Assembly: GCF_009914755.1 (NCBI RefSeq)
Contig: NC_060926.1
DNA length: 64,000 nucleotides
Origin: the human T2T-CHM13v2.0 reference genome, Homo sapiens
Reading direction: 5' to 3' (one strand)
A program made the translations under genes and the position numbers. Positions 1 through 64,000 of this stretch are shown here, one piece after another. The notes beneath the pieces are model-generated. The model saw only the letters and a list, made by a program, of their open reading frames with translations, was not told the origin of the DNA and ran no database searches. How positions within the stretch are numbered: the stretch's first letter is position 1; every line of letters starts with the position of its first letter.

Positions 1-53
1 TGAAACACTCTTTTTGTGGAATCTGCAAGTGGATATTTGTCTAGCTTTGAGGA

Positions 54-70
54 TTTCGTTGGAAACGGGA
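54..70 (+). promoter_or_regulatory. CENP-B box (first example; followed by TTACATATAAAAAGC, repeated once per HOR)
   Basis: TTTCGTTGGAAACGGGA matches the 17-bp CENP-B box consensus YTTCGTTGGAARCGGGA. Confidence 0.96.
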
Positions 71-220
71 TTACATATAAAAAGCAGACAGCAGCATTCC
101 CAGAAACTTCTTTGTGAAGTTTGCATTCAAGTCACAGAGTTGAACATTTCCTTTCATAGAGCAGGTTTGAAACACTCTTTTTGTAGTATCTGTATGTGGA
201 CATTTGGAGCGCTTTCAGGC

Positions 221-237
221 CTATGGTGAAAAAGGAA
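221..237 (+). promoter_or_regulatory. pJalpha-type box of A-type monomer (first example)
   Basis: CTATGGTGAAAAAGGAA sits at the position homologous to the CENP-B box in the alternate monomers, giving A/B monomer alternation. Confidence 0.8.
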
Positions 238-391
238 ATATCTTCCCCTGAAAACTAGACAGAAGCATTCTCAGAATCTTATTTGTGATGTGCGCCCTCA
301 ACTAACAGTGTTGAAGCTTTCTTTTGATAGAGCAGTTTTGAAACACTCTTTTTGTAAAATCTGCAAGAGGATATTTGGATAGCTTTGAGGA

Positions 392-408
392 TTTCGTTGG
401 AAACGGGA
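392..408 (+). promoter_or_regulatory. CENP-B box (second box of the HOR; followed by TTGTCTTCATATAAAC)
   Basis: TTTCGTTGGAAACGGGA, 338 bp after the first box; boxes alternate at ~338/342-bp spacing. Confidence 0.96.
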
Positions 409-2231
409 TTGTCTTCATATAAACTCCAGACAGAAGCATTCTCAGAATCTTCATTGGGATGTTTCAGTTGAAGTCACAGTGTTGAACAGTCCCTTTCATA
501 GAGCAGGTTTGAAACACTCTTTTTGTAGTATCTGGAAGTGGACATTTGGAGCGCTCTCAGGACTGCGGTGAAAAAGGAAATATCTTCCAATAAAAGCTAG
601 ATAGAAGCAATGTCAGAAACTTTCTCATGATGTATCTACTCAGCTAACAGAGTTGAACCTTCCTTTGAGAGAGCAGTTTTGAAACACTCTTTTTGTAGAA
701 TCTGCAAGTGGATATTTGTCTAGCTTTGAGGATTTCGTTGGAAACGGGATTACATATAAAAAGCAGACAGCAGCATTCCCAGAAACTTCTTTGTGATGTT
801 TGCATTCAAGACACAGAGTTGAACATTCCCTTTCATAGAGCAGGTTTGAAACACTCTTTTTGTAGTATCTGGATGTGGACATTTGGAGCGCTTTCAGGCC
901 TATGGTGAAAAAGGAAATATCTTCCCCTGAAAAGTAGACAGAAGCATTCTCAGAATCTTATTTGTGATGTGCGCCCTCAACTAACAGTGTTGAAGCTTTC
1001 TTTTGATAGAGCAGTTTTGAAACACTCTTTTTGTAAAATCTGCAAGAGGATATTTGGATAGCTTTGAGGATTTCTTTGGAAACGGGATTGTCTTCATATA
1101 AACTCTAGACAGAAGCATTCTCAGAAGCTTCATTGGGATGTTTCAATTGAAGTCACAGTGTTGAACAGTCCCTTTCATAGAGCAGGTTTGAAACACTCTT
1201 TTTGTAGTATCTGGATGTGGACATTTGGAGCGCTTTCAGGCCTATGGTGAAAAAGGAAATATCTTCCCCTGAAAACTAGACAGAAGCATTCTCAGAAACT
1301 TATTTGTGATGTGCGCCCTCAACTAACAGTGTTGAAGCTTTCTTTTGATAGAGCAGTTTTGAAACACTCTTTTTGTGGAATCTGCACGTGGATATTTGTC
1401 TAGCTTTGAGGATTTCGTTGGAAACGGGATTACATATAAAAAGCAGACAGCAGCATTCCCAGAAACTTCTTTGTGATGTTTGCATTCAAGTCACAGAGTT
1501 GAACATTCCCTTTCATAGAGCAGGTTTGAAACACTCTTTTTGTAGTATCTGGATGTGGACATTTGGAGCGCTTTCAGGCCTATGGTGAAAAAGGGAATAT
1601 CTTCCCCTGAAAACTAGACAGAAGCATTCTCAGAATCTTATTTGTGATGTGCGCCCTCAACTAACAGTGTTGAAGCTTTCTTTTGATAGAGCAGTTTTGA
1701 AACACTCTTTTTGTAAAATCTGCAAGAGGATATTTGGATAGCTTTGAGGATTTCGTTGGAAACGGGATTGTCTTCATATAAACTCTAGACAGAAGCATTC
1801 TCAGAAGCTTCATTGGGATGTTTCAATTGAAGTCACAGTGTTGAACAGTCCCTTTCATAGAGCAGGTTTGAAACACTCTTTTTGTAGTATCTGGAAGTGG
1901 ACATTTGGAGCGCTCTCAGGACTGCGGTGAAAAAGGAAATATCTTCCAATAAAAGCTACATAGAAGCAATGTCAGAATCTTTTTCATGATGTGTCTACTC
2001 AGCTAACAGAGTTGAACCTTCCTTTGAGAGAGCAGTTTTGAAACACTCTTTTTGTGGAATCTGCAAGTGGATATTTGTCTAGCTTTGAGGATTTCGTTGG
2101 AAACGGGATTACATATAAAAAGCAGACAGCAGCATTCCCAGAAACTTCTTTGTGATATTTGCATTCAAGTCACAGAGTTGAACATTCCCTTTCATAGAGC
2201 AGGTTTGAAACACTCTTTTTGTAGTATCTGG

Positions 2232-5200
2232 ATGTGGACATTTGGAGCGCTTTCAGGCCTATGGTGAAAACGGAAATATCTTCCCCTGAAAACTAGACAG
2301 AAGCATTCTCAGAATCTTATTTGTGATGTGCGCCCTCAACTAACAGTGTTGAAGCTTTCTTTTGATAGAGCAGTTTTGAAACACTCTTTTTGTAAAATCT
2401 GCAATAGGATATTTGGATAGCTTTGAGGATTTCTTTGGAAACGGGATTGTCTTCATATAAACTCTAGACAGAAGCATTCTCAGAAGCTTCATTGGGATGT
2501 TTCAGTTGAAGTCACAGTGTTGAACAGTCCCTTTCATAGAGCAGGTTTGAAACACTCTTTTTGTAGTATCTGGATGTGGACATTTGGAGCGCTTTCAGGC
2601 CTATGGTGAAAAAGGAAATATCTTCCCCTGAAAACTAGACAGAAGCATTCTCAGAAACTTATTTGTGATGTGCGCCCTCAACTAACAGTGTTGAAGGTTT
2701 CTTTTGATAGAGCAGTTTTGAAACACTCTTTTTGTGGAATCTGCACGTGGATATTTGTCTAGCTTTGAGGATTTCGTTGGAAACGGGATTACATATAAAA
2801 AGCAGACAGCAGCATTCCCAGAATCTTCTTTGTGATGTTTTCATTCAAGTCACAGAGTTGAACATTCCCTTTCATAGAGCAGGTTTGAAACACTCTTTTT
2901 ATAGTATCTGGATGTGGACATTTGGAGCGCTTTCAGGCCTATGGTGAAAAAGGAAATATATTCTCCTGAAAACTAGACAGAAGCATTCTCAGAATCTTAT
3001 TTGTGATGTGCGCCCTCAACTAACAGTGTTGAAGCTTTCTTTTGATAGAGCAGTTTTGAAACACTCTTTTTGTAAAATCTGCAAGAGGATATTTGGATAG
3101 CTTTGAGGATTTCGTTGGAAACGGGATTGTCTTCATATAAACTCTAGACAGAAGCATTCTCAGAAGCTTCATTGGGATGTTTCAATTGAAGTCACAGTGT
3201 TGAACAGTCCCTTTCATAGAGCAGGTTTGAAACACTCTTTTTGTAGTATCTCGAAGTGGACATTTGGAGCGCTCTCAGGACTACGGTGAAAAAGGAAGTA
3301 TCTTCCAATAAAAGCTAGATAGAAGCAATGTCAGAAACTTTTTCATGATGTATCTACTCAGCAAACAGAGTTGAACCTTTCTTTTGAGAGAGCAGTTTTG
3401 AAACACTCTTTTTGTGGAATCTGCAAGTGGATATTTGTCTAGCTTTGAGGATTTCGTTGGAAACGGGATTACATATAAAAAGCAGACAGCAGCATTCCCA
3501 GAAACTTCTTTGTGAGGTTTGCATTCAAGTCACACAGTTGAACATTCCCTTTCATAGAGCAGGTTTGAAACACTCTTTTTGTAGTATCTGGATGTGGACA
3601 TTTGGAGCGCTTTCAGGTCTATGGTGAAAAAGGAAATATCTTCCCCTGAAAACTAGACAGAAGCATTCTCAGAAACTTATTTGTGATGTGCGCCCTCAAC
3701 TAACACTGTTGAACCTTTCTTTTGATAGAGCAGTTTTGAAACACTCTTTTTGTAATATCTGCAAGAGGATATTTGGATAGCTTTGAGGATTTCGTTGGAA
3801 ACGGGATTGTCTTCGTATAAACTCTAGACAGAAGCATTCTCAGAAGCTTCATTGGGATGTTTCAATTGAAGTCACAGTGTTGAACAGTCCCTTTCATAGA
3901 GCAGGTTTGAAACACTCTTTTTGTAGTATCTGGAAGTGGACATTTGGAGAGATCTCAGGAATACGGTGATAAAGGAAATATCTTCCAATAAAAGCTAGAT
4001 AGAAGCAATGTCAGAAACTTTTTCATGACGTATCTACTCAGCTAACAGAGTTGAACCTTTCTTTTGAGAGAGCAGTTTTGAAACACTCTTTTTGTGGAAT
4101 CTGCAAGTGGATATTTGTCTAGCTTTGAGGATTTCGTTGGAAACGGGATTACGTATAAAAAGCAGACAGCAGCATTCCCAGAAACTTCTTTGTGAAGTTT
4201 GCATTGAAGTCACAGAGTTGAACATTCCCTTTCATAGAGCAGGTTTGAAACACTCTTTTTGTAGTATCTGTATGTGGACATTTGGAGCGCTTTCAGGCCT
4301 ATGGTGAAAAAGGAAATATCTTCCCCTGAAAACTAGACAGAAGCATTCTCAGAAACTTATTTGTGATGTGCGCCCTCAACTAACAGTGTGGAAGCTTTCT
4401 TTTATAGAGCAGTTTTGAAACACTCTTTTTGTAATATCTGCAAGAGGATATTTGGATAGCTTTGAGGATTTCGTTGGAAACGGGATTGTCTTCATATAAA
4501 CTCTAGACAGAAGCATTCTCAGAAGCTTCATTGGGATGTTTCAATTGAAGTCACAGTGTTGAACAGTCCCTTTCATAGAGCAGGTTTGAAACACTCTTTT
4601 TGTAGTATCTGGAAGTGGACATTTGGAGCGCTCTCAGGACTACGGTGATAAAGGAAATATCTTCCAATAAAAGCTAGATAGAAGCAATGTCAGAAACTTT
4701 TTCATGATGTATCTACTCAGCTAACAGAGTTGAACCTTTCTTTTGAGAGAGCAGTTTTGAAACACTCTTTTTGTGGAATCTGCAAGTGGATATTTGTCTA
4801 GCTTTGAGGATTTCGTTGGAAACGGGATTACATATAAAAACCAGACAGCAGCATTCCCAGAATCTTCTTTGTGATGTTTGCATTCAAGTCACAGAGTTGA
4901 ACATTCCCTTTCATAGAGCAGGTTTGAAACACTCTTTTTGTAGTATCTGGATGTGGACATTTGGAGCGCTTTCAGGCCTATGGTGAAAAAGGAAATATCT
5001 TCCCCTGAAAACTAGACAGAAGCATTCTCAGAATCTTATTTGTGATGTGCGCCCTCAACTAACAGTGTTGAAGCTTTCTTTTGATAGAGCAGTTTTGAAA
5101 CACTCTTTTTGTAAAATCTGCAAGAGGATATTTGGATAGCTTTGAGGATTTCGTTGGAAACGGGATTGTCTTCATATAAACTCCAGACAGAAGCATTCTC

Positions 5201-8200
5201 AGAAGCTTCATTGGGATGTTTCAGTTGAAGTCACAGTGTTGAACAGTCCCTTTCATAGAGCAGGTTTGAAACACTCTTTTTGTAGTATCTGGAAGTGGAC
5301 ATTTGGAGCGCTCTCAGGACTGCGGTGAAAAAGGAAATATCTTCCAATAAAAGCTAGATAGAAGCAATGTCAGAAACTTTTTCATGATGTATCTACTCAG
5401 CTAACAGAGTTGAACCTTCCTTTGAGAGAGCAGTTTTGAAACACTCTTTTTGTGGAATCTGCAAGTGGATATTTGTCTAGCTTTGAGGATTTCGTTGGAA
5501 ACGGGATTACATATAAAAAGCAGACAGCAGCATTCCCAGAAACTTCTTTGTGATGTTTGCATTCAAGTCACAGAGTTGAACATTCCCTTTCATAGAGCAG
5601 GTTTGAAACACTCTTTTTGTAGTATCTGGATGTGGACATTTGGAGCGCTTTCAGGCCTATGGTGAAAAAGGAAATATCTTCCCCTGAAAACTAGACAGAA
5701 GCATTCTCAGAATCTTATTTGTGATGTGCGCCCTCAACTAACAGTGTTGAAGCTTTCTTTTGATAGAGCAGTTTTGAAACACTCTTTTTGTAAAATCTGC
5801 AAGAGGATATTTGGATAGCTTTGAGGATTTCGTTGGAAACGGGATTGTCTTCATATAAACTCTAGACAGAAGCATTCTCAGAAGCTTCATTGGGATGTTT
5901 CAATTGAAGTCACAGTGTTGAACAGTCCCTTTCATAGAGCAGGTTTGAAACACTCTTTTTGTAGTATCTGGAAGTGGACATTTGGAGCGCTCTCAGGACT
6001 GCGGTGAAAAAGGAAATATCTTCCAATAAAAGCTACATAGAAGCAATGTCAGAATCTTTTTCATGATGTGTCTACTCAGCTAACAGAGTTGAACCTTCCT
6101 TTGAGAGAGCAGTTTTGAAACACTCTTTTTGTGGAATCTGCAAGTGGATATTTGTCTAGCTTTGAGGATTTCGTTGGAAACGGGATTACATATAAAAAGC
6201 AGACAGCAGCATTCCCAGAAACTTCTTTGTGATATTTGCATTCAAGTCACAGAGTTGAACATTCCCTTTCATAGAGCAGGTTTGAAACACTCTTTTTGTA
6301 GTATCTGGATGTGGACATTTGGAGCGCTTTCAGGCCTATGGTGAAAACGGAAATATCTTCCCCTGAAAACTAGACAGAAGCATTCTCAGAATCTTATTTG
6401 TGATGTGCGCCCTCAACTAACAGTGTTGAAGCTTTCTTTTGATAGAGCAGTTTTGAAACACTCTTTTTGTAAAATCTGCAAGAGGATATTTGGATAGCTT
6501 TGAGGATTTCGTTGGAAACGGGATTGTCTTCATATAAACTCTAGACAGAAGCATTCTCAGAAGCTTCATTGGGATGTTTCAATTGAAGTCACAGTGTTGA
6601 ACAGTCCCTTTCATAGAGCAGGTTTGAAACACTCTTTTTGTAGTATCTGGAAGTGGACATTTGGAGAGATCTCAGGAATACGGTGATAAAGGAAATATCT
6701 TCCAATAAAAGCTAGATAGAAGCAATGTCAGAAACTTTTTCATGATGTATCTACTCAGCTAAAAGAGTTGAACCTTTCTTTTGAAAGAGCAGTTTTGAAA
6801 CACTCTTTTTGTGGAATCTGCAAGTGGATATTTGTCTAGCTTTGAGGATTTCGTTGGAAACGGGATTACATATAAAAAGCAGACAGCAGCATTCCCAGAA
6901 ACTTCTTTGAGAAGTTTGCATTCAAGTCACAGAGTTGAACATTCCCTTTCATAGAGCAGGTTTGAAACACTCTTTTTGTAGTATCTGGATGTGGACATTT
7001 GCAGCGCTTTCAGGTCTATGGTGAAAAAGGAAATATCTTCCCCTGAAAACTAGACAGAAGCATTCTCAGAATCTTATTTGTGATGTGCGCCCTCAACTAA
7101 CAGTGTTGAAGCTTTCTTTTGATAGAGCAGTTTTGAAACACTCTTTTTGTAAAATCTGCAAGAGGATATTTTGATAGCTTTGAGGATTTCGTTGGAAACG
7201 GGATTGTCTTCATATAAACTCTAGACAGAAGCATTCTCAGAAGCTTCATTGGGATGTTTCAATTGAAGTCACAGTGTTGAACAGTCCCTTTCATAGAGCA
7301 AGTTTGAAACACTCTTTTTGTAGTATCTGGAAGTGGACATTTGGAGCGCTCTCAGGACTACGGTGATAAAGGAAATATCTTCCAATAAAAGCTAGATAGA
7401 AGCAATGTCAGAAACTTTTTCATGATGTATCTACTCAGCTAACAGAGTTGAACCTTTCTTTTGAGAGAGCAGTTTTGAAACACTCTTTTTGTGGAATCTG
7501 CAAGTGGATATTTGTCTAGCTTTGAGGATTTCGTTGGAAACGGGATTACATATAAAAACCAGACAGCAGCATTCCCAGAATCTTCTTTGTGATGTTTGCA
7601 TTCAAGTCACAGAGTTGAACATTCCCTTTCATAGAGCAGGTTTGAAACACTCTTTTTGTAGTATCTGGATGTGGACATTTGGAGCGCTTTCAGGCCTATG
7701 GTGAAAAAGGAAATATCTTCCCCTGAAAACTAGACAGAAGCATTCTCAGAATCTTATTTGTGATGTGCGCCCTCAACTAACAGTGTTGAACCTTTCTTTT
7801 GATAGAGCAGTTTTGAAACACTCTTTTTGTAAAATCTGCAAGAGGATATTTGGATAGCTTTGAGGATTTCGTTGGAAACGGGATTGTCTTCATATAAACT
7901 CCAGACAGAAGCATTCTCAGAATCTTCATTGGGATGTTTCAGTTGAAGTCACAGTGTTGAACAGTCCCTTTCATAGAGCAGGTTTGAAACACTCTTTTTG
8001 TAGTATCTGGAAGTGGACTTTTGGAGCGCTCTCAGGACTGCGGTGAAAAAGGAAATATCTTCCAATAAAAGCTAGATAGAAGCAATGTCAGAAACTTTTT
8101 CATGATGTATCTACTCAGCTAACAGAGTTGAACCTTCCTTTGAGAGAGCAGTTTTGAAACACTCTTTTTGTGGAATCTGCAAGTGGATATTTGTCTAGCT

Positions 8201-11200
8201 TTGAGGATTTCGTTGGAAACGGGATTACATATAAAAAGCAGACAGCAGCATTCCCAGAAACTTCTTTGTGATGTTTGCATTCAAGACACAGAGTTGAACA
8301 TTCCCTTTCATAGAGCAGGTTTGAAACACTCTTTTTGTAGTATCTGGATGTGGACATTTGGAGCGCTTTCAGGCCTATGGTGAAAAAGGGAATATCTTCC
8401 CCTGAAAACTAGACAGAAGCATTCTCAGAATCTTATTTGTGATGTGCGCCCTCAACTAACAGTGTTGAAGCTTTCTTTTGATAGAGCAGTTTTGAAACAC
8501 TCTTTTTGTAAAATCTGCAAGAGGATATTTGGATAGCTTTGAGGATTTCGTTGGAAACGGGATTGTCTTCATATAAACTCTAGACAGAAGCATTCTCAGA
8601 AGCTTCATTGGGATGTTTCAATTGAAGTCACAGTGTTGACCAGTCCCTTTCATAGAGCAGGTTTGAAACACTCTTTTTGTAGTATCTGGAAGTGGACATT
8701 TGGAGCGCTCTCAGGACTGCGGTGAAAAAGGAAATATCTTCCAATAAAAGCTACATAGAAGCAATGTCAGAATCTTTTTCATGATGTGTCTACTCAGCTA
8801 ACAGAGTTGAACCTTCCTTTGAGAGAGCAGTTTTGAAACACTCTTTTTGTGGAATCTGCAAGTGGATATTTGTCTAGCTTTGAGGATTTCGTTGGAAACG
8901 GGATTACATATAAAAAGCAGACAGCAGCATTCCCAGAAACTTCTTTGTGATATTTGCATTCAAGTCACAGAGTTGAACATTCCCTTTCATAGAGCAGGTT
9001 TGAAACACTCTTTTTGTAGTATCTGGATGTGGACATTTGGAGCGCTTTCAGTCCTATGGTGAAAACGGAAATATCTTCCCCTGAAAACTAGACAGAAGCA
9101 TTCTCAGAATCTTATTTGTGATGTGCGCCCTCAACTAACAGTGTTGAAGCTTTCTTTTGATAGAGCAGTTTTGAAACACTCTTTTTGTAAAATCTGCAAG
9201 AGGATATTTGGATAGCTTTGAAGATTTCGTTGGAAACGGGATTGTCTTCATATAAACTCTAGACAGAAGCATTCTCAGAAGCTTCATTGGGATGTTTCAG
9301 TTGAAGTCACAGTGTTGAACAGTCCCTTTCATAGAGCAGGTTTGAAACACTCTTTTTGTAGTATCTGGAAGTGGACATTTGGAGCGCTCTCAGGACTGCG
9401 GTGAAAAAGGAAGTATCTTCCAATAAAAGCTACATAGAAGCAATGTCAGAAACTTTTTCGTGAAGTATCTACTCAGCTAACAGAGTTGAACCTTTCTTTT
9501 GAGAGAGCAGTTTTGAAACACTCTTTTTGTGGAATCTGCAAGTGGATATTTGTCTAGCTTTGAGGATTTCGTTGGAAACGGGATTACATATAAAAAGCAG
9601 ACAGCAGCATTCCCAGAAACTTCTTTGTGATGTTTGCATTCAAGTCACACAGTTGAACATTCCCTTTCATAGAGCAGGTTTGAAACACTCTTTTTGTAGT
9701 ATCTGGATGTGGACATTTGGAGCGCTTTCAGCCCTATGGTGAAAAAGGAAATATCTTCTCCTGAAAACTAGACAGAAGCATTCTCAGAATCTTATTTGTG
9801 ATGTGCGCCCTCAACTAACAGTGTTGAAGCTTTCTTTTGATAGAGCAGTTTTGAAACACTCTTTTCGTAAAATCTGCAAGAGGATATTTTGATAGCTTTG
9901 AGGATTTCGTTGGAAACGGGATTGTCTTCATATAAACTCTAGACAGAAGCATTCTCAGAAGCTTCATTGGGATGTTTCAATTGAAGTCACAGTGTTGAAC
10001 AGTCCCTTTCATAGAGCAGGTTTGAAACACTCTTTTTGTAGTATCTGGAAGTGGACATTTGGAGAGATCTCAGGAATACGGTGATAAAGGAAATATCTTC
10101 CAATAAAAGCTAGATAGAAGCAATGTCAGAAACTTTTTCATGATGTATCTACTCAGCTAAAAGAGTTGAACCTTTCTTTTGAAAGAGCAGTTTTGAAACA
10201 CTCTTTTTGTGGAATCTGCAAGTGGATATTTGTCTAGCTTTGAGGATTTCGTTGGAAACGGGATTACATATAAAAAGCAGACAGCAGCATTCCCAGAAAC
10301 TTCTTTGTGATGTTTGCATTCAAGTCACACAGTTGAACATTCCCTTTCATAGAGCAGGTTTGAAACACTCTTTTTGTAGTATCTGGATGTGGACATTTGG
10401 AGCGCTTTCAGGTCTATGGTGAAAAAGGAAATATCTTCCCCTGAAAACTAGACAGAAGCATTCTCAGAAACTTATTTGTGATGTGCGCCCTCAACTAACA
10501 GTGTTGAACCTTTCTTTTGATAGAGCAGTTTTGAAACACTCTTTTTGTAATATCTGCAAGAGGATATTTGGATAGCTTTGAGGATTTCGTTGGAAACGGG
10601 ATTGTCTTCATATAAACTCTAGACAGAAGCATTCTCAGAAGCTTCATTGGGATGTTTCAATTGAAATCACAGTGTTGAACAGTCCCTTTCATAGAGCAGG
10701 TTTGAAACACTCTTTTTGTAGTATCTGGAAGTGGACATTTGGAGAGATCTCAGGAATACGGTGATAAAGGAAATATCTTCCAATAAAAGCTAGATAGAAG
10801 CAATGTCAGAAACTTTTTCGTGATGTATCTACTCAGCTAACAGAGTTGAACCTTTCTTTTGAGAGAGCAGTTTTGAAACACTCTTTTTGTGGAATCTGCA
10901 AGTGGATATTTGTCTAGCTTTGAGGATTTCGTTGGAAACGGGATTACATATAAAAAGCAGACAGCAGCATTCCCAGAAACTTCTTTGTGAAGTTTGCATT
11001 CAAGTCACAGAGTTGAACATTCCCTTTCATAGAGCAGGTTTGAAACACTCTTTTTGTAGTATCTGTATGTGGACATTTGGAGCGCTTTCAGGCCTATGGT
11101 GAAAACGGAAATATCTTCCCCTGAAAACTAGACAGAAGCATTCTCAGAATCTTATTTGTGATGTGCGCCCTCAACTAACAGTGTTGAAGCTTTCTTTTGA

Positions 11201-14200
11201 TAGAGCAGTTTTGAAACACTCTTTTTGTAAAATCTGCAATAGGATATTTGGATAGCTTTGAGGATTTCTTTGGAAACGGGATTGTCTTCATATAAACTCT
11301 AGACAGAAGCATTCTCAGAAGCTTCATTGGGATGTTTCAGTTGAAGTCACAGTGTTGAACAGTCCCTTTCATAGAGCAGGTTTGAAACACTCTTTTTGTA
11401 GTATCTGGATGTGGACATTTGGAGCGCTTTCAGGCCTATGGTGAAAAAGGAAATATCTTCCCCTGAAAACTAGACAGAAGCATTCTCAGAAACTTATTTG
11501 TGATGTGCGCCCTCAACTAACAGTGTTGAAGGTTTCTTTTGATAGAGCAGTTTTGAAACACTCTTTTTGTGGAATCTGCACGTGGATATTTGTCTAGCTT
11601 TGAGGATTTCGTTGGAAACGGGATTACATATAAAAAGCAGACAGCAGCATTCCCAGAATCTTCTTTGTGATGTTTTCATTCAAGTCACAGAGTTGAACAT
11701 TCCCTTTCATAGAGCAGGTTTGAAACACTCTTTTTATAGTATCTGGATGTGGACATTTGGAGCGCTTTCAGGCCTATGGTGAAAAAGGAAATATATTCTC
11801 CTGAAAACTAGACAGAAGCATTCTCAGAATCTTATTTGTGATGTGCGCCCTCAACTAACAGTGTTGAAGCTTTCTTTTGATAGAGCAGTTTTGAAACACT
11901 CTTTTTGTAAAATCTGCAAGAGGATATTTGGATAGCTTTGAGGATTTCGTTGGAAACGGGATTGTCTTCATATAAACTCTAGACAGAAGCATTCTCAGAA
12001 GCTTCATTGGGATGTTTCAATTGAAGTCACAGTGTTGAACAGTCCCTTTCATAGAGCAGGTTTGAAACACTCTTTTTGTAGTATCTCGAAGTGGACATTT
12101 GGAGCGCTCTCAGGACTACGGTGAAAAAGGAAGTATCTTCCAATAAAAGCTAGATAGAAGCAATGTCAGAAACTTTTTCATGATGTATCTACTCAGCAAA
12201 CAGAGTTGAACCTTTCTTTTGAGAGAGCAGTTTTGAAACACTCTTTTTGTGGAATCTGCAAGTGGATATTTGTCTAGCTTTGAGGATTTCGTTGGAAACG
12301 GGATTACATATAAAAAGCAGACAGCAGCATTCCCAGAAACTTCTTTGTGAGGTTTGCATTCAAGTCACACAGTTGAACATTCCCTTTCATAGAGCAGGTT
12401 TGAAACACTCTTTTTGTAGTATCTGGATGTGGACATTTGGAGCGCTTTCAGGTCTATGGTGAAAAAGGAAATATCTTCCCCTGAAAACTAGACAGAAGCA
12501 TTCTCAGAAACTTATTTGTGATGTGCGCCCTCAACTAACACTGTTGAACCTTTCTTTTGATAGAGCAGTTTTGAAACACTCTTTTTGTAATATCTGCAAG
12601 AGGATATTTGGATAGCTTTGAGGATTTCGTTGGAAACGGGATTGTCTTCGTATAAACTCTAGACAGAAGCATTCTCAGAAGCTTCATTGGGATGTTTCAA
12701 TTGAAGTCACAGTGTTGAACAGTCCCTTTCATAGAGCAGGTTTGAAACACTCTTTTTGTAGTATCTGGAAGTGGACATTTGGAGAGATCTCAGGAATACG
12801 GTGATAAAGGAAATATCTTCCAATAAAAGCTAGATAGAAGCAATGTCAGAAACTTTTTCATGACGTATCTACTCAGCTAACAGAGTTGAACCTTTCTTTT
12901 GAGAGAGCAGTTTTGAAACACTCTTTTTGTGGAATCTGCAAGTGGATATTTGTCTAGCTTTGAGGATTTCGTTGGAAACGGGATTACGTATAAAAAGCAG
13001 ACAGCAGCATTCCCAGAAACTTCTTTGTGAAGTTTGCATTGAAGTCACAGAGTTGAACATTCCCTTTCATAGAGCAGGTTTGAAACACTCTTTTTGTAGT
13101 ATCTGTATGTGGACATTTGGAGCGCTTTCAGGCCTATGGTGAAAAAGGAAATATCTTCCCCTGAAAACTAGACAGAAGCATTCTCAGAAACTTATTTGTG
13201 ATGTGCGCCCTCAACTAACAGTGTGGAAGCTTTCTTTTATAGAGCAGTTTTGAAACACTCTTTTTGTAATATCTGCAAGAGGATATTTGGATAGCTTTGA
13301 GGATTTCGTTGGAAACGGGATTGTCTTCATATAAACTCTAGACAGAAGCATTCTCAGAAGCTTCATTGGGATGTTTCAATTGAAGTCACAGTGTTGAACA
13401 GTCCCTTTCATAGAGCAGGTTTGAAACACTCTTTTTGTAGTATCTGGAAGTGGACATTTGGAGCGCTCTCAGGACTACGGTGATAAAGGAAATATCTTCC
13501 AATAAAAGCTAGATAGAAGCAATGTCAGAAACTTTTTCATGATGTATCTACTCAGCTAACAGAGTTGAACCTTTCTTTTGAGAGAGCAGTTTTGAAACAC
13601 TCTTTTTGTGGAATCTGCAAGTGGATATTTGTCTAGCTTTGAGGATTTCGTTGGAAACGGGATTACATATAAAAACCAGACAGCAGCATTCCCAGAATCT
13701 TCTTTGTGATGTTTGCATTCAAGTCACAGAGTTGAACATTCCCTTTCATAGAGCAGGTTTGAAACACTCTTTTTGTAGTATCTGGATGTGGACATTTGGA
13801 GCGCTTTCAGGCCTATGGTGAAAAAGGAAATATCTTCCCCTGAAAACTAGACAGAAGCATTCTCAGAATCTTATTTGTGATGTGCGCCCTCAACTAACAG
13901 TGTTGAAGCTTTCTTTTGATAGAGCAGTTTTGAAACACTCTTTTTGTAAAATCTGCAAGAGGATATTTGGATAGCTTTGAGGATTTCGTTGGAAACGGGA
14001 TTGTCTTCATATAAACTCCAGACAGAAGCATTCTCAGAAGCTTCATTGGGATGTTTCAGTTGAAGTCACAGTGTTGAACAGTCCCTTTCATAGAGCAGGT
14101 TTGAAACACTCTTTTTGTAGTATCTGGAAGTGGACATTTGGAGCGCTCTCAGGACTGCGGTGAAAAAGGAAATATCTTCCAATAAAAGCTAGATAGAAGC

Positions 14201-17200
14201 AATGTCAGAAACTTTTTCATGATGTATCTACTCAGCTAACAGAGTTGAACCTTCCTTTGAGAGAGCAGTTTTGAAACACTCTTTTTGTGGAATCTGCAAG
14301 TGGATATTTGTCTAGCTTTGAGGATTTCGTTGGAAACGGGATTACATATAAAAAGCAGACAGCAGCATTCCCAGAAACTTCTTTGTGATGTTTGCATTCA
14401 AGTCACAGAGTTGAACATTCCCTTTCATAGAGCAGGTTTGAAACACTCTTTTTGTAGTATCTGGATGTGGACATTTGGAGCGCTTTCAGGCCTATGGTGA
14501 AAAAGGAAATATCTTCCCCTGAAAACTAGACAGAAGCATTCTCAGAATCTTATTTGTGATGTGCGCCCTCAACTAACAGTGTTGAAGCTTTCTTTTGATA
14601 GAGCAGTTTTGAAACACTCTTTTTGTAAAATCTGCAAGAGGATATTTGGATAGCTTTGAGGATTTCGTTGGAAACGGGATTGTCTTCATATAAACTCTAG
14701 ACAGAAGCATTCTCAGAAGCTTCATTGGGATGTTTCAATTGAAGTCACAGTGTTGAACAGTCCCTTTCATAGAGCAGGTTTGAAACACTCTTTTTGTAGT
14801 ATCTGGAAGTGGACATTTGGAGCGCTCTCAGGACTGCGGTGAAAAAGGAAATATCTTCCAATAAAAGCTACATAGAAGCAATGTCAGAATCTTTTTCATG
14901 ATGTGTCTACTCAGCTAACAGAGTTGAACCTTCCTTTGAGAGAGCAGTTTTGAAACACTCTTTTTGTGGAATCTGCAAGTGGATATTTGTCTAGCTTTGA
15001 GGATTTCGTTGGAAACGGGATTACATATAAAAAGCAGACAGCAGCATTCCCAGAAACTTCTTTGTGATATTTGCATTCAAGTCACAGAGTTGAACATTCC
15101 CTTTCATAGAGCAGGTTTGAAACACTCTTTTTGTAGTATCTGGATGTGGACATTTGGAGCGCTTTCAGGCCTATGGTGAAAACGGAAATATCTTCCCCTG
15201 AAAACTAGACAGAAGCATTCTCAGAATCTTATTTGTGATGTGCGCCCTCAACTAACAGTGTTGAAGCTTTCTTTTGATAGAGCAGTTTTGAAACACTCTT
15301 TTTGTAAAATCTGCAAGAGGATATTTGGATAGCTTTGAGGATTTCGTTGGAAACGGGATTGTCTTCATATAAACTCTAGACAGAAGCATTCTCAGAAGCT
15401 TCATTGGGATGTTTCAATTGAAGTCACAGTGTTGAACAGTCCCTTTCATAGAGCAGGTTTGAAACACTCTTTTTGTAGTATCTGGAAGTGGACATTTGGA
15501 GAGATCTCAGGAATACGGTGATAAAGGAAATATCTTCCAATAAAAGCTAGATAGAAGCAATGTCAGAAACTTTTTCATGATGTATCTACTCAGCTAAAAG
15601 AGTTGAACCTTTCTTTTGAAAGAGCAGTTTTGAAACACTCTTTTTGTGGAATCTGCAAGTGGATATTTGTCTAGCTTTGAGGATTTCGTTGGAAACGGGA
15701 TTACATATAAAAAGCAGACAGCAGCATTCCCAGAAACTTCTTTGAGAAGTTTGCATTCAAGTCACAGAGTTGAACATTCCCTTTCATAGAGCAGGTTTGA
15801 AACACTCTTTTTGTAGTATCTGGATGTGGACATTTGCAGCGCTTTCAGGTCTATGGTGAAAAAGGAAATATCTTCCCCTGAAAACTAGACAGAAGCATTC
15901 TCAGAATCTTATTTGTGATGTGCGCCCTCAACTAACAGTGTTGAAGCTTTCTTTTGATAGAGCAGTTTTGAAACACTCTTTTTGTAAAATCTGCAAGAGG
16001 ATATTTTGATAGCTTTGAGGATTTCGTTGGAAACGGGATTGTCTTCATATAAACTCTAGACAGAAGCATTCTCAGAAGCTTCATTGGGATGTTTCAATTG
16101 AAGTCACAGTGTTGAACAGTCCCTTTCATAGAGCAAGTTTGAAACACTCTTTTTGTAGTATCTGGAAGTGGACATTTGGAGCGCTCTCAGGACTACGGTG
16201 ATAAAGGAAATATCTTCCAATAAAAGCTAGATAGAAGCAATGTCAGAAACTTTTTCATGATGTATCTACTCAGCTAACAGAGTTGAACCTTTCTTTTGAG
16301 AGAGCAGTTTTGAAACACTCTTTTTGTGGAATCTGCAAGTGGATATTTGTCTAGCTTTGAGGATTTCGTTGGAAACGGGATTACATATAAAAACCAGACA
16401 GCAGCATTCCCAGAATCTTCTTTGTGATGTTTGCATTCAAGTCACAGAGTTGAACATTCCCTTTCATAGAGCAGGTTTGAAACACTCTTTTTGTAGTATC
16501 TGGATGTGGACATTTGGAGCGCTTTCAGGCCTATGGTGAAAAAGGAAATATCTTCCCCTGAAAACTAGACAGAAGCATTCTCAGAATCTTATTTGTGATG
16601 TGCGCCCTCAACTAACAGTGTTGAACCTTTCTTTTGATAGAGCAGTTTTGAAACACTCTTTTTGTAAAATCTGCAAGAGGATATTTGGATAGCTTTGAGG
16701 ATTTCGTTGGAAACGGGATTGTCTTCATATAAACTCCAGACAGAAGCATTCTCAGAATCTTCATTGGGATGTTTCAGTTGAAGTCACAGTGTTGAACAGT
16801 CCCTTTCATAGAGCAGGTTTGAAACACTCTTTTTGTAGTATCTGGAAGTGGACTTTTGGAGCGCTCTCAGGACTGCGGTGAAAAAGGAAATATCTTCCAA
16901 TAAAAGCTAGATAGAAGCAATGTCAGAAACTTTTTCATGATGTATCTACTCAGCTAACAGAGTTGAACCTTCCTTTGAGAGAGCAGTTTTGAAACACTCT
17001 TTTTGTGGAATCTGCAAGTGGATATTTGTCTAGCTTTGAGGATTTCGTTGGAAACGGGATTACATATAAAAAGCAGACAGCAGCATTCCCAGAAACTTCT
17101 TTGTGATGTTTGCATTCAAGACACAGAGTTGAACATTCCCTTTCATAGAGCAGGTTTGAAACACTCTTTTTGTAGTATCTGGATGTGGACATTTGGAGCG

Positions 17201-19940
17201 CTTTCAGGCCTATGGTGAAAAAGGGAATATCTTCCCCTGAAAACTAGACAGAAGCATTCTCAGAATCTTATTTGTGATGTGCGCCCTCAACTAACAGTGT
17301 TGAAGCTTTCTTTTGATAGAGCAGTTTTGAAACACTCTTTTTGTAAAATCTGCAAGAGGATATTTGGATAGCTTTGAGGATTTCGTTGGAAACGGGATTG
17401 TCTTCATATAAACTCTAGACAGAAGCATTCTCAGAAGCTTCATTGGGATGTTTCAATTGAAGTCACAGTGTTGACCAGTCCCTTTCATAGAGCAGGTTTG
17501 AAACACTCTTTTTGTAGTATCTGGAAGTGGACATTTGGAGCGCTCTCAGGACTGCGGTGAAAAAGGAAATATCTTCCAATAAAAGCTACATAGAAGCAAT
17601 GTCAGAATCTTTTTCATGATGTGTCTACTCAGCTAACAGAGTTGAACCTTCCTTTGAGAGAGCAGTTTTGAAACACTCTTTTTGTGGAATCTGCAAGTGG
17701 ATATTTGTCTAGCTTTGAGGATTTCGTTGGAAACGGGATTACATATAAAAAGCAGACAGCAGCATTCCCAGAAACTTCTTTGTGATATTTGCATTCAAGT
17801 CACAGAGTTGAACATTCCCTTTCATAGAGCAGGTTTGAAACACTCTTTTTGTAGTATCTGGATGTGGACATTTGGAGCGCTTTCAGTCCTATGGTGAAAA
17901 CGGAAATATCTTCCCCTGAAAACTAGACAGAAGCATTCTCAGAATCTTATTTGTGATGTGCGCCCTCAACTAACAGTGTTGAAGCTTTCTTTTGATAGAG
18001 CAGTTTTGAAACACTCTTTTTGTAAAATCTGCAAGAGGATATTTGGATAGCTTTGAAGATTTCGTTGGAAACGGGATTGTCTTCATATAAACTCTAGACA
18101 GAAGCATTCTCAGAAGCTTCATTGGGATGTTTCAGTTGAAGTCACAGTGTTGAACAGTCCCTTTCATAGAGCAGGTTTGAAACACTCTTTTTGTAGTATC
18201 TGGAAGTGGACATTTGGAGCGCTCTCAGGACTGCGGTGAAAAAGGAAGTATCTTCCAATAAAAGCTACATAGAAGCAATGTCAGAAACTTTTTCGTGAAG
18301 TATCTACTCAGCTAACAGAGTTGAACCTTTCTTTTGAGAGAGCAGTTTTGAAACACTCTTTTTGTGGAATCTGCAAGTGGATATTTGTCTAGCTTTGAGG
18401 ATTTCGTTGGAAACGGGATTACATATAAAAAGCAGACAGCAGCATTCCCAGAAACTTCTTTGTGATGTTTGCATTCAAGTCACACAGTTGAACATTCCCT
18501 TTCATAGAGCAGGTTTGAAACACTCTTTTTGTAGTATCTGGATGTGGACATTTGGAGCGCTTTCAGCCCTATGGTGAAAAAGGAAATATCTTCTCCTGAA
18601 AACTAGACAGAAGCATTCTCAGAATCTTATTTGTGATGTGCGCCCTCAACTAACAGTGTTGAAGCTTTCTTTTGATAGAGCAGTTTTGAAACACTCTTTT
18701 CGTAAAATCTGCAAGAGGATATTTTGATAGCTTTGAGGATTTCGTTGGAAACGGGATTGTCTTCATATAAACTCTAGACAGAAGCATTCTCAGAAGCTTC
18801 ATTGGGATGTTTCAATTGAAGTCACAGTGTTGAACAGTCCCTTTCATAGAGCAGGTTTGAAACACTCTTTTTGTAGTATCTGGAAGTGGACATTTGGAGA
18901 GATCTCAGGAATACGGTGATAAAGGAAATATCTTCCAATAAAAGCTAGATAGAAGCAATGTCAGAAACTTTTTCATGATGTATCTACTCAGCTAAAAGAG
19001 TTGAACCTTTCTTTTGAAAGAGCAGTTTTGAAACACTCTTTTTGTGGAATCTGCAAGTGGATATTTGTCTAGCTTTGAGGATTTCGTTGGAAACGGGATT
19101 ACATATAAAAAGCAGACAGCAGCATTCCCAGAAACTTCTTTGTGATGTTTGCATTCAAGTCACACAGTTGAACATTCCCTTTCATAGAGCAGGTTTGAAA
19201 CACTCTTTTTGTAGTATCTGGATGTGGACATTTGGAGCGCTTTCAGGTCTATGGTGAAAAAGGAAATATCTTCCCCTGAAAACTAGACAGAAGCATTCTC
19301 AGAAACTTATTTGTGATGTGCGCCCTCAACTAACAGTGTTGAACCTTTCTTTTGATAGAGCAGTTTTGAAACACTCTTTTTGTAATATCTGCAAGAGGAT
19401 ATTTGGATAGCTTTGAGGATTTCGTTGGAAACGGGATTGTCTTCATATAAACTCTAGACAGAAGCATTCTCAGAAGCTTCATTGGGATGTTTCAATTGAA
19501 ATCACAGTGTTGAACAGTCCCTTTCATAGAGCAGGTTTGAAACACTCTTTTTGTAGTATCTGGAAGTGGACATTTGGAGAGATCTCAGGAATACGGTGAT
19601 AAAGGAAATATCTTCCAATAAAAGCTAGATAGAAGCAATGTCAGAAACTTTTTCGTGATGTATCTACTCAGCTAACAGAGTTGAACCTTTCTTTTGAGAG
19701 AGCAGTTTTGAAACACTCTTTTTGTGGAATCTGCAAGTGGATATTTGTCTAGCTTTGAGGATTTCGTTGGAAACGGGATTACATATAAAAAGCAGACAGC
19801 AGCATTCCCAGAAACTTCTTTGTGAAGTTTGCATTCAAGTCACAGAGTTGAACATTCCCTTTCATAGAGCAGGTTTGAAACACTCTTTTTGTAGTATCTG
19901 TATGTGGACATTTGGAGCGCTTTCAGGCCTATGGTGAAAA
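2232..19940 (+). repeat. Tandem duplication of a 13-HOR block, period 8,835 bp
   Basis: Private variants recur at +8835: ORF variants 2732/11567, 4092/12927, 8115/16950, 9527/18362, 10887/19722; GCAATAGG 2401/11236; GAAAAC C at 2271/11106. Confidence 0.93.
5450..6128 (+). repeat. Representative single 4-monomer HOR unit (679-bp variant with AACCTTCCTTTGAG 1-bp deletion)
   Basis: Runs between consecutive TTGTGGAATCTGCAAGTGG starts at 5450 and 6129. It contains two CENP-B boxes and two pJalpha-type boxes. Confidence 0.93.
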
Positions 19941-22900
19941 AGGAAATATCTTCCCCTGAAAACTAGACAGAAGCATTCTCAGAATCTTATTTGTGATGTG
20001 CGCCCTCAACTAACAGTGTTGAAGCTTTCTTTTGATAGAGCAGTTTTGAAACACTCTTTTTGTAAAATCTGCAAGAGGATATTTGGATAGCTTTGAGGAT
20101 TTCGTTGGAAACGGGATTGTCTTCATATAAACTCTAGAGAGAAGCATTCTCAGAAGCTTCATTGGGATGTTTCAATTGAAGTCACAGTGTTGAACAGTCC
20201 CTTTCATAGAGCAGGTTTGAAACACTCTTTTTGTAGTATCTGGAAGTGGACATTTGGAGCGCTCTCAGGACTACGGTGAAAAAGGAAGTATCTTCCAATA
20301 AAAGCTAGATAGAAGCAATGTCAGAAACTTTTTCATGATGTATCTACTCAGCTAAAAGAGTTGAACCTTTCTTTTGAGAGAGCAGTTTTGAAACACTCTT
20401 TTTGTGGAATCTGCAAGTGGATATTTGTCTAGCTTTGAGGATTTCGTTGGAAACGGGATTACATATAAAAAGCAGACAGCAGCATTCCCAGAAACTTCTT
20501 TGTGATGTTTGCATTCAAGTCACACAGTTGAACATTCCCTTTCATAGAGCAGGTTTGAAACACTCTTTTTGTAGTATCTGGATGTGGACATTTGGAGCTC
20601 TTTCAGGCCTATCGTGAAAAAGGAAATATCTTCCCCTGAAAAGTAGACAGAAGCATTCTCAGAATCTTATTTGTGATGTGCGCCCTCAACTAACAGTGTT
20701 GAAGCTTTCTTTTGATAGAGCAGTTTTGAAACACTCTTTTTGTAAAATCTGCAAGAGGATATTTGGATAGCTTTGAGGATTTCTTTGGAAACGGGATTGT
20801 CTTCATGTAAACTCTAGACAGAAGCATTCTCAGAAGCTTCATTGGGATGTTTCAATTGAAGTCACAGTGTTGAACAGTCCCTTTCATAGAGCAGGTTTGA
20901 AACACTCTTTTTGTAGTATCTGGATGTGGACATTTGGAGCGCTTTCAGGCCTATGGTGAAAAAGGAAATATCTTCCCCTGAAAACTAGACAGAAGCATTC
21001 TCAGAAACTTATTTGTGATGTGCGCCCTCAACTAACAGTGTTGAAGCTTTCTTTTGATAGAGCAGTTTTGAAACACTCTTTTTGTGGAATCTGCAGGTGG
21101 ACATTTGTCTAGCTTTGAGGATTTCGTTGGAAACGGGATTACATATAAAAAGCAGACAGCAGCATTCCCAGAATCTTCTTTGTGATGTTTGCATTCAAGT
21201 CACAGAGTTGAACATTCCCTTTCATAGAGCAGGTTTGAAACACTCTTTTTGTAGTATCTGGATGTGGACATTTGGAGCGCTTTCAGGCCTATGGTGAAAA
21301 AGGAAATATCTTCTCCTGAAAACTAGACAGAAGCATTCTCAGAATCTTATTTGTGATGTGCACCCTCAACTAACAGTGTTGAAGCTTTCTTTTGATAGAG
21401 CAGTTTTGAAACACTCTTTTTGTAAAATCTGCAAGAGGATATTTGGATAGCTTTGAGGATTTCGTTGGAAACGGGATTGTCTTCATATAAACTCTAGACA
21501 GAAGCATTCTCAGAAGCTTCATTGGGATGTTTCAATTGAAGTCACAGTGTTGAACAGTCCCTTTCATAGAGCAGGTTTGAAACACTCTTTTTGTAGTATC
21601 TGGAAGCGGACATTTGGAGCGCTCTCAGGACTACGGTGAAAAAGGAAGTATCTTCCAATAAAAGCTAGATAGAAGCAATGTCAGAAACTTTTTCATGATG
21701 TATCTACTCAGCAAACAGAGTTGAACCTTTCTTTTGAGAGAGCAGTTTTGAAACACTCTTTTTGTGGAATCTGCAAGTGGATATTTGTCTAGCTTTGAGG
21801 ATTTCGTTGGAAACGGGATTACATATAAAAAGCAGACAGCAGCATTCCCAGAAACTTCTTTGTGATGTTTGCATTCAAGTCACACAGTTGAACATTCCCT
21901 TTCATAGAGCAGGTTTGAAACACTCTTTTTGTAGTATCTGGATGTGGACATTTGGAGCGCTTTCAGGTCTATGGTGAAAAAGGAAATATCTTCCCCTGAA
22001 AACTAGCCAGAAGCATTCTCAGAAACTTATTTGTGATGTGCGCCCTCAACTAACACTGTTGAACCTTTCTTTTGATAGAGCAGTTTTGAAACACTCTTTT
22101 TGTAATATCTGCAAGAGGATATTTGGATAGCTTTGAGGATTTCGTTGGAAACGGGATTGTCTTCATATAAACTCTAGACAGAAGCATTCTCAGAAGCTTC
22201 ATTGGGATGTTTCAATTGAAGTCACAGTGTTGAACAGTCCCTTTCATAGAGCAGGTTTGAAACACTCTTTTTGTTGTATCTGGAAGTGGACATTTGGAGA
22301 GATCTCAGGAATACGGTGATAAAGGAAATATCTTCCAATAAAAGCTAGATAGAAGCAATGTCAGAAACTTTTTCATGATGTATCCACTCAGCTAACAGAG
22401 TTGAACCTTTCTTTTGAGAGAGCAGTTTTGAAACACTCTTTTTGTGGAATCTGCAAGTGGATATTTGTCTAGCTTTGAGGATTTCGTTGGAAACGGGATT
22501 ACATATAAAAAGCAGACAGCAGCATTCCCAGAAACTTCTTTGTGATGTTTGCATTCACGTCACACAGTTGAACATTCCCTTTCATAGAGCAGGTTTGAAA
22601 CACTCTTTTTGTAGTATCTGGATGTGGACATTTGGAGCGCTTTCAGTCCTATGGTGAAAAAGGAAATATCTTCGCCTGAAAACTAGACAGAAGCATTCTC
22701 AGAAACTTATTTGTGATGTGCGCCCTCAACTAACAGTGTTGAACCTTTCTTTTGATAGAGCAGTTTCGAAACACTCTTTTTGTAAAATCTGCAAGAGGAT
22801 ATTTGGATAGCTTTGAGGATTTCGTTGGAAACGGGATTGTCTTCATATAAACTCTAGACAGAAGCATTCTCAGAAGCTTCATTGGGATGTTTCAATTGAA

Positions 22901-24480
22901 GTCACAGTGTTGAACAGTCCCTTTCATAGAGCAGGTTTGAAACACTCTTTTTGTAGTATCTGGAAGTGGACATTTGGAGCGCTCTCAGGACTGCGGTGAA
23001 AAAGGAAATATCTTCCAATAAAAGCTAGATAGAAGCAATGTCAGAAACTTTTTCATGATGTATCTACTCAGCTAACAGAGTTGAACCTTCCTTTGAGAGA
23101 GCAGTTTTGAAACACTCTTTTTGTGGAATCTGCAAGTGGATATTTGTCTAGCTTTGAGGATTTCGTTGGAAACGGGATTACATATAAAAAGCAGACAGCA
23201 GCATTCCCAGAATCTCCTTTGTGATGTTTGCATTCAAGTCACAGAGTTGAACATTCCCTTTCATAGAGCAGGTTTGAAACACTCTTTTTATAGTATCTGG
23301 ATGTGGACATTTGGAGCGCTTTCAGGCCTATGGTGAAAAAGGAAATATCTTCTCCTGAAAACTAGACAGAAGCATTCTCAGAATCTTATTTGTGATGTGC
23401 GCCCTCAACTAACAGTGTTGAAGCTTTCTTTTGATAGAGCAGTTTTGAAACACTCTTTTTGTAAAATCTGCTAGAGGATATTTGTATAGCTTTGAGGATT
23501 TCATTGGAAACGGGATTGTCTTCATATAAACTCTAGACAGAAGCATTCTCAGAAGCTTCATTGGGATGTTTCAATTGAAGTCACAGTGTTGAACAGTCCC
23601 TTTCATAGAGCAGGTTTGAAACACTCTTTTTGTAGTATCTGGAAGTGGACATTTGGAGCGCTCTCAGGACTACGGTGAAAAAGGAAATATCTTCCAATAA
23701 AAGCTACATAGAAGCAATGTCAGAAACTTTTTCATGATGTATCTACTCAGCTAACAGAGTTGAACCTTTCTTTTGAGAGAGCAGTTTTGAAACACTCTTT
23801 TTGTGGAATCTGCAAGTGGATATTTGTCTAGCTTTGAGGATTTCGTTGGAAACGGGATTACATATAAAAAGCAGACAGCAGCATTCCCACAAACTTCTTT
23901 GTGATGTTTGCATTCAAGTCACAGAGTTGAACATTCCCTTTCATAGAGCAGGTTTGAAACACTCTTTTTGTAGTATCTGGATGTGGACATTTGGAGCGCT
24001 TTCAGGCCTATGGTGAAAAAGGAAATATCTTCCCCTGAAAACTAGACAGAAGCATTCTCAGAAACTTATTTGTGATGTGCGCCCTCAACTAACAGTGTTG
24101 AACCTTTCTTTTGATAGAGCAGTTTTGAAACACTCTTTTTGTAAAATCTGCAAGAGGATATTTGGATAGCTTTGAGGATTTCGTTGGAAACGGGATTGTC
24201 TTCATATAAACTCTAGACAGAAGCATTCTCAGAAGCTTCATTGGGATGTTTCAATTGAAGTCACAGTGTTGAACAGTCCCTTTCATAGAGCAGGTTTGAA
24301 ACACTCTTTTTGTAGTATCTGGAAGTGGACATTTGGAGCGCTCTTAGGACTACGGTGAAAAAGGAAGTATCTTCCAATAAAAGCTAGATAGAAGCAATGT
24401 CAGAAACTTTTTCATGGTGTATCTACTCAGCTAACAGAGTTGAACCTTTCTTTTGAGAGAGCAGTTTTGAAACACTCTTT

Positions 24481-24818
24481 TTGTGGAATCTGCAAGTGGA
24501 TATTTGTCTAGCTTTGAGGATTTCGTTGGAAACGGGATTACATATAAAAAGCAGACAGCAGCATTCCCAGAAACTTCTTTGTGATGTTTGCATTCAAGTC
24601 ACAGAGTTGAACATTCCCTTTCATAGAGCAGGTTTGAAACACTCTTTTTGTAGTATCTGGAAGTGGACATTTGGAGAGATCTCAGGAATACGGTGATAAA
24701 GGAAATATCTTCCAATAAAAGCTAGATAGAAGCAATGTCAGAAACTTTTTCATGATGTACCTACTCAGCTAACAGAGTTGAACCTTTCTTTTGAGAGAGC
24801 AGTTTTGAAACACTCTTT
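24481..24818 (+). repeat. Truncated 338-bp (2-monomer) HOR variant, type I (first of 9)
   Basis: HOR starts are only 338 bp apart (24481/24819). The sequence jumps from first-half to last-half diagnostics (GGAAGTGGACATTTGGAGAGATCTCAGG) within the shared CCCTTTCATAGAGCAGG...GTATCTGGA tract. Also at 25499, 27876, 30253, 33309, 35006, 36704, 44857, 57084. Confidence 0.9.
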
Positions 24819-25323
24819 TTGTGGAATCTGCAAGTGGATATTTGTCTAGCTTTGAGGATTTCGTTGGAAACGGGATTACATATAAAAAGCAGACAGCTGC
24901 ATTCCCAGAAACTTCTTTGTGATGTTTGCATTCAAGTCACAGAGTTGAACATTCCCTTTCATAGAGCAGGTTTGAAACACTCTTTTTGTAGTATCTGGAT
25001 GTGGACATTTGGAGCGCTTTCAGGCCTATGGTGAAAAAGGAAATATCTTCCACTGAAAACTAGACAGAAGCATTCTCAGAATCTTATTTGTGATGTGCGC
25101 CCTCAATTAACAGTGTTGAAGCTTTCTTTTGATAGAGCAGTTTTGAAACACTCTTTTTGTAAAATCTGCAAGAGGATATTTGGATAGCTTTGAGGATTTC
25201 GTTGGAAACGGGATTGTCTTCATATAAACTCTAGACAGAAGCATTCTCAGAAGCTTCATTGGGATGTTTCAATTGAAGTCACAGTGTTGAACAGTCCCTT
25301 TCATAGAGCAGGTTTGAAACACT

Positions 25324-28300
25324 GTTTTTGTAGTATCTGGAAGTGGACATTTTGAGAGATCTCAGGAATACGGTGATAAAGGAAATATCTTTCAATAAAA
25401 GCTAGATAGAAGCAATGTCAGAAACTTTTTCATGATGTATCTACTCAGCTAACAGAGTTGAACCTTTCTTTTGAGAGAGCAGTTTTGAAACACTCTTTTT
25501 GTGGAATCTGCAAGTGGATATTTGTCTAGCTTTGAGGATTTCGTTGGAAACGGGATTACATATAAAAAGCAGACAGCAGCATTCCCAGAAACTTCTTTGT
25601 GATGTTTGCATTCAAGTCACAGAGTTGAACATTCCCTTTCATAGAGCATTTTTGAAACACTCTTTTTGTAGTATCTGGAAGTGGACATTTGGAGAGATCT
25701 CAGGAATACGGTGATAAAGGAAATATCTTCCAATAAAAGCTAGATAGAAGCAATGTCAGAAACTTTTTCATGATGTACCTACTCAGCTAACAGAGTTGAA
25801 CCTTTCTTTTGAGAGAGCAGTTTTGAAACACTCTTTTTGTGGAATCTGCAAGTGGATATTTGTCTAGCTTTGAGGATTTCGTTGGAAACGGGATTACATA
25901 TAAAAAGCAGACAGCAGCATTCCCAGAAACTTCTTTGTGATGTTTGCATTCAAGTCACAGAGTTGAACATTCCCTTTCATAGAGCAGGTTTGAAACACTC
26001 TTTTTGTAGTATCTGGATGTGGACATTTGGAGCGCTTTCAGGCCTATGGTGAAAAAGGAAATATCTTCCCCTGAAAACTAGACAGAAGCATTCTCAGAAT
26101 CTTATTTGTGATGTGCGCCCTCAATTAACAGTGTTGAAGCTTTCTTTTGATAGAGCAGTTTTGAAACACTCTTTTTGTAAAATCTGCAAGAGGATATTTG
26201 GATAGCTTTGAGGATTTCGTTGGAAACGGGATTGTCTTCATATAAACTCTAGACAGAAGCATTCTCAGAAGCTTCATTGGGATGTTTCAATTGAAGTCAC
26301 AGTGTTGAACAGTCCCTTTCATAGAGCAGGTTTGAAACACTCTTTTTGTAGTATCTGGATGTGGACATTTGGAGTGCTTTCAGGCCTATGGTTTAAAAGG
26401 AAATATCTTCCCCTGAAAACTGGACAGAAGCATTCTCAGAAACTTATTTGTGATGTGCGCCCTCAACTAACAGTGTTGAAGCATTCTTTTGATAGAGCAG
26501 TTTTGAAACACTCTTTTTGTAGAATCTGCAAGTAGATATTTGTCTAGATTTGAGGATTTCGTTGGAAACGGGATTACATATAAAAAGCAGACAGCAGCAT
26601 TCCCAGAAACTTCTTTGTGATGTTTGCATTCAAGTCACAGAGTTGAACATTCCCTTTCATAGAGCAGGTTTGAAACACTCTTTTTGTAGTATCTGGATGT
26701 GGACATTTGGAGCGCTTTCAGGCCTATGGTAAAAAAGGAAATATCTTCCCCTGAAAACTAGACAGAAGCATTCTCAGAATCTTATTTGTGATGTGCGCCC
26801 TCAACTAACAGTGTTGAAGCTTTCTTTTGATAGAGCAGTTTTGAAACACTCTTTTTGTAAAATCTGCAAGAGGATATTTGGATAGCTTTGAGGATTTCGT
26901 TGGAAACGGGATTGTCTTCATATAAACTCTAGACAGAAGCATTCTCAGAAGCTTCATTGGGATGTTTCAATTGAAGTCACAGTGTTGAACAGTCCCTTTC
27001 ATAGAGCACGTTTGAAACACTCTTTTTGTAGTATCTGGAAGTGGACATTTGGAGCGCTCTCAGGACTGCGGTGAAAAAGGAAATATCTTCCAATAAAAGC
27101 TAGATAGAAGCAATGTCAGAAACTTTTTCATGATGTATCTACTCAGCTAACAGAGTTGAACCTTCCTTTGAGAGAGCAGTTTTGAAACACTCTTTTTGTG
27201 GAATCTGCAAGTGGATATTTGTCTAGCTTTGAGGATTTCGTTGGAAACGGGATTACATATAAAAAGCAGACAGCAGCATTCCCAGAAACTTCTTTGTGAT
27301 GTTTGCATTCAAGTCACAGAGTTGAACATTCCCTTTCATAGAGCAGGTTTGAAACACTCTTTTTGTAGTATCTGGATGTGGACATTTGGAGCGCTTTCAG
27401 GCCTATGGTGAAAAAGGAAATATCTTCCCCTGAAAACTAGACAGAAGCATTCTCAGAAACTTATTTGTGATGTGCGCCCTCAACTAACAGTGTTGAACCT
27501 TTCTTTTGATAGAGCAGTTTTGAAACACTCTTTTTGTAAAATCTGCAAGAGGATATTTGGATAGCTTTGAGGATTTCGTTGGAAACGGGATTGTCTTCAT
27601 ATAAACTCTAGACAGAAGCATTCTCAGAAGCTTCATTGGGATGTTTCAATTGAAGTCACAGTGTTGAACAGTCCCTTTCATAGAGCAGGTTTGAAACACT
27701 GTTTTTGTAGTATCTGGAAGTGGACATTTTGAGAGATCTCAGGAATACGGTGATAAAGGAAATATCTTCCAATAAAAGCTAGATAGAAGCAATGTCAGAA
27801 ACTTTTTCATGATGTATCTACTCAGCTAACAGAGTTGAACCTTTCTTTTGAGAGAGCAGTTTTGAAACACTCTTTTTGTGGAATCTGCAAGTGGATATTT
27901 GTCTAGCTTTGAGGATTTCGTTGGAAACGGGATTACATATAAAAAGCAGACAGCAGCATTCCCAGAAACTTCTTTGTGATGTTTGCATTCAAGTCACAGA
28001 GTTGAACATTCCCTTTCATAGAGCAGGTTTGAAACACTCTTTTTGTAGTATCTGGAAGTGGACATTTGGAGAGATCTCAGGAATACGGTGATAAAGGAAA
28101 TATCTTCCAATAAAAGCTAGATAGAAGCAATGTCAGAAACTTTTTCATGATGTACCTACTCAGCTAACAGAGTTGAACCTTTCTTTTGAGAGAGCAGTTT
28201 TGAAACACTCTTTTTGTGGAATCTGCAAGTGGATATTTGTCTAGATTTGAGGATTTCGTTGGAAACGGGATTACATATAAAAAGCAGACAGCTGCATTCC

Positions 28301-31300
28301 CAGAAACTTCTTTGTGATGTTTGCATTCAAGTCACAGAGTTGAACATTCCCTTTCATAGAGCAGGTTTGAAACACTCTTTTTGTAGTATCTGGATGTGGA
28401 CATTTGGAGCGCTTTCAGGCCTATGGTGAAAAAGGAAATATCTTCCCCTGAAAACTAGACAGAAGCATTCTCAGAATCTTATTTGTGATGTGCGCCCTCA
28501 ATTAACAGTGTTGAAGCTTTCTTTTGATAGAGCAGTTTTGAAACACTCTTTTTGTAAAATCTGCAAGAGGATATTTGGATAGCTTTGAGGATTTCGTTGG
28601 AAACGGGATTGTCTTCATATAAACTCTAGACAGAAGCATTCTCAGAAGCTTCATTGGGATGTTTCAATTGAAGTCACAGTGTTGAACAGTCCCTTTCATA
28701 GAGCAGGTTTGAAACACTCTTTTTGTAGTATCTGGATGTGGACATTTGGAGTGCTTTCAGGCCTATGGTTTAAAAGGAAATATCTTCCCCTGAAAACTGG
28801 ACAGAAGCATTCTCAGAAACTTATTTGTGATGTGCGCCCTCAACTAACAGTGTTGAAGCATTCTTTTGATAGAGCAGTTTTGAAACACTCTTTTTGTAGA
28901 ATCTGCAAGTAGATATTTGTCTAGATTTGAGGATTTCGTTGGAAACGGGATTACATATAAAAAGCAGACAGCAGCATTCCCAGAAACTTCTTTGTGATGT
29001 TTGCATTCAAGTCACAGAGTTGAACATTCCCTTTCATAGAGCAGGTTTGAAACACTCTTTTTGTAGTATCTGGATGTGGACATTTGGAGCGCTTTCAGGC
29101 CTATGGTAAAAAAGGAAATATCTTCCCCTGAAAACTAGACAGAAGCATTCTCAGAATCTTATTTGTGATGTGCGCCCTCAACTAACAGTGTTGAAGCTTT
29201 CTTTTGATAGAGCAGTTTTGAAACACTCTTTTTGTAAAATCTGCAAGAGGATATTTGGATAGCTTTGAGGATTTCGTTGGAAACGGGATTGTCTTCATAT
29301 AAACTCTAGACAGAAGCATTCTCAGAAGCTTCATTGGGATGTTTCAATTGAAGTCACAGTGTTGAACAGTCCCTTTCATAGAGCACGTTTGAAACACTCT
29401 TTTTGTAGTATCTGGAAGTGGACATTTGGAGCGCTCTCAGGACTGCGGTGAAAAAGGAAATATCTTCCAATAAAAGCTAGATAGAAGCAATGTCAGAAAC
29501 TTTTTCATGATGTATCTACTCAGCTAACAGAGTTGAACCTTCCTTTGAGAGAGCAGTTTTGAAACACTCTTTTTGTGGAATCTGCAAGTGGATATTTGTC
29601 TAGCTTTGAGGATTTCGTTGGAAACGGGATTACATATAAAAAGCAGACAGCAGCATTCCCAGAAACTTCTTTGTGATGTTTGCATTCAAGTCACAGAGTT
29701 GAACATTCCCTTTCATAGAGCAGGTTTGAAACACTCTTTTTGTAGTATCTGGATGTGGACATTTGGAGCGCTTTCAGGCCTATGGTGAAAAAGGAAATAT
29801 CTTCCCCTGAAAACTAGACAGAAGCATTCTCAGAAACTTATTTGTGATGTGCGCCCTCAACTAACAGTGTTGAACCTTTCTTTTGATAGAGCAGTTTTGA
29901 AACACTCTTTTTGTAAAATCTGCAAGAGGATATTTGGATAGCTTTGAGGATTTCGTTGGAAACGGGATTGTCTTCATATAAACTCTAGACAGAAGCATTC
30001 TCAGAAGCTTCATTGGGATGTTTCAATTGAAGTCACAGTGTTGAACAGTCCCTTTCATAGAGCAGGTTTGAAACACTGTTTTTGTAGTATCTGGAAGTGG
30101 ACATTTTGAGAGATCTCAGGAATACGGTGATAAAGGAAATATCTTCCAATAAAAGCTAGATAGAAGCAATGTCAGAAACTTTTTCATGATGTATCTACTC
30201 AGCTAACAGAGTTGAACCTTTCTTTTGAGAGAGCAGTTTTGAAACACTCTTTTTGTGGAATCTGCAAGTGGATATTTGTCTAGCTTTGAGGATTTCGTTG
30301 GAAACGGGATTACATATAAAAAGCAGACAGCAGCATTCCCAGAAACTTCTTTGTGATGTTTGCATTCAAGTCACAGAGTTGAACATTCCCTTTCATAGAG
30401 CAGGTTTGAAACACTCTTTTTGTAGTATCTGGAAGTGGACATTTGGAGAGATCTCAGGAATACGGTGATAAAGGAAATATCTTCCAATAAAAGCTAGATA
30501 GAAGCAATGTCAGAAACTTTTTCATGATGTACCTACTCAGCTAACAGAGTTGAACCTTTCTTTTGAGAGAGCAGTTTTGAAACACTCTTTTTGTGGAATC
30601 TGCAAGTGGATATTTGTCTAGATTTGAGGATTTCGTTGGAAACGGGATTACATATAAAAAGCAGACAGCTGCATTCCCAGAAACTTCTTTGTGATGTTTG
30701 CATTCAAGTCACAGAGTTGAACATTCCCTTTCATAGAGCAGGTTTGAAACACTCTTTTTGTAGTATCTGGATGTGGACATTTGGAGCGCTTTCAGGCCTA
30801 TGGTGAAAAAGGAAATATCTTCCCCTGAAAACTAGACAGAAGCATTCTCAGAATCTTATTTGTGATGTGCGCCCTCAATTAACAGTGTTGAAGCTTTCTT
30901 TTGATAGAGCAGTTTTGAAACACTCTTTTTGTAAAATCTGCAAGAGGATATTTGGATAGCTTTGAGGATTTCGTTGGAAACGGGATTGTCTTCATATAAA
31001 CTCTAGACAGAAGCATTCTCAGAAGCTTCATTGGGATGTTTCAATTGAAGTCACAGTGTTGAACAGTCCCTTTCATAGAGCAGGTTTGAAACACTCTTTT
31101 TGTAGTATCTGGATGTGGACATTTGGAGTGCTTTCAGGCCTATGGTTTAAAAGGAAATATCTTCCCCTGAAAACTGGACAGAAGCATTCTCAGAAACTTA
31201 TTTGTGATGTGCGCCCTCAACTAACAGTGTTGAAGCATTCTTTTGATAGAGCAGTTTTGAAACACTCTTTTTGTGGAATCTGCAAGTAGATATTTGTCTA

Positions 31301-32455
31301 GATTTGAGGATTTCGTTGGAAACGGGATTACATATAAAAAGCAGACAGCAGCATTCCCAGAAACTTCTTTGTGATGTTTGCATTCAAGTCACAGAGTTGA
31401 ACATTCCCTTTCATAGAGCAGGTTTGAAACACTCTTTTTGTAGTATCTGGATGTGGACATTTGGAGCGCTTTCAGGCCTATGGTAAAAAAGGAAATATCT
31501 TCCCCTGAAAACTAGACAGAAGCATTCTCAGAATCTTATTTGTGATGTGCGCCCTCAACTAACAGTGTTGAAGCTTTCTTTTGATAGAGCAGTTTTGAAA
31601 CACTCTTTTTGTAAAATCTGCAAGAGGATATTTGGATAGCTTTGAGGATTTCGTTGGAAACGGGATTGTCTTCATATAAACTCTAGACAGAAGCATTCTC
31701 AGAAGCTTCATTGGGATGTTTCAATTGAAGTCACAGTGTTGAACAGTCCCTTTCATAGAGCACGTTTGAAACACTCTTTTTGTAGTATCTGGAAGTGGAC
31801 ATTTGGAGCGCTCTCAGGACTGCGGTGAAAAAGGAAATATCTTCCAATAAAAGCTAGATAGAAGCAATGTCAGAAACTTTTTCATGATGTATCTACTCAG
31901 CTAACAGAGTTGAACCTTCCTTTGAGAGAGCAGTTTTGAAACACTCTTTTTGTGGAATCTGCAAGTGGATATTTGTCTAGCCTTGAGGATTTCGTTGGAA
32001 ACGGGATTACATATAAAAAGCAGACAGCAGCATTCCCACAAACTTCTTTGTGATGTTTGCATTCAAGTCACAGAGTTGAACATTCCCTTTCATAGAGCAG
32101 GTTTGAAACACTCTTTTTGTAGTATCTGGATGTGGACATTTGGAGCGCTTTCAGGCCTATGGTGAAAAAGGAAATATCTTCCCCTGAAAACTAGACAGAA
32201 GCATTCTCAGAAACTTATTTGTGATGTGCGCCCTCAACTAACAGTGTTGAACCTTTCTTTTGATAGAGCAGTTTTGAAACACTCTTTTTGTAAAATCTGC
32301 AAGAGGATATTTGGATAGCTTTGAGGATTTCGTTGGAAACGGGATTGTCTTCATATAAACTCTAGACAGAAGCATTCTCAGAAGCTTCATTGGGATGTTT
32401 CAATTGAAGTCACAGTGTTGAACAGTCCCTTTCATAGAGCAGGTTTGAAACACTG
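25324..32455 (+). repeat. Three tandem periods of a 2,377-bp (14-monomer) super-repeat
   Basis: The CACTGTTTTTG variant G lies at 25324, 27701, 30078, 32455. ORF variants recur at 26302/28679/31056 and 26444/28821/31198. Confidence 0.9.
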
Positions 32456-35400
32456 TTTTTGTAGTATCTGGAAGTGGACATTTTGAGAGATCTCAGGAAT
32501 ACGGTGATAAAGGAAATATCTTCCAATAAAAGCTAGATAGAAGCAATGTCAGAAACTTTTTCATGATGTATCTACTCAGCTAACAGAGTTGAACCTTTCT
32601 TTTGAGAGAGCAGTTTTGAAACACTCTTTTTGTGGAATCTGCAAGTGGATATTTGTCTAGCTTTGAGGATTTCGTTGGAAATGGGATTACATATAAAAAG
32701 CAGACAGCAGCATTCCCAGAAACTTCTTTGTGAAGTTTGCATTCAAGTCACAGAGTTGAACATTCCCTTTCATAGAGCAGGTTTGAAACACTCATTTGTA
32801 GTATCTGGATGTGGACATTTGGAGCGCTTTCAGGCCTATGGTGAAAAAGGAAATATCTTCCCCTGAAAACTAGACAGAAGCATTCTCAGAATCTTATTTG
32901 TGATGTGCGCCCTCAACTAACAGTGTTGAAGCTTTCTTTTGATAGAGCAGTTTTGAAACACTCTTTTTGTAAAATCTGCAAGAGGATATTTGGAAAGCTT
33001 TGAGGATTTCTTTGGAAACGGGATTGTCTTCATATAAACTCTAGACAGAAGCATTCTCAGAAGCTTCATTGGGATGTTTCAATTGAAGTCACAGTGTTGA
33101 ACAGTCCCTTTCATAGAGCAGGTTTGAAACACTCTTTTTGTAGTATCTGGAAGTGGACATTTGGAGCGCTCTCAGGACTACGGTGAAAAAGGAAGTATCT
33201 TCCAATAAAAGCTAGATAGAAGCAATGTCAGAAACTTTTTCATGGTGTATCTACTCAGCTAACAGAGTTGAACCTTTCTTTTGAGAGAGCAGTTTTGAAA
33301 CACTCTTTTTGTGGAATCTGCAAGTGGATATTTGTCTAGCTTTGAGGATTTCGTTGGAAACGGGATTACATATAAAAAGCAGACAGCAGCATTCCCGGAA
33401 ACTTCTTTGTGATGTTTGCATTCAAGTCACAGAGTTGAACATTCCCTTTCATAGAGCAGGTTTGAAACACTCTTTTTGTAGTATCTGGAAGTGGACATTT
33501 GGAGAGATCTCAGGAATACGGTGATAAAGGAAATATCTTCCAATAAAAGCTAGATAGAAGCAATGTCAGAAACTTTTTCATGATGTACCTACTCAGCTAA
33601 CAGAGTTGAACCTTTCTTTTGAGAGAGCAGTTTTGAAACACTCTTTTTGTGGAATCTGCAAGTGGATATTTGTCTAGCTTTGAGGATTTCGTTGGAAACG
33701 GGATTACATATAAAAAGCAGACAGCAGCATTCCCAGAAACTTCTTTGTGATGTTTGCATTCAAGTCACAGAGTTGAACATTCCCTTTCATAGAGCAGGTT
33801 TGAAACACTCTTTTTGTAGTATCTGGATGTGGACATTTGGAGCGCTTTCAGGCCTATGGTGAAAAAGGAAATATCTTCCCCTGAAAACTAGACAGAAGCA
33901 TTCTCAGAATCTTATTTGTGATGTGCGCCCTCAACTAACAGTGTTGAACCTTTCTTTTGATAGAGCAGTTTTGAAACACTCTTTTTGTAAAATCTGCAAG
34001 AGGATATTTGGATAGCTTTGAGGATTTCGTTGGAAACGGGATTGTCTTCATATAAACTCTAGACAGAAGCATTCTCAGAAGCTTCATTGGGATGTTTCAA
34101 TTGAAGTCACAGTGTTGAACAGTCCCTTTCATAGAGCAGGTTTGAAACACTGTTTTTGTAGTATCTGGAAGTGGACATTTTGAGAGATCTCAGGAATACG
34201 GTGATAAAGGAAATATCTTCCAATAAAAGCTAGATAGAAGCAATGTCAGAAACTTTTTCATGATGTATCTACTCAGCTAACAGAGTTGAACCTTTCTTTT
34301 GAGAGAGCAGTTTTGAAACACTCTTTTTGTGGAATCTGCAAGTGGATATTTGTCTAGCTTTGAGGATTTCGTTGGAAATGGGATTACATATAAAAAGCAG
34401 ACAGCAGCATTCCCAGAAACTTCTTTGTGAAGTTTGCATTCAAGTCACAGAGTTGAACATTCCCTTTCATAGAGCAGGTTTGAAACACTCATTTGTAGTA
34501 TCTGGATGTGGACATTTGGAGCGCTTTCAGGCCTATGGTGAAAAAGGAAATATCTTCCCCTGAAAACTAGACAGAAGCATTCTCAGAATCTTATTTGTGA
34601 TGTGCGCCCTCAACTAACAGTGTTGAAGCTTTCTTTTGATAGAGCAGTTTTGAAACACTCTTTTTGTAAAATCTGCAAGAGGATATTTGGAAAGCTTTGA
34701 GGATTTCTTTGGAAACGGGATTGTCTTCATATAAACTCTAGACAGAAGCATTCTCAGAAGCTTCATTGGGATGTTTCAATTGAAGTCACAGTGTTGAACA
34801 GTCCCTTTCATAGAGCAGGTTTGAAACACTCTTTTTGTAGTATCTGGAAGTGGACATTTGGAGCGCTCTCAGGACTACGGTGAAAAAGGAAGTATCTTCC
34901 AATAAAAGCTAGATAGAAGCAATGTCAGAAACTTTTTCATGGTGTATCTACTCAGCTAACAGAGTTGAACCTTTCTTTTGAGAGAGCAGTTTTGAAACAC
35001 TCTTTTTGTGGAATCTGCAAGTGGATATTTGTCTAGCTTTGAGGATTTCGTTGGAAACGGGATTACATATAAAAAGCAGACAGCAGCATTCCCAGAAACT
35101 TCTTTGTGATGTTTGCATTCAAGTCACAGAGTTGAACATTCCCTTTCATAGAGCAGGTTTGAAACACTCTTTTTGTAGTATCTGGAAGTGGACATTTGGA
35201 GAGATCTCAGGAATACGGTGATAAAGGAAATATCTTCCAATAAAAGCTAGATAGAAGCAATGTCAGAAACTTTTTCATGATGTACCTACTCAGCTAACAG
35301 AGTTGAACCTTTCTTTTGAGAGAGCAGTTTTGAAACACTCTTTTTGTGGAATCTGCAAGTGGATATTTGTCTAGCTTTGAGGATTTCGTTGGAAACGGGA

Positions 35401-35644
35401 TTACATATAAAAAGCAGACAGCAGCATTCCCAGAAACTTCTTTGTGATGTTTGCATTCAAGTCACAGAGTTGAACATTCCCTTTCATAGAGCAGGTTTGA
35501 AACACTCTTTTTGTAGTATCTGGATGTGGACATTTGGAGCGCTTTCAGGCCTATGGTGAAAAAGGAAATATCTTCCCCTGAAAACTAGACAGAAGCATTC
35601 TCAGAATCTTATTTGTGATGTGCGCCCTCAACTAACAGTGTTGA
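32214..35644 (+). repeat. Tandem duplication of a 1,697-bp (10-monomer) unit
   Basis: ORF variants recur at 32630/34327, 33309/35006, 33647/35344. Shared GAAATGGG, CTCATTTGTA, TGGAAAGC and CATGGTGT variants. Confidence 0.9.
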
Positions 35645-38600
35645 TGCTTTCTTTTGATAGAGCAGTTTTGAAACACTCTTTTTGTAAAATCTGCAAGAGG
35701 ATATTTGGATAGCTTTGAGGATTTCGTTGGAAACGGGATTGTCTTCATATAAACTCTAGACAGAAGCATTCTCAGAAGCTTCATTGGGATGTTTCAATTG
35801 AAGTCACAGTGTTGAACAGTCCCTTTCATAGAGCAGGTTTGAAACACTCTTTTTGTAGTATATGGAAGTGGACATTTGGAGCGCTCTCAGGACTACGGTG
35901 AAAAAGGAAGTATCTTCCAATAAAAGCTAGATAGAAGCAATGTCAGAAACTTTTTCATGATGTATCTACTCAGCTAACAGAGTTGAACCTTTCTTTTGAG
36001 AGAGCAGTTTTGAAACACTCTTTTTGTGGAATCTGCAAGTGGATATTTGTCTAGCTTTGAGGATTTCGTTGGAAACGGGATTACATATAAAAAGCAGACA
36101 GCAGCATTCCCAGAAACTTCTTTGTGATGTTTGCATTCAAGTCACACAGTTGAACATTCCCTTTCATAGAGCAGGTTTGAAACACTCTTTTTGTAGTATC
36201 TGGATGTGGACATTTGGAGCGCTTTCAGGCCTATGGTGAAAAAGGAAATATCTTCCCCTGAAAACTAGACAGAAGCATTCTCAGAATCTTATTTGTGATG
36301 TGCGCCCTCAACTAACAGTGTTGAAGCTTTCTTTTGATAGAGCAGTTTTGAAACACTCTTTTTGTAAAATCTGCAAGAGGATATTTGGATAGCTTTGAGG
36401 ATTTCTTTGGAAACGGGATTGTCTTCATATAAACTCTAGACAGAAGCATTCTCAGAAGCTTCATTGGGATGTTTCAATTGAAGTCACAGTGTTGAACAGT
36501 CCCTTTCATAGAGCAGGTTTGAAACACTCTTTTTGTAGTATCTGGATGTGGACATTTGGAGCGCTTTCAGGCCTATGGTGAAAAAGGAAATATCTTCCCC
36601 TGAAAACTAGACAGAAGCATTCTCAGAAACTTATTTGTGATGTGCGCCCTTAACTAACAGTGTTGAAGCTTTCTTTTGATAGAGCAGTTTTGAAACACTC
36701 TTTTTGTGGAATCTGCAAGTGGATATTTGTCTAGCTTTGAGGATTTCGTTGGAAACGGGATTACATATAAAAAGCAGACAGCAGCATTCCCAGAAACTTC
36801 TTTGTGATGTTTGCATTCAAGTCACAGAGTTGAACATTCCCTTTCATAGAGCAGGTTTGAAACACTCTTTTTGTAGTATCTGGAAGTGGACATTTGGAGA
36901 GATCTCAGGAATACGGTGATAAAGGAAATATCTTCCAATAAAAGCTAGATAGAAGCAATGTCAGAAACTTTTTCATGATGTATCTACTCAGCTAACAGAG
37001 TTGAACCTTTCTTTTGAGAGAGCAGTTTTGAAACACTCTTTTTGTGGAATCTGCAAGTGGATATTTGTGTAGCTTTGAGGATTTCGTTGGAAACGGGATT
37101 ACATATAAAAAGCAGACAGCAGGATTCCCACAAACTTCATTGCGATGTTTGCATTCAAGTCACAGAGTTGAACATTCCCTTTCATAGAGCAGGTTTGAAA
37201 CACTCTTTTTGTAGTATCTGGATGTGGACATTTGGAGCGCTTTCAGGCCTATGGTGAAAAAGGAAATATCTTCCCCTGAAAACTAGACAGAAGCATTCTC
37301 AGAATCTTATTTGTGATGTGCGCCCTCAACTAACAGTGTTGAAGCTTTCTTTTGATAGAGCAGTTTTGAAACACTCTTTTTGTAAAATCTGCAAGAGGAT
37401 TTTTGGATAGCTTTGAGGATTTCGTTGGAAACGGGATTGTCTTCATATAAACTCTAGACAGAAGCATTCTCAGAAGCTTCATTGGGATGTTTCAATTGAA
37501 GTCACAGTGTTGAACAGTCCCTTTCATAGAGGAGGTTTGAAACACTCTTTTTGTAGTATCTGGAAGTGGACATTTGGAGTGATCTAAGGAATACGGTGAT
37601 AAAGGAAATATCTTCCAATAAAAGCTAGATAGAAGCAATGTCAGAAACTTTTTCATGATGTATCTACTCAGCTAACAGAGTTGAACCTTTCTTTTGAGAG
37701 AGCAGTTTTGAAACACTCTTTTTGTGGAATCTGCAAGTGGATATTTGTCTAGCTTTGAGGATTTCGTTGGAAACGGGATTACATATAAAAAGCAGACAGC
37801 AGCATTCCCAGAAACTTCTTTGTGAAGTTTGCATTCAAGTCACAGAGTTGAACATTCCCTTTCATAGAGCAGGTTTGAAACACTCTTTTTGTAGTATCTG
37901 TATGTGGACATTTGGAGCGCTTTCAGGCCTATGGTGAAAAAGGAAATATCTTCCCCTGAAAACTAGACAGAAGCATTCTCAGAATCTTATTTGTGATGTG
38001 CGCCCTCAACTAACAGTGTTGAAGCTTTCTTTTGATAGAGCAGTTTTGAAACACTCTTTTTGTAAAATCTGCAAGAGGATATTTGGATAGCTTTGAGGAT
38101 TTCGTTGGAAACGGGATTGTCTTCATATAAACTCTAGACAGAAGCATTCTCAGAAGCTTCCTTGGGATGTTTCAATTGAAGTCACAGTGTTGAACAGTCC
38201 CTTTCATAGAGCAGGTTTGAAACACTCTTTTTGTAGTATATGGAAGTGGACATTTGGAGCGCTCTCAGGACTAAGGTGAAAAAGGAAGTATCTTCCAATA
38301 AAAGCTAGATAGAAGCAATGTCAGAAACTTTTTCATGATGTATCTACTCAGCTAACAGAGTTGAACCTTTCTTTTGAGAGAGCAGTTTTGAAACACTCTT
38401 TTTGTGGAATCTGCAAGTGGATATTTGTCTAGCTTTGAGGATTTCGTTGGAAACGGGATTACATATAAAAAGCAGACAGCAGCATTCCCAGAAACTTCTT
38501 TGTGATGTTTGCATTCAAGTCACACAGTTGAACATTCCCTTTCATAGAGCAGGTTTGAAACACTCTTTTTGTAGTATCTGGATGTGGACATTTGGAGCGC

Positions 38601-41120
38601 TTTCAGGCCTATGGTGAAAAAGGAAATATCTTCCCCTGAAAACTAGACAGAAGCATTCTCAGAATCTTATTTGTGATGTGCGCCCTCAACTAACAGTGTT
38701 GAAGCTTTCTTTTGATAGAGCAGTTTTGAAACACTCTTTTTGTAAAATCTGCAAGAGGATATTTGGATAGCTTTGAGGATTTCTTTGGAAACGGGATTGT
38801 CTTCATATAAACTCTAGACAGAAGCATTCTCAGAAGCTGCATTGGGATGTTTCAATTGAAGTCACAGTGTTGAACAGTCCCTTTCATAGAGCAGGTTTGA
38901 AACACTCTTTTTGTAGTATCTGGATGTGGACATTTGGAGCGCTTTCAGGCCTATGGTGAAAAAGGAAATATCTTCCCCTGAAAACTAGACAGAAGCATTC
39001 TCAGAAACTTATTTGTGATGTGCGCCCTCAACTAACAGTGTTGAAGCTTTCTTTTGATAGAGCAGTTTTGAAACACTCTTTTTGTGGAATCTGCAAGTGG
39101 ATATTTGTCTAGCTTTGAGGATTTCGTTGGAAACGGGATTACATATAAAAAGCAGACAGCAGCATTCCCAGAATCTTCTTTGTGATGTTTGCATTCAAGT
39201 CACAGAGTTGAACATTCCCTTTCATAGAGCAGGTTTGAAACACTCTTTTTATAGTATCTGGATGTGGACACTTGGAGCGCTTTCAGGCCTATGGTGAAAA
39301 AGGAAATATCTTCTCCTGAAAACTAGACAGAAGCATTCTCAGAATCTTATTTGTGATGTGCGCCCTCAACTAACAGTGTTGAAGCTTTCTTTTGATAGAG
39401 CAGTTTTGAAACACTCTTTTTGTAAAATCTGCAAGAGGATATTTGGATAGCTTTGAGGATTTCGTTGGAAACGGGATTGTCTTCATATAAACTCTAGACA
39501 GAAGCATTCTCAGAAGCTTCATTGGGATGTTTCAATTGAAGTCACAGTGTTGAACAGTTCCTTTCATAGAACAGGTTTGAAACACTCTTTTTGTAGTATC
39601 TGGAAGTGGACATTTGGAGCGCTCTCAGGACTAAGGTGAAAAAGGAAATATCTTCCAATAAAAGCTACATAGAAGCAGTGTCAGAAACTTTTTCATGATG
39701 TATCTACTCAGCTAACAGAGTTGAACCTTTCCTTTGAGAGAGCAGTTTTGAAACACTCTTTTTGTGGAATCTGCAAGTGGATATTTGTCTAGCTTTGAGG
39801 ATTTCGTTGGAAACGGGATTACATATAAAAAGCAGACAGCAGCATTCCCAGTAACTTCTTTGTGATGTTTGCATTCAAGTCACAGAGTTGAACATTCCCT
39901 TTCATAGAGCAGGTTTGAAACACTCTTTTTGTAGTATCTGGATGTGGACATTTGGAGCGCTTTCAGGCCTATGGTGAAAAAGGAAATATCTTCCCCTGAA
40001 AACTAGACAGAAGCATTCTCAGAATCTTATTTGTGATGTGCGCCCTCAACTAACAGTGTTGAAGCTTTCTTTTGATAGAGCAGTTTTGAAACACTCTTTT
40101 TGTAAAATCTGCAAGAGGATATTTGGATAGCTTTGAAGATTTCGTTGGAAACGGGATTGTCTTCATATAAACTCTAGAGAGAAGCATTCTCAGAAGCTTC
40201 ATTGGGATGTTTCAATTGAAGTCACAGTGTTGAACAGTCCCTTTCATAGAGGAGGTTTGAAACACTCTTTTTGTAGTATCTGGAAGTGGACATTTGGAGT
40301 GATCTCAGGAATACGGTGATAAAGGAAATATCTTCCAATAAAAGCTAGATAGAAGCAATGTCAGAAACTTTTTCATGATGTATCTACTCAGCTAACAGAG
40401 TTGAACCTTTCTTTTGAGAGAGCAGTTTTGAAACACTCTTTTTGTGGAATCTGCAAGTGGATATTTGTCTAGCTTTGAGGATTTCGTTGGAAACGGATTA
40501 CATATAAAAAGCAGACAGCAGCATTCCCAGAAACTTCTTTGTGAAGTTTGCATTCAAGTCACAGAGTTGAACATTCCCTTTCATAGAGCAGGTTTGAAAC
40601 ACTCTTTTTGTAGTATCTGTATGTGGACATTTGGAGCGCTTTCAGGCCTATGGTGAAAAAGGAAATATCTTCCCCTGAAAACTAGACAGAAGCATTCTCA
40701 GAATCTTATTTGTGATGTGCGCCCTCAACTAACAGTGTTGAAGCTTTCTTTTGATAGAGCAGTTTTGAAACACTCTTTTTGTAAAATCTGCAAGAGGATA
40801 TTTGGATAGCTTTGAGGATTTCGTTGGAAACGGGATTGTCTTCATATAAACTCTAGACAGAAGCATTCTCAGAAGCTTCATTGGGATGTTTCAATTGAAG
40901 TCACAGTGTTGAACAGTCCCTTTCATAGAGCAGGTTTGAAACACTCTTTTTGTAGTATCTGGAAGTGGACATTTGGAGCGCTCTCAGGACTACGGTGAAA
41001 AAGGAAGTATCTTCCAATAAAAGCTAGATAGAAGCAATGTCAGAAACTTTTTCATGATGTATCTACTCAGGTAACAGAGTTGAACCTTTCTTTTGAGAGA
41101 GCAGTTTTGAAACACTCTTT

Positions 41121-41458
41121 TTGTGGAATCTGCAAGTGGATATTTGTCTAGCTTTGAGGATTTCGTTGGAAACGGGATTACATATAAAAAGCAGACAGCA
41201 GCATTCCCAGAAACTTCTTTGTGATGTTTGCATTCAAGTCACACAGTTGAACATTCCCTTTCATAGAGCAGGTTTGAAACACTCTTTTTGTAGTATCTGG
41301 ATGTGGACATTTGGAGCGCTTTCAGGCCTATGGTGAAAAAGGAAATATCTTCCCCTGAAAACTAGACAGAAGCATTCTCAGAAACTTATTTGTGATGTGC
41401 GCCCTTAACTAACAGTGTTGAAGCTTTCTTTTGATAGAGCAGTTTTGAAACACTCTTT
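41121..41458 (+). repeat. Truncated 338-bp (2-monomer) HOR variant, type II (first of 5)
   Basis: HOR starts are 338 bp apart (41121/41459). After GTGCGCCC...GATAGAGCAGTTTTGAAACACTCTTTTTGT the sequence restarts with GGAATC instead of AAAATC. Also at ~46555, ~49612, 53348, 61501. Confidence 0.88.
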
Positions 41459-42579
41459 TTGTGGAATCTGCAAGTGGATATTTGTCTAGCTTTGAGGATT
41501 TCGTTGGAAACGGGATTACATATAAAAAGCAGACAGCAGCCTTCCCAGAATCTTCTTTGTGATGTTTGCATTCAAGTCACAGAGTTGAACAGTCCCTTTC
41601 ATAGAGCAGGTTTGAAACACTCTCTTTGTAGTGTCTGGATGTGGACATTTGGAGCGCTTTCAGGCCTATGGTGAAAAAGGAAATATCTTCTCCTGAAAAC
41701 TAGACAGAAGCATTCTCAGAATCTTATTTGTGATGTGCGCCCTCAACTAACAGTGTTGAAGCTTTCTTTTGATAGAGCAGTTTTGAAACACTCTTTTTGT
41801 AAAATCTGCAAGAGGATATTTGGATAGCTTTGAGGATTTCGTTGGAAACGGGATTGTCTTCATATAAACTCTAGACAGAAGCATTCTCAGAAGCTTCATT
41901 GGGATGTTTCAATTGAAGTCACAGTGTTGAACAGTCCCTTTCATAGAGCAGGTTTGAAACACTCTTTTTGTAGTATCTGGAAGTGGACATTTGGAGAGAT
42001 CTCAGGAATACGGTGATAAAGGAAATATCTTCCAATAAAAGCTAGATAGAAGCAATGTCAGAAACTTTTTCATGATGTATCTACTCAGCTAACAGAGTTG
42101 AACCTTTCTTTTGAGAGAGCAGTTTTGAAACACTCTTTTTGTGGAATCTGCAAGTGGATATTTGTGTAGCTTTGAGGATTTCGTTGGAAACGGGATTACA
42201 TATAAAAAGCAGACAGCAGGATTCCCACAAACTTCATTGCGATGTTTGCATTCAAGTCACAGAGTTGAACATTCCCTTTCATAGAGCAGGTTTGAAACAC
42301 TCTTTTTGTAGTATCTGGATGTGGACATTTGGAGCGCTTTCAGGCCTATGGTGAAAAAGGAAATATCTTCCCCTGAAAACTAGACAGAAGCATTCTCAGA
42401 ATCTTATTTGTGATGTGCGCCCTCAACTAACAGTGTTGAAGCTTTCTTTTGATAGAGCAGTTTTGAAACACTCTTTTTGTAAAATCTGCAAGAGGATATT
42501 TGGATAGCTTTGAGGATTTCGTTGGAAACGGGATTGTCTTCATATAAACTCTAGACAGAAGCATTCTCAGAAGCTTCCT

Positions 42580-45500
42580 TGGGATGTTTCAATTGAAGTC
42601 ACAGTGTTGAACAGTCCCTTTCATAGAGCAGGTTTGAAACACTCTTTTTGTAGTATCTGGATGTGGACATTTGGAGCGCTTTCAGGCCTATGGTGAAAAA
42701 GGAAATATCTTCCCCTGAAAACTAGACAGAAGCATTCTCAGAAACTTATTTGTGATGTGCGCCCTCAACTAACAGTGTTGAAGCTTTCTTTTGATAGAGC
42801 AGTTTTGAAACACTCTTTTTGTGGAATCTGCAAGTGGATATTTGTCTAGCTTTGAGGATTTCGTTGGAAACGGGATTACATATAAAAAGCAGACAGCAGC
42901 ATTCCCAGAATCTTCTTTGTGATGTTTGCATTCAAGTCACAGAGTTGAACATTCCCTTTCATAGAGCAGGTTTGAAACACTCTTTTTATAGTATCTGGAT
43001 GTGGACACTTGGAGCGCTTTCAGGCCTATGGTGAAAAAGGAAATATCTTCTCCTGAAAACTAGACAGAAGCATTCTCAGAATCTTATTTGTGATGTGCGC
43101 CCTCAACTAACAGTGTTGAAGCTTTCTTTTGATAGAGCAGTTTTGAAACACTCTTTTTGTAAAATCTGCAAGAGGATATTTGGATAGCTTTGAGGATTTC
43201 GTTGGAAACGGGATTGTCTTCATATAAACTCTAGACAGAAGCATTCTCAGAAGCTTCATTGGGATGTTTCAATTGAAGTCACAGTGTTGAACAGTTCCTT
43301 TCATAGAACAGGTTTGAAACACTCTTTTTGTAGTATCTGGAAGTGGACATTTGGAGCGCTCTCAGGACTAAGGTGAAAAAGGAAATATCTTCCAATAAAA
43401 GCTACATAGAAGCAGTGTCAGAAACTTTTTCATGATGTATCTACTCAGCTAACAGAGTTGAACCTTTCCTTTGAGAGAGCAGTTTTGAAACACTCTTTTT
43501 GTGGAATCTGCAAGTGGATATTTGTCTAGCTTTGAGGATTTCGTTGGAAACGGGATTACATATAAAAAGCAGACAGCAGCATTCCCAGTAACTTCTTTGT
43601 GATGTTTGCATTCAAGTCACAGAGTTGAACATTCCCTTTCATAGAGCAGGTTTGAAACACTCTTTTTGTAGTATCTGGATGTGGACATTTGGAGCGCTTT
43701 CAGGCCTATGGTGAAAAAGGAAATATCTTCCCCTGAAAACTAGACAGAAGCATTCTCAGAATCTTATTTGTGTTGTGCGCCCTCAACTAACAGTGTTGAA
43801 GCTTTCTTTTGATAGAGCAGTTTTGAAACACTCTTTTTGTAAAATCTGCAAGAGGATATTTGGATAGCTTTGAAGATTTCGTTGGAAACGGGATTGTCTT
43901 CATATAAACTCTAGAGAGAAGCATTCTCAGAAGCTTCATTGGGATGTTTCAATTGAAGTCACAGTGTTGAACAGTCCCTTTCATAGAGGAGGTTTGAAAC
44001 ACTCTTTTTGTAGTATCTGGAAGTGGACATTTGGAGTGATCTCAGGAATACGGTGATAAAGGAAATATCTTCCAATAAAAGCTAGATAGAAGCAATGTCA
44101 GAAACTTTTTCATGATGTATCTACTCAGCTAACAGAGTTGAACCTTTCTTTTGAGAGAGCAGTTTTGAAACACTCTTTTTGTGGAATCTGCAAGTGGATA
44201 TTTGTCTAGCTTTGAGGATTTCGTTGGAAACGGATTACATATAAAAAGCAGACAGCAGCATTCCCAGAAACTTCTTTGTGAAGTTTGCATTCAAGTCACA
44301 GAGTTGAACATTCCCTTTCACAGAGCAGGTTTGAAACACTCTTTTTGTAGTATCTGTATGTGGACATTTGGAGCGCTTTCAGGCCTATGGTGAAAAAGGA
44401 AATATCTTCCCCTGAAAACTAGACAGAAGCATTCTCAGAATCTTATTTGTGATGTGCGCCCTCAACTAACAGTGTTGAAGCTTTCTTTTGATAGAGCAGT
44501 TTTGAAACACTCTTTTTGTAAAATCTGCAAGAGGATATTTGGATAGCTTTGAGGATTTCGTTGGAAACGGGATTGTCTTCATATAAACTCTAGACAGAAG
44601 CATTCTCAGAAGCTTCATTGGGATGTTTCAATTGAAGTCACAGTGTTGAACAGTCCCTTTCATAGAGCAGGTTTGAAACACACTTTTTGTAGTATCTGGA
44701 AGTGGACATTTGCAGCGCTCTCAGGACTGCGGTGAAAAAGGAAATATCTTCCAATAAAAGCTAGATAGAAGCAATGTCAGAAACTTTTTCATGATGTATC
44801 TACTCAGCTAACAGAGTTGAACCTTCCTTTGAGAGAGCAGTTTTGAAACACTCTTTTTGTGGAATCTGCAAGTGGATATTTGTCTAGCTTTGAGGATTTC
44901 GTTGGAAACGGGATTACATATAAAAAGCAGACAGCAGCATTCCCAGAAACTTCTTTGTGATGTTTGCATTCAAGTCACAGAGTTGAACATTCCCTTTCAT
45001 AGAGCAGGTTTGAAACACTCTTTTTGTAGTATCTGGAAGTGGACATTTGGAGAGATCTCAGGAATACGGTGATAAAGGAAATATCTTCCAATAAAAGCTA
45101 GATAGAAGCAATGTCAGAAACTTTTTCATGATGTACCTACTCAGCTAACAGAGTTGAAACTTTCTTTTGAGAGAGCAGTTTTGAAACACTCTTTTTGTGG
45201 AATCTGCAAGTGGATATTTGTCTAGCTTTGAGGATATCGTTGGAAACGGGATTACATATAAAAAGCAGACAGCTGCATTCCCAGAAACTTCTTTGTGATG
45301 TTTGCATTCAAGTCACAGAGTTGAACATTCCCTTTCATAGAGCAGGTTTGAAACACTCTTTTTGTAGTATCTGGATGTGGACATTTGGAGCGCTTTCAGG
45401 CCTATGGTGAAAAAGGAAATATCTTCCCCTGAAAACTAGACAGAAGCATTCTCAGAATCTTATTTGTGATGTGCGCCCTCAATTAACAGTGTTGAAGCTT

Positions 45501-46485
45501 TCTTTTGATAGAGCAGTTTTGAAACACTCTTTTTGTAAAATCTGCAAGAGGATATTTGGATAGCTTTGAGGATTTCGTTGGAAACGGGATTGTCTTCATA
45601 TAAACTCTAGACAGAAGCATTCTCAGAAGCTTCATTGGGATGTTTCAATTGAAGTCACAGTGTTGAACAGTCCCTTTCATAGAGCAGGTTTGAAACACTC
45701 TTTTTGTAGTATCTGGAAGTGGACATTTGGAGCGCTCTCAGGACTACGGTGAAAAAGGAAGTATCTTCCAATAAAAGCTAGATAGAAGCAATGTCAGAAA
45801 CTTTTTCATGATGTATCTACTCAGCTAACAGAGTTGAACCTTTCTTTTGAGAGAGCAGTTTTGAAACACTCTTTTTGTGGAATCTGCAAGTGGATATTTG
45901 TCTAGCTTTGAGGATTTCGTTGGAAACGGGATTACATATAAAAAGCAGACAGCAGCATTCCCAGAAACTTCTTTGTGATGTTTGCATTCAAGTCACACAG
46001 TTGAACATTCCCTTTCATAGAGCAGGTTTGAAACACTCTTTTTGTAGTATCTGGATGTGGACATTTGGAGCGCTTTCAGGCCTATGGTGAAAAAGGAAAT
46101 ATCTTCCCCTGAAAACTAGACAGAAGCATTCTCAGAATCTTATTTGTGATGTGCGCCCTCAACTAACAGTGTTGAAGCTTTCTTTTGATAGAGCAGTTTT
46201 GAAACACTCTTTTTGTAAAATCTGCAAGAGGATATTTGGATAGCTTTGAGGATTTCTTTGGAAACGGGATTGTCTTCATATAAACTCTAGACAGAAGCAT
46301 TCTCAGAAGCTTCATTGGGATGTTTCAATTGAAGTCACAGTGTTGAACAGTCCCTTTCATAGAGCAGGTTTGAAACACTCTTTTTGTAGTATCTGGATGT
46401 GGACATTTGGAGCGCTTTCAGGCCTATGGTGAAAAAGGAAATATCTTCCCCTGAAAACTAGACAGAAGCATTCTCAGAAACTTAT
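42580..46485 (+). repeat. ~3.9-kb block re-copied 12,227 bp downstream (about 54807-58712)
   Basis: ORF variants recur at 42819/55046, 44181/56408, 44857/57084, 45195/57422, 45875/58102. Shared AACACACTTT, TTTGCAGCG and TTGAAACTTTC variants. Confidence 0.85.
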
Positions 46486-48030
46486 CTGTGATGTGCGCCC
46501 TCAACTAACAGTGTTGAAGCATTCTTTTGATAGAGCAGTTTTGAAACACTCTTTTTGTGGAATCTGCAAGTAGATATTGTCTAGCTTTGAGGATTTCGTT
46601 GGAAACGGGATTACATATAAAAAGCAGACAGCAGCATTCCCAGAAAGTTCTTTGTGATGCTTGCATTCAAGTCACAGAGTTGAACATTCCCTTTCATAGA
46701 GCAGGTTTGAAACACTCTTTTTGTAGTATCTGGATGTGGACATTTGGAGCGCTTTCAGGCCTATGGTGAAAAAGGAAATATCTTCCCCTGAAAACTAGAC
46801 AGAAGCATTCTCAGAAACTTATTTGTGATGTGCGCCGTCAACTAACAGTGTTGAAGCTTTCTTTTGATAGAGCAGTTTTGAAACACTCTTTTTGTGGAAT
46901 CTGCAAGTGGATATTTGTCTAGCTTTTAGGATTTCGTTGGAAACGGGATTACATATAAAAAGCAGACAGCAGCATTCCCAGAATCTTCTTTGTGATGTTT
47001 GCATTCAAGTCACAGAGTTGAACATTCCCTTTCATAGAGCAGGTTTGAAACACTCTTTTTATAGTATCTGGATGTGGACATTTGGAGCGCTTTCAGGCCT
47101 ATGGTGAAAAAGGAAATATCTTCTCCTGAAAACTAGACAGAAGCATTCTCAGAATCTTATTTGTGATGTGCGCCCTCAACTAACAGTGTTGAAGCTTTCT
47201 TTTGATAGAGCAGTTTTGAAACACTCTTTTTGTAAAATCTGCAAGAGGATATTTGGATAGCTTTGAGGATTTCATTGGAAACGGGATTGTCTTCATATAA
47301 ACTCTAGACAGAAGCATTCTCAGAAGCTTCATTGGGATGTTTCAATTGATGTCACAGTGTTGAACAGTCCCTTTCATAGAGCAGGTTTGAAACACTCTTT
47401 TTGTAGTATCTGGAAGTGGACATTTGGAGCGCTCTCAGGACTACGGTGAAAAAGGAAATATCTTCCAATAAAAGCTACATAGAAGCAATGTCAGAAACTT
47501 TTTCATGATGTATCTACTCAGCTAACAGAGTTGAACCTTTCTTTTGAGAGAGCAGTTTTGAAACACTCTTTTTGTGGAATCTGGAAGTGGATATTTGTAT
47601 AGCTTTGAGGATTTCGTTGGAAACGGGATTACATATAAAAAGCAGACAGCAGCATTCCCAGTAACTTCTTTGTGATGTTTGCATTCAAGTCAAAAAGTTG
47701 AACATTCCCTTTCATAGAGCAGGTTTGAAACACTCTTTTTGTAGTATCTGTATGTGGACATTTGGAGCGCTTTCAGGCCTATGGTGAAAAAGGAAATATC
47801 TTCCCCTGAAAACTAGACAGAAGCATTCTCAGAATCTTATTTGTGATATGCGCTCTCAACTAACAGTGTTGAAGCTTTCTTTTGATAGAGCAGTTTTGAA
47901 ACACTCTTTTTGTAAAATCTGCAAGAGGATATTTGGATAGCTTTGAGGATTTCGTTGGAAACGGGATTGTCTTCATATAAACTCTAGACAGAAGCATTCT
48001 CAGAAGCTTCATTGGGATGTTTCAATTGAA
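46433..48030 (+). repeat. ~1.6-kb variant-rich block re-copied 3,057 bp downstream (about 49490-51090)
   Basis: ORF variants recur at 46557/49614 and 46892/49949. Shared CTTATCTGTG, GCCGTCA, TTTTAGG, TTCATTGG, CAAAAAGTTG and GATATGCGCTCTC. Confidence 0.88.
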
Positions 48031-51000
48031 GTCACAGTGTTGAACAGTCCCTTTCATAGAGCAGGTTTGAAACACTCTTTTTGTAGTATCTGGAAGTGGA
48101 CATTTTGAGAGATCTCAGGAATACGGTGTTAAAGGAAATATCTTCCAATAAAAGCTAGATAGAAGCAATGTCAGAAACTTTTTCATGATGTATCTACTCA
48201 ACTAACAGAGTTGAACTTTTCTTTTGAGAGAGCAGTTTTGAAACACTCTTTTTGTGGAATCTGCAAGTGGATATTTGTCTAGCTTTGAGGATTTCGTTGG
48301 AAACGGGATTACATATAAAAAGCAGACAGCAGGATTCCCACAAACTTCTTTGCGATGTTTGCATTCAAGTCACAGAGTTGAACATTCCCTTTCATAGAGC
48401 AGGTTTGAAACACTCTTTTTGTAGTATCTGGATGTGGACATTTGGAGCGCCTTCAGGCCTATGGTGAAAAAGGAAATATCTTCCCCTGAAAACTAGACAG
48501 AAGCATTCTCAGAATCTTATTTGTGATGTGCGCCCTCAACTAACAGTGTTGAAGCTTTCTTTTGATAGAGCAGTGTTGAAACACTCTTTTTGTAAAATCT
48601 GCAAGAGGATATTTGGATAGCTTTGAGGATTTCGTTGGAAACGGGATTGTCTTCATATAAACTCTAGACAGAAGCATTCTCAGAAGCTTCATTGGGATGT
48701 TTCAATTGAAGTCACAGTGTTGAACAGTCCCTTTCATAGAGCAGGTTTGAAACACTCTTTTTGTAGTATCTGGAAGTGGACATTTGGAGAGATCTCAGGA
48801 ATACGGTGATAAAGGAAATATCTTCCAATAAAAGCTACATAGAAGCAGTGTCAGAAACTTTTTCATGATGTATCTACTCAGCTAACAGAGTTGAACCTTT
48901 CTTTTGAGAGAGCAGTTTTGAAACACTCTTTTTGTGGAATCTGCAAGTGGATATTTGTCTAGCTTTGAGGATTTCGTTGGAAACGGGATTACATATAAAA
49001 AGCAGACAGCTGCATTCCCAGAAACTTCTTTGTGATGTTTGCATTCAAGTCACAGAGTTGAACATTCCCTTTCATAGAGCAGGCTTGAAACACTCTTTTT
49101 GTAGTATCTGGATGTGGACATTTGGAGCGCTTTCAGGCCTATGGTGAAAAAGGAAATATCTTCCCCTGAAAACTAGACAGAAGCATTCTCAGAATCTTAT
49201 TTTTGATGTGCGCCCTCAACTAACAGTGTTGAAGCTTTCTTTTGATAGAGCAGTTTTGAAACACTCTTTTTGTAAAATCTGCAAGAGGATATTTGGATAG
49301 CTTAGAGGATTTCGTTGGAAACAGGATTGTCTTCATATAAACTCTAGACAGAAGCATTCTCAGAAGCTTCATTGGGATGTTTCAATTGAAGTCACAGTGT
49401 TGAACAGTCCCTTTCATAGAGCAGGTTTGAAACACTCTTTTTGTAGTATCTGGATGTGGACATTTGGAGCGCTTTCAGGCCTATGGTTTAAAAGGAAATA
49501 TCTTCCCCTGAAAACTAGACAGAAGCATTCTCAGAAACTTATCTGTGATGTGCGCCCTCAACTAACAGTGTTGAAGCATTCTTTTGATAGAGCAGTTTTG
49601 AAACACTCTTTTTGTGGAATCTGCAAGTAGATATTGTCTAGCTTTGAGGATTTCGTTGGAAACGGGATTACCTATAAAAAGCAGACAGCAGCATTCCCAG
49701 AAAGTTCTTTGTGATGCTTGCATTCAAGTCACAGAGTTGAACATTCCCTTTCATAGAGCAGGTTTGAAACACTCTTTTTGTAGTATCTGGATGTGGACAT
49801 TTGGAGCGCTTTCAGGCCTATGGTGAAAAAGGAAATATCTTCCCCTGAAAACTAGACAGAAGCATTCTCAGAAACTTATTTGTGATGTGCGCCGTCAACT
49901 AACAGTGTTGAAGCTTTCTTTTGATAGAGCAGTTTTGAAACACTCTTTTTGTGGAATCTGCAAGTGGATATTTGTCTAGCTTTTAGGATTTCGTTGGAAA
50001 CGGGATTACATATAAAAAGCAGACAGCAGCATTCCCAGAATCTTCTTTGTGATGTTTGCATTCAAGTCACAGAGTTGAACATTCCCTTTCATAGAGCAGG
50101 TTTGAAACACTCTTTTTATAGTATCTGGATGTGGACATTTGGAGCGCTTTCAGGCCTATGGTGAAAAAGGAAATATCTTCTCCTGAAAACTAGACAGAAG
50201 CATTCTCAGAATCTTATTTGTGATGTGCGCCCTCAACTAACAGTGTTGAAGCTTTCTTTTGATAGAGCAGTTTTGAAACACTCTTTTTGTAAAATCTGCA
50301 AGAGGATATTTGGATAGCTTTGAGGATTTCATTGGAAACGGGATTGTCTTCATATAAACTCTAGACAGAAGCATTCTCAGAAGCCTCATTGGGATGTTTC
50401 AATTGATGTCACAGTGTTGAACAGTCCCTTTCATAGAGCAGGTTTGAAACACTCTTTTTGTAGTATCTGGAAGTGGACATTTGGAGCGCTCTCAGGACTA
50501 CGGTGAAAAAGGAAATATCTTCCAATAAAAGCTACATAGAAGCAATGTCAGAAACTTTTTCATGATGTATCTACTCAGCTAACAGAGTTGAACCTTTCTT
50601 TTGAGAGAGCAGTTTTGAAACACTCTTTTTGTGGAATCTGGAAGTGGATATTTGTATAGCTTTGAGGATTTCGTTGGAAACGGGATTACATATAAAAAGC
50701 AGACAGCAGCATTCCCAGTAACTTCTTTGTGATGTTTGCATTCAAGTCAAAAAGTTGAACATTCCCTTTCATAGAGCAGGTTTGAAACACTCTTTTTGTA
50801 GTATCTGTATGTGGACATTTGGAGCGCTTTCAGGCCTATGGTGAAAAAGGAAATATCTTCCCCTGAAAACTAGACAGAAGCATTCTCAGAATCTTATTTG
50901 TGATATGCGCTCTCAACTAACAGTGTTGAAGCTTTCTTTTGATAGAGCAGTTTTGAAACACTCTTTTTGTAAAATCTGCAAGAGGATATTTGGATAGCTT

Positions 51001-52999
51001 TGAGGATTTCGTTGGAAACGGGATTGTCTTCATATAAACTCTAGACAGAAGCATTCTCAGAAGCTTCATTGGGATGTTTCAATTGAAGTCTCAGTGTTGA
51101 ACAGTCCCTTTCATAGAGCAGGTTTGAAACACTCTTTTTGTAGTATCTGGAAGTGGACATTTGGAGAGATCTCAGGAATACGGTGATAAAGGAAATATCT
51201 TCCAATAAAAGCTAGATAGAAGCAATGTCAAAAACTTTTTCATGATGTATCTACACAGCTAACAGAGTTGAACCTTTCTTTTGAGAGAGCAGTTTTGAAA
51301 CACTCTTTTTGTGGAATCTGCAAGTGGATATTTGTCTAGCTTTGAGGATTTCGTTGGAAACGGGATTACATATAAAAAGCAGACAGCAGCATTCCCACAA
51401 ACTTCTTTGTGATGTTTGCATTCAAGTCACAGAGTTGAACATTCCCTTTCATAGAGCAGGTTTGAAACACTCTTTTTGTAGTATCTGGATGTGGACATTT
51501 GGAGCGCTTTCAGGCCTATGGTGAAAAAGGAAATATCTTCCCCTGAAAACTAGACAGAAGCATTCTCAGAAACTTATTTGTGATGTGCGCCATCAACTAA
51601 CAGTGTTGAAGCTTTCTTTTGATAGAGCAGTTTTGAAACACTCTTTTTGTAAAATCTGCAAGAGGATATTTGTATAGCTTTGAGGATTTCGTTGGAAACG
51701 GGATTGTCTTCATATAAACTCTAGACAGAAGCATTCTCAGAAGCTTCATTGGGATGTTTCAATTGAAGTCACAGTGTTGAACAGTCCCTTTCATAGAGCA
51801 GGTTTGAAACACTCTTTTTGTAGTATCTGGAAGTGGACATTTTGAGAGATCTCAGGAATACGGTGATAAAGGAAATATCTTCCAATAAAAGCTAGATAGA
51901 AGCAATGTCAGAAACTTTTTCATGATGTATCTACTCAGCTAACAGAGTTGAACCTTTCTTTTGAGAGAGCAGTTTTGAAACACTCTTTTTGTGGAATCTG
52001 CAAGTTGATATTTGTCTAGCTTTGAGGATTTCGTTGGAAATGGGATTACATATAAAAAGCAGACAGCAGCATTCCCAGAAACTTCTTTGTGAAGTTTGCA
52101 TTCAAGTCACAGAGTTGAACATTCCCTTTCATAGAGCAGGTTTGAAACACTCTTTTTGTAGTATCTGGATGTGGACATTTGGAGCGCTTTCAGGCCTATG
52201 GTGAAAAAGGAAATATCTTCCCCTGAAAACTAGACAGAAGCATTCTCAGAATCTTATTTGTGATGTGCGCCCTCAACTAACAGTGTTGAAGCTTTCTTTT
52301 GATAGAGCAGTTTTGAAACACTCTTTTTGTAAAATCTGTAAGAGGATATTTGGATAGCTTTGAGGATTTCGTTGGAAACGGGATTGTCTTCATATAAACT
52401 CTAGACAGAAGCATTCTCAGAAGCTTCATTGGGATGTTTCAATTGAAGTCACAGTGTTGAACAGTCCCTTTCATAGAGCAGGTTTGAAACACTCTTTTTG
52501 TAGTATCTGGAAGTGGACATTTGGAGCGCTCTCAGGACTACGGTGAAAAAGGAAGTATCTTCCAATAAAAGCTAGATAGAAGCAATGTCGGAAACTTTTT
52601 CATGTTGTATCTACTCAGCTAACAGAGTTGAACCTTTCTTTTGAGAGAGCAGTTTTGAAACACTCTTTTTGTGGAATCTGCAAGTGGATATTTGTCTAGC
52701 TTTGAGGATTTCGTTGGAAACGGGATTACATATAAAAAGCAGACAGCAGCATTCCCAGAAACTTCTTTGTGATGTTTGCATTCAAGTCACAGAGTTGAAC
52801 ATTCCCTTTCATAGAGCAGGTTTGAAACACTCTTTTTGTAGTATCTGGATGTGGACATTTGGAGCGCTTTCAGGCCTATGGTGAAAAAGGAAATATCTTC
52901 CCCTGAAAACTAGACAGAAGCATTCTCAGAAACTTATTTGTGATGTGTGCCCTCAACTAACAGAGTTGAACCTTTCTTTTGATAGAGCAGTTTTGAAAC

Positions 53000-54540
53000 A
53001 CTCTTTTTGTAAAATCTGCAAGAGGATATTTGGATAGCTTTGAGGATTTCGTTGGAAACGGGATTGTCTTCATATAAACTCTAGACAGAAGCATTCTCAG
53101 AAGCTTCATTGGGATGTTTCAATTGAAGTCACAGTGTTGAACAGTCCCTTTCATAGAGCAGGTTTGAAACACTCTTTTTGTAGTATCTGGAAGTGGACAT
53201 TTGGAGCGCTCTCAGGACTGCGGTGAAAAAGGAAATATCTTCCAATAAAAGCTAGATAGAAGCAATGTCAGAAACTTTTTCATGATGTATCTACTCAGCT
53301 AACAGAGTTGAACCTTCCTTTGAGAGAGCAGTTTTGAAACACTCTTTTTGTGGAATCTGCAAGTGGATATTTGTCTAGCTTTGAGGATTTCGTTGGAAAC
53401 GGGATTACATATAAAAAGCAGACAGCAGCATTCCCAGAAACTTCTTTGTGATGTTTGCATTCAAGTCACAGAGTTGAACATTCCCTTTCATAGAGCAGGT
53501 TTGAAACACTCTTTTTGTAGTATCTGGATGTGGACATTTACAGCGCTTTCAGGCCTAAGGTGAAAAAGGAAATATCTTCCCCTGAAAACTAGACAGAAGC
53601 ATTCTCAGAAACTTATTTGTGATGTGCGCCCTCAACTAACAGTGTTGAAGCTTTCTTTTGATAGAGCAGTTTTGAAACACTCTTTTTGTGGAATCTGCAA
53701 GTGGATATTTGTCTAGCTTTGAGGATTTCGTTGGAAACGGGATTACATATAAAAAGCAGACAGCAGCATTCCCAGAATCTTGTTTGTGATGTTTGCATTC
53801 AAGTCACAGAGTTGAACATTCCCTTTCAGAGAGCAGGTTTGAAACACTCTTTTTATAGTATCTGGATGTGGACATTTTGAGCGCTTTCAGGCCTATGGTG
53901 AAAAAGGAAATATCTTCTCCTGAAAACTAGACAGAAGCATTCTCAGAATCTTATTTGTGATGTGCGCCCTCAACTAACAGTGTTGAAGCTTTCTTTTGAT
54001 AGAGCAGTTTTGAAACACTCTTTTCGTAAAATCTGCAAGAGGATATTTTGATAGCTTTGAGGATTTCGTTGGAAACGGGATTGTCTTCATATAAACTCTA
54101 GACAGAAGCATTCTCAGAAGCTTCATTGGGATGTTTCAATTGAAGTCACAGTGTTGAACAGTCCCTTTCATAGAGCAGGTTTGAAACACTCTTTTTGTAG
54201 TATCTGGAAGTGGACATTTGGAGAGATCTCAGGAATACGGTGATAAAGGAAATATCTTCCAATAAAAGCTAGATAGAAGCAATGTCAGAAACTTTTTCAT
54301 GATGTACCTACTCAGCTAACAGAGTTGAACCTTTCTTTTGAGAGAGCAGTTTTGAAACACTCTTTTTGTGGAATCTGCAAGTGGATATTTGTCTAGTTTT
54401 GAGGATTTCGTTGGAAACGGGATTACATATAAAAAGCAGACAGCTGCATTCCCAGAAACTTCTTTGTGATGTTTGCATTCAAGTCACAGAGTTGAACATT
54501 CCCTTTCATAGAGCAGGCTTGAAACACTCTTTTTGTAGTA
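53000..54540 (+). repeat. ~1.5-kb block re-copied 8,153 bp downstream (about 61153-62693)
   Basis: ORF variants recur at 53348/61501, 53686/61839, 54366/62519. Shared TTTACAGCG, CCTAAGG, CTTGTTTGT, TTCAGAGAG and CTAGTTTTG. Confidence 0.87.
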
Positions 54541-57500
54541 TCTGTATGTGGATATTTGGAGCGCTTTCAGGCCTATGGTGAAAAAGGAAATATCTTCCCC
54601 TGAAAACTAGACAGAAGCATTCTCAGAATCTTATTTGTGATGTGCGCCCTCAACTAACAGTGTTGAAGCTTTCTTTTGATAGAGCAGTTTTGAAACACTC
54701 TTTTTGTAAAATCTGCAAGAGGATATTTTGATAGCTTTGAGGATTTCTTTGGAAACGGGATTGTCTTCATATAAACTCTAGACAGAAGCATTCTCAGAAG
54801 CTTCATTGGGATGTTTCAATTGAAGTCACAGTGTTGAACAGTCCCTTTCATAGAGCAGGTTTGAAACACTCTTTTTGTAGTATCTGGATGTGGACATTTG
54901 GAGCGCTTTCAGGCCTATGGTGAAAAAGGAAATATCTTCCCCTGAAAACTAGACAGAAGCATTCTCAGAAACTTATTTGTGATGTGCGCCCTCAACTAAC
55001 AGTGTTGAAGCTTTCTTTTGATAGAGCAGTTTTGAAACACTCTTTTTGTGGAATCTGCAAGTGGATATTTGTCTAGCTTTGAGGATTTCGTTGGAAACGG
55101 GATTACATATAAAAAGCAGACAGCAGCATTCCCAGAATCTTCTTTGTGATGTTTGCATTCAAGTCACAGAGTTGAACATTCCCTTTCATAGAGCAGGTTT
55201 GAAACACTCTTTTTATAGTATCTGGATGTGGACACTTGGAGCGCTTTCAGGCCTATGGTGAAAAAGGAAATATCTTCTCCTGAAAACTAGACAGAAGCAT
55301 TCTCAGAATCTTATTTGTGATGTGCGCCCTCAACTAACAGTGTTGAAGCTTTCTTTTGATAGAGCAGTTTTGAAACACTCTTTTTGTAAAATCTGCAAGA
55401 GGATATTTGGATAGCTTTGAGGATTTCGTTGGAAACGGGATTGTCTTCATATAAACTCTAGACAGAAGCATTCTCAGAAGCTTCATTGGGATGTTTCAAT
55501 TGAAGTCACAGTGTTGAACAGTTCCTTTCATAGAACAGGTTTGAAACACTCTTTTTGTAGTATCTGGAAGTGGACATTTGGAGCGCTCTCAGGACTAAGG
55601 TGAAAAAGGAAATATCTTCCAATAAAAGCTACATAGAAGCAGTGTCAGAAACTTTTTCATGATGTATCTACTCAGCTAACAGAGTTGAACCTTTCCTTTG
55701 AGAGAGCAGTTTTGAAACACTCTTTTTGTGGAATCTGCAAGTGGATATTTGTGTAGCTTTGAGGATTTCGTTGGAAACGGGATTACATATAAAAAGAAGA
55801 CAGCAGCATTCCCAGTAACTTCTTTGTGATGTTTGCATTCAAGTCACAGAGTTGAACATTCCCTTTCATAGAGCAGGTTTGAAACACTCTTTTTGTAGTA
55901 TCTGGATGTGGACATTTGGAGCGCTTTCAGGCCTATGGTGAAAAAGGAAATATCTTCCCCTGAAAACTAGACAGAAGCATTCTCAGAATCTTATTTGTGA
56001 TGTGCGCCCTCAACTAACAGTGTTGAAGCTTTCTTTTGATAGAGCAGTTTTGAAACACTCTTTTTGTAAAATCTGCAAGAGGATATTTGGATAGCTTTGA
56101 AGATTTCGTTGGAAACGGGATTGCCTTCATATAAACTCTAGACAGAAGCATTCTCAGAAGCTTCATTGGGATGTTTCAATTGAAGTCACAGTGTTGAACA
56201 GTCCCTTTCATAGAGGAGGTTTGAAACACTCTTTTTGTAGTATCTGGAAGTGGACATTTGGAGTGATCTCAGGAATACGGTGATAAAGGAAATATCTTCC
56301 AATAAAAGCTAGATAGAAGCAATGTCAGAAACTTTTTCATGATGTATCTACTCAGCTAACAGAGTTGAACCTTTCTTTTGAGAGAGCAGTTTTGAAACAC
56401 TCTTTTTGTGGAATCTGCAAGTGGATATTTGTCTAGCTTTGAGGATTTCGTTGGAAACGGATTACATATAAAAAGCAGACAGCAGCATTCCCAGAAACTT
56501 CTTTGTGAAGTTTGCATTCAAGTCACAGAGTTGAACATTCCCTTTCATAGAGCAGGTTTGAAACACTCTTTTTGTAGTATCTGTATGTGGACATTTGGAG
56601 CGCTTTCAGGCCTATGGTGAAAAAGGAAATATCTTCCCCTGAAAACTAGACAGAAGCATTCTCAGAATCTTATTTGTGATGTGCGCCCTCAACTAACAGT
56701 GTTGAAGCTTTCTTTTGATAGAGCAGTTTTGAAACACTCTTTTTGTAAAATCTGCAAGAGGATATTTGGATAGCTTTGAAGATTTCGTTGGAAACGGGAT
56801 TGTCTTCATATAAACTCTAGACAGAAGCATTCTCAGAAGCTTCATTGGGATGTTTCAATTGAAGTCACAGTGTTGAACAGTCCCTTTCATAGAGCAGGTT
56901 TGAAACACACTTTTTGTAGTATCTGGAAGTGGACATTTGCAGCGCTCTCAGGACTGCGGTGAAAAAGGAAATATCTTCCAATAAAAGCTAGATAGAAGCA
57001 ATGTCAGAAACTTTTTCATGATGTATCTACTCAGCTAACAGAGTTGAACCTTCCTTTGAGAGAGCAGTTTTGAAACACTCTTTTTGTGGAATCTGCAAGT
57101 GGATATTTGTCTAGCTTTGAGGATTTCGTTGGAAACGGGATTACATATAAAAAGCAGACAGCAGCATTCCCAGAAACTTCTTTGTGATGTTTGCATTCAA
57201 GTCACAGAGTTGAACATTCCCTTTCATAGAGCAGGTTTGAAACACTCTTTTTGTAGTATCTGGAAGTGGACATTTGGAGAGATCTCAGGAATACGGTGAT
57301 AAAGGAAATATCTTCCAATAAAAGCTAGATAGAAGCAATGTCAGAAACTTTTTCATGATGTACCTACTCAGCTAACAGAGTTGAAACTTTCTTTTGAGAG
57401 AGCAGTTTTGAAACACTCTTTTTGTGGAATCTGCAAGTGGATATTTGTCTAGCTTTGAGGATTTCGTTGGAAACGGGATTACATATAAAAAGCAGACAGC

Positions 57501-60500
57501 TGCATTCCCAGAAACTTCTTTGTGATGTTTGCATTCAAGTCACAGAGTTGAACATTCCCTTTCATAGAGCAGGTTTGAAACACTCTTTTTGTAGTATCTG
57601 GATGTGGACATTTGGAGCGCTTTCAGGCCTATGGTGAAAAAGGAAATATCTTCCCCTGAAAACTAGACAGAAGCATTCTCAGAATCTTATTTGTGATGTG
57701 CGCCCTCAATTAACAGTGTTGAAGCTTTCTTTTGATAGAGCAGTTTTGAAACACTCTTTTTGTAAAATCTGCAAGAGGATATTTGGATAGCTTTGAGGAT
57801 TTCGTTGGAAACGGGATTGTCTTCATATAAACTCTAGACAGAAGCATTCTCAGAAGCTTCATTGGGATGTTTCAATTGAAGTCACAGTGTTGAACAGTCC
57901 CTTTCATAGAGCAGGTTTGAAACACTCTTTTTGTAGTATCTGGAAGTGGACATTTGGAGCGCTCTCAGGACTACGGTGAAAAAGGAAGTATCTTCCAATA
58001 AAAGCTAGATAGAAGCAATGTCAGAAACTTTTTCATGATGTATCTACTCAGCTAACAGAGTTGAACCTTTCTTTTGAGAGAGCAGTTTTGAAACACTCTT
58101 TTTGTGGAATCTGCAAGTGGATATTTGTCTAGCTTTGAGGATTTCGTTGGAAACGGGATTACATATAAAAAGCAGACAGCAGCATTCCCAGAAACTTCTT
58201 TGTGATGTTTGCATTCAAGTCACACAGTTGAACATTCCCTTTCATAGAGCAGGTTTGAAACACTCTTTTTGTAGTATCTGGATGTGGACATTTGGAGCGC
58301 TTTCAGGCCTATGGTGAAAAAGGAAATATCTTCCCCTGAAAACTAGACAGAAGCATTCTCAGAATCTTATTTGTGATGTGCGCCCTCAACTAACAGTGTT
58401 GAAGCTTTCTTTTGATAGAGCAGTTTTGAAACACTCTTTTTGTAAAATCTGCAAGAGGATATTTGGATAGCTTTGAGGATTTCTTTGGAAACGGGATTGT
58501 CTTCATATAAACTCTAGACAGAAGCATTCTCAGAAGCTTCATTGGGATGTTTCAATTGAAGTCACAGTGTTGAACAGTCCCTTTCATAGAGCAGGTTTGA
58601 AACACTCTTTTTGTAGTATCTGGATGTGGACATTTGGAGCGCTTTCAGGCCTATGGTGAAAAAGGAAATATCTTCCCCTGAAAACTAGACAGAAGCATTC
58701 TCAGAAACTTATTTGTGATGTGCGCCCTCAACTAACAGTGTTGAAGCTTTCTTTTGATAGAGCAGTTTTGAAACACTCTTTTTGTGGAATCTGCAAGTGG
58801 ATATTTGTCTAGCTTTGAGGATTTCGTTGGAAACGGGATTACATATAAAAAACAGACAGCAGCATTCCCAGAATCTTCTTTGTGATGTTTGCATTCAAGT
58901 CACAGAGTTGAACATTCCCTTTCATAGAGCAGGTTTGAAACACTCTTTTTATAGTATCTGGATGTGGACACTTGGAGCGCTTTCAGGCCTATGGTGAAAA
59001 AGGAAATATCTTCTCCTGAAAACTAGACAGAAGCATTCTCAGAATCTTATTTGTGATGTGCGCCCTCAACTAACAGTGTTGAAGCTTTCTTTTGATAGAG
59101 CAGTTTTGAAACACTCTTTTTGTAAAATCTGCAAGAGGATATTTGGATAGCTTTGAGGATTTCGTTGGAAACGGGATTGTCTTCATATAAACTCTAGACA
59201 GAAGCATTCTCAGAAGCTTCATTGGGATGTTTCAATTGAAGTCACAGTGTTGAACAGTTCCTTTCATAGAACAGGTTTGAAACACTCTTTTTGTAGTATC
59301 TGGAAGTGGACATTTGGAGCGCTCTCAGGACTAAGGTGAAAAAGGAAATATCTTCCAATAAAAGCTACATAGAAGCAGTGTCAGAAACTTTTTCATGATG
59401 TATCTACTCAGCTAACAGAGTTGAACCTTTCCTTTGAGAGAGCAGTTTTGAAACACTCTTTTTGTGGAATCTGCAAGTGGATATTTGTCTAGCTTTGAGG
59501 ATTTCGTTGGAAACGGGATTACATATAAAAAGCAGACAGCAGCATTCCCAGTAACTTCTTTGTGATGTTTGCTTTCAAGTCACAGAGTTGAACATTCCCT
59601 TTCATAGAGCAGGTTTGAAACACTCTTTTTGTAGTATCTGGATGTGGACATTTGGAGCGCTTTCAGGCCTATGGTGAAAAAGGAAATATCTTCCCCTGAA
59701 AACTAGACAGAAGCATTCTCAGAAACTTATTTGTCATGTTCGCCCTCAACTAACAGTGTTGAACCTTTCTTTTGATAGAGCAGTTTTGAAACACTCTTTT
59801 TGTAATATCTGCAAGAGGATATTTGGATAGCTTTGAGGATTTCGTTGGAAACGGGATTGTCTTCATATAAACTCTAGACAGAAGCATTCTCAGAAGCTTC
59901 ATTGGGATGTTTCAATTGAAGTCACAGTGTTGAACAGTCCCTTTCATAGAGCAGGTTTGAAACACTCTTTTTGTAGTATCTGGAAGTGGACATTTTGAGA
60001 GATCTCAGGAATACGGTGTTAAAGGAAATATCTTCCAATAAAAGCTAGATAGAAGCAATGTCAGAAACTTTTTCATGATGTATCTACTCAACTAACAGAG
60101 TTGAACCTTTCTTTTGAGAGAGCAGTTTTGAAACACTCTTTTTGTGGAATCTGCAAGTGGATATATGTCTAGCTTTGAGGATTTCGTTGGAAACGGGATT
60201 ACATATAAAAAGCAGACAGCAGGATTCCCACAAACTTCTTTGCGATGTTTGCATTCAAGTCACAGAGTTGAACATTCCCTTTCATAGAGCAGGTTTGAAA
60301 CACTCTTTTTGTAGTATCTGGATGTGGACATTTGGAGCGCTTTCAGGCCTATGGTGAAAAAGGAAATATCTTCCCCTGAAAACTAGACAGAAGCATTCTC
60401 AGAATCTTATTTGTGATGTGCGCCCTCAACTAACAGTGTTGAAGCTTTCTTTTGATAGAGCAGTTTTGAAACACTCTTTTTGTAAAATCTGCAAGAGGAT

Positions 60501-63500
60501 ATTTGGATAGCTTTGAGGATTTCGTTGGAAACGGGATTGTCTTCATATAAACTCTAGACAGAAGCATTCTCAGAAGCTTCATTGGGATGTTTCAATTGAA
60601 GTCACAGTGTTGAACAGTCCCTTTCATAGAGCAGGTTTGAAACACTCTTTTTGTAGTATCTGGAAGTGGACATTTGGAGAGATCTCAGGAATACGGTGAT
60701 AAAGGAAATATCTTCCAATAAAAGCTACATAGAAGCAGTGTCAGAAACTTTTTCATGATGTATCTACTCAGCTAACAGAGTTGAACCTTTCTTTTGAGAG
60801 AGCAGTTTTGAAACACTCTTTTTGTGGAATCTGCAAGTGGATATTTGTCTAGCTTTGAGGATTTCGTTGGAAACGGGATTACATATAAAAAGCAGACAGC
60901 TGCATTCCCAGAAACTTCTTTGTGATGTTTGCATTCAAGTCACAGAGTTGAACATTCCCTTTCATAGAGCAGGCTTGAAACACTCTTTTTGTAGTATCTG
61001 GATGTGGACATTTGGAGCGCTTTCAGGCCTATGGTGAAAAAGGAAATATCTTCCCCTGAAAACTAGACAGAAGCATTCTCAGAATCTTATTTGTGATATG
61101 CGCTCTCAACTAACAGTGTTGAAGCTTTCTTTTGATAGAGCAGTTTTGAAACACTCTTTTTGTAAAATCTGCAAGAGGATATTTGGATAGCTTTGAGGAT
61201 TTCGTTGGAAACGGGATTGTCTTCATATAAACTCTAGACAGAAGCATTCTCAGAAGCTTCATTGGGATGTTTCAATTGAAGTCACAGTGTTGAACAGTCC
61301 CTTTCATAGAGCAGGTTTGAAACACTCTTTTTGTAGTATCTGGAAGTGGACATTTGGAGCGCTCTCAGGACTGCGGTGAAAAAGGAAATATCTTCCAATA
61401 AAAGCTAGATAGAAGCAATGTCAGAAACTTTTTCATGATGTATCTACTCAGCTAACAGAGTTGAACCTTCCTTTGAGAGAGCAGTTTTGAAACACTCTTT
61501 TTGTGGAATCTGCAAGTGGATATTTGTCTAGCTTTGAGGATTTCGTTGGAAACGGGATTACATATAAAAAGCAGACAGCAGCATTCCCAGAAACTTCTTT
61601 GTGATGTTTGCATTCAAGTCACAGAGTTGAACATTCCCTTTCATAGAGCAGGTTTGAAACACTCTTTTTGTAGTATCTGGATGTGGACATTTACAGCGCT
61701 TTCAGGCCTAAGGTGAAAAAGGAAATATCTTCCCCTGAAAACTAGACAGAAGCATTCTCAGAAACTTATTTGTGATGTGCGCCCTCAACTAACAGTGTTG
61801 AAGCTTTCTTTTGATAGAGCAGTTTTGAAACACTCTTTTTGTGGAATCTGCAAGTGGATATTTGTCTAGCTTTGAGGATTTCGTTGGAAACGGGATTACA
61901 TATAAAAAGCAGACAGCAGCATTCCCAGAATCTTGTTTGTGATGTTTGCATTCAAGTCACAGAGTTGAACATTCCCTTTCAGAGAGCAGGTTTGAAACAC
62001 TCTTTTTATAGTATCTGGATGTGGACATTTTGAGCGCTTTCAGGCCTATGGTGAAAAAGGAAATATCTTCTCCTGAAAACTAGACAGAAGCATTCTCAGA
62101 ATCTTATTTGTGATGTGCGCCCTCAACTAACAGTGTTGAAGCTTTCTTTTGATAGAGCAGTTTTGAAACACTCTTTTCGTAAAACCTGCAAGAGGATATT
62201 TTGATAGCTTTGAGGATTTCGTTGGAAACGGGATTGTCTTCATATAAACTCTAGACAGAAGCATTCTCAGAAGCTTCATTGGGATGTTTCAATTGAAGTC
62301 ACAGTGTTGAACAGTCCCTTTCATAGAGCAGGTTTGAAACACTCTTTTTGTAGTATCTGGAAGTGGACATTTGGAGAGATCTCAGGAATACGGTGATAAA
62401 GGAAATATCTTCCAATAAAAGCTAGATAGAAGCAATGTCAGAAACTTTTTCATGACGTACCTACTCAGCTAACAGAGTTGAACCTTTCTTTTGAGAGAGC
62501 AGTTTTGAAACACTCTTTTTGTGGAATCTGCAAGTGGATATTTGTCTAGTTTTGAGGATTTCGTTGGAAACGGGATTACATATAAAAAGCAGACAGCTGC
62601 ATTCCCAGAAACTTCTTTGTGATGTTTGCATTCAAGTCACAGAGTTGAACATTCCCTTTCATAGAGCAGGCTTGAAACACTCTTTTTGTAGTATCTGGAT
62701 GTGGACATTTGGAGCGCTTTCAGGCCTATGGTGAAAAAGGAAATATCTTCCCCTGAAAACTAGACAGAAGCATTCTCAGAATCTTATTTGTGATGTGCGC
62801 CCTCAACTAACAGTGTTGAAGCTTTCTTTTGATAGAGCAGTTTTGAAACACTCTTTTTGTAAAATCTGCAAGAGGATATTTGGATAGCTTTGAGGATTTC
62901 GTTGGAAACGGGATTGTCTTCATATAAACTCTAGACAGAAGCATTCTCAGAAGCTTCATTGGGATGTTTCAATTGAAGTCACAGTGTTGAACAGTCCCTT
63001 TCATAGAGGAGGTTTGAAACACTCTTTTTGTAGTATCTGGAAGTGGACATTTGGAGTGATCTAAGGAATACGGTGATAAAGGAAATATCTTCCAATAAAA
63101 GCTAGATAGAAGCAATGTCAGAAACTTTTTCATGATGTATCTACTCAGCTAACAGAGTTGAACCTTTCTTTTGAGAGAGCAGTTTTGAAACACTCTTTTT
63201 GTGGAATCTGCAAGTGGATATTTGTCTAGCTTTGAGGATTTCGTTGGAAACGGGATTACATATAAAAAGCAGACAGCAGCATTCCCAGAAACTTCTTTGT
63301 GAAGTTTGCATTCAAGTCACAGAGTTGAACATTCCCTTTCATAGAGCAGGTTTGAAACACTCTTTTTGTAGTATCTGTATGTGGACATTTGGAGCGCTTT
63401 CAGGCCTATGGTGAAAAAGGAAATATCTTCCCCTGAAAACTAGACAGAAGCATTCTCAGAATCTTATTTGTGATGTGCGCCCTCAACTAACAGTGTTGAA

Positions 63501-63976
63501 GCTTTCTTTTGATAGAGCAGTTTTGAAACACTCTTTTTGTAAAATCTGCAAGAGGATATTTGGATAGCTTTGAGGATTTCGTTGGAAATGGGATTGTCTT
63601 CATATAAACTCTAGACAGAAGCATTCTCAGAAGCTTCATTGGGATGTTTCAATTGAAGTCACAGTGTTGAACAGTCCCTTTCATAGAGCAGGTTTGAAAC
63701 ACTCTTTTTGTAGTATCTGGAAGTGGACATTTGGAGCGCTCTCAGGACTACGGTGAAAAAGGAAGTATCTTCCAATAAAAGCTAGATAGAAGCAATGTCA
63801 GAAACTTTTTCATGATGTATCTACTCAGCTAACAGAGTTGAACCTTTCTTTTGAGAGAGCAGTTTTGAAACACTCTTTTTGTGGAATCTGCAAGTGGATA
63901 TTTGTCTAGCTTTGAGGATTTCGTTGGAAACGGGATTACATATAAAAAGCAGACAGCAGCATTCCCAGAAACTTCT

Positions 63977-64000
63977 GGAATGTTCAACTGTGTGACTTGA
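63977..64000 (-). repeat. Alpha-satellite in inverted orientation (start of an inverted segment)
   Basis: GGAATGTTCAACTGTGTGACTTGA is the exact reverse complement of TCAAGTCACACAGTTGAACATTCC, which occurs on the + strand of several HORs (e.g. units starting 20402, 38402, 58102). Confidence 0.9.

What the first reader, a model, noticed from the sequence alone, without database searches (positions are those of the whole stretch)
63961..64000. Strand switch: candidate inversion breakpoint inside the HOR array
Seen: all alpha-satellite up to 63976 is in one orientation. After ...CCCAGAAACTTCT the expected TTGTGATG is replaced by a perfect 24-nt reverse complement of the same HOR (TCAAGTCACACAGTTGAACATTCC). 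No microhomology is evident at the join (forward would continue TTGT; the reverse strand would be preceded by AAAG). Known: active HOR arrays are normally unidirectional and inversions are rare, though reported (e.g. in D1Z7 of T2T-CHM13). Inference: this is the left breakpoint of an inversion whose length cannot be seen because the window ends.
Basis: partly seen in the sequence, partly recalled or inferred. Interest (0 to 1): 0.85.

Follow-up and report, generated by a model that had tools for sequence, protein, structure and literature searches.

The report
Tiny inverted duplication in chr2 alpha-satellite
The strand switch at the window's end is real, but it is only a 45-base inverted copy inside one centromeric repeat unit, after which the array runs on in its usual direction, so it is a small local mutation and not a large centromere inversion.

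Summary
Bases 63977-64000 are a perfect reverse complement of a 24-mer that occurs 13 times in forward sense in the window. The implied array inversion does not hold. DNA beyond the window shows the reversed stretch is 45 nt (63977-64021), and the array resumes forward sense at 64022. The 45 nt are the reverse complement of the monomer's own sequence, from 6 nt left to 39 nt right of the join. They replace 13 nt (net +32 nt) and create a perfect 26-nt-arm inverted repeat with a 19-nt spacer. One switch-and-return operation on an ordinary copy of the same monomer reproduces both observed copies, with 1 mismatch in 123 nt each. This is the "3-1-4-2" pattern of short template-switch mutations (PMC5453318). 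The junction occurs exactly twice in the genome, 3090 bp apart, inside a 99.9% identical tandem duplication. That argues against a single-read artefact. No other reversed stretch was found in 294 kb. Verdict: a real, small, mechanistically familiar event in an unusual place, of low interest.

The parts
63957..63976 (+). Last forward-sense bases before the join (fragment F1 ends at 63976, ...CAGCATTCCCAGAAACTTCT). The final ACTTCT (63971-63976) is the left arm of a minor 6-nt inverted repeat. This is also the start of the carrier HOR copy, which measures 712 bp anchor to anchor (63957-64668, running past the window end) against the usual 679-680 bp.
63977..64000 (-). In-window part (24 of 45 nt) of the inverted fragment F2. 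The whole fragment is 63977-64021 in window numbering; 64001-64021 is the first 21 nt of locus L003. It is the reverse complement of the monomer's own ACTTCT + 13 nt + 26 nt. Copy 1 has one derived base (T at 64017, where copy 2 and the array have G). These 24 nt also belong to the 26-nt left arm (63977-64002) of the new 71-nt palindromic module: spacer 64003-64021, right arm 64022-64047 in forward sense, both beyond the window. The arms are perfectly complementary in copy 1.
   Evidence: DNA fold of the module -30.3 kcal/mol, z -8.08, 0 of 200 shuffles as good. Ordinary copies give -6.2 (z 0.06) and -9.2 (z -1.61).
63919..63935 (+). 17-mer TTTCGTTGGAAACGGGA, 41 nt upstream of the join. It fits the CENP-B box consensus as I recall it; the consensus comes from no call.
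   Evidence: The 16-mer core occurs 681 forward and 0 reverse in 294 kb.
61764..64000 (+). In-window part of the first copy of a tandem duplication with a 3090-bp shift. The whole first copy is about 61764-64932 in window numbering and matches 64854-68022 with 3 differences in about 3168 nt. The second copy, wholly beyond the window, carries the second 45-nt inverted fragment at 67067-67111 (chr2:93873067-93873111, in L002/L003). That fragment is a perfect reverse complement of the ordinary monomer, and its right arm has one derived base (A at 67132).

Best explanation
One local switch-and-return copying error occurred inside a single alpha-satellite monomer of the chr2 HOR array. Synthesis ran forward to ...ACTTCT (point 1). 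It jumped 39 nt ahead onto the complementary strand (point 2) and copied 45 nt backwards, to 6 nt left of where it had departed (point 3). It then returned to the original template 13 nt right of the departure point (point 4). The product is F1 + reverse-complemented F2 (45 nt) + F3. The 13-nt core is inverted and flanked by inverted duplicates of 26 nt and 6 nt, for a net gain of 32 nt and a new 26-nt-arm palindrome. This is the '3-1-4-2' type of the four-point template-switch model. The resulting 712-bp HOR copy was later carried along by a tandem duplication of about 3.09 kb, most simply by out-of-register exchange within the array. Each copy has since gained one point change in the module. 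Shown: the structure, its local templating, its two copies and the duplication. Inferred: that the switch happened during DNA replication or repair synthesis, and the order of events.
For: Forward sense resumes at 64022. Applying the four-point operation to an ordinary copy of the same monomer (window 58180 onward) predicts both observed copies with 1 mismatch in 123 nt each; F2 is 45 nt. The reversed copy and the retained forward arm both carry the minority ACACAG variant, found in 15 copies against 120 with ACAGAG in 94 kb, as expected if the monomer templated its own inverted copy. Both junctions occur at exactly 2 places in the 3.1-Gb assembly with up to 3 mismatches allowed. The two places lie in a shift-3090 duplicate with 3 differences in about 3168 nt, while neighbouring in-register HOR copies are 94-98% identical. 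At each of the 2 differences inside the module, one copy keeps the state predicted from the ordinary monomer copy used as reference, so the event predates the duplication. [quoted passage not shown]
Against: There is no microhomology at either junction, and a primer end that re-anneals would be expected to use some. Type 3-1-4-2 made up only 1% of the human-chimpanzee events in PMC5453318. The ordinary monomer has no pre-existing quasi-palindrome that could guide a switch (fold z 0.06). The product alone cannot separate replicative switching from break repair. No raw reads or other human assemblies could be examined.
Confidence: 0.6

Rival explanations
1. Break repair gave the same product. 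Two staggered double-strand breaks, with staggers of 6 nt and 26 nt and 13 nt apart, were filled in. The freed 45-bp blunt fragment was then re-ligated in flipped orientation by end joining.
For: Both joints are blunt with no microhomology, which suits classical end joining. Fill-in of staggered ends yields exactly an inverted core flanked by inverted duplicates. PMC8755829 (abstract and passages) argues that many human microinversions fit double-strand-break repair better than template switching.
Against: It needs four nicks within about 45 bp and recapture of a very short fragment. The model is applied here from my own knowledge of staggered-break inversion models and was not tested. The microinversions in PMC8755829 are flanked by pre-existing inverted repeats, which are absent here.
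Confidence: 0.25
2. A 45-nt piece of another copy of the array was captured in reverse orientation at a break that also lost 13 nt.
For: The array offers thousands of near-identical donors: 3340 forward matches to the ordinary 45-mer.
Against: The inserted piece covers exactly the deleted 13 nt plus both of its flanks. It also shares the minority ACACAG variant with the recipient monomer (15 against 120 copies in 94 kb). By my own rough estimate (33 of 680 start positions x 1/2 for orientation x 0.11), the chance of both is about 0.3%.
Confidence: 0.05
3. The reversed piece is an assembly or read artefact.
For: Palindromic joins can arise in library preparation. 2 of the 3 differences between the duplicates fall in the 71-nt module, which could also reflect consensus errors there.
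Against: The junction is present twice, 3090 bp apart, in copies that each carry their own base change. The reversed stretch returns cleanly to forward sense after 45 nt, unlike a fold-back read. The contig continues for megabases.
Confidence: 0.05
4. One reading: this is the left breakpoint of a larger inversion within the active HOR array.
For: A true strand switch at 63976/63977.
Against: Forward sense resumes 45 nt later. A CENP-B-box-like 16-mer is 681 forward and 0 reverse over chr2:93806001-94100000, and no other reversed stretch was found there. Genome-wide, the ordinary 45-mer of this monomer is 3340 forward and 1 reverse.
Confidence: 0.01

Closest known systems
Short template-switch mutations, four-point model, type 3-1-4-2 (Loytynoja & Goldman 2017, PMC5453318; passages read)
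   Same: The derived sequence equals F1 + reverse complement of a nearby fragment + F3. The switch points lie in the order 3-1-4-2. The result is two new inverted repeats around an inverted spacer and a hairpin-forming module created in one step.
   Different: It lies in a satellite HOR array, a sequence class that the genome-wide surveys removed as masked repeats (PMC9435742, passages). F2 is 45 nt. The product was then amplified by array duplication.
[quoted passage not shown]
   Same: A strand switch within an active-type HOR array.
   Different: That inversion spans megabases and thousands of monomers and shows in monomer-level strand tracks. This one is 45 nt, lies inside one monomer and leaves array polarity unchanged.
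Human-chimpanzee microinversions of 17-33 nt flanked by inverted repeats (PMC8755829; abstract and passages)
   Same: A short inverted core (13 nt here) bounded by inverted repeats.
   Different: In those cases the flanking repeats pre-exist and the length is unchanged. Here the repeats were created by the event itself (+32 nt), and the ordinary monomer has no such repeat.
Fold-back inverted duplications (PMC3907307 and PMC10622511; search listing and abstracts only)
   Same: A head-to-head join with a short spacer.
   Different: Fold-back products continue in reversed sense for kilobases to megabases. Here synthesis returns to the forward template after 45 nt.

Membership tests
Array-scale inversion of an HOR array | A junction where monomer sense flips | tested here: met
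   63976/63977
Array-scale inversion of an HOR array | The inverted block contains whole monomers or HOR copies | tested here: not met
   The reversed stretch is 45 nt, and forward sense resumes at 64022
Array-scale inversion of an HOR array | No net gain of sequence; pre-existing DNA is flipped | tested here: not met
   Net +32 nt; the HOR copy is 712 bp instead of 680 bp
Short template-switch mutation (four-point model) | The mutant equals F1 + reverse-complemented local fragment + F3 of a single reference | tested here: met
   The prediction from the ordinary copy at window 58180 matches each observed copy with 1 mismatch in 123 nt
Short template-switch mutation (four-point model) | The 2->3 fragment is long enough to exclude chance (the authors used >=14 nt) | tested here: met
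   45 nt; threshold from PMC5453318 passages
Short template-switch mutation (four-point model) | [quoted passage not shown] | tested here: met
   26-nt and 6-nt repeats around an inverted 13-nt core
Short template-switch mutation (four-point model) | Arises through a polymerase template switch within one fork | not testable with these tools
   Only the product is visible, and the joints lack microhomology
Classical quasi-palindrome correction (Ripley-type) | A pre-existing imperfect inverted repeat is converted to a perfect one | tested here: not met
   Ordinary copies fold no better than shuffles (z 0.06 and -1.61)
Fold-back inverted duplication | Reversed sense continues as a long mirror copy | tested here: not met
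   Sense returns to forward after 45 nt

The most novel reading that the evidence does not exclude
Switch-and-return events create long perfect palindromes inside active centromeric HOR arrays. These palindromes are then amplified with the array and act as local mutation hot spots, or as cruciform-forming sites next to CENP-B boxes. The hint is that 2 of the 3 differences between the two 99.9%-identical duplicates lie within the 71-nt module (P about 0.0015 for a pre-specified region). The module folds at -30 kcal/mol, against -6 to -9 for ordinary copies.
Probability: 0.15. Interest if true: 0.45.

Novelty: new member of a known kind. Interest (0 to 1): 0.2.

Why it matters
The finding removes a false lead: there is no sign of an array-level inversion in the chr2 centromere at this site. 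It also shows that short inverted-copy mutations occur and spread inside homogeneous HOR arrays. These events are well described in unique DNA. Monomer-level strand annotation cannot see events shorter than a monomer (methods passage of PMC11062924), and template-switch surveys mask repeats. The junction sequence is a unique two-copy marker within a 2.4-Mb repeat array. It could help in tracing this centromere haplotype or in checking assemblies.

Tried and rejected
- **Large inversion:** rejected by reading 230 kb downstream.
- **Perfect tandem 3090-bp units beyond two copies:** an ungapped comparison of the two 3090-bp stretches that start at each join gave 57%, because the HOR unit order differs after about 955 nt. 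The duplication is a single one.
- **Altemose et al., journal version:** the PMC id I recalled is not held. I used the bioRxiv version, whose supplementary tables (S6, S7 on strand anomalies) I could not see.
- **chr2 in Altemose et al.:** the bioRxiv main text does not contain chr2, cen2, S2C2H1L or D2Z1 as whole words.
- **Pfam on the L1-like insert:** 0 families. The PDB sequence search then identified it.
- **Prior description in print:** literature searches and passages read turned up no description of sub-monomer inverted copies in human HOR arrays. This rests on those searches only.

Full report
**What is at the coordinates**

The window is alpha-satellite throughout. TRF reports periods of 171 and 338 bp up to 63976. 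A 20-mer that marks one monomer of the repeat recurs 94 times, always on the plus strand, mostly 679-680 bp apart with occasional 338-bp steps. The names D2Z1 and S2C2H1L for this array are recalled and come from no call.

At 63976/63977 the sequence ...CAGCATTCCCAGAAACTTCT is followed by GGAATGTTCAACTGTGTGACTTGA to the window end. That 24-mer is the exact reverse complement of a stretch present 13 times in forward sense in the window; none of 100 shuffles gave a match. The junction 25-mer is unique in the window, even at 3 mismatches.

**What lies beyond the window**

The window's own assembly could be searched. The window is chr2:93806001-93870000 of a 3.1-Gb, 24-contig genome. I fetched the next 30 kb and later 200 kb more, which gave 294 kb of contiguous sequence. 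Coordinates above 64000 in this report continue the window's numbering into that DNA.

Strand-specific k-mer painting shows that the reversed stretch ends after 45 nt, at 64021, and that ordinary forward-sense monomer sequence resumes at 64022. Over the whole 294 kb, a scan for k-mers that are rare while their reverse complements are common flags only two places: 63977-64021 and 67067-67111. In the same 294 kb a CENP-B-box-like 16-mer occurs 681 times forward and 0 times reverse. Genome-wide, the ordinary 45-mer of this monomer is found 3340 times forward and once reverse (counts are lower bounds). The array therefore does not change polarity here.

**Anatomy of the event**

An ordinary copy of this monomer reads ...ACTTCT | TTGTGATGTTTGC | ATTCAAGTCACACAGTTGAACATTCC | CTTTC... 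In the variant, the 13-nt middle piece is replaced by 45 nt. These 45 nt are the reverse complement of ACTTCT + the 13 nt + the 26 nt that follow.

I took the ordinary copy at window 58180 and applied one switch-and-return operation by coordinates:
- F1 runs up to ...CTTCT.
- F2 is the reverse complement of the stretch from 6 nt left to 39 nt right of that point.
- F3 resumes 13 nt right of that point.

This reproduces both observed copies with a single mismatch each over 123 nt. The net gain is 32 nt, which is why the carrier HOR copies measure 712 bp instead of 680 bp.

The product contains a perfect 26-nt inverted repeat (63977-64002 and 64022-64047) around a 19-nt spacer, plus a minor 6-nt repeat. 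As single-stranded DNA the module folds at -30.3 kcal/mol (z -8.08; 0 of 200 shuffles as good) in copy 1 and at -27.4 (z -7.47) in copy 2. Two ordinary copies of the same stretch give -6.2 (z 0.06) and -9.2 (z -1.61). So the palindrome is new and was not built on an older quasi-palindrome.

**Local origin**

The reversed copy and the retained forward arm both carry the ACACAG variant of this monomer. In the first 94 kb that variant is in the minority: 15 exact 24-mers against 120 with ACAGAG. The reversed piece also spans exactly the 13 nt it replaces. Both facts fit a monomer that templated its own inverted copy, and they make capture of a random array fragment unlikely.

**Two copies and the artefact question**

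Both the left and the right junction occur at exactly two places in the genome with up to 3 mismatches allowed: chr2:93869966 and chr2:93873056, both on the plus strand and 3090 bp apart. At a shift of 3090 bp the sequence is identical from about 61764 to 64932, apart from three positions: 62185/65275, 64017/67107 and 64042/67132. Neighbouring in-register HOR copies are 94-98% identical.

3090 equals 4 x 680 + 338 + 32, so a block of HOR units that already carried the +32 event was duplicated once in tandem. At 64017/67107 copy 2 keeps the state predicted from the ordinary monomer copy used as reference (window 58180), and at 64042/67132 copy 1 does. Each copy has therefore changed once since the duplication.

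This history speaks against a chimeric-read artefact: the event came first, then the duplication, then independent point changes. Only raw reads can settle the matter, and I had none.

**Mechanism**

The product is the '3-1-4-2' configuration of the four-point template-switch model. The authors describe it as converting the spacer and creating two inverted repeats, and it made up 1% of their human-chimpanzee events (PMC5453318, passages).

I take a replicative or repair-synthesis switch-and-return as the most likely origin (0.6). The blunt joints without microhomology fit equally well a rival in which two staggered breaks are filled in and the freed 45-bp piece is re-ligated flipped (0.25). 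A paper on human microinversions likewise prefers break repair for cases that template switching explains poorly (PMC8755829, abstract and passages). The two routes give the same sequence and cannot be separated here.

**Comparison with what is known**

[quoted passage not shown] Its main text does not mention chr2 by the words I searched. I could not see its supplementary tables.
- A 2025 preprint on 2,110 centromeres lists large duplications, deletions or inversions on chromosomes 1, 4, 5, 7, 10, 12, 13, 17, 19 and 20, and not on chromosome 2 (PMC12822586, passages).
- A 2026 pangenome preprint counts only inversions above 20 kb in its higher-resolution summaries (PMC13684623, passages).
- Strand annotation in these studies is per monomer (PMC11062924, methods passage), and template-switch surveys remove masked repeats (PMC9435742, passages). 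A 45-nt event inside a monomer would escape both.
- My searches found no description of such an event in a human HOR array.

This is a new instance of a known mutation type, not a new kind of thing.

**Open hint**

Two of the three differences between the duplicates fall within the 71-nt module. For a region fixed in advance, the chance of that is about 0.0015. It may mean that the palindrome mutates faster, or that consensus calling is weaker there. With three events this is only a lead.

**Verdict**

The feature is a real 45-nt inverted self-copy within one monomer, duplicated once along with about 3.09 kb of array. Interest is low (0.2).

Noticed in passing
Outside the window: L016:8901-9680 (chr2:~94008901-94009680), L018:~1301-2080 and L018:~7501-8280: Three copies, about 99.8% identical, of a ~780-bp non-alpha-satellite insert lie within the HOR array, 12.4 and 6.2 kb apart. 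The minus strand encodes the last 147 residues of LINE-1 ORF2 protein (residues 1129-1275, E 1e-99 against solved structures; Pfam gave nothing). This is followed by T runs on the plus strand with a short extra piece between them. It looks like a 5'-truncated L1 insertion that was then amplified with the array. Altemose et al. note that L1s in HOR arrays are extremely rare.
   Followed up: partly
window numbering 64017 and 64042 (just past the window end, in L003) versus 67107 and 67132: 2 of the 3 base differences between the two 99.9%-identical 3.09-kb duplicates lie inside the 71-nt palindromic module (P about 0.0015). This could be hairpin-linked mutability or consensus error.
   Followed up: partly
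Genome-wide (place not listed by the tool): The ordinary 45-mer of this monomer matches 3340 times forward and once in reverse in the assembly. The single reverse place was not shown and was not located. It could be another small reversed piece.
   Followed up: no
window 22520-64000 and beyond: The array mixes 679-680-bp units with 338-bp units in recurring orders (for example 680, 680, 680, 679, 679, 338). This gives larger periodicities of about 3.06-5.1 kb.
   Followed up: no
window 62185: The third difference between the duplicates: copy 1 has a C in a 25-mer context found once in 294 kb, while copy 2 has the T state found 23 times. The change is therefore private to copy 1.
   Followed up: partly
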